A DNA stretch of 64,000 bases, from assembly GCA_951406725.2 (NCBI GenBank), contig OX597838.1, positions 37,076,001 through 37,140,000 of the forward strand, read 5' to 3'. A program made the position numbers and the translations under genes. This DNA is from Octopus vulgaris. Lineage: Eukaryota. Below, one piece after another: positions 1 to 64,000 of this stretch. The notes beneath the pieces were generated by a model that saw only the letters and a program-made list of their open reading frames with translations, had not been told where the DNA came from and searched no databases. Position 1 is the stretch's first letter. Each line of letters begins with the position of its first letter.

Positions 1-440
1 AAGGCGGTGCTCCAGCATGGCCACAGCCAAATGACTGAAACAGGTAATAGAATGTCACCACCAGTGGGGCATACATTTTCCTGGAAAGTTAATGGGAGTG
101 GGGGGGGCAGGGGTGGAAATAAGTTGGGAAACAAGGCACTAAACCTTCTGTGTGTCTGAAACTGTAAATGGTGATGTTTCATTTGTCACAGCATCATCAT
201 CATCGTCATCATCATCATCATCGTCATCATCATCATCATCGTCGTGTCCATGTTTCACCCTGGGCACTTTGGTTAGCTCTGATGACCCCCATGGACTGCA
301 TCATGCTCTAGTGTCTGCTTTGGCACGGTTTCTATTGCTGGATGCTCTTCCTAGCCATCCTGTCTCTTTATTCAGGCACAGGACATCAGTGACTCCATTA
401 TCGGTTATTATTATTATTATTATTATTTATTATTTATTTA

Positions 441-1118
441 TTTATTGCCCACAGGAGGCTAAACATAGAGGGAACAAACAAGGACAGACAAAGGGATTAT
501 GTCGATTACATCGACCCCAGTATGCAACTGGTACCTTATTTATCGACCCTGAAAGGATGAAAGGCAAAGTCGACCTCGGCGGAATTTGAACTCAGAACGT
601 AGCAGCAGACGAAATACCACTAAGCATTTTGCCCAGCATGCTAACGATTCTGCCAGCTCACCACCTAGCTATTATTTATTATTATTGTGAGCAAGATTAG
701 GGTGCTAATTTTAATTTCTTTATTGCCAACAGGGGGTTAAACATAGGGGGGACAAACCAGGTGTAAAGTCGATTATATCGACTCTAGTGCGTAACTGGTA
801 TTTATTTCATCGACTCCGAAAGGATAAAAGGCAAAGTCGACCTCGGCGGAATTTGAACTCAGAATGTAGCGGCAGACTGAATACCTATTTCTGTACTACC
901 CACAAGGGGCTAAACACAGAGATGACAAACAAGGACAGACAAACGGATTAAGTCGATTACATCGACCCTAGTGCATAACTGGTATTTAATTTATCGACCC
1001 TGAAAGGATGAAAGGCAAAGTCGATCTCAGCGGAATTTGAACTCAGAACGTGACAGCAGATGAAATACCACTAAGCATTTCGCCTGGCATGCTAACGTTT
1101 CTGCCAGCTCGCCGCCTT
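441..1118 (-). mobile_element. Three tandem copies of SINE family B (tRNA-like head)
   Basis: Block gacaaacaaggacagac...gaaaggatgaaaggcaaagtcgacctcggcggaatttgaactcagaac recurs three times; the minus strand carries a B-box-like GAGTTCAAATTCC. Same family at 5642, 31183, 44283, 47170, 53883 and 58155. Confidence 0.85.
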
Positions 1119-1579
1119 AGTTTGCTATTTTTAACAGGTCATGCAACAACTTCAAAGCTTCCTCTTTGAGTCATGTGTGCATATGGTGTGCATGTGTGTG
1201 TGTGTGTGTGTGAGTGAAAGTGTGGTACCTTTGAATATGAATGTCAGAGATGCAGTGAGTACAAGGAAGAATGTGGCTATGTGACGTTTCTGAGTGCATA
1301 GGACAAGATAAGTGAGGGGGACAGACAGGCAGACAGACAAGCAGGCAGACAGGCAGGCAGACAGGCAGGCAGACAGCCATACAGACAGACTGATGGATGG
1401 ATGGATAGACTGGTTGATAGGCAGATAGACAGACAAATAGGTAAGTAGATAGACTGGTCGATAGATAGACAAATAGATAGATATATGAGAAGAGATAGGA
1501 AGAAAGGATGGAAAGAGTATGGCATATTAAAGAATATATTTGAGTGGCTTAAAGAGAGATGGTGTACCTGTACATGAAA

Positions 1580-2119
1580 GAGTAAGAGAGAGAGAGAAAG
1601 AAGAGAGAGAGAGAGAGAGAAAGGAGAGAGAGAGAAGAGAGAGAGAAAGGAGAGAGAGAGAAAGAAGAGAGACAGAGAGAAAGAAGAGAGAGAGAAAGGA
1701 GAGAGAGAGAAAGAAGAGAGAGAGAGAAAGGAGAGAGAGAGAGAAAGAAGAGAGAGAGAGAGAAAGAAGAGAGAGAGAGAAAGAAAAGAGAGAGAGAAAG
1801 AAGAGAGAGAGAGAAAGGAGAGAGAGAGAGAGAAAGAAGAGAGAGAGAGAAAGAAGAGAGAGAGAAAGGAGAGAGAGAAAGAAGAGAGAGAGAGAAAGAA
1901 GAGAGGGAGAGAGAGAAAGAAAGAAGAGAGAGAGAGGAGAGAGAGAGAGAGAGAAAGAAGAAAGAAAGAAGAGAGAGAGAGAGAAAGAAGAGAGAGAGAG
2001 AGAAAGAAGAGAGAGAGAGAGAAAGAAGAGAGAGAGAAAGAAGAGAGAGAGAGAAGAAGAGAGAGAGAGAAAGAAGAGAGGGAGAGAGAGAGAAAGAAGA
2101 GAGAGGGAGAAAGAAGAGA

Positions 2120-2152
<33 letters not shown>

Positions 2153-2990
2153 CAAGTGTTTGTGTAGAGTGCAGGTAATTAGAGAATAAGAAGCAGTGAT
2201 GTAGATAGAGAGAAAGATACTGAAGGAGAGGGAGGAAAAGTGAAAGTAGGCTAATTACAATGGTGTGGAGAGATAGAGAGAGGGAAAATTGGGTGGAGGT
2301 GGGAGGAGAGTAGATGCATGTGAGAAACCATATGAGAGAGTGTGTGTGAAAGAGTAATACCAGTTCAGAGAGGGAGAGGGGGAGAGAGAAGGGGAGAGAG
2401 AAGGGGAGAGAGAAGGGGAGAAAGAGTAGGTTATAAGAAAGGGGTATAGATAGAGAAAGAGATAAACAGAGAGGTAGAGAAGGAGAGTGAGAGAGAGAGA
2501 GAGAGACAGAGACAGAGTAGGTTGCAACCAAAGGATGTAGAGAGATAGATAAAGAGAAAGAGAGAGAGAAAAGGAGAGAGGGAACAGGTTTTAACAAAGG
2601 GATACAGAGAAAGTGATAGATAAAGAGTGAGAGGGAGAGAGAGAGGGGGAGAGAGAGAGAGAATATAGAAAGACATAGAGAAAGATAAACAGAGAGTATG
2701 TGTGCTCTGTGTGTGGTGTGTGTATGTATGTGTGTGTCGTGTGTGGTGTGTGTGGTGTGTATGTGTGTGTCGTGTGTATATGTGTATGGTGTGTATGTGT
2801 ATGTGGTGTGTGTATGTGTGTGTGGTGTGTATATGTGTATAGTTTGTATATGTATGTATATGTGGTGTGTGTGTGTATGTGGTGTGTGTGGTGTGTGTAT
2901 GTGTGTGTCGTGTGTGTGTGTGTGTGTGTATGTGTGTGTGTGTATATGTGTGTGTATGGTGTGTGTAAGAGATGGGAAATGAGTCTGTGA
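1580..2990. repeat. Long (GA)n/GAAA purine tract followed by (GT)n microsatellite
   Basis: Direct inspection; explains the low-complexity ORFs (poly-LS, poly-ER, poly-CV). Confidence 0.95.
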
Positions 2991-3053
2991 GACATTATTA
3001 AGTTTTAAAAAAGAGACAAAACAAAAAATAAAAAAAAACAATAAACATGATTA

Positions 3054-3090
<37 letters not shown>

Positions 3091-3229
3091 ATAAAAGGCT
3101 GAAATTAATGAAAAATTAATTATATTTCCATAATGTTATCAATTGCATAGAATGAGTGGGCATGGGGTAAGGGTGTGGGCAGAGACCTAGTTTTCACTTC
3201 AGACTCCTTCTTTTCATATTCTGTGTCAT

Positions 3230-4460
3230 TACTGTACAGTGTGCCGAAATGGTGTGTCATTATTAAAATTCGATTCATTACTCTACTGTGTGTCATTACA
3301 GTAATGTGTGTCATTATAGTAATGTATGTCATTACTATAATGTATGTCATTAATGTACTGCATATCATTCTTGTGCTGTAATCATTACTGTAATAATTAC
3401 TGTAATCATTACTGTAATAATCATTACAGCACTGTATTAATGTACTGTATGTCATTTCCATATTGTAATCTGTGTTATTACAATACTGTGTGTCATTACC
3501 ATAATACCTATCATTACTGTCCAGTGTCATTATTGTACAATGTCATTATTGTAGTGTCTGTCATTACAGTAATGTGTGTCATTACAGTATTGTGTATCAT
3601 TATATGTGTCATTACTGTACTGTGTGTCATTACTGCTATGCATTTTATTACAGTGCTGTTCTTCATTAATGTACCGTATATCATTACTGTATTGTACTCT
3701 GTGTCATTATGGCATGGCATGTCATTATAGTATAGCATATCATTACCATAATATCCCTCATTACTGTCCTATGTGTCATTAGTGTAATGTAAGTAACTAC
3801 TGTACTGTCATGTGTGTTATTACTGAAATGTGTGTCATTAATGTACTGCATATTGTGTTGTATATCATTACTTTTATGTGCATCATTTCAATACTGTGCA
3901 TCAATGATGTGCTGTCTATTGTTAATGTACTGTATATCATTACTGTGTTGTAATCTGTGTTATTACAGTGCTATCTGTCATTACAGTAATGTGTCTCATT
4001 ACTCTGTCATCTCTGTAGTGTGTGTCATTAATGTAATGTGTGTCTTTACTGTATCTCATGACTGTATTGTGTGTCATCAGTATACCATGTGTCATTACTC
4101 TACTTTGTGCTATTTCTATAATCATGTGTGTATCATTAATATATTGTCATTACTATACTGTGAGTCATTTTTGTACTGTGTGTCATTACCGTACTCAGTC
4201 CTTCACTACAAATGAACCTCTACAGAATCATTTGATTAACTAAAAACACCAACCATTTTCCTTCGAATCACACAACACCGTCCCACAACGGAAATACTCG
4301 TTGGGCTACGAAGTTCAAGATACATAAGATGCAATCTTCACAAATGGAATACCTTTAATCATGTCCTTACTTTAATATATACTCCTTTATTACTGTCTTT
4401 CATTATTATCCTTCTCTGTGTCATTACTGCCATGTGTCATTACCATACACTGCACTATTA
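3230..4460. repeat. Degenerate minisatellite with core TGTGTCATTA(CTGTA)
   Basis: Dozens of imperfect copies of tgtgtcatta/tatcattactgt at irregular short spacing. Confidence 0.85.
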
Positions 4461-4489
4461 GGCTGTGTGTCATTACATTTAATAATAAT

Positions 4490-4890
4490 AACAATAATAA
4501 TGAAATTATTGTATACAGTGCTCAGGTGCTCCACAACTTGTCTGAAAGTGCGTATAGAGTATATGCAGTAATGTACAAATGTCCGGAAAGCGAACAATGT
4601 ATGAGTCAGATACATGCTTGTGTGTGTATGGAGGGGAGAAATCAGGTGTAGTGTTGGTGAATTTCAGAAAGCATGGAAGTTTTTCCTAAAGTCATGGGAG
4701 CTGTGCTGTTTTCTGACTTTGTAAATATGTCCACGGGTGTTAGACGGGTGGTGTTTGAAAAGGTGCTCAGAGTTATTGTTTGTACAATGGTTGATAATTT
4801 GATGGGTGTCTGCCAAGTCAGCTGCCAGACGTCGGAGTTTCAATGTGTCCATGCCCAGGGAAGTAAGGCGTTTAGGTTGGGAGATTATGA
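4490..4890 (-). mobile_element. 5'-truncated CR1/L2-group LINE 3' end
   Basis: Minus-strand ORF 4664-4912 reads LTSLGMDTLKLRRLAADL...SNTRGHIYKVRKQHSSHDFRKNF, the L-RR and TRGH C-terminal pattern of CR1-group ORF2; simple-repeat tail near 4490. Confidence 0.75.
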
Positions 4891-4991
4891 TTTCAAGGTT
4901 TGAATGCTGCATAGTTAACAGTTTGTTGCAGGAATAGGTCTTGGAGAATGATTTTCCATTGGTTGCTGTAGGGGTGTCATATTTCTATTTT

Positions 4992-5192
4992 TTAACCCTT
5001 TACTGTTCGCATTATTCTGCCAAAATTAATCCGTTTTTATCCACATTGCCTTGAACTAATCAGGCATTACCTTGTAGCTTTGAGATTTTGATGAGGTAGT
5101 TGTTAATATTTTAAATGATATTGTAGGGTTGGTGTGAGAGACCAGATCTCACCAGTTTGAACATAAAACAGGCAGAATACATCTGGCCAGAT
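4992..5192. mobile_element. piggyBac-type MITE, partial
   Basis: Begins TTAA-CCCTTT; homologous to the reverse complement of 58748-58975; interrupted by a SINE. Confidence 0.6.
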
Positions 5193-5204
5193 ATACTCTT
5201 TTGC

Positions 5205-5410
5205 TCTTTTACTCTTTTACTTGTTTCAGTCATTTGACTGCGGCCATGCTGGAGCACCGCCTTTAGTCGAGCAAATCGACCCCGGGACTTCTTTGTAAGC
5301 CCAGTACTTATTCTATCGGTCTCTTTTGCCGAACCGCTAAGTGACGGGGACGTAAACACACCAGCATCGGTTGTCAAGCGATGTTGGAGGGGATAAACAC
5401 AGACACACAA

Positions 5411-5449
<39 letters not shown>

Positions 5450-5608
5450 CGACAGGCTTCATTCAGTTTCCGTCTACCAAATCCACTCACAAGGCTTTGG
5501 TTGGCCCGAGGCTATATTAGAAGACACTTGCCCAAGGTGCCACGCAGTGGGACTGATCCCGGAACCATGTGGTTGGTAAGCAAGCTACTTACCACACAGC
5601 CACTCCTG
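5205..5608 (-). mobile_element. SINE family A (tRNA head, CORE-like segment, internal microsatellite)
   Basis: Minus strand has A-box TGGCTGTGTGG, a B-box-like segment, the ACCTTGGGCAAGTG CORE-like motif, internal (TA)/(TG)n and an AAAAGAGT tail; more than 12 copies in the window. Confidence 0.9.
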
Positions 5609-5641
5609 GTATTTTCTGTGAGTTTGATGTAAATTGATATG

Positions 5642-5850
5642 TATTTCTTTACTGCCCACAAAGGGCTAAACATAGGGGGGGACAAACAAGGACAGACATA
5701 GGTATTAAGTCGATTACATCGACCCCAGTGCGTAACTGGTACTTTATTTATCGACCCCGAAAGGATGAAAGGCAAAGTCGACCTCGGCGGATGAAATACG
5801 GCTACGCATTTCGCTCGGCATGCTAACGGTTCTGCTAGCTCACTGCCTTC
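5642..5850 (-). mobile_element. SINE family B with internal deletion
   Basis: Homologous to the copies at 441-1118. Confidence 0.85.
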
Positions 5851-5867
5851 ACCCAGCTAAGCCTGCA

Positions 5868-5909
5868 TCCAGAGACTAGTTTCTGAGTGCTGCTCGTCAT
5901 CAGACTGGA
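5868..5909 (-). ncRNA. Minimal type-I hammerhead ribozyme motif
   Basis: Minus: UCCAGU CUGAUGA CGAG-cagca-CUCA GAAA CUAG UC UCUGGA; intact core, palindromic stem III (ACUAGU), mismatches at the base of stems I and II. Confidence 0.75.
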
Positions 5910-5924
5910 GTAGCATGGTATGAA

Positions 5925-6180
5925 TTAGTATAAACTGTGGCTTAGTAAATGACATCCTTGATGAAGTAATTTTCTTCTAAGAGGTTTCTGTTTGGATTGC
6001 TGCAATTGATCACTGGTTTGTTGGTGTTTTGTGTGAAGAATTATGTTTGTTATTAACGGCTAGTATGTTGGATATTGCTAATGGTGGTATAATTTTACAG
6101 TCTTTCTATTTAATAGTTTGTGGTACTTATGCATGTGTGGGAAATGCTTATGTAAAAGACAATATAATGCTTTGGCAATT
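5925..6180 (-). pseudogene. Decayed Penelope-like element ORF fragment (RT to GIY-YIG linker)
   Basis: Manual translation of the minus strand gives IAKALYCLLHKHFPHMHKYHKLLNRKTVKLY, then after a stop/frameshift INCSNPNRNLLEENYFIKDVIY*ATV. This resembles the PLE pattern IDKHFP..HK..KIFNRNTVK.SY...CNC...VIYKATV as recalled, not searched. Confidence 0.65.
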
Positions 6181-6248
6181 AGTTATGTATGTAGTTAGCT
6201 GCTGCGGTATTAGGTGAAGCTGAATACTTTCTGCTTGCAGTTTTTGAA

Positions 6249-6713
6249 TCATCATCATCATCATCATCATCATTTAGCGTCCGCTTTCCATGCTAGCATG
6301 AGTTGGATGGTTCAACTGGGGTCTGTGAAGCCAGAAAGCTGCGCCAAGCCCAGTCTGATCTGGCAGTGTTTCTACAGCTGGATGCCCTTCCTAACGCCAA
6401 CCACTCCATGAGTGTAGTGGGTGCTTTTTACGTGCCACCCACACAGGTGCCAGACGGAGCTGGCAAACGGCCACGGATGGATGGTGCTTTTTACGTGCCA
6501 CCGGCACGGGGGCCAGGCGAGGCTGGCAATAGCCACGATCGGATGGTGCTTTTTACGTACCACCGGCATGGGGGCCAGGCGAGGCTGGCAATGGCCACAA
6601 ACGGATGGAGATTTTATGTGCCACCGGCACGGGGGCCAGGCAAGACTGGCAATGGCCACGAATGGATGGTGCTACGTGCCACTAGCACGGGGGCCAGGCG
6701 AGGCTGGCAAATG
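6249..6713 (-). mobile_element. Short element family C (RTE-related motif, GAT tail) with ~58-60 bp tandem expansion
   Basis: Contains tttctacagctggatgcccttcctaacgccaacc and a (CAT)n end; about five units of ggtgctttttacgtgccaccggcacgggggccaggcgaggctggcaa. Confidence 0.8.
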
Positions 6714-7021
6714 TAGGCGAGATTTTGTGGCTTATCCCTGTATATTGGACTTTTTGCATTGAAGCATGTAATCTTGCAGCTCACAGTTCCTCCATTCTAG
6801 TCACAATCGCAGTCAGCTGCTTGGTGAATACCAAACAGACTCTACTTGTTTGTTATATAAATTGTACTTGTATGTTAAACATACGCAAACACAGATATAT
6901 ATGCATGTATGTGTGTATGTCTGTGCACATGTGTATACATTTATATATGTTTGTGTATTATATATATATATATAATATATTTTGCAAAACATAAATTGAA
7001 ACTGATTTGAAAATCGGAAAT

Positions 7022-7062
7022 CCACCTGAAGATTGTCATTAGACATGAAACAATTGTAGTGG
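7022..7062 (+). ncRNA. Minimal type-I hammerhead ribozyme motif
   Basis: CCAC CUGAAGA U-UGUC-auua-GACA-U GAAA CAAUUG UA GUGG; intact core, palindromic stem III ACAAUUGU, GUA cleavage triplet. Confidence 0.8.
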
Positions 7063-7435
7063 CGGTTTTTTTACTTTTTATTAAAATTTTATGTATTGAT
7101 TAAGTCTTTCCTTGTTTGTTTTGCAAAATAGTGGTTTTGTCTCTAATTGATATTATATAATATTTTACTATAAAATTGGATTTAATCCTAAATCTGATTT
7201 TTTCCCTGTAAATTTGGATTTATTCCCTAATATTTATTATTATATATATATATATATATACAGATACATACATATATATATATATATATATGCATATATA
7301 TATATATATGTATATTTTAAAATAAACATACAAATTTCCGCACAAAGCACGTAGTCTATGCCCTAGGGACGTAACTTCAACCGTGTTCTTTCTGATGTGA
7401 ATTTGCTACCCAGGTATCGGTTATCTTTCAAATTA

Positions 7436-7804
7436 TCTCTCTATATATAAACGGCAGTTTGTCTGTGTGTGTTTCTGTGTGTCTGTTAGGTTGTACCCTC
7501 ACCCTCACCACGGCTTTCAACCGATTCTGATGAAACTTGACACACACATAGCCCAATGTCATAATTCAAAACTAACACAGCGAAAATTTTGAAAAGTTCC
7601 CCCAGTTCTGAAAAAAATCGATAAATTCGACATGGGGTCGAGAATCAAAAATACAAACAACAGAGTGCCTAGGGGACGCAACTCGACCTTTTTAACTAAA
7701 AAAATTTACCATAATTTTTTTTCCATTTTTTGGCTATAACTCTCTAAAAATGCTTTATAGTTATTTCCCTTACAAACCCGAGCAACGCCGGGCGATACTG
7801 CTAG
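7436..7804 (+). mobile_element. Non-autonomous Helitron
   Basis: 5' TC(TC)TATATATAAA, 3' hairpin CCCGAGC-aac-GCCGGG then CTAG, inserted between A and T. Confidence 0.85.
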
Positions 7805-7885
7805 TCCTTAATAAGATAATTCATTCAACTACTCAAATATATGTATATGTATGTATGTATTTATATGCATATAGGCCATGGCTAC

Positions 7886-7928
7886 TCCAGACTGATAATG
7901 AGCAAGGACTCAGAAACTGGTCTCTGGG
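7886..7928 (+). ncRNA. Hammerhead motif, decayed (G8A), same family as 5868-5909
   Basis: UCCAGA CUGAUAA UGAG-caagga-CUCA GAAA CUGG UC UCUGGG; the flanks ctactccag and tgcaggcttag are shared with the 5868 copy. Confidence 0.65.
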
Positions 7929-8689
7929 TGCAGGCTTAGTTGGATGGAGGTGCTTGTCTCCCCCTTGTAAACATAAGAACACACAGGAAATGTGTCAAGG
8001 CCGACAGGAAACGTTGATGCTTCCTAGGGTTAAAAGGCAGTGGAGTGATTCCCAGAACGATGTAGTTAGGAGGCAAACTCCTTAGCAGACAGCCATACCT
8101 TTATCTATGCCACACTTGCACCTACACACACACACACACACACACGCACACATATTTGTGTGTGCCCTAGTTCACCTGGTCACAGAACTATGAGCTAAAG
8201 TGTTCCAGCTACGACCACTGCATACCATTTTTAGGCATAATCTATCTAGGAATACATAAGCCAATGTGCTTTTCCATTTTATAGACTATGGGGTGTTTAA
8301 ATTTAATGGGATTTTACTTCGTATTTCTTTCCTACCGCGTCTTTCAAATTACTGGACAATATTTTTGCTACATATCTTAAAAAAACACATTTCCTCTTGC
8401 TATTCTTACTACTACTACTACTACTACTACTGCCACTACTACTACTACTGCTGTCCATCACCACCACCACTGTTGTTGTAGTACAAATCACTTCCTTTCA
8501 AATGTTTTAGACATAACTGCATATATGTGTGTGTGTGTGGAGAGCATATCTAAATGTATATACATGTGTATATTCATATGTGTATGCATAGATGTATGCA
8601 TGTATCAGTGTGTCAGTGTGTCTTTTAACACATTTCCATGTGTGTGTGTGTATATGCTTTTACCTCTCTCTCTCTATCTCTCTCTATCT

Positions 8690-8729
<40 letters not shown>

Positions 8730-8842
8730 GCACACACAAAAATACAAATTTATCATGTGTATGTGAAAGTGTGTTTCTCTTGACACATCTTATGTTTGTG
8801 TGCATGTGCACATACACACAATACATACATACATACATATAT

Positions 8843-8875
<33 letters not shown>

Positions 8876-8973
8876 AGGCTATATATGTGTATGCATGTAT
8901 GTTAAAGAGTTTGTGTGTATATCTTTCATTACATGTCCAGGTTTCTGTGTGCATGAATGAGTATATATGCATG

Positions 8974-9033
<60 letters not shown>

Positions 9034-9109
9034 TACACACGCACACTAACACACATATATATATATAGAGAGAGAGAAATAGGTAAGTATATTTGCACAC
9101 ACTGGCATA

Positions 9110-9150
<41 letters not shown>

Positions 9151-9188
9151 CTCTCATACACAAACACATATATTCAGGTATATGTGTT

Positions 9189-9229
<41 letters not shown>

Positions 9230-9689
9230 GTATGTGTGTGTTTATGTGAAACTTCTCATGACAGATCTCATGTTTGTGTGCATATACATGCGTGTGTATG
9301 TGTGTGTTCATGTGTATACATATGCGTCCCACCTGCATCTTTTACCTGCATGCACAGCTCACTAATTGAATATATCAGTTAGTGCTAATCTAATCAATAG
9401 CTAATTTGCCTTATTAGGCTTGCTATATTTACTTTACAGGTAACCACTGGGTTAAGCGCATGCTCACACGCATACATATGATGCACATACACACATACAC
9501 ATTGTAACAATGCATCTACACAAAAATATCCACATACAAAGCACACACACGGAACCAAAACACACATTCACACATACTTTGTAAAAATACTTCCACACAT
9601 GGCCATACAGACTAAGTTCTCAATGAACACAATAACAGTGAAAGACACTGACACACAAACGCATACACACACACTCATACATACATCTT

Positions 9690-10100
9690 AATAGATCATG
9701 AACATAGACACATACACACACATCTTTATTAGCTGGTGATCATAGACACATACACACGCAAACTCAAAACACACACGTCTTAACAGCTCATGAACATAGA
9801 CACATACACACGCAAACACAAAACACACACAAACTCAAACCAGACACGTCTTTATTAGCTCGTGAACATAGACACATACACACACGCAAACACAAAACAC
9901 ACACGTCTTAATAGCTCGTGGACATAGACACATACACACACATCTTTATTAGCTGTTGGACATAGACACATACACACACAAACTCAAAAACACACATCTT
10001 AACAGCTTATGGACATAGACACATACACACGCAAACTCAAAACACACACAAACTCAAACCAGACACATCTTAATAGCTCTTGGACATAGACACATATACA
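9690..10100. repeat. Minisatellite with core CATAGACACATACAC and variable spacing
   Basis: About eight copies of catagacacatacac, each preceded by tctt(t)a..agct. Confidence 0.8.
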
Positions 10101-10292
10101 GTCACATATACTGACGTACAGTATCCTCCCTTATTTTCCTTGTACGTATAAAACCTCTTTCCGTCTCATTACTTCCGGTCATTCTAACCTGGAGCCATTT
10201 TCAGCAAGATCTGACACAAACAAAAATACATTTCTCCATTACTTTCATTGTTTTTATTTCCCCCCCTCGTCTACGCTTAGCCTAATCTCAAA

Positions 10293-10330
10293 TTTTCTCA
10301 AGAGGAGCTTAAGCTCAAAAGTAATAAAAA
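10293..10330 (+). ncRNA. Degenerate hammerhead relic
   Basis: UUUU CUCAAGA G GAGC-uuaa-GCUC AAAA GUAA UA AAAA; same layout as the 58042 family but G5C and G12A. Confidence 0.35.
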
Positions 10331-10430
10331 CCATTTCTAGATTCTTCTCTCTCTTTCTCATTCTGATGTTAACGCTTTGTTTTTATTTCGTCTTCCATGG
10401 TGTTATTCTCATGATTATATATATATAAAT

Positions 10431-10614
10431 AGGCGCAGGAGCGGCTGTGCGGTAGGTAACTTGTTTACCAACCACATGGTTCCGGGTTCAGTCCCACTGC
10501 GTGGCACCTTGGGCAAGTGTCTTCTACTATAGCCTCGGGCCGACCAAAGCCTTGTCAGTGGATTTGGTAGACGGAAACTGAAAGAAGCCCGTCGTATATA
10601 TGTATATATATATA

Positions 10615-10667
<53 letters not shown>

Positions 10668-10905
10668 ATATATATATATGTGTGTGTTTGTGTCTGTGTT
10701 TTGTCCTCCTAGCATTGCTTGACAACCGATGCTGGTGTGTTTATGTCCCCGTTACTTAGCGGTTCAGCAAAAGAGAGCGATAGAATAAGTACTGGGCTTA
10801 CAAAAGAATAAGTCCTGGGGGTCGATTTGCTCAACTAAAGGCGGTGCTCCAGCATGGCCGCAGTCAAATGACTGAAACAAGTAAAAGAATAAAAGAAAAG
10901 AATAG
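10431..10905 (+). mobile_element. SINE family A, full length
   Basis: ggcgcaggagcggctgtgcgg...ggttcagtccc...accttgggcaagtg...gtaaaagaat tail. Confidence 0.9.
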
Positions 10906-11053
10906 AATGTATTTACGGAGATGTACTTGCATAGCAAGTGATTTGATCTGAGATCGTGTGCTGGAACGAAAACAATTGCAGCGTGGAAGGTGTTTATAAG
11001 CCATTTAAGAAACACACAAAAGCCGTTCGAATCACTTTAACATTTAAGTTTAA

Positions 11054-11104
11054 TTTGTCAAAATATTTTCGTCGCTTTAAGACCGCAACCTGTTCACTGA
11101 AAAA
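11054..11104 (-). ncRNA. Hammerhead motif with G3-C8 swapped core
   Basis: Minus: UUUUUCA GUGAACA G GUUGC-ggucuuaaa-GCGAC GAAA AUAU UU UGACAAA; stem I 6 of 7 paired, stem II 5 bp with one G-U, palindromic stem III AAUAUU. Confidence 0.65.
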
Positions 11105-11274
11105 AATCCGTGCTGCATCATGTATGTATGTTTTATTTCAAGATTTCTTGCCAATAGAAAAAGGGGCCAGCCTCTTACCAAGATTCAAGGCTCCTTCATT
11201 GGAATTTCAACATCAACAACAGGGTACTCTTGTATGTATGTATGTATGTATGTATGTATGTACGTATGCATGTA

Positions 11275-11489
11275 CACTCTTTTACTCTTTTACTTGTTTC
11301 AGTCATTTGACTGTGGCCATGCTGGAGCACCGCCTTTAGTTGAGCAAATTGACCCCAGGACTTATTCTTTGTAAGCCTAGTATCGGTCTCTTTTGCTGAA
11401 CTGCTAAGTTACGGAGACATAAACACACCAGCATTGGTTGTCAAGCGATGTTGGGGGGACAAACTCTGACATACAAACATATACACTCA

Positions 11490-11556
<67 letters not shown>

Positions 11557-11905
11557 TATACCATTTATATATATATATATGTATAATTATACCATTATTG
11601 AATTGATAAAAGGTGGGTTTTTTCTAACTGATATATATATATATTATATTTTGTGAAATTTGATTTAGTATTTCTAAATTGAATTTTACCCTGTAAGTTT
11701 GGAATAATATTCCCTCATATTATTATATATATATATATACACACACATATATACGACGGGCTTCTTTCAGTTTCTGTCTACCAAATCCACTCACTAGGCT
11801 TTGGTCAACCTGAGGCTATAGTAAAAGACACTTACCCAAGGTTCCACACAGTGGGACTGAACCCGGAACCATGTGGTTGGTAAGCAAGCTACTTAACACA
11901 CAGCC
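11275..11905 (-). mobile_element. SINE family A with an insertion in its internal (TA)n
   Basis: Both halves are present; 11650-11725 resembles the sequence downstream of the 7022 hammerhead (7165-7240). Confidence 0.85.
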
Positions 11906-12909
11906 TCATGCATATAGTTGCATATCTAAACATACTGATATATATTTAAATGATAAACATCTGGAAAGTTTTACAGATTTTTTCAGTTCCAGAGATTGAT
12001 TGGATCTGTAGTCTTCAAATTAGCTTTCTCCTTTCCGGTTTTGAGAAGCATGGCAGATAGAGGGTCCAACGTGTCCAACGACTGTATTGTGTCCCAGTGC
12101 CTGCTTTGGTATAGTTTCTATAGCTGGATGCACCTTCTAATGTCAACTGCTTTACAGCATGCATTGGGTGCTTTTCTCCTTCATGCTGACACTATTGCGG
12201 TTGCCATGCAGTTCACAAGGCTACGAGCCCTTGGCTCAGTTTCATGCTAGAATCACTATGAAAGAGATGGGTACTGAGCAAGTTCCTGCAGAGGGATCCA
12301 CATAGCTAATCACATCTAGTATAGGAGAAGGGACGGAAACAAAGGGAAAAAGGACCAGTAGGTGCTACAAGGCATAGATAATGGCATGCATACACGTATG
12401 AGTATGCTGAAGTTGGTGAATAAAAGGAAGTGTACTCAATACAGTTAAAGGAGTACAAAGTATCTACTATGTTCCTTACAGCTAGTATTGAATGCAGATG
12501 TGTTCTGTTTACATGAAACACATGGAATCAGCAGGATATCCTAATTGTAATTTACACAGTAAATAAAAATAGTGATATATTTGCAATATATAATGTATAT
12601 GCATATATATTATGTGTGTATCTATGAAATGATATAGCCCCTTATTGATACTACATCTTTATTCAAGGTTTCAAGCTGAGAGTATGCCAAACTGTCATCA
12701 GACGTCTTCAAGGTTTGAATTCTGCATAATTGAAAGTTTGTTGCAGGAATTTTATTTTAAACGATTTTCCATGGATATGCTTGTGTGGTGTCATTTTCTT
12801 CCTTTTCTTTTTTTTCATTTGAATTCTAAAAGGAATGGTTATTTTGGTTCATATATCTCTTTAGTGGTATTGTCTGTGTGTCAGATGTTTTTTCCTCTTA
12901 GCACTCCGT

Positions 12910-13282
12910 CGGTTACAACGACGAGGGTTCTGGTTGATCTGAATCAACGGAACAGCTGCTCGTGAAATTAATAACGTGTAAGTGGCTGAGCACTCCACAG
13001 ACATGTGTACCCTTAACGTAGTTCTCGGGGATATTCAGCGTGACACAGAGAGTGACAAGGCCGGCCCTTTGAAATACAGGTACAACAGAAACAGGTAGTA
13101 AGATTGAGAGAAAGTTATGGTGAAAAAGTACAGCAGGGATCACCACCACCGCCTGCCAGAGCCTTGTGGACCTTTAGGTGTTTTCGCTCAATAAACACTC
13201 ACAACGCCCGGTCTGGGAATCGAAACCGCGATCCTATGACTGTGAGTCCACTGCCCTAACCACTGGGCCATTGCTCCTCCAT
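12910..13282 (-). mobile_element. tRNA-derived SINE family D
   Basis: Minus-strand head has TGGCCCAGTGG (A box) and GGTTTCGATTCCC (B box); related copies at 36645-36942 and 46228-46540. Confidence 0.8.
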
Positions 13283-13734
13283 GTCAGATGTAGACTATCC
13301 AGGACACATATTTTTTGAAGACCCTCATTATTTGAAAACATCTGACTTAACCAGACAGCTATGCCTGAACTTAATATGAGTTTATAATTTTGAAACCTAT
13401 TAATTAATTAATTGATAATTCATCTCCTATCCATCTTAATGTCACATTGTTATTGGAGAACATGATACACGTTTCCATCAGGTCAGTCAGCAGATGCTTG
13501 CAATTTGAGTCACTTTAGCAGTAAACAACAGTGTAGATGCAACAAATAACACAAGATGTTTTTTTCATTACTCCAGCATAGTAAAGCTCGTGGCCTTGGG
13601 ACCAGGGTGTTGAACTGACAATCACAAGCTCACGGTTTTGATTCCTAGAGCAAGTGGTATGTTGTGTTCCTGAGCAAAACACTTCATTCCACATTCATCA
13701 AGTCACTCAAATGTAAATACATAATAATAATGGA

Positions 13735-13990
13735 AGTGCCGGTGGCACGTAAAAAGCACCATCCGATCGTGGCCGTTTGCCAGTCACGTCTGGCACCTGT
13801 GCAGGTGGCACATAAAAAGCACCCACTACACTCTCAGAGTGATTGGCGTTAGGAAGGGCATCCAGCTGTAGAAACACTGCCAGATCAGACTGGGCCTGGC
13901 GCAGCCTTCTGGCTTCCCAGACCCCAGTTGAACCGTCCAACCCATGCTAGCATCGAAAGCGGATGCTAAACGATGATGATGATGATGATG
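13735..13990 (+). mobile_element. Short element family C
   Basis: ggcgttaggaagggcatccagctgtagaaac motif and (GAT)n tail. Confidence 0.8.
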
Positions 13991-13994
13991 AATG

Positions 13995-14405
13995 GAAGTC
14001 TGTCTGGGTTCAACAATGACGTATAAGACGCCGGAGGTGGGAGCAGAACCCAAAGGCGGACATGCAGACAAGGCCACATATTGGGCATGTAACAGCAGAA
14101 GTAGGGTTGGGGATCCTCTCTTTTTGGGCTTGTTGCTTCTGGTCCAGGCCCTTGAGGCACTTTTCCTCGAACAGCCTACCACCCTTTTGGACAGCTGGAT
14201 ACCAGGCATCGCAGTCACAGGCAAACAATTCCAAGCCATGGGCAGAAATGCCGCAGGCCTCAAGGGAAGTCTTCAGGCTGTTCTTGTATCACCTCAGTGG
14301 CCTTCCAGGGTTTCTTGCTCCAGAAGCCAGCTCAGAGAGGAAGATCATCTTTGGTAAATAAGTAAATCTTTGACAAACTATCATCCCTTTCAGAGGAAAT
14401 TCTGT
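13995..14405 (-). mobile_element. RTE (BovB-like) LINE 3' fragment
   Basis: Minus ORF 14010-14234 ends CPICGLVCMSAFGFCSHLRR, a C-terminal zinc-finger pattern typical of RTE ORFs. Confidence 0.7.
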
Positions 14406-14427
14406 GATCTCGGTCTTTTATACAATA

Positions 14428-14652
14428 TACTCTTTTACTTGTTTCAGTCATTTGACCGTGGCCATGCTGGAGCACCGCCTTTAGTCGGGCAAATCGACCC
14501 CAGGACTTATTCTTTGTATGCTTAGTACTTATTCTATCTGTCTCTTTTGCCAAAACCGCTAAGTTAAGGGGACGTAACCACACCAGCATCGGTTGTCAAG
14601 CGATGTTGAGGGAACAAACACAGACACACAAACATATACACACACACATACA

Positions 14653-14687
<35 letters not shown>

Positions 14688-14845
14688 GATGGACTTCTTT
14701 CAGTTACCGTCTACCAAATCCACTCACAAGGCTTTGGTCGGCCCGAGGCTATAGTAGAAGACACTTGCCCAAGGTGCCATGCAGTGGGACTGAATCCAGA
14801 ACCATGTGGCTGGTAAGCAAGCTACTTACCACGCAGCCACCACTG
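14428..14845 (-). mobile_element. SINE family A
   Basis: Homologous to 5205-5608. Confidence 0.9.
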
Positions 14846-15404
14846 CACCGATGGAAAGAAATTGGATAATTGGCCCAAAGAAGTTTAAAACTCTAGATTG
14901 TAATGACAATGAAGTACATGTCCTCCACAATACCTAGGGTGTTGCACTGATAATCACCAGCTTGTGGTTTTGATCCTCAGGCTGGGTGGTGCATGTTTAT
15001 TTGTATGTGTGTTTGTATGTCAAAGCCTGCTGAATGGGCAATGTCTGCAATCCAAAAGGCCAAGTTGAATATATGTATATATGTATGTATATATGTATGT
15101 GTGTATGTATATCTTTATGTATTCATTTTTCTATGTATGTTTGTGTATGTATCTACATCTGCCTGAATGCGTGTGTTTAGTATACTTTTATGTCAATAAA
15201 CGTTTGCATGTCTATGCTACATGTGTGTGTGCATGTATCATTAATATCTGAGCATATGTATGCATATATGTATGTGTGTGTGTTTGTATGTATATGTATG
15301 GATTTACGTATGTATGTATATCTTTATGTATTCATGTTTCTATGTGTGTTTGTGTATGTAGCTACATCTATCTTTATGCATGTGCTACATGTGTGTGTGT
15401 GTGT

Positions 15405-15457
<53 letters not shown>

Positions 15458-16162
15458 TGTGTGTGTGTGCTCGTCTGTCTGTGAGAGTTTCTGCATGCTT
15501 GAGTGTGTATGCGTATATATACATGGCCGTTCCAGCTTCCGCTGTGACAGGTAGTCAATCATCTGAGGCCTGAAATAAGTGGTCCTCTATAACTGGGGAG
15601 GGCGGGGTGGTGGTTGTGGGCCCAACACCCACACCCTGCCCCAACAAATGTGAATGGGTGAGTGGGAATGGAGGCATGGTGGGGGTGGGAATGAAGTGAG
15701 TGAAGGAGTAAAGAGAGACACAGAACAAAACAGAATGAGCGACACATGCACACACACATACATACATACATACACACATGCATACATACATACACACATG
15801 CATACATACATACACACATATATACATATATGCATACATACATACATACACACATACATACATACATACACACATATATACATATATGCATACATACACA
15901 CATACATACATACATACATACATACATACACACATACATACATACACACATACATACGTACATACATACACACACACACACACATACATACATACTCTTT
16001 CATCTTTTAGCTTTTACTTATTTCAGTCATTAGACTGTGGCCATGCTGGGGCACCACCTCAATGAATTTTTAGTCGAGTGAATCGAACCCAGTCCTTCTT
16101 TTAATCTTTTTAAAAGCCTGGTACTTATTCTATCCCTCTCTTCTGCTGAACTGCTAAGTTAC

Positions 16163-16456
16163 AGTCATGATTCATATCGAGCCCTTCTGGGTATTAGTGC
16201 GCGTCTACGATGAGTCTACGATGTTTAAAAAAATTTACCATCATTTTTTTCCATTTTAATGCATTTTTTCGCTATTTTATAAGGGAAGTAACTCTCTAAA
16301 AATGTCTACGATGGGTCAACGATTTAAAAAAAGTTTACCATTATTTTTTTCCCATTTTTAATGCATTTTTTTGCTATTTTTTGGCTATAACTCTCTAAAA
16401 ATTCTTATATAGTTATTTCCCTTACAAACCCGAGCAATGCCGGGCGATACTGCTAG
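16163..16456 (+). mobile_element. Helitron 3' fragment
   Basis: Ends cccgagcaatgccgggcgatactgCTAG-t; body matches 54755-55045. Confidence 0.8.
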
Positions 16457-16459
16457 TGG

Positions 16460-16978
16460 TCAATAAATACTTGCCATTACATTTTTAATCCACCAAATAT
16501 GAACCATTTTGTTGCACAATGCGTCTCCATCTTTCCTTTAACTTGAAAATACCCTCTTCCCAGAATTGAGGTGGTTTCATGGCAAAGAATTCATCATGGT
16601 ATCTTTTTACTTCATCCAAAGAATTGAAATTTTTACCATTAAGACTATTCTGCAGAGACCCAAATAAGTGGAGATCCGAAGGAGCAATATCTGGTTAATA
16701 TGGAGGGTGGGGTGACACATCCTAGCCAAGCTGCAGCAATTTTTGTCTGGTTCCCAAAGCATCAAGTGCCGAAAATGAACTTTCTTATTTTCCATTTTAA
16801 AGGGTTACAGAATTAACACAGCTTCTAGGAACATAAACCTTCTTCCACGAAAAGATGGCTTAAACTGTGCTCTAAATGGAGGTGTAGTGAAATCCTATTT
16901 TATGGACTCAACCATGTTCTAAAATAAGTCAAAATGTAAGCTACTATAAATCGGCACAAACTTTCCGGACAACCCAAT
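16460..16978 (-). pseudogene. Internally deleted mariner transposon
   Basis: Minus strand reads MENKKVHFRHLMLWE joined to PHPPY*PDIAPSDLHLFGSLQNSLNGKNF, the mariner YSPDLAPSD motif with stops. Confidence 0.85.
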
Positions 16979-17907
16979 AGAATGACATATTAGGATAGTT
17001 GTGAGAGGCTGGATCTGACCAGTTTAAATGTATAACAGGTAGACTATTAGGGCCAGGTGTAGCTGGTTTAAATGCTGAAGGGTTACAAATGTCAGTATAG
17101 AAATTCAATACAATATTGAAATTCACACTGCCTTAGAAGTCATCTTGTTGTTGGCATGCACCTAGAAAAGATGCAATAGGAACTGGCCAATTGGCAAACT
17201 AATTAAAGACAAGTGCAAGCATTTCATGAAGTTACCATAATAGTGATGAAAGAGAAGGAACCTGGAAGAGCGCCGAAAATTAAGGCTAAAACTTGCTAAT
17301 TTCTAGCCAAATATTGATGCTATGATATTCACCAGCCATATTTCATATTAAATATTCCTATTATATCATTATATTCTGATTGAGTTTTTAGTTGCTATTT
17401 ATCAGTTTCGTTAAGTATTTTCAGAAACTTTTAAAAATATTTTTTCATTAAATATTGGTAATGAATCAAAAGAACAAAGGAATTATTGTTTTTAAATCAG
17501 GAAATTTTTTTGCAAATGGGTGTGGGGCTGATGTTGGTAACGATGATTCCGTAAAACGAGGCCAAAGATATAAGAAGACGGCCAATCCTCTGGTTTAAAC
17601 AGACACATTAGAGTATGACATAACGATTGGTGGAAGGAACTAGAAAGCATCAAAGAAAAACACTGAATATTTCTAAGCTCACTTTGCAACCTCATGGTTT
17701 CAGGTTCAGTCCCACTGCACAGCATCTTGCACATGGGCCTTCTACTCTAATTCCAAGCTGAACAATGCATGTGAAGTTGATCAAAAGAAACTGTATGGAA
17801 GCTTCATAATTTCTATCTATCTATCTATTTGTCTGTCTGTCTGTCTATATATATATATATATATACACACACACATACATATATATATATATATCTATAT
17901 ATATATA

Positions 17908-18975
17908 TCTATATATATAAAACTCAACTTGTGTGTCTATGTGTTTAACTTCCCGGCACATCTCCTCCTAGCCAACAAATCGTAGAACCACCAAAAATGG
18001 GTCACTTAAAGTTTAGGCAAATAAAAATTGAACTGCACTATTTCTGTTCCGAAATTCATCTTGCAAGTGCAAAAATCGATAATGTATTTGTTTAGGCCTT
18101 ATCCCATGCATTGAATAGTGAACTTTACTCAGTCAGCTGTTTGACATGAACTGTGTTCACCACATGTGCAAGCATGCGTAAATTGCATGAAAAATGAAAA
18201 ATCAAAATATAAAAACGAATCGCTGTAAACATTGTAGAAATTCGGCAAAGAAATGAATTTTCGGGATGTAGCCTGGAGGTTTTTTTAATTATTAATCCTT
18301 TGGACTTTGTGAACACATACCAATTGTTTTCATAACATTTTTAATGCTTTGAATTAAATGTGACCATTTTGCATTGAGTCTGCAGTTTGAATCACTTTAA
18401 CCAAATTTTAGCAGGCCAGATTTTTGATCATCACGATACATCGCCAGCGACTCCCTGAAACTCTCCCCTGAAATCCCCGTTGAGAAATCTATATATATAA
18501 AACTCAACTTGTGTGTCTGTGTGTTTAACTTTTGGATCTACCAAGTTTCATTATTAAGGATGGAAAGTAGTGTGTAGCAAATATATATATATATATAAAG
18601 CTGAAGTTGTCTGTGTGTGGCAGGTTTGGTAGCCTTCAACTAACACTATCTCCTTCAAGACCCTGCAGTTCAAGTTGACCAAAATTGAGAGTATGATAGA
18701 AGAAGGCTTGCTCTTCATTGTGTAGAAGATAAAGTTCAAATCGGACCATGTTAACACCAAAAATTATTTACATCAAAAAGGTGCTTTTTTTCTATGAAAT
18801 TCCTTATTTTTTACGATTTTTTTACTGCTGTGTCACCATTTTTCGATGTATTTCAAGTGGAAAAATGTTCACTTGAAGAGAATAACAAGTTGCATTAAGC
18901 AAAATTTTTACTTTTCAAAAATTCCAATTCTAAAGAGTCGAAACAAACTCAAGGAACACCGGGTGATACTGCTAG
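17908..18975 (+). mobile_element. Stack of Helitron-derived fragments
   Basis: 5' end tctatatatataaaactcaacttgtgtgtct occurs at 17908 and 18488; 3' end ccgggtgatactgCTAG-t at 18975. Confidence 0.7.
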
Positions 18976-18998
18976 TCTTCATATATATATATATGTAC

Positions 18999-19034
18999 CT
19001 TTCTGTAGAAGAGTGTAGGCTCGACACGTAAAAG
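18999..19034 (+). ncRNA. Hammerhead relic, A6U family, GAAA decayed to GACA
   Basis: CUUU CUGUAGA A GAGU-guag-GCUC GACA CG UA AAAG; the downstream ~100 bp matches the 58042 copy. Confidence 0.5.
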
Positions 19035-19129
19035 ACTTTTTCTCTTCTTGAGCGTTATACTAATATATCTGTTTATTTTCTACACCACCTGTCTTCGTCT
19101 TTGGTTTTTTTCGTGAACTCTCCCCATAT

Positions 19130-19603
19130 ATGGTGGCTGCCCCCTCGTTATTGAGTATGGCCATTGCACGAAGCTTAATCAATGTTGTTATCGTGCAAGA
19201 AGATTTTTTTAAAGTGAGGAAAGGCTGTGCACTGAGTCAATCCCACTCACTAAGCAACAGCAGTCATAATCCGAAAAGAAGAACAAGTCAACATCATCGG
19301 TAACAACCGAGCCACAGGTTTTATGTCGGAGTTATCCCAGTTACTTGACTTACCTTCTCCTAGAAGGATGCCCTAACGAAGGCTAGGAGTCCTTCACTCC
19401 CAATGGTTTAACTGCGCGATCGGGTATTCAGTCCGATTATTTCTATGTCCCCATGTATGATACAGCCTTAAGATATTTTTTGGATGGGCGTTGACTCTCA
19501 AGAGTTCCTCCGCACTTTGACAGGCTTTGTTTTTCATCCCGGAGGGTGTCCAATAAACACCCTCCTCACCAAGCAAGCTTGGTGGGGTTGCCGGTTTAGT
19601 CGC
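19130..19603 (+). mobile_element. Probable RTE-clade 5' UTR fragment
   Basis: GC-richer block with ccttctcctag...ggctaggag and ggtggggttgccggtttagtcgc, motifs recalled from RTE 5' regions; flanked by (TA)n. Confidence 0.45.
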
Positions 19604-19759
19604 ATATATATATATCTACTTATATATATATATATACATTTATATATATCAACATATATATCTACATATATATATGTCTACATATATAAATATATATATA
19701 TCTACATCTTTATATATATCTACATATATATATATATTTATATATATATATATACACGC

Positions 19760-19805
<46 letters not shown>

Positions 19806-19939
19806 ATATATATATATGTGTGCGTTTCAGAAAATCTAATACTTGTGTTAATTTGCTCAGAGTGTCAAGAGTAATACATTGGTCAAACCAAAAAGGATCT
19901 ATGCTAGATGATGACTGTACATAGATCCCTGATTTATCT

Positions 19940-20345
19940 TTTATTTGCTTCTGTCATTTGACTGCGGCCATGCTGGAGCACCGCCTTTAGTCGAACAAAT
20001 TGACCCCAGGACTTATTCTTTATAAGCCTTGTACTTATTCTATTGGTCTCTTTTGCTGAATGACTCAATTATGGGGACATAAACGCACCGACATCAGTTA
20101 TCAAGCGATGGTGGGGGGGACAAACACAGACACACAAACATACATATATACATACACACATGTATATATATATACATATATTCGACAGGCTTCTTTCAGT
20201 TTCCGTCTACCAAATCCACTCACAAGGCTTTGGTTGTCCTGAGATTCTAGTAGAAGACACTTGCCAAAGGTACCATGTAGTGGAACTGGACCCAGGACCA
20301 TGTGGTTGGTAAGTAAGCTACTTACCACACAGCTCCTCCTACGCC
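19940..20345 (-). mobile_element. SINE family A
   Basis: Homologous to 5205-5608. Confidence 0.85.
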
Positions 20346-21532
20346 AATGTATATATAATACATATATATATGTATATGTGTATATATATATTCTTTTAAT
20401 TGTTTCGGTCATTTGACTGTAGTCATGCTGGAGCACCACCTTATATATATATATGTGTGTGTGTGCATGCTTGTGTATATCTGTATGTTTGTATATATCT
20501 GCTTTCTTGTAAGTGAATTTTGATGTACAGATAAAACTATTAATGACATGTAACTATTAGTTTTACATTTTAGGGGACAGGGCTCAGCCTTTACTCATTT
20601 TATTGACCCCAAGGGGATGAAAGGCAAAGCCAACCTTGGTAAGATTTGAACTCAGAATATAAAGGTGGATGAAATTCTGCGGAAGCATTTTGCCAGGTGT
20701 AGCATGTGAATATTGGAATGTAAAACCGTTTTCGATAGTAGGAGATGTGGGTTCCAATCCCATGGGTGGCTTTCATCTTTTTCTAACCGAAAGAACATTT
20801 CAACCCAAGATGGTAGGGTGTAATTCGAGGGAAATTTTGACTGCTGTTTTCAGTATGTCAAGTGATGATGTAAAGAATCACTTGATACAGATGCTAGATT
20901 GACATTCTACTTGCAAAGCATATCAGACTTTCGAAGAGAAAATAATATAAAGAAGGAAGAAAGAAAAACGAGATTGGGAAAGAAGGAAAAAATGGAAAAA
21001 ATGCCATCATTTTGTTAGATATAAGATTTTATATCTGAGAAAAGAGGAAAAAAATAAACCATCTTTTCTCAAGGCAAACAGGGTTAATGTCTATATAGAA
21101 TGCTGGAGATTATTGTCGTTGTTGATGCTTATAATGATAATGATGTTGATGATGATGATGAAGATCATCATCATCATCAGCATCACTACTGCCGTTGTTG
21201 TTGTTGTTGTTGTTGTTGTTGTCATTGCCATAATCATTAGCAGCAGCAGCAGCAGCATCACAGTAAATCGTTGCTTCAGAGTTATAAACTGTAAATTTAT
21301 TGTAGTACTCGTATTATAGTCGTAAAAGTTCATGTAAGTACGAGGATGGGTGTATGAACTTGTTGCTCGTGGCCATTGTGTTATGACTCACTAAAAACAA
21401 CATTATCACCGTACGCACATACATACATACATTATATATATACATGCATACACACTCATATATATATATATATATAGATATATATGTATATATATATATA
21501 TATGTGTGTGTGTGTATGTATATATATATATA

Positions 21533-21563
<31 letters not shown>

Positions 21564-21612
21564 GTATGTATATATATATATATATGTATGTATGTATATA
21601 TATATATATGTG

Positions 21613-21687
<75 letters not shown>

Positions 21688-23178
21688 CTACAAGATGTTT
21701 TAATAAACTTCCACGACTGTATACGTACATATAACTTATTTATCTGTTTATTCTATGATTTATTTTCGTACAAAGACACATAAACAATAAATACACCACA
21801 TGAATGTGTAATGTTGTGTGTGTGTGTGTGTGTGAATGTATATAAAACACAAACACACACATATATTGATATATATCTATATATGTATATGTATGTATGT
21901 CTATATATATATTAATATACATACATTAATATTCGAATATATATATTTTAATATTAATATATATATATATATATATGCATATGTATATATTTATATGTGT
22001 ATATATGTATGCATGCATAGATATATTCGTATATAGATTATCATCATCATCGTCATTATTGTTATTATTATTATCATCATTATTAATCAGCTAAAGTTAC
22101 ACAGTGATTCAAAGGCAAAAAGTTGCATGCGTAGCACTTATTAATGTGTGTGTGTGTGTGTGTGTGTGATGACCATGCTTAAGTGCATGAATCAGTGAAT
22201 TATTTAGAAGTTTTTGTCTCAAAGAGATTTCTGGTTTGATCACGCCTTCCCAAACCTCAGGCAAGTGTCCTTTGCAATATCAACCTCAGATTAACTCGGC
22301 ATCTTGCGAGATCTATTTTGGCAGCTCATTGATTACATTGCTTCTGTAATCTTTTGAGACCAGCTTGATCACATTTCGTCTTCTACTGATTTTGCCCAAG
22401 TATTAAATTAAAAGTAAATGTATATCTGAAATACTCGGCCACTTATTGTTTGATACGTTGAACTGATTGATGAAACAATTATAATACTCCTGATAGAAGC
22501 CAATTGAATATCCTCTTAACAAACACTTGTATGTAAATATGGTGTGTGTGTGTGTGAACAATTAAATATGGCTGTTTGATAGGCACAGTCATTGTTATAT
22601 GGTTAAGAATTATCTTTTCCATTTATGTGGTTTCATACTATACACACTGTGTTTTGAGATTTTCTCACTTTCCCCTCATATGCCCACACCCTAATTTGTT
22701 CTCTTCCTTCTTGAAAAACTGGGGACCTATATAATCCAGAACAAACAACGTAAGCTTTGCTTGGCAGAGATGGCAAGTATCCTAAAACGTCCCTTAACTT
22801 GGAGACATTTTTAAACTCTAGGAAAGAAGTATTCAGTTAATGCCCGCATCTAAAATATTTTCCACTACAAACTTGGAATTCCCCATTTGTTGAATAGGCC
22901 CAGGACAGGTTCTTTCAATGTCATCATAGAGCTAATGTGAGATAACCCCATCCTGCTGTCAGCATGGACAATAATTTTTTTAGTTTATAAAACCAACAGA
23001 CTATTACATATTTCTTACACCAGCCTTCAACTATTTGAGTCTGATGAGTCACCTATACCACTAAACACTTTTTAGGGGTGAAAGCAGTGGTCACATATTT
23101 TATTTAAAATAGTTTGATTCAGTTGAAGTAGCATGGAAACCAAATCAAACTGTTTTATGCAATACACACTCGCATGCA

Positions 23179-23232
<54 letters not shown>

Positions 23233-23234
<2 letters not shown>

Positions 23235-24098
23235 GGGTGCAGTGTGTCTTCTAAATTACACAAAAATGAAAATAACACTAACATCTCATTTTAACAGATA
23301 GATTTACCAAAATTACATATAAATATCTTGAAATACTAGACTGTAAATTTACTTACTAAAATTGCCATTGGCTTCAACCACAACCTCCAGATGACTTCAG
23401 AATCTTCTGCAACTCTTCTGGACAGTCTCCTTGTTTACGTTGGTGAATGCTGCTGTAATCCTTGCCTTCAGTTCATCTTTAGTGATACAAAGAGTTTTGT
23501 TGGTCTTTCGCTCAACTGCACCCCACACATATTAATCAAAGGGGTTGCAGTCTGGGGAGTTAGGTGGTCAGATTTTAGAAATTGTCTGACAGCCGTGACT
23601 GGGTTCTCCCTGCTTATGTGGTATGGTGCAGAGTCCTTTTGCCAGATATAAGGGCTTCCAGCAGCCACCCTCTTGGTCCAGGGCAGCAGTACATCATCCA
23701 AGCACTTGATGTAGAACTCTGTGTTGAGTGTAAGGCCATGTGGGAAGTCAAATGGAGGCATAACGTCACCATCACTAGGGATCACTCCAAACACCATGAT
23801 GTTGACTGGATGTTTGATTTTTATCACTCTCTGTACATGTTTCGGGGAGATAGCAAGCCAACGGTTGTACTGTATGTTCATCATCTGTTCATACTGGAGT
23901 TTCCGGCATGAATGCCAAGCAGTACGGTATGTCATTTGCAAATTTCTGGCAGAGTGAATTGTGCCATGGTGCTGTTTTTCTCACAGACGGTGCCCAACTG
24001 ACCCTACTATACTGCGTAGTCAACAAAATCAAAAACAAACAATATGCATGCGGAAAATTAGAAACATAAAATGGTGACAATTTACCCAACGCACCCCA
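23233..24098 (-). pseudogene. Decayed Tc1/mariner-superfamily (maT/DD37D-like) transposon
   Basis: Termini ta-CAGGGTGC and GCACCCCA-ta; minus ORF contains KHPVNIMVFGVIPSDGDVMPP...WQKDSAPYH, a DDE/D catalytic region. Confidence 0.85.
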
Positions 24099-24119
24099 TA
24101 TGTGTATGTATATATATAT

Positions 24120-24520
24120 TCTTTTATTCATTTACTAGTTTCAATCATCTGACTGTGGCTATGCTGGAGCACCGCCTTTAGTTGAGCAAATCGACCCCAG
24201 GACTTATTCTTTGTAAGCCTAGTACTTATTCTATTAGTCTCTTTTACCAAATCACTAAGTTATGGGGACTTAAACACACCAGTATTGGTTGTCAAGCAAT
24301 GTTGGGGAGACAAACACAGACACACAAACACACACACATACATATATACATATATATATGTATATATATACATATATACAACAGGCTTCTTTCAGTTTCC
24401 ATCTATCAAATCCACTCACAAGGCTTTGGTCAGCCCTAGGCTATAGTAGAAGACACTTGCCCAAGGTGCCACAAAGTGGGACTGAACCTGGAACCATGTG
24501 GTCGGTAAACCCGGAACCAT
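24120..24520 (-). mobile_element. SINE family A
   Basis: Homologous to 5205-5608. Confidence 0.85.
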
Positions 24521-25661
24521 GTAGTTTGACATTCTGACAAGCAAAAATATTAATTTAAACCAAACTATCACACATCACAAAAAGTTATATTTGAATGTTT
24601 ACTAATATTTACACACACAAACCAAAAAAAAAAAAAAGAAGTAGAAAATTAAGATAGCAGATCAATAGAGCTTCTTAATTTAGAAACCAATACCATTCCC
24701 ACTAAGAATATAGGTGAGAGTTGAAATGTCTGCACTACAAAAACCATATTTCACTTTGAAGGATCATAAAAAATAATTACCTTAACACGCTGTCTATTAC
24801 ACCAACTGACCTTACTAAAAGTCAATTAGATATTGCTAGTCAAAGTATCTTAGACATAACAATCCTTACCATTTAAAAAGTTTTCTCCCTATCCTTAAGA
24901 AGTAATAGTATTTTGGTTATAAATTGGTACAGTAATAATACCAAAGGTCAGTATCTGTTCACTTAGTTTGTATTTATTGATTCCCTGTATTTTTATTACC
25001 AAAGATTTAATCCATAAAGGACAAATATTCCTGACAATTATGCATTCATTTGTGAACTTGATACCAAAATTACCATACAAGCAAGATGGTCTTTACTATC
25101 TTTTGTTAATATCTTACAGGAAAAGGAAAAAAAAAAATCATATTTTTTTTCTTTAGTTTCGTTATATCAAAAGATCCAAGGACTTTGGCAGAAATAGCAA
25201 TCTTTATATTCTTCTTCAGCTCTGTATTAAAATTCTACTCTGTAGGGAGTGGCATACACTGTGATGATGGCATCGCAATTCTGCGAAACAAGAAGAAGGG
25301 ACAATAAAAGTGGTGGATTTAGAATCAGTCTCATTCCCCTTTTCTGGTTTCAGTCATAGAACCGTGGCCATGCTGGGCACTGCCTTGAGGGGTTTTTAAG
25401 TCTGACACTTACTCTCCCGGGCTCTATAGTCACTCCACTATATCATATGAACGTTCACAAACACACACACACACATGATAGACTTCCACACAGTGTATGT
25501 CTCCCAAATATGCTTACAATGCATAAATCAGCAGAGGACCCTTTCCTGAGATGGCAAGCAGTGGGACTGAACCCAAAACCGTGTGGTTGCAAAGCAAGCT
25601 TCTTCCTGATACAGCTATACCTTTGTCGTTATCAATTTATTAAAAATATCAAACTCGTTAG

Positions 25662-25972
25662 TGCAGGCGTTGCTGTGTGGTAAGAAGCTTGCTTCCCAAC
25701 CACATGGTTCTGGGTTCAATCCCACTGTGTGACACCTTGGGCAAGTGTCTTCTGCTATAGCCTCAGGCCAGCCAAAGCCTTGTGAGTGGATTCGGTAGAC
25801 GGAAACTGAGAGAAGCCTGTCGTATATACTCTTTACTTGTTTCAGTTATTTGACTGTAGCCATACTGGAGGACCGCCTTTAGTTGACCAAATTGACTCCA
25901 GGACTTATTCTTTGTAAGCCTAGTACTTATTTTATCAGTCTCTTTTGCCGAACCTCTAAGTTACGGGGACAT
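25662..25972. mobile_element. SINE family A head (+) joined to an inverted family A tail (-)
   Basis: Head 25662-25826 on plus, tail 25828-25972 on minus. Confidence 0.75.
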
Positions 25973-26101
25973 GCTAATGTTTCTGCCTAGGTGCCAACTC
26001 TTATAAATTACAAAATACTAGCATAAAAGAAACTGGGTCAATCAAAGTCATATGAGTGGATTTTATAGAGGGAAACTGAAAGAAGCCCATATTATATTAT
26101 A

Positions 26102-26135
<34 letters not shown>

Positions 26136-26309
26136 TGCTTCTCTGAAAATTGGTGATTTACAAGTAGTGGTGTTACTTCCACAGTTTAAATAAAATGCCA
26201 TTTTTACACCTTCAACAGTGTGGGATATAAGAGAACCCTTATTTGTAAACTGTCAGTAAGAAAGGAATCTGGCTGTAAAATGCTGCCATTATGAGGTATT
26301 CAACTCAGC

Positions 26310-26585
26310 CATCATCATCGTTTAACGTCCGCTTTCCATGCTAGCATGGGTTAGACGGTTCAACTGGGGTCTGGGAAGCCAGAAGGCTGCACCAGGCCCA
26401 GTCTGATCTGGCAGTGTTTCTACGGCTGGATGCCCTTCCTAACGCCATCCACTCCGTGAGTGTAGTGGGTGCTTTTTACGTGACACCGACACAGGTGACA
26501 GACGAGGCTGGCAACAGCCATGATCGGATGGTGCTTTTTATGTGCCACCATCACGGAGGCCAGTCAGGGAGGCGCTGGCAACTGG
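26310..26585 (-). mobile_element. Short element family C
   Basis: ggatgcccttcctaacgcc motif and (CAT)n end. Confidence 0.8.
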
Positions 26586-26663
26586 TAAATTTGGTTTTAA
26601 ATGAATAATCTGTCTGTCTGTCAGCCTGTCTATGATATACATTGTGTATATTCACACACACAC

Positions 26664-26697
<34 letters not shown>

Positions 26698-26885
26698 ATA
26701 CACATACACACAAACACATGTTGTATGTACTCACTCATATGTATATGATGTGTGTATGATATCTATATATGTTTATATATCATACATGTTACATATGCAC
26801 ATATGTCTGTGTGTGATACATATTATATATGCATATATATATTTGATATATATATATATTTGATATATTTATATATATGTATATA

Positions 26886-26922
<37 letters not shown>

Positions 26923-26989
26923 TTTATATATATTTGAGTATTTGAGTACTCTTTTTTCCACCTTGTTTCACATTTTTGTGTTTACTCCA

Positions 26990-27033
<44 letters not shown>

Positions 27034-27491
27034 AAACTTGATGAAGTTGTGATTGATATATATATATAATATATATTTAATATATATGTGTGGATGGGAT
27101 TTGTGTGTATTACGGATGTATTATGAATTACATATGTGTATGCATATATATGTTTTATACATACAGATGAAATATGTGTTATACACACACATACACACAT
27201 ACACACAGATTTTGCTTTTGTTGCATGTTCTAGCATTAGCCATTTTTACCTCATTACATAAAATTTCATTCCTGAGGTCAGTCTTCCGATAGCAGTGGCA
27301 GGTAGACTATAAGCGAGGTATGTTTGGTTGATGCTGTACTAATGCAACGTCAACCATATTCCACTACTGATATCCATCTAAATATTACCTTTGGGTATAG
27401 AACGTTAAGTAACAGGATGTCAAGTCGCTTCTAGTAACATATATGATGTTTGGGTTTCAGTTATTTTTGCTGTATAAAATTAATTTGATGA

Positions 27492-28013
27492 TATCATCAT
27501 CATCATCATCATTTAGTGTCCGTTCTCCATGCTAGCATGGGTTGGATGGTTCAACTGGGGTCTGGGACGCCAGACGGCTGCACCAGGCCCAGTCTGATCT
27601 GGCAGTGTTTCTACGGCTGGATGCCCTTCCTAACGCCAACCACTCCGTGAGTGTAGTGGGTGCTTTTTACCTGCCACCCGCACAGGTGCCAGATGGAGCT
27701 GGAAAATGGCCATGAACAGATGGTGCTACGTGCCACTGGCACAAGGGCCAGGCGAGGCTGGCAACGGCCACAAATGGATGGTGCTACGTGCCACCGGCAC
27801 GAGGGCCAGGCGAGCCTGGCAACGGACACGAATGGATGGTGCTTTTATGTGCCACCGTCACGGGGGCCAGGCGAGGCTGGCAACGGCCACAAACGGATGG
27901 TGCTTTTACGTGCCACCGGAGGCTGGCAACGGACACGAACGGATGGTGCTACGTGCCACCGGCACGAGGGCCAGGCGAGGCTGGCAATGGATACGAACGG
28001 ATGGTGCTTTTAC
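27492..28013 (-). mobile_element. Short element family C with tandem expansion
   Basis: About six to seven units of ggatggtgct(ttt)acgtgccaccggcacgagggccaggcgaggctggcaacgg. Confidence 0.8.
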
Positions 28014-28270
28014 GATATTTTTCGGCAAATACACATCATCAGTGTTAACTGCTGTCTATGTCTCTCCTAACTGCTGTCTATGTCCCTCTTGTCTGATGTC
28101 TATCTCTCTCTCTCCTATCAGGTTATCATATTTACAATTATAGCCTGTTCAATGCATTAACATAAAGATTATTGAACTCTCTCATATAGTGTCCCACTGC
28201 ACTCACTTTGAGCAGGTGAAGAAATATAGCTACATGCATACATAAACACACACACACACACACACACACA

Positions 28271-28352
28271 CATTAACACCTACTTATCTCTTTATGCATA
28301 CATGTATATAAATATTATTTATCTATCTATCTATTTCTCTATCTCTCTCTCT

Positions 28353-28418
<66 letters not shown>

Positions 28419-28622
28419 GGGGAGAGAGGGAGACAGAGATAGATACATAAAATATACATATATAGCATATACACATTTATGAATATACATATATGTAGGT
28501 GTGTGTATGCACACAAATATATAGACATACACACACATACACATTAACACCTACTTATCTCTTTATGCATACATGTATATAAATATCTATCTGTCTATCT
28601 ATCTCTCTATCTCTCTCTCTCT

Positions 28623-28703
<81 letters not shown>

Positions 28704-28811
28704 ATGAGACAGAGATAGATAGATAGATATACATATATAGCATATACACATTTATAAATATACATATATGTAGGTGTGTGTATGCACACAAATATATAGA
28801 CATACACACAC
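28271..28811. repeat. Tandem duplication, period about 271 bp
   Basis: cattaacacctacttatctctttatgcatacatg starts at 28271 and 28542, with matching downstream blocks. Confidence 0.85.
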
Positions 28812-29376
28812 TTACATATATATATTTACTCACACACACACACACACACACACGCACACACACACACACATATATATATACATACATATATACACATACT
28901 TGTAGGTAGAAAAAAAATGTTTCCTCTTAACGATGAAAAGAAAATACAAGAAATAAAATTTACAGAACAAGATGAACATAAGAGAAATTTTCACAAAATA
29001 TTTTTTAAAAAAATGCCAAGTTTTTCTCTTATCTTGTTCTGTAACTTCCCCTTGTAACGTTTTATTGCCACTGACACTGCCTGATGAAGTGATACCATCA
29101 AGGTATTGAAATCACTGTGAAATTGGTAGGCCGCTGATGAAAGGGATTTACTTATTTATATTCTATTCTTGCACTCCTGTATATATATATTTTTTTTTTA
29201 CTAGTTGCACACTCGTGTTATGTGCAGTAGGAAGACTATCTGCATTTTACATTTTAATTGTTTTTGTTTTTGTTTTCGGTGGAGGTGGAGGTGGTATTTG
29301 ACTGCTGTAAATTTCAGGAGGTCTTATCAAGTTTCACATTTGTAAAACATGCATCACCAAACTTCTATGCATTTGT

Positions 29377-29557
29377 GCGTGTGGTGTGTGTGTGTGTATG
29401 TGTGTGTGTGTGTGTGTGTGTATGGTGTGTGTGTGTATGTGTGTATGTGTATGTGTGTGTGTATGTGTGTGGTGTGTGTATGTATGTGTGTGTATATGTG
29501 TGTGTGTGTGTATGTGTGTGTGTGTGTATGTATGTGTGTGTGTATGTGTATGTGTGT

Positions 29558-29597
<40 letters not shown>

Positions 29598-29661
29598 GTG
29601 TGTATGTGTGTGTGTGTATGTATGTGTGTATGTGTGTGTGTATGTGTGTGTGTGTATGTGC

Positions 29662-29692
<31 letters not shown>

Positions 29693-29762
29693 TGTGTGTG
29701 TATGTGTATGTGTGTGTGTATGTGTGTGTATGTGTGTGTGTGTGTATGTATGTGTGTGTGTA

Positions 29763-29797
<35 letters not shown>

Positions 29798-29884
29798 TTG
29801 TGTGTGTGTATGTATGTGTGTGTGTGTGTGGTGTGTGTGTGTATGTGTGTGTATGTGTATGTATGTGTGTGTGTGTGTGTGTGC
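29377..29884. repeat. ~500 bp (TG)n/TGTA microsatellite
   Basis: Direct inspection. Confidence 0.95.
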
Positions 29885-31182
29885 GTTAATACACTTTTGG
29901 TGAGCACTTTGAATCTGCTAAAGTTTTAGTTTGGGTTTTTATATTAAACTGATGCACATTGTTATACATCTGGTGTATGTTTTTTTTTTTTTATCTTGCA
30001 ACCTATAGAGGGAAAGAGATGTAGTGAGAGATAGCTGGGTAGGTAGACAGAGAAACAGATAAATGGATGGATGAATAGAGAGAGAGAATGACTGAGTGAG
30101 TGAGTGAGTGAGTGAGAGGGTGTGAGTTAATGAGTGAGTGAGTGAGATCAAACAGAGAAGTAAAAGAGAGTGAGAAGGAGAGGTTTCAGGTAAATGTTAG
30201 ATCCAAAAGAGATTAACAGGTATGTTTTACTTGTTTATGTAATTCATGTAATTCAGGAAAGACAGAAAGAAGAAAAGGAGGAAGGAAGGATAACAAGGAA
30301 GGAGAGGAAGGAGAAAGGAAGGAAGGATAAGAAATGGAATGGGTGGTAGAAGGGAAGAATAAAGAAGAAAAGTCACAGAAGAAAACGTGAGTAAGGGGAG
30401 AGGCTTAGATGTAGAAGATAGGACGGGTGGAACTGGAGAAAAGAAAGGGAGGGTGAGAGGAGAGGTGGGAGGTTGGAAATAGGAAGGAAGAGGAAGAGGT
30501 GAAGAAAAAGGGGAGGAGTCGCCTTTCATCGTCTCTCTCTTTATCAAGAGCTGATCTGTCTCATTGGTAGATATTGGTAGAACATTTGAAACGGCAACAA
30601 GAACTAAATACCTGAAAACCCCAAAATCAGGAACAGCAGTATCAGTCATACAGATCTGTACATACATACATACATAACAAGTGCAATCTGTGAGTGGAAC
30701 AGTAAAAATGTACAAGACTTTTCTCAAGTCCCAGATGTGAATTTGTCTGTGTTAACTACATCCCAAAGATAGTCTTGTACCTCTGTTGGAAACCAGCTCC
30801 ATCCTCAGTGGAAGATTTATAATAATCTAAAAAATAGAAGGGACATACATATGCAAAACAGAAGGGACATACATACACACATACATATATACATATACAC
30901 ACATATATATATGTATACATGTACACACATTCATACATACATAAATACATACATATGTACATGCATGTACATACAGATGCATACATGCATAATACATGCT
31001 TACACACACATATATACACACATACACATGTATGTATGTACACACATTCATACATACATATATACATACATACATACATGCATGTACATATGCATGCATA
31101 CCTGCATAATACATGCATACATACATGCACATATGCATATATGCATGTATGCATACATATATGCATATATACATGCATACAT

Positions 31183-31413
31183 AAGGCGGCGAGCTGGCGG
31201 AAACATTAGCACGCCGGGCGAAATGCTTTGTGGTATTTCGTCTGCCGTTACGTTGTGAGTTCAAATTCCACCAAGGTCGACTTTGCCTTTCATCCTTTCG
31301 GGATCGATAAATTAAGTACCAGTTACGCACTGGGGGTCGATGGAATCGACTTAATTGCTTTGTCTGTCCTTGTTTGTCCCCTCTTTGTTTAGCCCCTTGT
31401 GGGTAGTAAATAA
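31183..31413 (+). mobile_element. SINE family B, full length
   Basis: aaggcggcgagctggcgg...gagttcaaattcc...gcctttcatcctttcggg...ccccttgtgggtagtaaat. Confidence 0.85.
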
Positions 31414-31601
31414 ATATATATACATGCATACATGTATGCAAGTTTACATATAAGCATACATACAAAAATTATATGTACATGTAAGCATGCATGCATACAT
31501 ACACATAAGTAAGTAATACTTTTATGTTTAGTTATACTCCTCATAGTATGCTGTTGAAAGCCCATTCGCTGTATTCGGCTACCTGATGTCAACAACAGTA
31601 T

Positions 31602-31997
31602 ACTCTTACTCTTTACTCTTTTACTTGTTTCAGTCATTTGACTGCGGCCATGCTGGAGCACTGCCTTTAGTCGAGCAAATCGACCCCGGGACTTATTCTT
31701 TGTAAGCCCAGTACTATTCTATCGGTCTCTTTTTAGCCGAACCGCTAAGTGACGGGGACGTAAACACACCAGCATCAGTTGTCAAGCAATGCTAGGGGGA
31801 CAAACACAGACACATACATATATATACATATATACGACAGGCTTCTTTCAGTTTCCGTCTACCAAATCCACTCACAAGGCATTGGTCGGCCCGGGGCTAT
31901 AGCAGAAGACGCTTGCCCAAGATGCCACGCAGTGGGACTGAACCCAGAACCATGTGGTTGGTTAGCAAGCTACTTACCACACAGCCACTCCTGCGCT
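31602..31997 (-). mobile_element. SINE family A
   Basis: Homologous to 5205-5608. Confidence 0.9.
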
Positions 31998-32399
31998 TAA
32001 GTTCCGTCAACTTTCTTCATGTTTCATGCATGTTTTTTCATGCTTTCTCACTGCCCAGCATCCTTTGTTTTTAAAATCTATTTCACGCATAAACAGAGCC
32101 TGAAATATTGTTTTAAGATACATGCCATATTTTATAAATATGCCTGTTCAACTATCAGAATAGCATGAAACTATTAGAAGCTCTTTTGGTTGTGTATTCA
32201 AATCGATAAGTATGTTATACATGTATCATATATATATATATATATATCCGAAATTGCGAAGATAATCTGGTACTCAACTGAGGAAAGAAAACTCCAAATG
32301 ACCTGTCCTTGTTTTCTTTGTATCGTCTATCTCGATGTTTTGTTGTCGCTTTTTGTATCACCTGGTTCTCCAGATGTTTTGCATTCTTGTCCCATTTTT

Positions 32400-32444
<45 letters not shown>

Positions 32445-32689
32445 ATATAGAACAAATAGTGAGGGATTATCAATCCAGACAAAATACTTCATACGCTCTC
32501 TGTTGGCACTCCAGGCTAACAATATTAGTTAGGTTAGAGAAGAACTCTGAGTAAATTTTTGGTAGGGTTCCAAGTTATGATTCATCACAATTCTCTATCG
32601 TAAATCCATTGATGGCCTCCACATAAACTGGTCTTTACAGAGTGATATATAAGAAACAAGTTTACATTAATGATTATAACATATAATTT

Positions 32690-32978
32690 CTTTATTAAAG
32701 CAAATTTGCCTTACAGCTGTTTCAAGTGGTCATTATAAGTACATTACCGAGAGATTTACTCAATTGCTCTATTGATCAATTGAGGTAAATTGAATGGCCT
32801 AAGAATGCTACTTTTGTCAGAGCCGTTTCTGGAAGGCTCTGATAAAATTAATAGCATTAATTTTCTTAGGTCATTCAATTTGCATCTATTGATCAATAGA
32901 CTAATTGATTAAACCTAACAGTAATGTGCCTATAATTATTACTTGAGACAGCTGTAAGCCAAATTTGCCCTAATAAAG
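32690..32978. repeat. ~290 bp imperfect fold-back made of two divergent long-stem-II hammerhead relics
   Basis: Left tttattaaagcaaatttgccttacagctgtttcaagt mirrors right acttgagacagctgtaagccaaatttgccctaataaa; centre ttttgtcagagcc / ggctctgataaaa. Confidence 0.8.
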
Positions 32979-32987
32979 GAATCCCTA

Positions 32988-33242
32988 TACTCTTTACTCT
33001 CTCTCTTTTACTCTTTTACTTGTTTCAGTCATTTGACTGCGGCCATGCTGGTGCACCGCATTTTGTCGAGCAACTCGACCCCAGGACTTATTCTTTGTAA
33101 GCCCAGTACTTATTCTATCGGTCTCTTTTTGCCGAACCGCTAAGTGACGGCGACATAAACACACCAGCATCAGTTGTCAAGCAATGCTAGGGGGGCAAAC
33201 ACAGACACACAAACACACACGCAAGCACATGTATATATATAT

Positions 33243-33277
<35 letters not shown>

Positions 33278-33447
33278 CATATATACGACAGGCTTCTTTC
33301 AGTTTCCGTCTACCAAATCCACTCACAAGGCTTTGATTGGCCCGAGGCTATAGTAGAAGACACTTGCCCAAGGTGCCACACAGTGGGACTGAACCTGGAA
33401 CCATGTGGTTGGTAGGCAAGCTACTTACCACACAGGCACTCCTGCGC
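32988..33447 (-). mobile_element. SINE family A
   Basis: Homologous to 5205-5608. Confidence 0.9.
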
Positions 33448-34364
33448 AAAATGTCTGTGTGTGTGTCCTTTATACAAATCCACAATTTTTCAGTTAGAGG
33501 GCTTGCACTTTCTATGGTCATTTAAAACCGTCCAAGGGTGGTCGTGCACATCTTTACATTTCCCCAGTCACCCTGCAAAGCCATTAAAAAATCAATAGAA
33601 GTGATTTTTGGTGAATTTTCTATCCAAAACCCAATCAAAACGCCCGGTGATTGGTTGGAGATTTGGACAGTACTTGCATGTATGTGCGCACGCACGCAGC
33701 TGTATATGCAAGCACTAGTACTATGACCATTATGCTTAACTTGTTTTATATTATATATACATATAAATTTGACATAGGGGATTCTTTCTTGTCTTGGGAT
33801 TCACGGTCAAACGACCATGTGTAGAATGATCCAGTTGTGATGCTGGGCTTTGTATTTTTTACATAGCTCCTGTGGTTACCGAGATAATCTACTATAATAA
33901 TACTCTTGTGTTTATGAATGAGAAAGGAAGGGGTGATAGCTGAATAAGGAAGGAAGGGGTGATGTCATACTTGGCAGTGGGATGATGAAACTTGTATGCT
34001 GAAAAAATAAATCAAACAGTGTTTCAACTCTGTGTGAGTATATGTGTGTGTATGTAAAAGGTGGAGGTATGTAAATGTGTATGTGTGCGTGTGTGTGTTT
34101 TTTGTGTGAGTGCATGTACGCACGCAATGGAAGTCAGATGGTTCATCTTTATTCACTTAGTATTTGGGTTTATTTTTTGATTTGGTTGCATCTTGGCTGG
34201 GTTTTTTTTTGTTGGTCAGTTATTTTTAGCGATTTGACAGGAAACAGTCTTTCTAAAATTGTTTTTTAATGTAAGCATGCCCCAACAAGTCGAATGCTTA
34301 CACAGAGCAGGTTTTACAGCCACATAATCCAAACCGACCGGGTGAAACCAGGCTTAGCTGCTAG

Positions 34365-34400
<36 letters not shown>

Positions 34401-35651
34401 TATACAGGGTGCATAAGGTATTTGAGGACATACCTTTTTTGGGTGATTGATGTATTTTTTGCTAACTCTGTATAACCTTTGCTTCAGAAAATAGTAATGG
34501 CAGACCCTCAGCTTACTCCAGAAATGAAGTGGCATGCTGTTATTGTGGTTATGAAAGCTGAGCATAGCGATTTAGAAATATATATATATATGTATCGTCA
34601 TCATCATCATTTAATGTCTGCTTTCCATGCTAGCATGGGTTGGACGATTTGACAGAGGTCTGGTGAACCAGATGGCTGCACCAGACTCCAATCTGATCTG
34701 GCAGAGTTTCTACAGCTGGATGCCCTTCCTAACGCCAACCACTCCGAGAGTGTAGTGGGTGCTTTTATGGATATACACACACATGCGTATATATAATGAT
34801 TTGTAGTATGATACTAGCGTGAAATAATGAGTGCAATTATACTATCAATGATGGGAAAGTACTCCGTACCATTTGTTTGAATTTCAGTACCTCTCATATG
34901 GCATACCTTACATAACATTGAAGGACCCCAATCAAATCTTCTCACGCATGGTTCTGTTATGCACATTTTAGGATCATTAGATTGTGTAACAGAAACATTT
35001 TTTCTTACACACAAACACGCATGTATGTATATATGCATGCATGTATGTATGAATATACACACACTACCATAATCCTATTGGTGCATATTATCTAAGAAAC
35101 CTGAACTGGAATATTATCTGATAGAGTGACAGTGTTATGTTAACATGTTGTTGGATAATCTTATGTAATCTCACATGTTATTGCATGCAAAGTTGTATTA
35201 CGCAATGTGTTAATAATAAGCACTTTACTACAGAAGCGTATATACTAATACCCAAATTATCTATTTGTTTCATCTCTAACAATACACACACACACACACA
35301 CACACGCACACACACACACACATATGCATCTGTTCTTGTTTTCGCAGATAAGATCAGTTGTGTCGTACATTTGAGACTGAAAGATTGCTCAGAAGAACAG
35401 GCCATGGTATATTTAATATGCCAGTTTATTGTGTTTCCACGGCATGAAACAAATAGTAGCTCATATGTAAATACTGTGTATCTACATATGAGCAAGGTGC
35501 AGGAGTGGCTGTGTGGTAAGTAGCTTGCTTACCAACCACATGGTTTTGCGTTCTCATCCCACTGTGTGGTTCCTTGGGCAAGCACTGGTGGACTTGGATG
35601 TTTGACATCTCTCTGAAGGATTTTGGTCCTCACCTCTTTTACATATATATA

Positions 35652-36070
35652 TCATCATCATCATCATCATCATCATCGCTTAACGTCCGTTCTCCATGCT
35701 AGCATGGGTTGGACGGTTCGAACGGGGATCTGGGAAGCCAGAAGGCTGCACCAGGCTCCAGTCTTATCTGGCAATGTTTCTACAGCTGGATGCCCTTCCT
35801 AACGCCAACCACTCCATGAGTGTAGTGGGTTCTTTTTACGTGCCATCTGCACAGGTGCCAGGCGAAGCTAGCAACAGCCACGATCGGATTGGTGCATTTT
35901 ACGTGCCACCGGCATGGAAGCCAGTCGAGGCGGCACTGGCATTGGCCACGATTCGGATGGTGCTTTTTACGTTCCAGCGGCAGGGGTCCTGGCATCTGCC
36001 GGGTGCCAGTCATAGGATTGGTTCAATTTCGATTTCGATTTTACTTGCCCTAATAGGTCTTCGCAATAGG

Positions 36071-36072
<2 letters not shown>
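35652..36072 (-). mobile_element. Short element family C
   Basis: Same motif set; a shorter copy lies at 34595-34770. Confidence 0.8.
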
Positions 36073-36137
<65 letters not shown>

Positions 36138-36148
36138 CATATATATAT

Positions 36149-36215
<67 letters not shown>

Positions 36216-36644
36216 ATTTAATTTAATTTTTTTTATAATTTACACATGATACACATTTCATTGCAATCTACAGTCAAAAGACATGTCCAGGCTTCTTTCC
36301 ATTGAACTCAATCTTTGTAAATAAGAGACACCTTTGGGTGGTGTCATTTGTTTCCATTTTGCTGGGTCAACATGTCCAAGGTGTACAAGCTCAGCAAAAT
36401 GTGGGATTGTTAACTTGTTTGGAAAATGGACAGGAAAGATAACTGGAAGAGTACCCTGTCCTTGAATACTCTGCCGCAATGTAGTCTCATCTGTGCCATG
36501 CAAGCATAGAAAAATAGACATTAAATGATGATAATGATGATCATGGTGAGTGTGTGTGTATGAAGGTGGTGCTCCAGTATGGCTGCAGCCTAATAACTAA
36601 GACATGTGAAATGTAAAAGATATATACACACATACATATATGTA

Positions 36645-36942
36645 TATCACGTGATCACGTAACCGACCAGGTTATCAGATCACTGGTCACAATGTGCTTC
36701 GCATTGTTTAGCCTTGAAATGACGCCACCCCGCTGGCTAAGTGAGCAGACCAACAGAAGAAAGAGTGAGAGAATGTTGCAGCGAAAGAGTACAGCAGGGT
36801 TCGCCACCACCCCCTGCCGGAGCCTTGTGGCGCTTTAGATGTTTTTGCTCAATAAGCACTCACAATGCCCAGTCTGGGAATCGAAACTGCGATCCTATGA
36901 CCGTGAGTCCACTGCCCTAACCACTGGGCCATTGCGCCTCCA
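36645..36942 (-). mobile_element. tRNA-derived SINE, family D head
   Basis: ccactgccctaaccactgggccattgcgcctcc head shared with the 13282 copy. Confidence 0.75.
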
Positions 36943-37235
36943 CACACACATATATATATACATATGTATATATATATTTATGTATATGTATGTATCTATA
37001 TACATACATATATGTATATGTATGTTTCTATATACATACATATATGTATATATGTATGTATCTATATACATATATATATATTCATGGCTGTGTGGTAAGA
37101 AGACTGCTTCCCAATCACATGGTTCCGGGTTCAGTCTCACTGCATGGCACCTTGGACATGTATCTTCTACTATTGCCTTGGGATGACCAGAGCTTTGTGA
37201 GTGAATTCGGTGGATGGAAACTGGAAGAAGACCAT

Positions 37236-37274
<39 letters not shown>

Positions 37275-37487
37275 ATGTATGTTTGGGTTTTTCTTCCTAC
37301 CATTGCTTGACAACCTATGCTGCTGTGTTTATGTTCCCATAACTTAGCGGTTTGGCAAAGGACACCAATACTATAAGTACTAGGTTTATTCTGGGGTTGA
37401 GTTTTTTGGCTAACAACCTTTAAGGCAGTGCTCCAGCGTGGCCATTGTCAAAGGATTGTAACAAGTAAAAGAGTAAAAGAATAAGAG

Positions 37488-37521
<34 letters not shown>

Positions 37522-38751
37522 TAGATAGAGAGATATATGGACGGACAGAAACTGATGCAAAAAGAAAGGAAAATAAATAAACATGTAGATACCCAATCAA
37601 AAAGGTTTGCTAAATAAACAGTTCTCAGAAAAATCAGTGGATGTATGTGGATGGATGGATGGATGTGTCTGTGTGGTTGTGTATGCATGTATGTATATAT
37701 GTATGAATAAATGTATTTATATATGTATGTATGCATGTATGAATATATAGATAGATATAATCATACATATGCATATATATATATGCATATTCATATATAT
37801 ATATGTGTATATATATATGTATATATTTATATATATATATGTATATATATATATATTTATGTATATTTGTATGAATATATGTCAGTGTGTATACATGCAT
37901 AAGTACATACATATATGTATATAGGTATATACATTGCTCAGAGATTTATTATTGCTTATATATATATATATACATACACATGCTTATATAATATCTGATA
38001 TATATACATATATGCTAATGCAGATATAGTGTACAGAAAAATATTATTTGTGTTATGTACGTATGGGTATATATGTATACATACGTGTGTAAAAATATAT
38101 TTAGAGAACAAGATAGATTTATGAATGATTGGATACTCTCTTGGATAAAGTACAGAGAAGGTAGGTGGGCCATATGTTTACAAATAGATAAAGAGAGAGA
38201 GAGAGAGAGAGAGATAGGATTCTGTAAGGGCATATGAAAAGAAGAGCAAGTAAAGAAGTGCGCATGTGTATTCATGTCAGAGGGGGTGTAAGTACGTGTG
38301 AAAAAATAAATATTGTGTACAGAGCCAGCATACTGGATGGACCTGTAAAGAAACGGCTGAACATCATCAGTATGTGGAAATCAGAAGAACCAACAACAAC
38401 AACATAACAACATGAAAGATTACCTTATAAAAAGAATGAAAGTTAGCATGTAATAAGAGGGAATGGGAAAGAAAAAGAGAAAAATGGTAGGGTTGAAGGC
38501 GAATCTTTTCCCCTATTCTGCACATTTTGTTCACTGCTAAAATCAATTAAGAGATTAAAAGATTGTTTGTTTTAATGTTCTTTTATTGTTTTTGTTATTT
38601 TTAGGAATGTACACACGCACACATATATATAACTGTATATATATGTTTTTATATATATACATATATATATAAGTATATATATATATTTGTGTGTGTGTAC
38701 ATATGTATATAAATATGTATATATATATATGTATATATATGTAAAGATATA

Positions 38752-38784
<33 letters not shown>

Positions 38785-38884
38785 GAATGTATCTATCTAT
38801 CTATCTATATATCTATATATATATGTGTATATATGTGTGTGTTTTTATACATACACACATATATATGTATATATATGTATATGC

Positions 38885-38923
<39 letters not shown>

Positions 38924-39488
38924 TACGTGCTCACACAAATACATACTTACATATGTGTATGTGTGTGAGTGTGTGTGTGTGTTTGTATGTGAGTTAATCT
39001 AGTGAGACAGATTGGCATATAAATGGATATTATGGGAAGCAAAACGTGGGTCTTTGAAATCCAGTGATGTCGGTAAAGGGGTTGCAGAGCTCTGTCTTGT
39101 AAGCAGCTTTATCTTATTTGATAACATCACCTTCCCTTCCCCCCTTCTCCACCCAGCACGTCATTGGTTGACTTTACTTTCACTTTCGTCTTTTCTCATG
39201 TTTTTGTTTGTTTTGTTGTGGGTATGTTGTTTTCTTTGCTTTTCTTTTTATTTTCTGTTTCATATTTTTGCGTTTTATTTTCGAGTGTTTTTATTCATAA
39301 TGATTTTTTTTTTGTTATGTGTGCGCATTTATTGATGTGTGTATACGCGGAAATGAATGTGCGGAAGTACGCTTGCGATGCATGCATGAGTGCATTTGCG
39401 TTTTTATGTGTGTGTGCAGATGTTTGCATGTGAGTGGGTATGTATCCGTGTGCATATTTGAATCTATATGTATAGGAATGTATTTATG

Positions 39489-39544
<56 letters not shown>

Positions 39545-39702
39545 TATTTATATATATATATACATATTTATATATATATACATAGTTATATATGTGCTCA
39601 AATGTATCTAGAGATGACTGGAAATTTGTTCTTAGTATGAATGTATTTGTGTAATATATGTGAATATGAGTATGTATATGGATGTATCTGCATGTGTATA
39701 TG

Positions 39703-39757
<55 letters not shown>

Positions 39758-39784
39758 GCATATGTATGTGTGTATGTGTATATA

Positions 39785-39816
<32 letters not shown>

Positions 39817-40476
39817 CATATATACAGATATATACAGATATATATATATATATATATACACAGATATATATACAGATATATGTATGTATGTATGTTTATA
39901 CATATGTGTGTGTGTAAGAATATTTGTAATGTGGGTGTACTTTTGCACATACATATTTGTAATGTATGTAGCTATATATGTATACATGGATGTGTGTGTG
40001 CGTATGTCTGTATATATATATATATATGTATACACATTTGTTTATAGGTATGCATGTGTATATATTTATGTGTATATATCTAGGAATATGTGCATACACA
40101 CAAGTGTATCAATTGCTATATGTGCATACGCAATGTATGTAAATTTACTAACCAAACATTATTAAATGTGCTTATTACACACGCACACATGAACACACAC
40201 AGGTACACGCACGCACACACACCATACAGGTACTATCACGCAGACACAGAGTAGCTTAGTGCAACGGTTGGTTAAAAGTGCAACTGCTGATTACAAATGC
40301 AGTCTATATATGCACAGCGTATCTACGCAGTTGTTACTTTTTGTTCAGGTACCTCTTTGGATGCGTAGTATGTGTACCATACCATTATCTAGGCATGGAT
40401 GTTTATGTGTGAATGGGTTAACATACATACATACATATATATACGTACATATATATATGTAGATATATATATATTT

Positions 40477-40533
<57 letters not shown>

Positions 40534-40718
40534 AGTAAATAAATGGTACAACGAGGCACTGATATTTACTAGAAAATAGCAATCGTAATAGACACGACGT
40601 CATTGTATAGCTTCACTGCGTATATACTAGCAAAGACGTATGTGTGCCACAAACATGAAAAAAGTTTGTCTTACCTCAAGGAAGAACATCTGAAAAATGG
40701 AAAACCTTGAATCGGATA

Positions 40719-40789
40719 ATGCAGGACCGGTTTCAGACTCTTCAAATACGTTTGACAACGTAGATTTGATTTGTCTTCATCAGCTGCAT
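40719..40789 (-). ncRNA. Type-I hammerhead ribozyme, fully canonical core
   Basis: Minus: AUGCAG CUGAUGA AGAC-[extended hairpin]-GUCU GAAA CCGG UC CUGCAU; 6-bp stem I, palindromic stem III ACCGGU, GUC triplet. Confidence 0.88.
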
Positions 40790-40861
40790 ATACCTAGACA
40801 ATATTTCAAATTTTGCCACATCTATGCCAGTACATATATATATATGTTTAGAATTCTAAAC

Positions 40862-40907
40862 AAAACTGCCTGACGAACAGTAACGTGAAACTCTGGGTAA
40901 CAGTTTT
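40862..40907 (+). ncRNA. Minimal type-I hammerhead motif
   Basis: AAAACUGC CUGACGA AC-aguaac-GU GAAA CUCUGGG UA ACAGUUUU; intact core, C-A mismatch at the stem I base; AATAAA about 25 nt downstream. Confidence 0.72.
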
Positions 40908-41164
40908 TGTGATATTTTTGCTACTTTTTAATAAAGTATATTACTCTACCTCCGGTATTCGAGTACTATTTTTTCCACCTTGTTTCACACTTATGTGCTT
41001 ACTCCAGTATGTGTGTGTGTCTGTGTGCGTGTGTGTGTGTGTGAGTGAGTGAGAATATATATGATTCCCTGTAAAGACATCGGAGTCTAAGTTTGAATAC
41101 TTTGAGCACTATTAAGTGTCTGCTATACAATGGATCTCTAGATCTCAACTGTGAACTATACATA

Positions 41165-41215
<51 letters not shown>

Positions 41216-41307
41216 TTAAAAATTTAATAAGGGTAGAAATTGATATTAATCAATTAAAACCAGTGGCCAAGCATATTATTTTAAAAATCCGAAGATTAAA
41301 AATTTTG

Positions 41308-41604
41308 TATATACAAAATTTAGAGGAATGACCACTAATAGTGGACAGCCTGTATGCTAGATATAGACGTCAAACTCGCCATTTACCACGAAGAATGTGT
41401 TCTCAAAAAAAAAAACAAGTGAAACTAATTACTACGTAGGTAATCGTTTTTTTTATTTTCGTATATTTTCATTTGTCTTATTTTTAAACTTTGGTTTTTG
41501 CTGATTTCTTTTTTTTTGAGAACACATTCTTCGTGGTAAATGACAAGTTTGACATCTATATCTAGCATACGGGCTGTCCACTATTAGTGGTCATTCCTCT
41601 AAAT

Positions 41605-41613
<9 letters not shown>
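41308..41613. repeat. Inverted repeat, ~105 bp arms and ~95 bp spacer
   Basis: tttagaggaatgaccactaatagtggacagcc...gaagaatgtgttctcaaaa is mirrored by ttttgagaacacattcttc...ggctgtccactattagtggtcattcctctaaa. Confidence 0.9.
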
Positions 41614-41642
<29 letters not shown>

Positions 41643-41894
41643 TTAAAGATCCAACAGAGGTAGAATCAAAAAGAAAGGTACTCCATTTAATGAGAGATAA
41701 ATATCAATTTAATATACTGTCAAAAGAGCTACTAATAGTTTTATACTCTTATGATTCTTGAACAGCCATATTTATAAAATATGTCATGTGTCTTAAAGGG
41801 ATCTTACGTCATGGTATTGGCCAGATTTTTCAATGTTGTTATACATCGCTGGTCACAATGCCTTTTGCATTGTTTTAACTTTGAAATGATGCCA

Positions 41895-42100
41895 TAACAT
41901 TTTTCTAACACAATGACTTAAATATATTCTTTAACCATATAACATAAGCCTTCTGTATTTTTGTTACTCTTTTTTTTTTTTTTTATACATCCAAGCACGT
42001 GGTTGGATGTATAAAAAATAAAAAAGAGTGAAAAAACTACTGAAGGCTTGTGCAATGAGGTTAAAGAATATATTTAAGTCGTTATGTTAGAAAAATGTTA
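41895..42100. repeat. ~205 bp fold-back adjoining a hammerhead
   Basis: taacatttttctaaca...gacttaaatatattctttaacc is mirrored by ggttaaagaatatatttaagtc...tgttagaaaaatgtta; centre atacatccaa-gcacgtgg-ttggatgtat. Confidence 0.9.
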
Positions 42101-42131
42101 GAAAATTTTGTGTATAGTAACATAGTTTTTG

Positions 42132-42170
42132 GAGAAATAACCGGTTTCGTGTAAACTTTTCAAATTTCTC
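42132..42170 (-). ncRNA. Minimal hammerhead with U3-A8 core variant
   Basis: Minus: GAGAAAU UUGAAAA GU-uuac-AC GAAA CCGG UU AUUUCUC; perfect 7-bp stem I, G10.1-C11.1, palindromic stem III. Confidence 0.75.
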
Positions 42171-42805
42171 AAATTTCTTTACCTACATTGTATCATGTCT
42201 TTATTATGGAGTGAATATATATATATATGTATATATATATATGTTTTCATCCAAATTCAATCTCTCAATCACCGCTTCGTTCAGCTTTCAAGATTCAGAT
42301 AAAGAAATGTGTTAATTTCCACTCTCTTAGTCAAACAGATTTCTAAGTGATTAAGAAGTTTGCTTTGTAATCATAAGGCTCTGAATTTAATCCCACTTTT
42401 TGGGAGGAGGTTACTGATTGCCATCGATTCAGTGGTCGACGTGTACTTTATTTTATTAACCCAAAATAATGATAGATATAGCTGACCTCAGAACATAGAG
42501 AACCAGAAGAAGTGTTGCTAGGCATTGTTTATGATTCTGCCAGCTTCCAAATAACTGTTCTGTCGGGCACAGCAAGCATGCCCCCAAAACTGCTCTATTG
42601 GGGGTAGTCATTATGCCTCCACACCAGCTGGGATTTGGGAATTGGTATATGGGTGTTGAGTATCTTCCACGATGCTTAACAGCGAAATACCAAGTCTTAT
42701 AATCTATTGGAAGAGACTCTGTGAGACCCTTGGCAATAAGATGTTGTCTGCTTTCACGGAATTAACCAGAGCAAGTAAGATTGAGAGCTTTGAGCAGTAA
42801 AATGT

Positions 42806-42826
42806 AATAATAATAATAACAACAAC

Positions 42827-42864
<38 letters not shown>

Positions 42865-43013
42865 TAATAATAACAATAATAATAATAATAACAATAATAA
42901 TAATGATAATAATAATAATAATAATAATGATAATAATAACAATAATAATAATAATAACAATAATAATAATGATAATAATAATAATAATAATAATGATAAT
43001 AATAACAATAATA

Positions 43014-43083
<70 letters not shown>

Positions 43084-43162
43084 TAATAATAATAATAATG
43101 ATAATAACAACAATAATAATAATAATAATAATAACAATAATAATAATAATAATGATAATAAC

Positions 43163-43197
<35 letters not shown>

Positions 43198-43201
43198 TAA
43201 C

Positions 43202-43236
<35 letters not shown>

Positions 43237-43257
43237 TAACAATAATAACAATAATAA
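42806..43257. repeat. ~450 bp (AAT)n microsatellite with AAC/GAT variants
   Basis: Direct inspection; source of the poly-L and poly-I ORFs. Confidence 0.95.
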
Positions 43258-43339
43258 GGTTTAAAACAAACTTTTTTTTTATTTATTTATTAGACATTCA
43301 CTAGTACAACACCAAAAAAACCCCAAATATATGGCACAC

Positions 43340-43442
43340 TAGGCATAACAACAACGTGAACTTCCAACCTGTTGTCTCTTGAGGTCTCTGGTTGAAGACA
43401 TTGGAGCCAACTTGTACAAACATAAAGCAAAAGTCAAACATA

Positions 43443-43490
<48 letters not shown>

Positions 43491-43495
43491 TAATA
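43340..43495 (+). mobile_element. Probable 3' end of an (AAT)n-associated non-LTR element (R4/Dong-like)
   Basis: Short unique block running directly into (AAT)n; a similar arrangement occurs at 42640-42805. Clade assignment is inference. Confidence 0.35.
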
Positions 43496-43496
43496 A

Positions 43497-43820
43497 CTAA
43501 AACACTCAGCTCAAACCTCCGTCAAGGCAACACCAATATCCTCTCAATGATTTGCCAGAGATGATTTTTAAAATAAGAATATCTGATAATAAATTCGACT
43601 GCTTTGAAAAATTTCAGTAAAGAAACAGGAAAAATAATCTGAAATCCTTGTCTGACACTGCATCGATCCCAAAATCTAATCGGTTTGTGCCAGTCACGAG
43701 GCCAAATATCCCTGAAAGTTTCATCCAAATCCATTCCGCAGTTCTTCAGATATCTTGTCTACAGACAAACAAGCAATCAAGCACGACTGGAAACAATACC
43801 TCTGCCTTACCGAGGTAATA
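43497..43820. mobile_element. Helentron/HINE-like non-autonomous element
   Basis: Terminal atacctctgcc-tta-ccgaggtaat hairpin, acagacaaac microsatellite and aaagtttcatccaaatcc motif. Confidence 0.4.
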
Positions 43821-43845
43821 ATATTAACAACAACAATAGCAATAA

Positions 43846-44061
43846 TTCTTTACTTACTTGTTTCAGTCATTTGACTGCGGCCATGCTGGAGCACCACCTT
43901 TAATTGAGCAACTCGACCCCGGGACTTATTCTTTTGTAAGCCCAGTACTTATTCTATCGGTCTCTTTTGCCGAACCGCTAAGTAACGAGGACATAAACAC
44001 ACCAATATCGGTTGTCAAGCAATGCTAGGGGGACAAACACAGACACACAAACATATACACA

Positions 44062-44107
<46 letters not shown>

Positions 44108-44500
44108 TACGACGGGCTTCTTTCAGTTTCCGTCTACCAAATCCACTCACAAGGCTTTGGTCGGCCCGAGGCTATAGTAGAAAACACTTGCCCAAGGTGC
44201 CATGCAGTGGGACTGAACCTGGAACCATGTGGTTGGTAAACAAGCTACCTACCACACAGCTACAATAAAAAAAAATAATAATAATTCTTTCTACTAAAGC
44301 ACAAGGCATGAAATTTGTGGGGAGGGGACTAGTTGATTACATTGACCCCAGTGTATCACTGGTACTTATTTTTGTCAACCCCAAAAGGATGAAAGACAAA
44401 GTTGGCCTCAGTTGAATTTGAACCCAGAAAGTGAAGACAGACAAAATACTGCTAAGCACTTCACCCAGGAGTGCAGACTGTTCTGCCAGCTCACCACTTT
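43846..44500 (-). mobile_element. SINE family A (43846-44260) followed by degenerate family B (44283-44500)
   Basis: Homology to other copies in the window. Confidence 0.85.
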
Positions 44501-44505
44501 GAATG

Positions 44506-44544
<39 letters not shown>

Positions 44545-45028
44545 GATGGGCTACAGCAAATATTCTGCTCAATACCACAGATTTGCTTGTCAGTTGTTTG
44601 ACCTTAACCAGTTGAGCATGTCTCTTAGTGGCTGACGATATGTGCATCTCTGATCACGAGCAGAAGTAGTGGGGGAGCATCATAGCCATGTGTTGAGAGG
44701 GATTCTTTGGGGTTTGAATAATTCACTTCTGGAAACATGGGTGGTTCTTTCAACATCCTTAAACAACCCTTATTCAGGGACCGTTTGAGCGGGATGGGCT
44801 ACTCAACCTGAAGAAAATTCTAACTGGGCCCCACCTGCAAGGTCATGTGCTGTTTATTTTGATATGAGATCACCATGTCGCGCACATATGGTTGTGATGC
44901 ATGTGCCTGGTGTACCTTTATCAGACGGGTAGTCATGATGGGTATATTGGGCTTCGTATATTTTACCCCAGTGTCACTTTGATGGCATGAACAGCATTCT
45001 CAAATAATAATAATAATAATAATAATAA

Positions 45029-45085
<57 letters not shown>

Positions 45086-45271
45086 GAGTAGTAGCAGTAA
45101 TAATAATAATAATAATGATATGAGAAACTATCACCACCTATCACAAGACTCCTATCTTGTCATGACTACGTCCTTCCCATCAACATCATCTTCATCATAA
45201 TCATACCATCTTGTCACCGTTACCATCATCATCCTGTTCTCCCCCAACACATGTATCATCATCATCATTAT

Positions 45272-45321
<50 letters not shown>

Positions 45322-45608
45322 ACTCTCTCCAAGTTCAACCATCCTTGTCACGTTACATCTTTCTCATTTTATTCTGTGCAGCATCATTTCAACCATCATC
45401 ATCATCATCACCATCATAATCACAACCACCACAACCATCATCACCACCACCATCATCATCATCATTTTATCACCCCCAGATGTGTAATGAGTTTGGTGAA
45501 GATCAACCTTTTATGCTGCTCACTTGCAGTATGTCGTTCAAAATTATGTTTTCTCAAATTAGAATCTTCCAGACTCAAATTATTGCAATTATTGCTAATC
45601 TCTCTCTC

Positions 45609-45655
<47 letters not shown>

Positions 45656-45999
45656 TTTTCACTTAAGAATTACAAAAAAAAAAAATGTTTTTAGTTATTT
45701 TGCTACAACCTTTCAAAGTTCTTGATTATCTTGAACTGTCACAGACGAACTGTGGGCCACGGAACTTTCTGAAAGACATGCCTAATTGAAAAAGCTATCC
45801 TGAATTTTTCTTTTTCTGTAGTGTGGGTCATGCAATGATAAGCCATGTCTCATATAATCTAATTTTTGGAAAAGATTGCTGATACCATACTTAGCTTGAT
45901 GTATCTGCTCATATACAGCGGTGGTGCCCCAGCATGGCCGCGGCCTTCTGGCTAAAAAATTTTCAAGGATTTAAGGATACAGAAAAACTACCAGAATTC

Positions 46000-47600
46000 T
46001 TGGTCCCTTGTCATCTCTTTTAGACCCAGCATCTGAAGATCCTTTCTCACTACTTTGTACCACATCTTCTTGGGTGTACCCCTTCCACAGGTTCCCTCCA
46101 CAATGAGAAATCTGCCCTTTTTTTGCAACTGTTCTCATCCATATGCATCATATGACCATACCAGCACAGTCCTCTCTCATGCACACAACATCTGATGCAT
46201 CTTATATACATTTTATCTCTTAAATCATTTACCCTCTGTTTGTTCCTTTTCCAGCCATACCTGGCTCATAAAGGCCAGTTTCCCGGTTTCCCGGGCATAT
46301 AGGTTCCCCACCTGGACGGGACACTGGTCCGTTGCAGGTGAGCTGCAAGATGCAGGAGGAAAGAATGAGAGAAAGTTGTGGTGAAAGAGTCAGCAGAAGT
46401 TCGCCATTACCTTCTGCCGGAGTCGCATGGAGCTTAGGTGTTTTGCTCATAAACACACACATCGCTCGGTCTGAGATTTGAACCCATGATCCCTCGACCG
46501 TGAGTCCGCTGCTCTAACCACTAGGCCATGTGCCTCCACAATAAATGCGCCCATTTAAAGCCTAGCCAGGCTCATGGGCCCGGTTTCCCAGTTTCTATGG
46601 CGTATGTGTTTCCTAGCTGGACGGGACACCAGTCCATTGCAGCGTTACTCATTTTTGCCAGCTGAGTGGACTGGAGCAACATTAAATGAAGTGTTTTGCT
46701 CAAGAACACAATGCGTTGCCCGGTCCAGGAATCGAAACCACAATCCTACGATCATGATGCTGACACCCTAACCACTAAGCCACGCGCCTCCACATCCTCT
46801 GTCATACATACCCACTGACATTACCCATCCAGCTGTGCATGCTGGCTTAATTTTTCTTTCAAGCTTTTGCATGTCCCCTGTAGTCATAGCCCATATTTCA
46901 TTACCATGTTGCCTAGCTATTTGTTCATAGGCATCATACAATCTACCCTTCACTCTGAGTGATGGTACCCTTGTTACTAACAAAGCAGAAGGTCTCTGGA
47001 CTTTGTCCACTCTATTCCTATTCTAGTAACTGTGCTTTCACAGCGTCCTCCTCTACTGCTAACTCGGTCACCTAGGTAACAGACGGTCCCTACTACTTCT
47101 AAGGGTCTCCCTGAACATTTGAGGAAATCCATTTTCTGTACATTCTTAGTGTTTATTGTACCTGCATCTCTATTTCTTTATTCCCCACAAGGGGCTAAAC
47201 GTAGAGGGGACAAACAAGGACAAGGATTAAGTCGATTACATCAATCCTAGTGTGTAACTGGTACTTATTTAATCGACTCCAAATGGATGAAAGGCAAAGT
47301 CGACCTCGGCGGAATTTGAACTCACAATGTAATGACAGATGAAATACCGCTCAGCATTTCACCCGGCGTGCTAACGATTCTGCCAGCTTGCTGCCAGTAT
47401 ATCTGTCACACACAGAGACTACTTTTTTCTGTTAACCTTCCCATGATACTGCTGCATCTCTTATGCACTCATAATTTGCACTGTCTACACCATATGCAGT
47501 TCTTACGAACACCTTTTCTATATTTAGATCAGAACCATCTCACTGAAGGGATTTGAGATTTGTCTGTTTCCCAATTTACTAGGACTTTAATCTTACCTCT
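46000..47600 (-). mobile_element. RTE-clade LINE remnant interrupted by three SINEs
   Basis: Minus strand near 46010-46085 reads RGTPKKMWYKVVRKDLQMLGL, an RTE C-terminal pattern; SINEs at 46228-46540, 46548-46793 and 47170-47395. A related 3' end lies at 57845-57990. Confidence 0.65.
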
Positions 47601-47715
47601 GGCAAAAGGCAGTTCATATTCACCTGTCCTCTATCCTTTGTCCTGTTCAACATTGAAGGCCCCATCATGGAGCTTGCACTCCGCTGGTATGGCTCTCAGG
47701 GCCATTGAGTCACAC

Positions 47716-48252
47716 TAGCCACTGAGCCATGCAATCCACTGAACCATACAAGCCACTGAGTTACATAAGCCACTGAGTCACATAAGTCACCGAGTCACAT
47801 AAGTCACTGAGCCACACAAGCCACTGAGCCACACAAGCCACACAAGCCACTGAGCCATGCAAGCCACTGAGCTGCACAAGCCACTGATCCGCACAAGCCA
47901 CTGATCCATACAAGCCAATGAGCCGCACAAGCCACTGAGCCACAGAAGCCACTGAGCTGCACAAGCCACTGAACCACACAAACCACTGAGTCATGCAAGC
48001 CACTGAGCCGCACACGCCACTGAGCCACACAAGCCACTGAGCCACACAAGCCACTGAGTCATGCAAGCCACTGAACTACACAAGCCACTGAGCCACACAA
48101 GCCACTGAGTTATGCAAGCCACACAAGCCACTGAGCTGCACAAGCCACTGACCCGCACAAGCCACTGACCCACACAAGCCACTGAGCCGTGCAAGCCACT
48201 GACCCACACAGGCCACTGACCCGCACAAGCCACTGAGCCACACAAGCCACTG
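47716..48252. repeat. 17-bp minisatellite CAAGCCACTGA-N6, about 30 units
   Basis: Constant caagccactga followed by variable hexamers gccaca, gtcatg, gctgca, tccgca, accaca, cccgca. Confidence 0.92.
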
Positions 48253-48769
48253 CATAGCAACAAGGATCAGGCCTTGTAGTAGTTTAGCCTGTCAGTCCCA
48301 TAGATAATCCATCACTGGTTTTACCCTAAAAGACATTAGTTAAATCACAGCCTACAAATCATCTTTTATACACAATCTTTGATACGTCTCCATAAAACAG
48401 CATCAAAGTTGTTCAAAACACAAAAAAAAACAGAAGAATATAATAAATGATTACCATAAATTTTTTGACAGACAATGATCAAATAGATGTATCAGACTTC
48501 TAAATGTTCTTTTGCAATTTAATTCTATCACATATCGAGCTATTATCATGTATTGAACTATATTTAAATTTGCAAAACTGATTTTATAATGACCTCGTGT
48601 AAACCAGGCTGGTTTTAAAGTGTTCATATATAATAAATTAAAGCCTTCCACCATAATTTAATAAAAGAAACTCTTTGTTAAATGATGCTGCAATTTCAAA
48701 ACATAAGATTAATTATGAAAAATTTTTCTGATTTGGTGATGCCATGTGATTAGATTGCTGCGGAAGAGA

Positions 48770-49700
48770 ATCACAAGATATATTCTTCAAGCTGAACCAA
48801 CTGGTTAGACAGCTCGGGTGAGAGCAAAAATGAAGCAGTTGGATAAATAGCCACAGTCTCTGTTGGTCGTGCTTCCGTATCCACCAGGGATGTCTAATGA
48901 TGGTTGCTTCTCTTAGGACTCTATGGAGTATATGTCTGAGGATTCTAACCCCTGAGGATTCTAGCCCCTGAGGATGCTGACTCTGAGGATTCTAGTCCCC
49001 AGTGCCATCACTAGCCCTTCCAGAAATGGGAAAGTCTAATGATGGTTGCTTCTCATAGGACCTTATGGAGAACGTGCCAGAGGATTCTGGCTCTGAGGAC
49101 TTTAGTCCCTACTAACACCACCAACCTTCCCAGAAATAGTGGGAAAAGAAAATGGATGGTTAGGATAGAGTGAAATAAGGTGATGAAGGACGTCCATAGC
49201 TCTCCAGATCAAGCTACTACTCTACTTGACATGAAGAGGCCATTGATCTGGGACTATAGATATGTGGTTGGAATGACACAGGACAGGATCACAAGATGGA
49301 TTTTTGAAGCTGGGCCAACTGGCTGGGGTAAACTAGGGATCAGGTAGTCTCAACAGAAATATAATGATAGTTGCTTCTGACGGTACCCTATGGTCTGAGG
49401 ATTCTGACTCTGAAGATTCTAGTCCCCAGTGCCATCACTAACCCTCCCAGAAACAGGAAAGGACTGAGGATTCTAACCCCTGAGGATTCTAACCCCTGAG
49501 GATTCTAACCCCTGAGGATGCTGACACAGGAAAGGATCACAGGATGAATTTTTGAAACTGGGTCAACTAGCTGGAGTAAACTAAGGATCAGATAGTTGAA
49601 TAATATCCATAGTCTCAACAGAAAAATACAATGATAGTTGCTTCTGGCGGTACCCTATGGCAGAGAATCCTGAAGAATCCACCCTCACAATTCTCCCAAG
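48770..49700. repeat. Mosaic of local duplications with 17-bp CTGAGGATTCTAACCC units
   Basis: aatgat(g/a)gttgcttct occurs near 48896, 49037, 49363 and 49630; tgacacagga.aggatcaca occurs at 49274 and 49523. Confidence 0.8.
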
Positions 49701-50164
49701 AATTGTGGACAGAGAAGATGGATGGATGGATGAGAAACCTCCATTTTTTTATTATTTGTCTAAAAGTTAATTTGAGCAAGGCTGACATTTCATCAAAAGT
49801 CTGGCGACAAAGATGGTTTGGAGCTTACAGTCTTGTTTGTTCCTGACTTACATGCTCAAGCACTGTTGTGTGGTGAAGGGGTTCCTCTCACAACAACACC
49901 ATTTTGGGTTCAAACCCACAGCACAACAGCTTGATCAGAGAACTTCTATCGTAACATGAGCTGGTCAAAGCCTTGTGAGTTGACAGAAACTGAAAGAAGC
50001 CTAACATATATACACACACACACACACATACATACATACATACATACATACATACATACATACATACATACATACATACATACATACATGCATACATGCA
50101 TTCATATACACACACACACACACATACATACATACATACATACATACATACATACATTTTTTTT

Positions 50165-50940
50165 TGAGACCCCCTTTGGTCATGACTGACCATGGGATTG
50201 CACCTAGAAAGTTATCCTCCCAGGCACATGTACGGGATTAGGGTTAGGGTTTTATGGAAGACCATGCTTTTATGCATACCGGCCTCCCCGCTCCACACCA
50301 CCAGTGTTATCCAAGGGAAAGGCAAAGGCCGATACAGCTTGGCACCTGTGACGGTCACAACTCATTTCTACAGCTGAGTGAACTGGAGTAACGTGAAATA
50401 AAGTGTCTTGCTCAAGAAAGCATCATGCAGCCTGGTCCGTGATTCAAGCTCACAACCTCACGATTGTAAGCTCGATGCTCTAACCACTGAGCCATGCACC
50501 TTCACTATACATACCTACATACATAAATATATATATGTATATCTTTACTCTTTTACTTGTTTCAGACGTTTGACTGTGGCCATGCTGGAGCACCACCTTT
50601 AGTCAAGCAAATCGACCCCAGGACTTATTCTTTGTAAGCCTAGTATTTATTTTATTAGTCTCTTTGGCCGAACCGCTAAGTTACGGGGACAGAAACACAC
50701 CAGCATCGGTTGTCAAGCGATGTTGGGGGGATAAACACACACACACACACACACATATATACATATACATGTGTATGACAGGCTTCTTTCAGTTTCCATC
50801 TACCAAATTCCACTCAGAAGGCTTTGGTCAGCCCGAGGCTATAGTAGAAGATACTTGCCCAAGGTGCCACGCAGTGGGACTGAACCTGGAACCATGTGGT
50901 TGGTAAGCAAGCTACTTACCACACAGCAACTCCTGTGCCT
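50165..50940 (-). mobile_element. tRNA-derived SINE family E (50165-50500) and SINE family A (50540-50940)
   Basis: The family E copy matches the reverse complement of 54195-54525. Confidence 0.8.
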
Positions 50941-50949
50941 GTATATATA

Positions 50950-51600
50950 TTATCTTTTACCAGTTTCAGCTTGAGAGCTGTGGCCATGCTGGGGCACCAC
51001 TCTTAACTTTGCTTCACTTTCACTACTTGAAACCTTCTCTGAAGGTGACATTTGTTGAATGAGGGAATTTGATATTGCTGCCCTCAACTGCGTCTCTTGC
51101 CTGGGGATAGGTCCATCCAGGACTATTGACAGGAGAAGATCCAGTTTTGTTCTGAAGACATCTCTCAGGCTTTTGGGGAGGATATTGAAGTGCTATGGAC
51201 CCTTGAAACACAAGCTGTTGAAGTGTCTGGTCCTTTATCTTGAAGTGGGTTCACCAAGTAACTTGCAAGATGAAGGCCTCTCAGCTGAGAGAGGGACAGA
51301 GAAAGAGAGAGAGAGAGTGGAACCATGGGAAGTGGTGTTGTGCCAGGTGAGAGGCTAGAGTATCATAAAGGGATAGAGATGTCTTACTATAAACGAGATA
51401 TTCCGCTAACCCAGAGGCAAAAGCAAGGTGAGGAAACAGAGACAGAGTTGGAATGAAAAATAGAGAAGAGAAATAGAAGGTGTTGGAAATGCGTCTGTAC
51501 CTTCCTACAGGTAGCAGGAGAGGTAGTATAGGTGGTGCAGAGGGGATAGAGGGGGGATGTTCCTTAAGAATGTGAAGGTGTATATTCTGTTTACATTTTC
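50950..51600 (-). mobile_element. CR1/L2-group LINE 3' remnant
   Basis: Minus strand reads approximately SLCFKGP*HFNILPKSLRDVFRTKLDLLLSIVLDGP, matching the GP.LFN.LP..LR...FK..LD C-terminal pattern. Confidence 0.6.
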
Positions 51601-51811
51601 CAAGAAAATACACAAATAATTTGTCTGATTTCATTTCTTCAAATTTCTCTCTTGGGGCAAAGTCAGGTTGGTTATATTTCTATGTGATTAGCATAAATAG
51701 TTTTGTTGTTGTTGCTGTTGTTGTTGTAATTGTGGGATTTCCTATAAAATTATTTATATTTTCAATTTTGGGAAGAATGTTTTCAGTTACATTAAGAATA
51801 TATATGTATAA

Positions 51812-51844
<33 letters not shown>

Positions 51845-52070
51845 AATGTATGTATGTGTGTGTGTGTGTGTATGAATATATATACATACTTATATATACA
51901 TATATATATATACATACATACAGATATAAATATATTCATATATATACATGTATATATGTATATATGCTTATATGGATATAAATATGTGCGTATGTACAAT
52001 ATATATATTATATATATATATATGTATATATAATATATATATGTAAGTATATTATATATATATATGTATG

Positions 52071-52111
<41 letters not shown>

Positions 52112-52163
52112 TATATTATATATGTATATAATATATTATATATATGGATATATGTATATGTAA

Positions 52164-52196
<33 letters not shown>

Positions 52197-52344
52197 ACGG
52201 GAAACTTTATGAAAATAAACAAAAGACGAAGGCAGGTGGAGTACAAACAAACAATTGTATTAGTTTGGCTCTCAGGAATATAGATAAAACATATATATAT
52301 GTATATATATTTATATATATATATATGTATATATATTTATATAT

Positions 52345-52392
<48 letters not shown>

Positions 52393-52704
52393 GTGTGCAT
52401 GTATACACATATATATATTCTCTTTTATTTATTTTATAACAAAAAGCACAAGTCATTTGAATACTTGCCATGAGGGATAAGCCAATTTAATCTGTCATGT
52501 AGATCTGTCTCCAATCCAAAGTTGAAATTTATATTTCTATATCCTTAACACTTTCATTCATATTGTTTGCCTTTTCAATTCCATTTTGGAATATTTGCTT
52601 TTCTTTTAGTGGTTATCAGAAATTTTGGTCTCGTTAATTTTCTCTCATTAAAAAACAAAATGATGTGAATTATAATGAATATATAATTATATGTCGTATA
52701 TATG

Positions 52705-53105
52705 TGCGCAGGAGTGGCTGTGTGGTAACCAACCACATGGTTCTGGGTTCAGTCCCACTGCGTGGCATCTTGGGCAAGTGTCTTCTGCTATAGCCCTGGG
52801 CCGACCAATGCCTTGTGAGTGGATTTGGTAGACGGAAACTGAAAGAAGCCTGTCGTATATATGTATATATATATATATATAAGTGTGTGTGTATATGTTT
52901 GTGTGTCAGTGTTTGTCCCCCTAGCATTGCTTGACAACCGATGCTGGTGTGTTTACGTCCCTGTCACTTAGCGGTTCGGCAAATGAGACCAATAGAATAA
53001 GTACTGGGCTTACAAAGAATAAGTCCCGGGGTCGATTTGCTCGACTAAAGGCGGTGCTCCAGCATGGCCGCAGTCAAATGACTGACACAAGTAAAAAAGT
53101 AAAAA
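52705..53105 (+). mobile_element. SINE family A, full length
   Basis: gcgcaggagtggctgtgtgg head through the A-rich tail. Confidence 0.9.
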
Positions 53106-54646
53106 AAAAAAAAAAAAATACAACCCGGATATCAAAGCTTGATTGAAATACAAGTATCTTTGTAAATATTAGGTTTCAGGTACTACTGTGGGATCCTTTT
53201 AGCAAGAGTACCCTCTGGTAACCTTAGGCTCATTAATAACCTTGTGAGTGGAGCTTGGTCAAGGTGAACCTGTTCAGAGACCTTTTGTGTGTGTGTGGTT
53301 AAGATATTCATTTCCCAGCCACGTGGGTCTGGGTTCAGTCCCACTGTGTGGCACCTTGGGCAAGTGTCTTCAGCTAAAGTGCAAAGGTGAAGCTTTTTGG
53401 GGAATAGATTTACTCGATGGAAATCAAAAGAAGCCCATCGTATTTTATATATAGGTACAGGTGTGGCTGCATAATAAAAGACTTGCTTCCCAGCCACATG
53501 GTTCTGGGTTCAGTCCCACTGCATGTTACCTTGGGTAAGTATCTTCTACTATAGCCTTAGTTCAACCCAAACCTTGTGAGTGGATTTGGACAATAGAAAC
53601 TGAAAGAAGCCCCTGATCTATATCTGTGTGTGTGTGTGTTTGGGGGTGGTCTTTGCTTTTGTGTTGGTTCCCCCACCATCATTGCTTGACAACTGGTGCT
53701 GGTTTGCTTACATCCCTGCAACTTAGCAGTTCAGCAAAAGACACATACACATATGGCAGGCTTCTTTCAGTTTCCATCTATGAAATCTACTTGGTTGATC
53801 CAAGGCAATTGGAGATGACTCTTGCCCAATGTGCCACACAGTGGGACTGAACCTAGAGCCATGAGGTCGGGAAGCAATCTTCTTATTTCTTTACTGCCCA
53901 CAAGGGGCTAAACATAAAGGGGACAAACTAAGACAGACAAAGGGATTAAGTTGATTACATCAACCCCAGTGCACAACTGGTACTTATTTCATCGACCCGG
54001 AAAAGATGAAAGGCAAAATTGTGAATATCTACAGGGTAATACCATGAACAAATTAAAAGTGAAAATACCTTACAGAAAATATTGGTTTCATACTTTGGCA
54101 CTGAGCCAGCAATTAGGGGGAAGGATTCAAGTCGGTTACATTGACCCCAGAGTTCAGCAGGTACTTATTTTATCAACCCCACTAAATGGTGAAAGCAAAA
54201 GCACATGGCTTAGTGGTCAGGCTCTATAATCATGAGGTGGTGAGTTCGATTCCTGGTCCAGGCTGTGGTGTGTTGTGTTCTTGGGCAAGGCACTTTATTC
54301 CACATTGCTCCAGCTATAGAAATGAGTTGTGATGTCACTGGTGCTAAGCTGTATCAGCCTTTGCCTTTCTTTTGGATAACATTGGTGGCATGGAGAGTGG
54401 AGGCTGGTATGCATGGATGACTGCTGGTCTTCCATAAACAGCCTTGCCCAGACTTGTGCCTCAGAGGATAACTTTCTAGGTGCAATCCCATGGTCAGTCA
54501 TGACCGAAGGTGGTCTTTACCCTTTATAAATGACGAAAGATTAAGTTGATCTCTGTGAAATTTGAAATCAAAATGTAAAGACAGACAAGATACCACTAAA
54601 CACTTTGCTTCTCATGCTTCCAACTTGCTGCCTTCCTGAGAGTAAA

Positions 54647-55045
54647 TCTTTATATATAAAAGAGAGGTTGTGTGCTGTCTGTCTCCTACGATTTAGATTC
54701 CTAACTACTCCCACATTTTGCGGTGCAGTTTAACCAAAACCGGGTATCTTATAGTCGTGATTCATATCGAGCCCTTCTGGGTATTAGCGCGCGTCTACGA
54801 TGAGTCTACGATTTAAAAAAAATTTACCATCAAATTTTCCCATTTTTTAATGCATTTTTGGCATATATAAGGGAAGTAACTCTCTAAAAATTTATTATTA
54901 AATCTCAGAACGTAAAAAGCTACAGTAACACCCCCTCTTTGTGGTTAGCCATATTGAGATGGCTATTATTTGGCTATAACTCTCTAAAAATGCTTATATA
55001 GTTATTTCCCTTACAAACCCGAGCAACGCTGGGTGATACTGCTAG
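54647..55045 (+). mobile_element. Non-autonomous Helitron
   Basis: a-TCTTTATATATAAA start; cccgagcaacgctgggtgatactgCTAG-t end. Confidence 0.85.
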
Positions 55046-57067
55046 TTTCATATAATTTCTCTTGGATATTTCTCAGACATGGCTGGTTGGTAGATTTGAT
55101 TCCTCCTTCAGTCAGAGTTTAGCAGAATGGTTTGATTTCTTGTTGGTTTCCAGTGTGTATTGAATACAAAATGATGGTTTATAGAATTCTGTTTTGTTTT
55201 CTTTTGCAGGAATGTTTACTTTCCTTTAATCAATAGTTCTGTTGAGGTTTGAACTTCTTATCATGACAACACTTAGATAATAACTCTGATCTTTTGTTTT
55301 TGGTGAGAATGTAGTGTATGTTAGTGTATGCATATGTGTGTGTGTGTGTGTAGTTGTGTATACAGGCATAAAACAATAATCTACATCTCCCTACATCAAA
55401 AGGGAATAATGTAAACCATTTAGTGTATGGAAATCAATAAAATATGGAACAAAATGAAATAATTATTAGGGCTGATATATCTGTAACCAATAACCAGCAA
55501 AACACTTGCATTCCTATCTTTTTGGCTTGTAGTGTGTGAAGAAAAATAAAGAAGCATAACAACAAAACAATATTAACAAATTCGAGCTTCTCCATTGAAG
55601 ATCACTGTATCATCTTCTACCATTCTTAGAAGGGGTGGCAGAGATTTAGTTAATATGTTTCATAGACTTTGGTGCTTGAGGAAAGCAGAGATAAATTAGT
55701 GAAAAGAAGGGATTAACTGGCAATTTAGTCTAACACCATCTTAGAATTTTCCAGAGCTTTTCTTGTTTTTTTTCTCTTAAATTTTTCTGGCTTCTGGTGG
55801 TAGTCGCGGTGATGGTAATAATGGTAAAGGTATTGTTTATCATAGTGATGGTGGTGGTTGTGGCAGTGGCATTGTTGTCTGTGGTGGTGGTAATGATGGT
55901 AGTGTCGCTGGTAGAGGCAACAGAGGCAGTGGTGGTAGAGAAAGCTACTTATTTTGTCCTATATAGATCGGTGTCGTTTTTATCTTTCCATGTGATTAAC
56001 ATTCTTGTTATTGATGTTGTTGTTTTAGTATTAAACTCAATTTCTATATTTTCGCTCTTTTTATTGGCTTTTTTAAAAATTTTGTTTTGTAATCTTTGTA
56101 ATTATTTTATTTTTTGCTAGACTAGAAAACACACACACACAAAATCAGAAAACAAAATAAAAAATTAAGTGAAAAGAAACAATTACCCTGGGTTTCGATT
56201 CTTCCATTGATGTGATGTATGGCAGGGGAAGTTATTTTGCGAGGGTTTAGTGTCCCATCTGGGTGTATAACATTCATCTCATCAATTCTTTAATATTGTT
56301 TTTTTTTAATATTCACATACTTGACTTTTATATTCCTTTTTTTTTGTTTATGTATGTTTAAATAAAACATAAACATAAATAAATGAATAAACAAAAAGTT
56401 CATTGTGAGTTCAATTCTTGCAAAAGCAAAAGTAAATTGACTTACAAAGGGGTCAGTGAGGAATTATCTCTGTATTTATGCTTAATATTTTTTAATATTT
56501 TTGATCCAGTTGTTTTGTTTCTTTTTTTTGAATTATTAAATTTTCTTATATGGTTTTATATATCATCATCATCATCATCTCCATCCTCCTCCTCATCATC
56601 ATCATCTGAATTCCACACTTCCATAGGCTGGGCTGTATGACAGGAACCAACATGTGCGAGGGATTTCCTCATGTTCCAGGCTTCTGCTGTGGCATGGTTT
56701 CTATGGCTGGTTACCTGTCCTAATGCCAACTACTTTACAGAGCCCACATGGTGCTTTTTGTGCTGCTAGCACTAGTAGGGTCACCAAATCACAAAACTAA
56801 AGATCCCTAGATTCAGGAAGGGTTTTAGTTACTGTGAGAGTTTGACTTATGACAAGCAAGCCAGTATAACAGGAACAGGTACTCTTTACTCTTTTACTTG
56901 TTTCAGTCATTTGACTGCGGCCATGCTGGAGCACCGCCTTTAGTCGAACAGAAATATAAAGGTTTTGTGACCCTTTCAGCACTGTCAGAAGCTTTCCTCT
57001 TTTCCTCTCTTTTTTTTCCCTTCTTCGATATTACAATGCTTCAAGTGAACCACAACACTCTTACAAT

Positions 57068-57254
57068 CCGTGGAACAAGCTGCCAGACGAGATGGTGAAG
57101 ATGCCGACGACCGCTTTGTTCAAAGCCTCCCTTGACCTCAAGTGGCCTGAACTCTTTACATGAACACCACCCTGTACTTAACTCCATGTCCCCCTACATG
57201 GCCTTGCTATTTGCTTTTGAGCCAAATTAACTAACTAACTAACTAACTAACTAA
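57068..57254 (+). mobile_element. 5'-truncated CR1-like LINE with (AACT)n tail
   Basis: Reads PWNKLPDEMVKMPTTALFKASLDLKWPELF, the WN.LP...FK..LD motif, then a short UTR and tetranucleotide tail. Confidence 0.8.
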
Positions 57255-58041
57255 GTCTACATTTTTTGTTCCTACTTATGTTTCACCATTGTGGTTGTAG
57301 AGAATTCTGCAATGGATGTTCCAAGTACAGTTGGAACGCAGAACCGCAACAGATCGTCAGGGGAATACTCCGTTGCATTATGCTTCAGGGAACTAATGTA
57401 GTTAAGCATTCAGTTGCACTTGGACATCCAATGCAGAATTCCAAACACACACAATGTTGAAACGTACGTAGGGACAAATGATAGGAACTTGTGTTTATCA
57501 TAATTTCACATACACACATCTATATCATCATCACCATCGTTGTTTAGCATCCACTTTCCATACTGGCATGGGTTGGACGGTTTGACATGGAGCTGGTTAA
57601 CAGGGTGCTGTCCAGACATGTTGAGGCATGGTTTCTATGACTAGATGCCCTTCCTAATGCCAACCACATAACAGAGTGTGCTGGGAGCCTTTATGTGTCA
57701 CCGTTATGGGTCTGTTGATGCAGTACTGGCACAGGTATGTTAACACAGTACCAGCACAGGTGCTTTTTATGTGACACCTGAAAGGACAAGCCTATATGAG
57801 TAGAAGACAGTGATTTTACTGTCAAGTACAGCAAATTGCCACATTTCCTGGTCCCTTGTCATTTTTTCTTCAGTGAGGCCTAGTGTCTGAAGATCCTTTC
57901 TCACCACTTGGTCTCAGGTTTTCCTGGGTCTACCCCTTCCATAAGTACCTTCCGCAATTAGAATTTGGCACTTCTTTTTGCAGCTATCATTGCTAGCCAC
58001 TACACTTTCTTTATTTTCTCTCCTTGTTTCTTTCTGCGTTC

Positions 58042-58077
58042 CTTTCTGTGGAAGAGCGTAGGCTCGAAACATTAAAG
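58042..58077 (+). ncRNA. Hammerhead motif, A6U family
   Basis: CUUU CUGUGGA A GAGC-guag-GCUC GAAA CA UU AAAG; the stem III CG has decayed to CA relative to the 18999 copy. Confidence 0.55.
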
Positions 58078-58154
58078 TCTTTTTCACTTCCCAAGCATTA
58101 AACTAATACATCTGTTTGTTGTCTTCACCACCTGTCTTCGTATATATATATATA

Positions 58155-58404
58155 TATTTCTTTACTACCCACTAGGGGTTAAACACAGAGGGGACAAACA
58201 AGGACAAGGATTAAGTCGATTACATTGACCCCAGTGCGTAACTGGTACTTATTTTAATTGACCCCGAAAGGATGAAAGGCAAAGTCGACCTCGGCGGAAT
58301 TTGAACTCAGAACGTAACGTCAGACGAAATACAGCTAAGCATTTCGTCCGGTGTGCTTAGCGGTATTTCGTCTGACGTTACGTTCTGAGTTCAAATTCCG
58401 CCGA
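58155..58404 (-). mobile_element. SINE family B ending in a 51-bp inverted duplication
   Basis: 58291-58341 is mirrored by 58354-58404 with one mismatch. Confidence 0.9.
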
Positions 58405-58747
58405 TGACGGACTCTCCCGTCAGTTTCAGCATATGAGGACCCAACAACCGACACTCGTTCTGTCAATCATAATGCTTATGTTGAATGTAACATCTGAGTC
58501 CTGCCAATAATCTGCAAGGAAGCCCACAAATGTTGCAGGTATGGAGATTATGGGTCAGTGCAGGAAGTACATTTGCAGTTGCTTTTCACCTTTCCCCTGC
58601 ACCCCTAACCCCCTTAATCCTGTTAATCCTGGTTGAAACAATGCCTCATACCATTGTGACACGATGATCTCTCTTCCATTTGCTCCAAGGCTTTCTGCTC
58701 AAAGATGTGAGCTACACTGACTGCTACACTTCAGTTTGTTCTTATAT

Positions 58748-58975
58748 TTAAGCCTTTAGTGTTTAAACCGGCCATACCAGGCCAAAATTATCTTCCTGTT
58801 ATATGCTCAAACCAGCCAGCTCTGACCTCTCACACCTACCCTACAAAGTCATTCTAAAAATAAACAGGGACATCATCAAAATCTCAGAGTCACAAGATGC
58901 TGTACAATTAATTTAAAACAATGTAATTAAACAGGCTTTACATTTGATAGAGTAATCTGAATGCTAAAGGGTTAA
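58748..58975. mobile_element. piggyBac-type MITE
   Basis: TTAA-gCCTTTAG ... CTAAAGGG-TTAA termini. Confidence 0.75.
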
Positions 58976-59829
58976 GCCATGGGACAGCCAACATTCCTGA
59001 ATGTATGGACCGGCATAACTATTTGGGTACGAAGCCTGCATCAAACCATGTGGCTTTGGGATCAACCTCACTGCACAGGACCTTGGGCAAGTGTTTTCAA
59101 CTGAATCTCTGGTTTGCCCAATGCTTTGCACAACGCATTCCACCCGACGCATGAGTGCATGGAAAAATGGATGTTAAAAATTATGATGATGATGACGATG
59201 ATGATGATGTTCCTACGTTGAATTCTTCTAACGTCCAACAGGAAAAAAAGAAATAAAAGACCCTTTATGATGATAGTGCAGTGTTTTTATCCAGGGTTGG
59301 GTGTACATTGGGGTTACAGTGGCATATATTTATCTCTGATATTCTTGATGTATTTTTTTTATGTAATTCTTTGCATTATTCCAAATTCGGATTTGATATT
59401 TCCTCCATGGAGCAAGTGGTGGATGGAGGTGGTGCTTCGCTTTCTTCCTTCCTTCCTTCCTTTCTTTTCTTTCTTTCTGTCTTTCGTTCTTTCTTTCTTT
59501 TTTTTTCTCCCCCCCCCCCTTATTTCCTTCCGCAATATTTTGATTTTTCAAAAAACACAAAAAAAAAAAAAATGAAATAATAAATTATTCATAAGTTTAA
59601 TTCCTTTGGCTTCCGGTTGCAAGACAAAAACAAAAACAAAAACAAACATAAAAAAATACAATAAAACATGTTATTTTGTGATCCTAGCCAAGGTTTGAAA
59701 GATATATCTTTCCATAAGATTAATATTATTTTTGTTTTTATCACTATTGTTATTTTCTTTTATTTCATTTTACGGATTATATATATATTAATTTTGTTTT
59801 TTGAATAATAACAATAACAACAACAGCAG

Positions 59830-59860
<31 letters not shown>

Positions 59861-60183
59861 AATAATAATAATAATAATAATAAAACAATGGAATATTTAT
59901 AAATTTAATTCTTGTTGCTTCTGGAAAGAAACGAAAGTTACACTTTCTCTAAGACCTGTGTCCTCTTTCTTAGAGAGGTGTGTTTGGATGGGTGGGGTGG
60001 GTTAGTGGGTTAATGTGTTTTTTTCTTCTTTTTTTCTTCTTCTATATGCTGACTTTTTGTCATTATGGATGTTTTTGAAGTTGTTATTACTGTTCTCTGT
60101 TTCATTCGAAATTTAATTTCTATATTTTCTGCTTCTTGGTTGTTTTTGTTAATGCTGCTATATTCCCCTGGTTTGCACGTTAG

Positions 60184-60205
60184 ATATATATATATATATA
60201 TACAC

Positions 60206-60240
<35 letters not shown>

Positions 60241-60263
60241 GATATATATATATACACACACAC

Positions 60264-60298
<35 letters not shown>

Positions 60299-60334
60299 CA
60301 TATATATATATACATACATATATACATATATATA

Positions 60335-60368
<34 letters not shown>

Positions 60369-60483
60369 GATATATACATAAATATATATATTTATATAAA
60401 TATGTATATATACATATAGATAACATATATATATATATATGTATATGTATATATATGTATATATATATGTATATATGTATATA

Positions 60484-60528
<45 letters not shown>

Positions 60529-60699
60529 GTATGTATATGTATATATATGTATGTATATGTATATATATGTATGTATATGTTTATATATGTATGTATATGT
60601 ATGTATATATATATTTATATAAATATGTATATATGCATATAGATAACATATATATATATGTGTATATGTATATGTATATATATGTATATATATATGTAT

Positions 60700-60730
<31 letters not shown>

Positions 60731-61020
60731 ATGTATATATATGTATATACATGTATGTATATGTATATATATGTATGTATATGTATATATATGTATGTAT
60801 ATGTTTATATATGTATGTATATGTATGTATATGTATATTTATGTATATATATGTATGTATATGTATATATATGTGTATATATCTATATCTATCTATATAT
60901 ATACATATATATATATATATTTATATATATATACAGATATATGTATATGCAGATATATATATTAATATACATATATACACATATATTTATATGTTTATGC
61001 ATATGAATATATATATATAT
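60184..61020. repeat. ~840 bp (TA)n/TATG microsatellite field
   Basis: Direct inspection; similar fields lie at 8.5-9.3, 21.4-22.0, 38.6-40.5 and 51.8-52.4 kb. Confidence 0.95.
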
Positions 61021-61747
61021 TTGTATGCGTGCAGGAAATAAATTTTTCATATCCACCATTTCTTTAGGTATCAGCCATTAATTTAAAAAAAATTTAGTTT
61101 AGTTTTTTTCTTTTGGTGTGTCTGTGTGTCCTGCTGGTGAGTTTCATGTATGCTTAACACTGAATTCCATTATAGATTAATAGTAACAACATGTCTTTTG
61201 TTCTATGTCACATGACCACCGTTATGCATGCAAATTCCCCTTGTTGGCTGGTACCATCTATATTTTACATAATGTCGCTTAGAAGGTTACTTTGCAATCT
61301 CATGGTGATGGGTTCATTCTTACTGCACAGCACCACAGAATCTTGGGCTTGGGTCTTGCACTACAGTCCCAGGCCAGCCAAAGCCTCGTGAGCGAATTTG
61401 GTCAGCTGAGACAAGAATTTTGGTCAATGGAATCAACCGCAGTACTTATTGTTATTTTTCAAAGCCAACTACTTTTCTGTCAGTTTATTTGGACAAGCTA
61501 CAGGGTCTGCTAAATTACAGGGACACAAACACACCAACACCAGTTGTCAAGTGATGACAGGTGACAAATACGCATGCACACACATATTTATATGACAGGC
61601 TTTTTTTCAATTCTCATCTACCACTCCCAAGGCTTCAGTCAGCCTGAGGCTAAAGTAGAAGCACTTGCTCAAGGTGCCACACAGAGGGACTGAACCTGAA
61701 ACCATGTTGTTGGTAAGTAAGCCTCTTGCCACACAGCCATGCCAGTG

Positions 61748-61782
<35 letters not shown>

Positions 61783-62429
61783 AAAATTATATATAAAAAA
61801 TATGAAATGGGACAAGAACGCAAAAAACACAAAGAGAAGACACAAAGAACGGACGGGTCATTCGAAGCCTCTAATCTTCAGTCAGGAACCGGATTGTCAT
61901 AGCAAATTTGTCATAGCAAATTAATCCTGAAGATATACATATATATCTATTTAATTTGCTTTAGGAGTTAAACATGAAGTACAGCATATAAATTTTGGGT
62001 TAATAATAACCTTTGAATGGCAAAAGTGGCCTGGCTGTGTCTGTCCCCTGTCATTGCTTGACACACATGTTGGTCCATCTAAGCCTCCGTGGCATAGTAA
62101 TTTCAGCAAAAGCAAACAGATGAAACAAAATAAACAAGTGCTGGGGTTGATTTGTTTGACTAAAACCCTTCAAGGTAGTGCCCCAGCATGGCCGCAGTCC
62201 AGTGACTGAAATGAGTAAACTGGAAAAGATAAAAGATAACACAAACACAAGCTACTTTGCCAGAGATCAATGCCTTATTCATCCTTTCGTGGTGAAGTAG
62301 ATTTTATCATTTATCGCTTGTTTTAACGCTAAAAAAAAATGCAAAAGATAAGTAAACAAAGAGAAGAATTATCTGTGGTTTGATCTGACGCCATCTCTCA
62401 TTTTTTTTTTCTTTATGTTTTCTCTTCAG

Positions 62430-62492
62430 GAACGAAAGTAGTTCAACAGAACGTAGAGACAGAAGAAAGAAAAACAAGAAATTCAAAGACCG
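62430..62492 (+). CDS. Candidate internal exon (63 nt) of an unidentified gene
   Basis: ctgac branch-like motif, long T-rich tract, cttcag acceptor, purine-rich body and CG/gtatgt donor; length divisible by 3 and open in two phases (NESSSTERRDRRKKNKKFKD or TKVVQQNVETEERKTRNSKT). Confidence 0.45.
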
Positions 62493-62720
62493 GTATGTCT
62501 AGTTGTTTGTTTATTTGTACATAAGCATGGCTGTGTGCTTAAGAAGATTTTATACCAAACATATGGTTTTCAGTTCAGTTTTACTGCGTTGTTCCTTGGG
62601 CAAGTGTTTTCTGCTACAGCCCTGGTTTGATCAAAGCCTTGCAAGAGGATTTCATAAAGAGAAACTGAAAGAAGCCCAGTTGTAAAATATATATGAGACT
62701 GTGCTGAACATTTTTTGGCT

Positions 62721-63201
62721 TTAACCCTTTCGTTACCAACCCGGCTGAAACCGGCTCTGGCTCTAAGTACAAATGTCTAATTTTCATAAGTTTTGAATTA
62801 AAATCTCCCACCAAACCTTAGTCACAATTTATGTTCCTAACACTAGCTTAATGATAACCAAGTTATTTTACTAAATACTTTGTTATATTTAAAATTAATT
62901 GAAAGAAACACAGAGCATCTCAACAGAAATATGGTAACAAAAGGGTTAAAATATATAATAGAGAAACAATTCTTAACCCTTTGAATACCAACCCGGCTGA
63001 AACCGGCTCTGGCTCGAGGTACAAATGTCTTGTTTTCATAAGTTTTGAATTAAAATCTTCCACCAAACCTCAGTCACAATTTATGTTCCAAACACTAGCT
63101 GAATGATCACTAAGTTATTTTACTAAATTCTTTGTTATATTTAAGATTAATTGAAAGAAAAATAGAGTATCTCAAAATAAATACAGTAATGAAAGGGTTA
63201 A
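62721..63201. mobile_element. Two adjacent piggyBac-type MITEs in the same orientation
   Basis: 62721-62949 and 62973-63201, each TTAA-CCCTTT...AAAGGG-TTAA, with highly similar bodies and a 23-bp spacer. Confidence 0.88.
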
Positions 63202-64000
63202 GGGTATCGTGAAAAGCCTGAGTTCTTTTCCAGGGCTTAGAAAAACTGAAGGACCTCTGCTATAGGTATGTGAATCTGAGAGGGGAATATGCTGAATAAA
63301 ATCATAATTAACTGACCATCTTGTGTTTTCTTTTACCCAAAGCCAAGCACTTGTCAGAACCTCCTCGTGTGTGTGTGTGTGTGTGTGTGTGCATGGTTTA
63401 GTGGTTAGGGTGTTACACTCATGATTAAGACATCATGGTTTCAATTTCCAGACTAGGCAGAGTATTGTATTCTTGAGTAAAGCTTTTCATTTCATAATGC
63501 TCTGCAATAATTTTGCTATTTTGCCCCCCCCCACCCCACCCCACCCCCCCAAAACCCTGATTGCTCTGCAATCATTTCTGTACATATCTTTATAGGTGCA
63601 AGCATAGCTGTGTAGTTAAGGAGCTTGCTTTCTAAACACACTGGTTTTGGGTTCAGTCTCACCGTGCGGCTCTGTCGCAAATGTTTCCTTTTATAGCCCA
63701 GAGCCAATCAATGCTGTAGGAGGGAATTCGGTAGAGGAAACTATGTTGAAGCCCATGATATATATGAATTTGTGCTTGTGGTTTTCTACCATCAACCCCA
63801 TTCTGCTTGACAACCAATGTGAATTTGTTCACTTCCCTGTAATTTATCAGTGCAACAAAAAGAGAGTGATCGAGAAAGTACCTGACTTAGGAAAAATTAT
63901 GACTACTGGGCTCAAAATGTCTGACCAACACCCTTCAGGAACCTGCCCCTGTGTGGCTGCAGTCCAGTGAATGAAACGAGTGAAAGGTAAAGAGGAAAAT

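Follow-up and report, generated by a model that had tools for sequence, protein, structure and literature searches.

A U3-A8 type I hammerhead motif in the pseudo-LTR of a Penelope-like retroelement family of Octopus vulgaris, likely to act as a dimer

Hammerhead ribozymes with a U3-A8 pair are natural and active in vitro (PMC3088659), and Perreault et al. (2011, PMC3088659) describe several natural examples in which C3-G8 covaries to U3-A8, along with stems II of two or even a single base pair and weak stems III. For Penelope elements of Schistosoma, ~1,300 U3-A8 motifs have been reported, dimers of which were weakly active (PMC4209133); one row in the supplement of that paper, 'Schistosoma_mansoni(4)', matches the motif described below in its UUGAAAA core and in U17. 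Dimer cutting that yields unit-length, possibly circular RNA is the model presented in that paper and in a review (PMC6765202). For the PAc hammerhead, cleavage is reported to need protein and to be dispensable for insertion in vitro (PMC11167929), and the role of the hammerhead in Penelope-like elements has been called unclear (PMC8557442). The original prediction proposed an independent family using the U3-A8 solution; this solution had already been published (PMC3088659; for Penelope elements, PMC4209133), and the motif represents a further family within an established class.

The window analyzed is a stretch of 64,000 nucleotides from Octopus vulgaris (assembly GCA_951406725.2, contig OX597838.1, positions 37,076,001 to 37,140,000). 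Read directly from its minus strand, positions 42170-42132 are GAGAAAU UUGAAAA GUUUACAC GAA ACCGGU U AUUUCUC, and sequence, descriptor scan, and shuffles identify this segment (42132..42170) as a minimal type I hammerhead motif of subfamily D with a U3-A8 core. The 39-nt motif, including its core, thus exists as first written. Its stem I consists of a 5′ arm, GAGAAAU (42164..42170), and a 3′ arm, AUUUCUC (42132..42138), placed by descriptor scan and pairing analysis and joined by seven Watson-Crick pairs. The 5′ arm is followed by the core U3 U4 G5 A6 A7 A8 A9 (42157..42163; descriptor scan and copy alignment) and by stem II (42149..42156), in which copy alignment, subfamily comparison, and pairing indicate two pairs, G10.1-C11.1 and U-A, with a 4-nt loop. 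G12 A13 A14 and the palindromic stem III, ACCGGU (A15.1 to U16.1), occupy 42140..42148 (descriptor scan and dimer model), and U17 is at 42139, so that hammerhead numbering places the predicted cut between 42139 and 42138, as had been claimed. The "perfect stems" ascribed to the motif are correct for stem I only; stem II is limited to 1 to 2 bp, and two copies are needed to form stem III. Since ACCGGU is unable to close a hairpin within a single copy and can pair only with a second one, the motif requires a dimer, as proposed.

Both strands of the window were scanned under strict descriptor rules, and looser rules were run as well. The strict scan returned only the U3-A8 motif and a C3-G8 motif at 40783, a canonical type I hammerhead whose loop II has 34 nt (the 40719 motif; 40720-40789, minus strand; descriptor scan and copy search). 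Three versions of the 3-8 pair had been reported for the window, but the third was not found: two relaxed descriptors detected no G3-C8 motif there, a looser or permuted form being possible. The repeat carrying the 40719 motif has 928 candidates at 93-97% identity, some of them paired either directly (2.7 kb apart) or in inverted orientation, and no open reading frame (ORF) was found within 1.5 kb of 15 copies. It is a family separate from that of the U3-A8 motif, as suggested, with no blastn or tblastn match when the L095 element of the U3-A8 family was compared with 14 other copies. The sequence GAAACCGGU, common to both motifs, gives no support for a link between them, since GAAA belongs to the core and the palindrome is also present in a 359-nt tandem family. 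This 359-nt repeat (L149-L176, e.g., L153:1460-1920) carries a C3-G8 hammerhead with the same ACCGGU palindrome, forms direct and inverted retrozyme-like arrays, and has no DNA similarity to the L095 element. Two further hammerhead-like segments were noted in the window. One, at 40862-40907 on the plus strand, has a CUGACGA core, a 2-bp stem II, a short stem III, and a 7-bp stem I with a mismatch beside the core; the other, at ~5866-5910 on the minus strand, has a CUGAUGA core and a stem III formed by the palindrome ACUAGU, and its first stem I position is a U-U mismatch.

Copy search and alignment place the U3-A8 motif in a 5′-truncated fragment of the 3′ pseudo-LTR (pLTR) of a Penelope-like family (41993..42215, minus strand). 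The fragment is 91-94% identical to the best other copies, is without the final ~25 nt of the family's 3′ end, and is truncated ~45 nt upstream of the motif, where it adjoins a (TA)n microsatellite found by repeat scan (42216..42244); family copies typically lie in (TA)n. Fold-back and copy analysis revealed a second, inverted fragment of the same pLTR, without the hammerhead, at 41894..42004 on the plus strand. The two fragments are joined at a CACGTG palindrome, a junction unique to this locus genome-wide. A MITE-like fold-back was rejected as a family trait, since this locus alone has the junction and the remaining copies terminate in ...CTCACC(TA)n. A separate fold-back repeat, with 106-nt arms that are 95% complementary, lies between (TA)n runs at 41308-41614. 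No ORF remains in the window copy, which is a solitary, 5′-truncated, older insertion and is likely inert; neither its Penelope-like membership nor its truncated solitary state was noticed in the original prediction. To judge by its sequence, such a solitary copy could cut only in trans, with U17 probably the less favorable choice.

Copies were sought in the 2.8-Gb genome with the stretch 42040-42215 as the query, which gave 1,396 candidate copies and 44 scored matches at 88-100%. The core pattern had 2,632 exact matches genome-wide and its reversed control had none; family-type loops were present in 99 of the 100 core-pattern matches listed. The collected copies establish the motif as multicopy and conserved rather than single copy. 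In copies L061, L063, and L095, a reverse transcriptase is followed by a GIY-YIG endonuclease at the C terminus; family copies matched RVT_1 (E value of 8e-08) and GIY-YIG (E value of 3e-04, just under Pfam's cutoff), and PF00078 and PF01541 are present in relatives. The L095 copy reads as an inverted tail, a pLTR with the hammerhead, an 850-amino-acid open frame, and a second pLTR with the hammerhead, the two pLTRs being 96.5% identical. This pLTR-ORF-pLTR partial tandem is direct in L095 and inverted in L096, L098, L099, and L100. The stop codon of the endonuclease precedes the motif by ~165 nt, and the next ATG follows after 208 nt. Family copies share a common 3′ end in (TA)n and show variable 5′ truncation and frequent 5′ inversion. 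In L095, a C-x4-C-x2-C linker precedes the GIY-YIG core, which contains two Cys and two His residues. The linker, the CCHH motif, and the (TA)n bias appear to match the definition of Neptune/Nematis given in PMC8557442, and we assign the motif, on these features, to the 3′ pLTR of a Penelope-like retroelement with a putative Neptune/Nematis-type linker. A retrozyme was ruled out, as there is no tandem array at the locus and copies run into a coding element. A second Penelope-like family, with 37-48% protein identity to L095 and an apparent decayed C3-G8 hammerhead in its pLTR, lies directly upstream of a family copy at L064:680-4430. Assembled RNA contigs from four runs, carrying other organism labels, cover the motif region; ends and strand cannot be read from the contigs.

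Constraint was assessed in 79 copies chosen by similarity of the endonuclease and not by the motif (from 150 scored; three duplicates were left out), 75 of which covered the motif. Mean conservation in these 75 copies was 0.99 for the 13 core columns, versus 0.785 for the upstream and 0.878 for the downstream flank. The U3 to A9 columns were conserved at 97-100% each (U3 and A8 in 74 copies each), G12 to A15.1 in all 75 copies, and U16.1 in 74; G10.1 was invariant and C11.1 was present in 71 (U in 4). The alignment column for N17 held C in 41 copies, A in 28, U in 5, a gap in 1, and G in none, an absence that rests on about four changes. From sequence, the motif would qualify as type I by its core rules: a Watson-Crick 3-8 pair, G12-A13-A14, A15.1-U16.1, G10.1-C11.1, and H17. 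With motif-anchored copies added, 126 of 136 copies spanned the motif and, 3 unassigned copies aside, fell into five subfamilies. Subfamily majorities differed at none of the 17 columns of the core and stem III, versus 64 of the 212 columns in the flanks (Fisher P = 0.003); in this comparison, D and E had in part been gathered by way of the motif, which favors conservation, and columns are nonindependent. Conservation alone does not single out catalysis, because other pLTR blocks (24 nt at +121 to +144 and 14 nt at −106 to −93) are equally invariant.

Pairing was analyzed in 32 sequences, 24 of them distinct, with 7 subfamily A rows that had been aligned without the A1.1 gap left out. Cells were paired in 93.5% of cases, versus 37-64% in slid controls, and stem I was 96% paired. 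The outer stem I pair was G-C in 14 rows, G-U in 4, and A-U in 5; the second stem II pair was U-A in 12 and C-G in 4 and was broken in 8 of the 24 distinct rows. Two-sided pair changes numbered 2 (shuffled mean, 1.6; 314/500), and the compensatory changes go back to a small number of events that many copies have inherited. In L075 and L083, which form one small clade, stem I is without either base of its innermost U-A pair, and the register is kept. Loop II differs between subfamilies. The division into variable parts (loop II, N17, and outer stem I) and fixed parts (the core, G10.1-C11.1, and the palindrome) follows hammerhead rules.

Trees built from flanks only (110 rows, without the window copy because of its short length) were ladder-like in the order E-D-C-B-A, with median terminal branches of 0.086, 0.049, 0.031, 0.022, and 0.022, respectively. 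A quick protein tree that included eight outside relatives placed E at the base and A inside B, without separating the order of C and D; mean divergence from subfamily majorities gave no ordering of subfamilies. Open frames of >800 amino acids were found in five copies, all of subfamily A. Along this order the cut triplet changes from GUU (E and D) to GUA (C) to GUC (B and A), GUC being the best-cleaved triplet. Stem II has 1 bp in E, and its second pair is U-A at first and then C-G in B and A, while the outer stem I pair passes from G-C through G-U to A-U. Subfamily A, the youngest, is without A1.1, so that a U standing between helix I and U3 has no partner (e.g., L095:1360-1400); the rest of the core is intact. 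The A1.1 column is gapped in 31 of 75 rows, two of them being the double-deletion clade. In a cis-dimer model (one or two copies per subfamily; nearest-neighbor parameters with no core energy), the double hammerhead is predicted to lie above the minimum by 7.4 kcal/mol in E, 5.4 in D (the window copy), 4.4 in C, 0.0 in B, and 0.3 in A, and B is the only subfamily whose predicted minimum is the active fold. For the window copy, the modeled minimum would be a collapsed dimer with an A14-U17 pair, and the ACCGGU duplex has a predicted probability of 0.98.

One tentative reading of this series, possible but not the one we would bet on, is that the family preserves, as a dated fossil record, the tuning of a ribozyme inside a retroelement, with shifts in triplet, stem II, outer stem I, and fold, after which subfamily A dropped A1.1 and worked with an extra U. 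If true, the series would show in vivo selection on hammerhead cleavage in Penelope elements, and that selection would stand despite the dispensability of cleavage for insertion in vitro. We found no literature that treats this family or follows a Penelope hammerhead through a series of subfamilies, and no published description of an extra U between helix I and U3, though forms with a short stem II or an extra U may be in print. The only new point is that successive generations of the element altered the motif while keeping its pairing.

We consider it likely that this U3-A8 type I motif, present in ~2,600 copies in a Penelope-like pLTR, cuts the element's RNA only as an ACCGGU-paired dimer and that the window copy is a lone remnant, probably inert. 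In a read-through pLTR-ORF-pLTR transcript, the two palindromes would pair and the stem I arms would cross, forming a double hammerhead with two active sites. U3-A8 would replace C3-G8, and the chemistry at G12 and at the 2′-OH of the G8 position would be as in other hammerheads; cleavage would probably be slow and helped by the element's protein. Cutting would release unit-length RNA, possibly religated or circularized, and integrated copies would derive from uncut or religated RNA, not from the linear cut product. The 5′ ends of insertions were surveyed in copies anchored on the 3′ end, in the first 90 of 1,044. One end fell within 3 nt of the cut, 58 copies read through, and 31 started downstream; there was no excess of ends just before the motif (23 at −100 to −1 versus 21 at 0 to +99). 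Of 22 copies holding the ORF start, none had its 5′ end at the cut site. These positions rule out the cut site as the 5′ boundary of insertions, and they fit uncut or religated RNA, in agreement with what is described in PMC11167929.

Other readings of the motif were weighed against these data. That A/U-rich repeat DNA happens by chance to resemble a hammerhead would agree with the fold of the monomer, whose minimum free energy (−4.6 kcal/mol; z score of −0.15) is no better than that of shuffles, and with Rfam covariance-model scans, in which no hammerhead family was among the 39 matches at an E value of ≤10 for 41700-42215 and no hammerhead was among the best 150 of 479 rows for the whole window. 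However, none of 60 blockwise dinucleotide shuffles, scanned on both strands, yielded an equally good motif (looser rules gave one), the location of the motif, a Penelope pLTR, is one in which hammerheads of this kind are to be expected, and constraint and covariation extend across the copies. Copy number, constraint, and subfamily comparison largely refute the chance explanation, to which we give almost no credence. It is also highly improbable that the window copy functions at its locus, where it and the C3-G8 motif lying 1.35 kb downstream would jointly cut a host transcript through the ACCGGU that the two have in common. The palindromes are identical and on the same strand, but the stem I arms would have to cross, and GAGAAAU cannot pair with CUGCAU, which rules out this heterodimer on pairing; moreover, both motifs are ordinary copies of high-copy repeats, and no second copy of the family motif was found in the window.

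The motif may instead be of hammerhead descent and kept for a role other than cutting, as a protein binding or folding site or as part of the pLTR promoter, with negligible cleavage. Several observations point that way: 5′ ends do not pile up at the cut, stem II is weak, the dimers of subfamilies C, D, and E are predicted to collapse, A1.1 is lost in the youngest subfamily, the pLTR has equally invariant blocks elsewhere, and hammerhead mutants of the Anolis element are reported still to insert in vitro (PMC11167929). We nevertheless regard such a role as unlikely, because the pattern of variable and fixed positions obeys hammerhead rules and because read-through is also expected if cut RNA religates into circles. 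Cleavage of the element's RNA by the paired dimer is thus the reading we prefer. Five natural, age-ordered variants of the 39-nt motif provide test material for the function of Penelope hammerheads: rates that increase as subfamilies get younger would favor selection on cleavage, while a dead youngest variant would mean that the element spreads without it. Descriptors limited to C3-G8 miss ~2,600 motifs in this genome.

Among described elements, Cercyon of Schistosoma mansoni (Cervera and de la Pena, 2014, PMC4209133), as presented there, shares the type I pLTR motif with U3-A8 and G10.1-C11.1, the palindromic stem III that works only in the dimer, and copies that are mostly solitary and truncated. 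It differs in stem II, which has 6 to 8 bp there and 1 to 2 bp here, and in an extra A9/G10.1 base that is absent here, and its stem I is shorter than the 6 to 7 bp found here; the 6-nt palindrome ACCGGU is closer to the fly, rotifer, and mosquito variants in the same paper. The variants of PMC3088659 have the same U3-A8 pair and a short stem II, and section 8 of that paper makes no tie to Penelope and does not track subfamilies. Neptune/Nematis, as defined by Craig et al. (2021, PMC8557442), share with this family a GIY-YIG with CCHH at the C terminus, the CX2-5CxxC linker, the pLTR tandem, the inverted 5′-truncated copy, (TA)n targeting, and the pLTR hammerhead, a likeness drawn from motifs and layout and not from phylogeny. 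PAc, a Poseidon element of Anolis (Frangieh et al., 2024, PMC11167929), likewise carries a pLTR hammerhead, and its reported insertions come from unprocessed RNA, with ends absent at the cut site, as here; its core is C3-G8 and overlaps the ORF start, whereas here the core is U3-A8 and the first ATG follows the cut at a distance of 208 nt. Metazoan non-LTR retrozymes, as described in PMC7229834 and bioRxiv 10.64898/2026.07.22.740005, also have a type I hammerhead acting as a dimer, but they are short noncoding tandem repeats, whereas the motif described here belongs to a protein-coding autonomous element.
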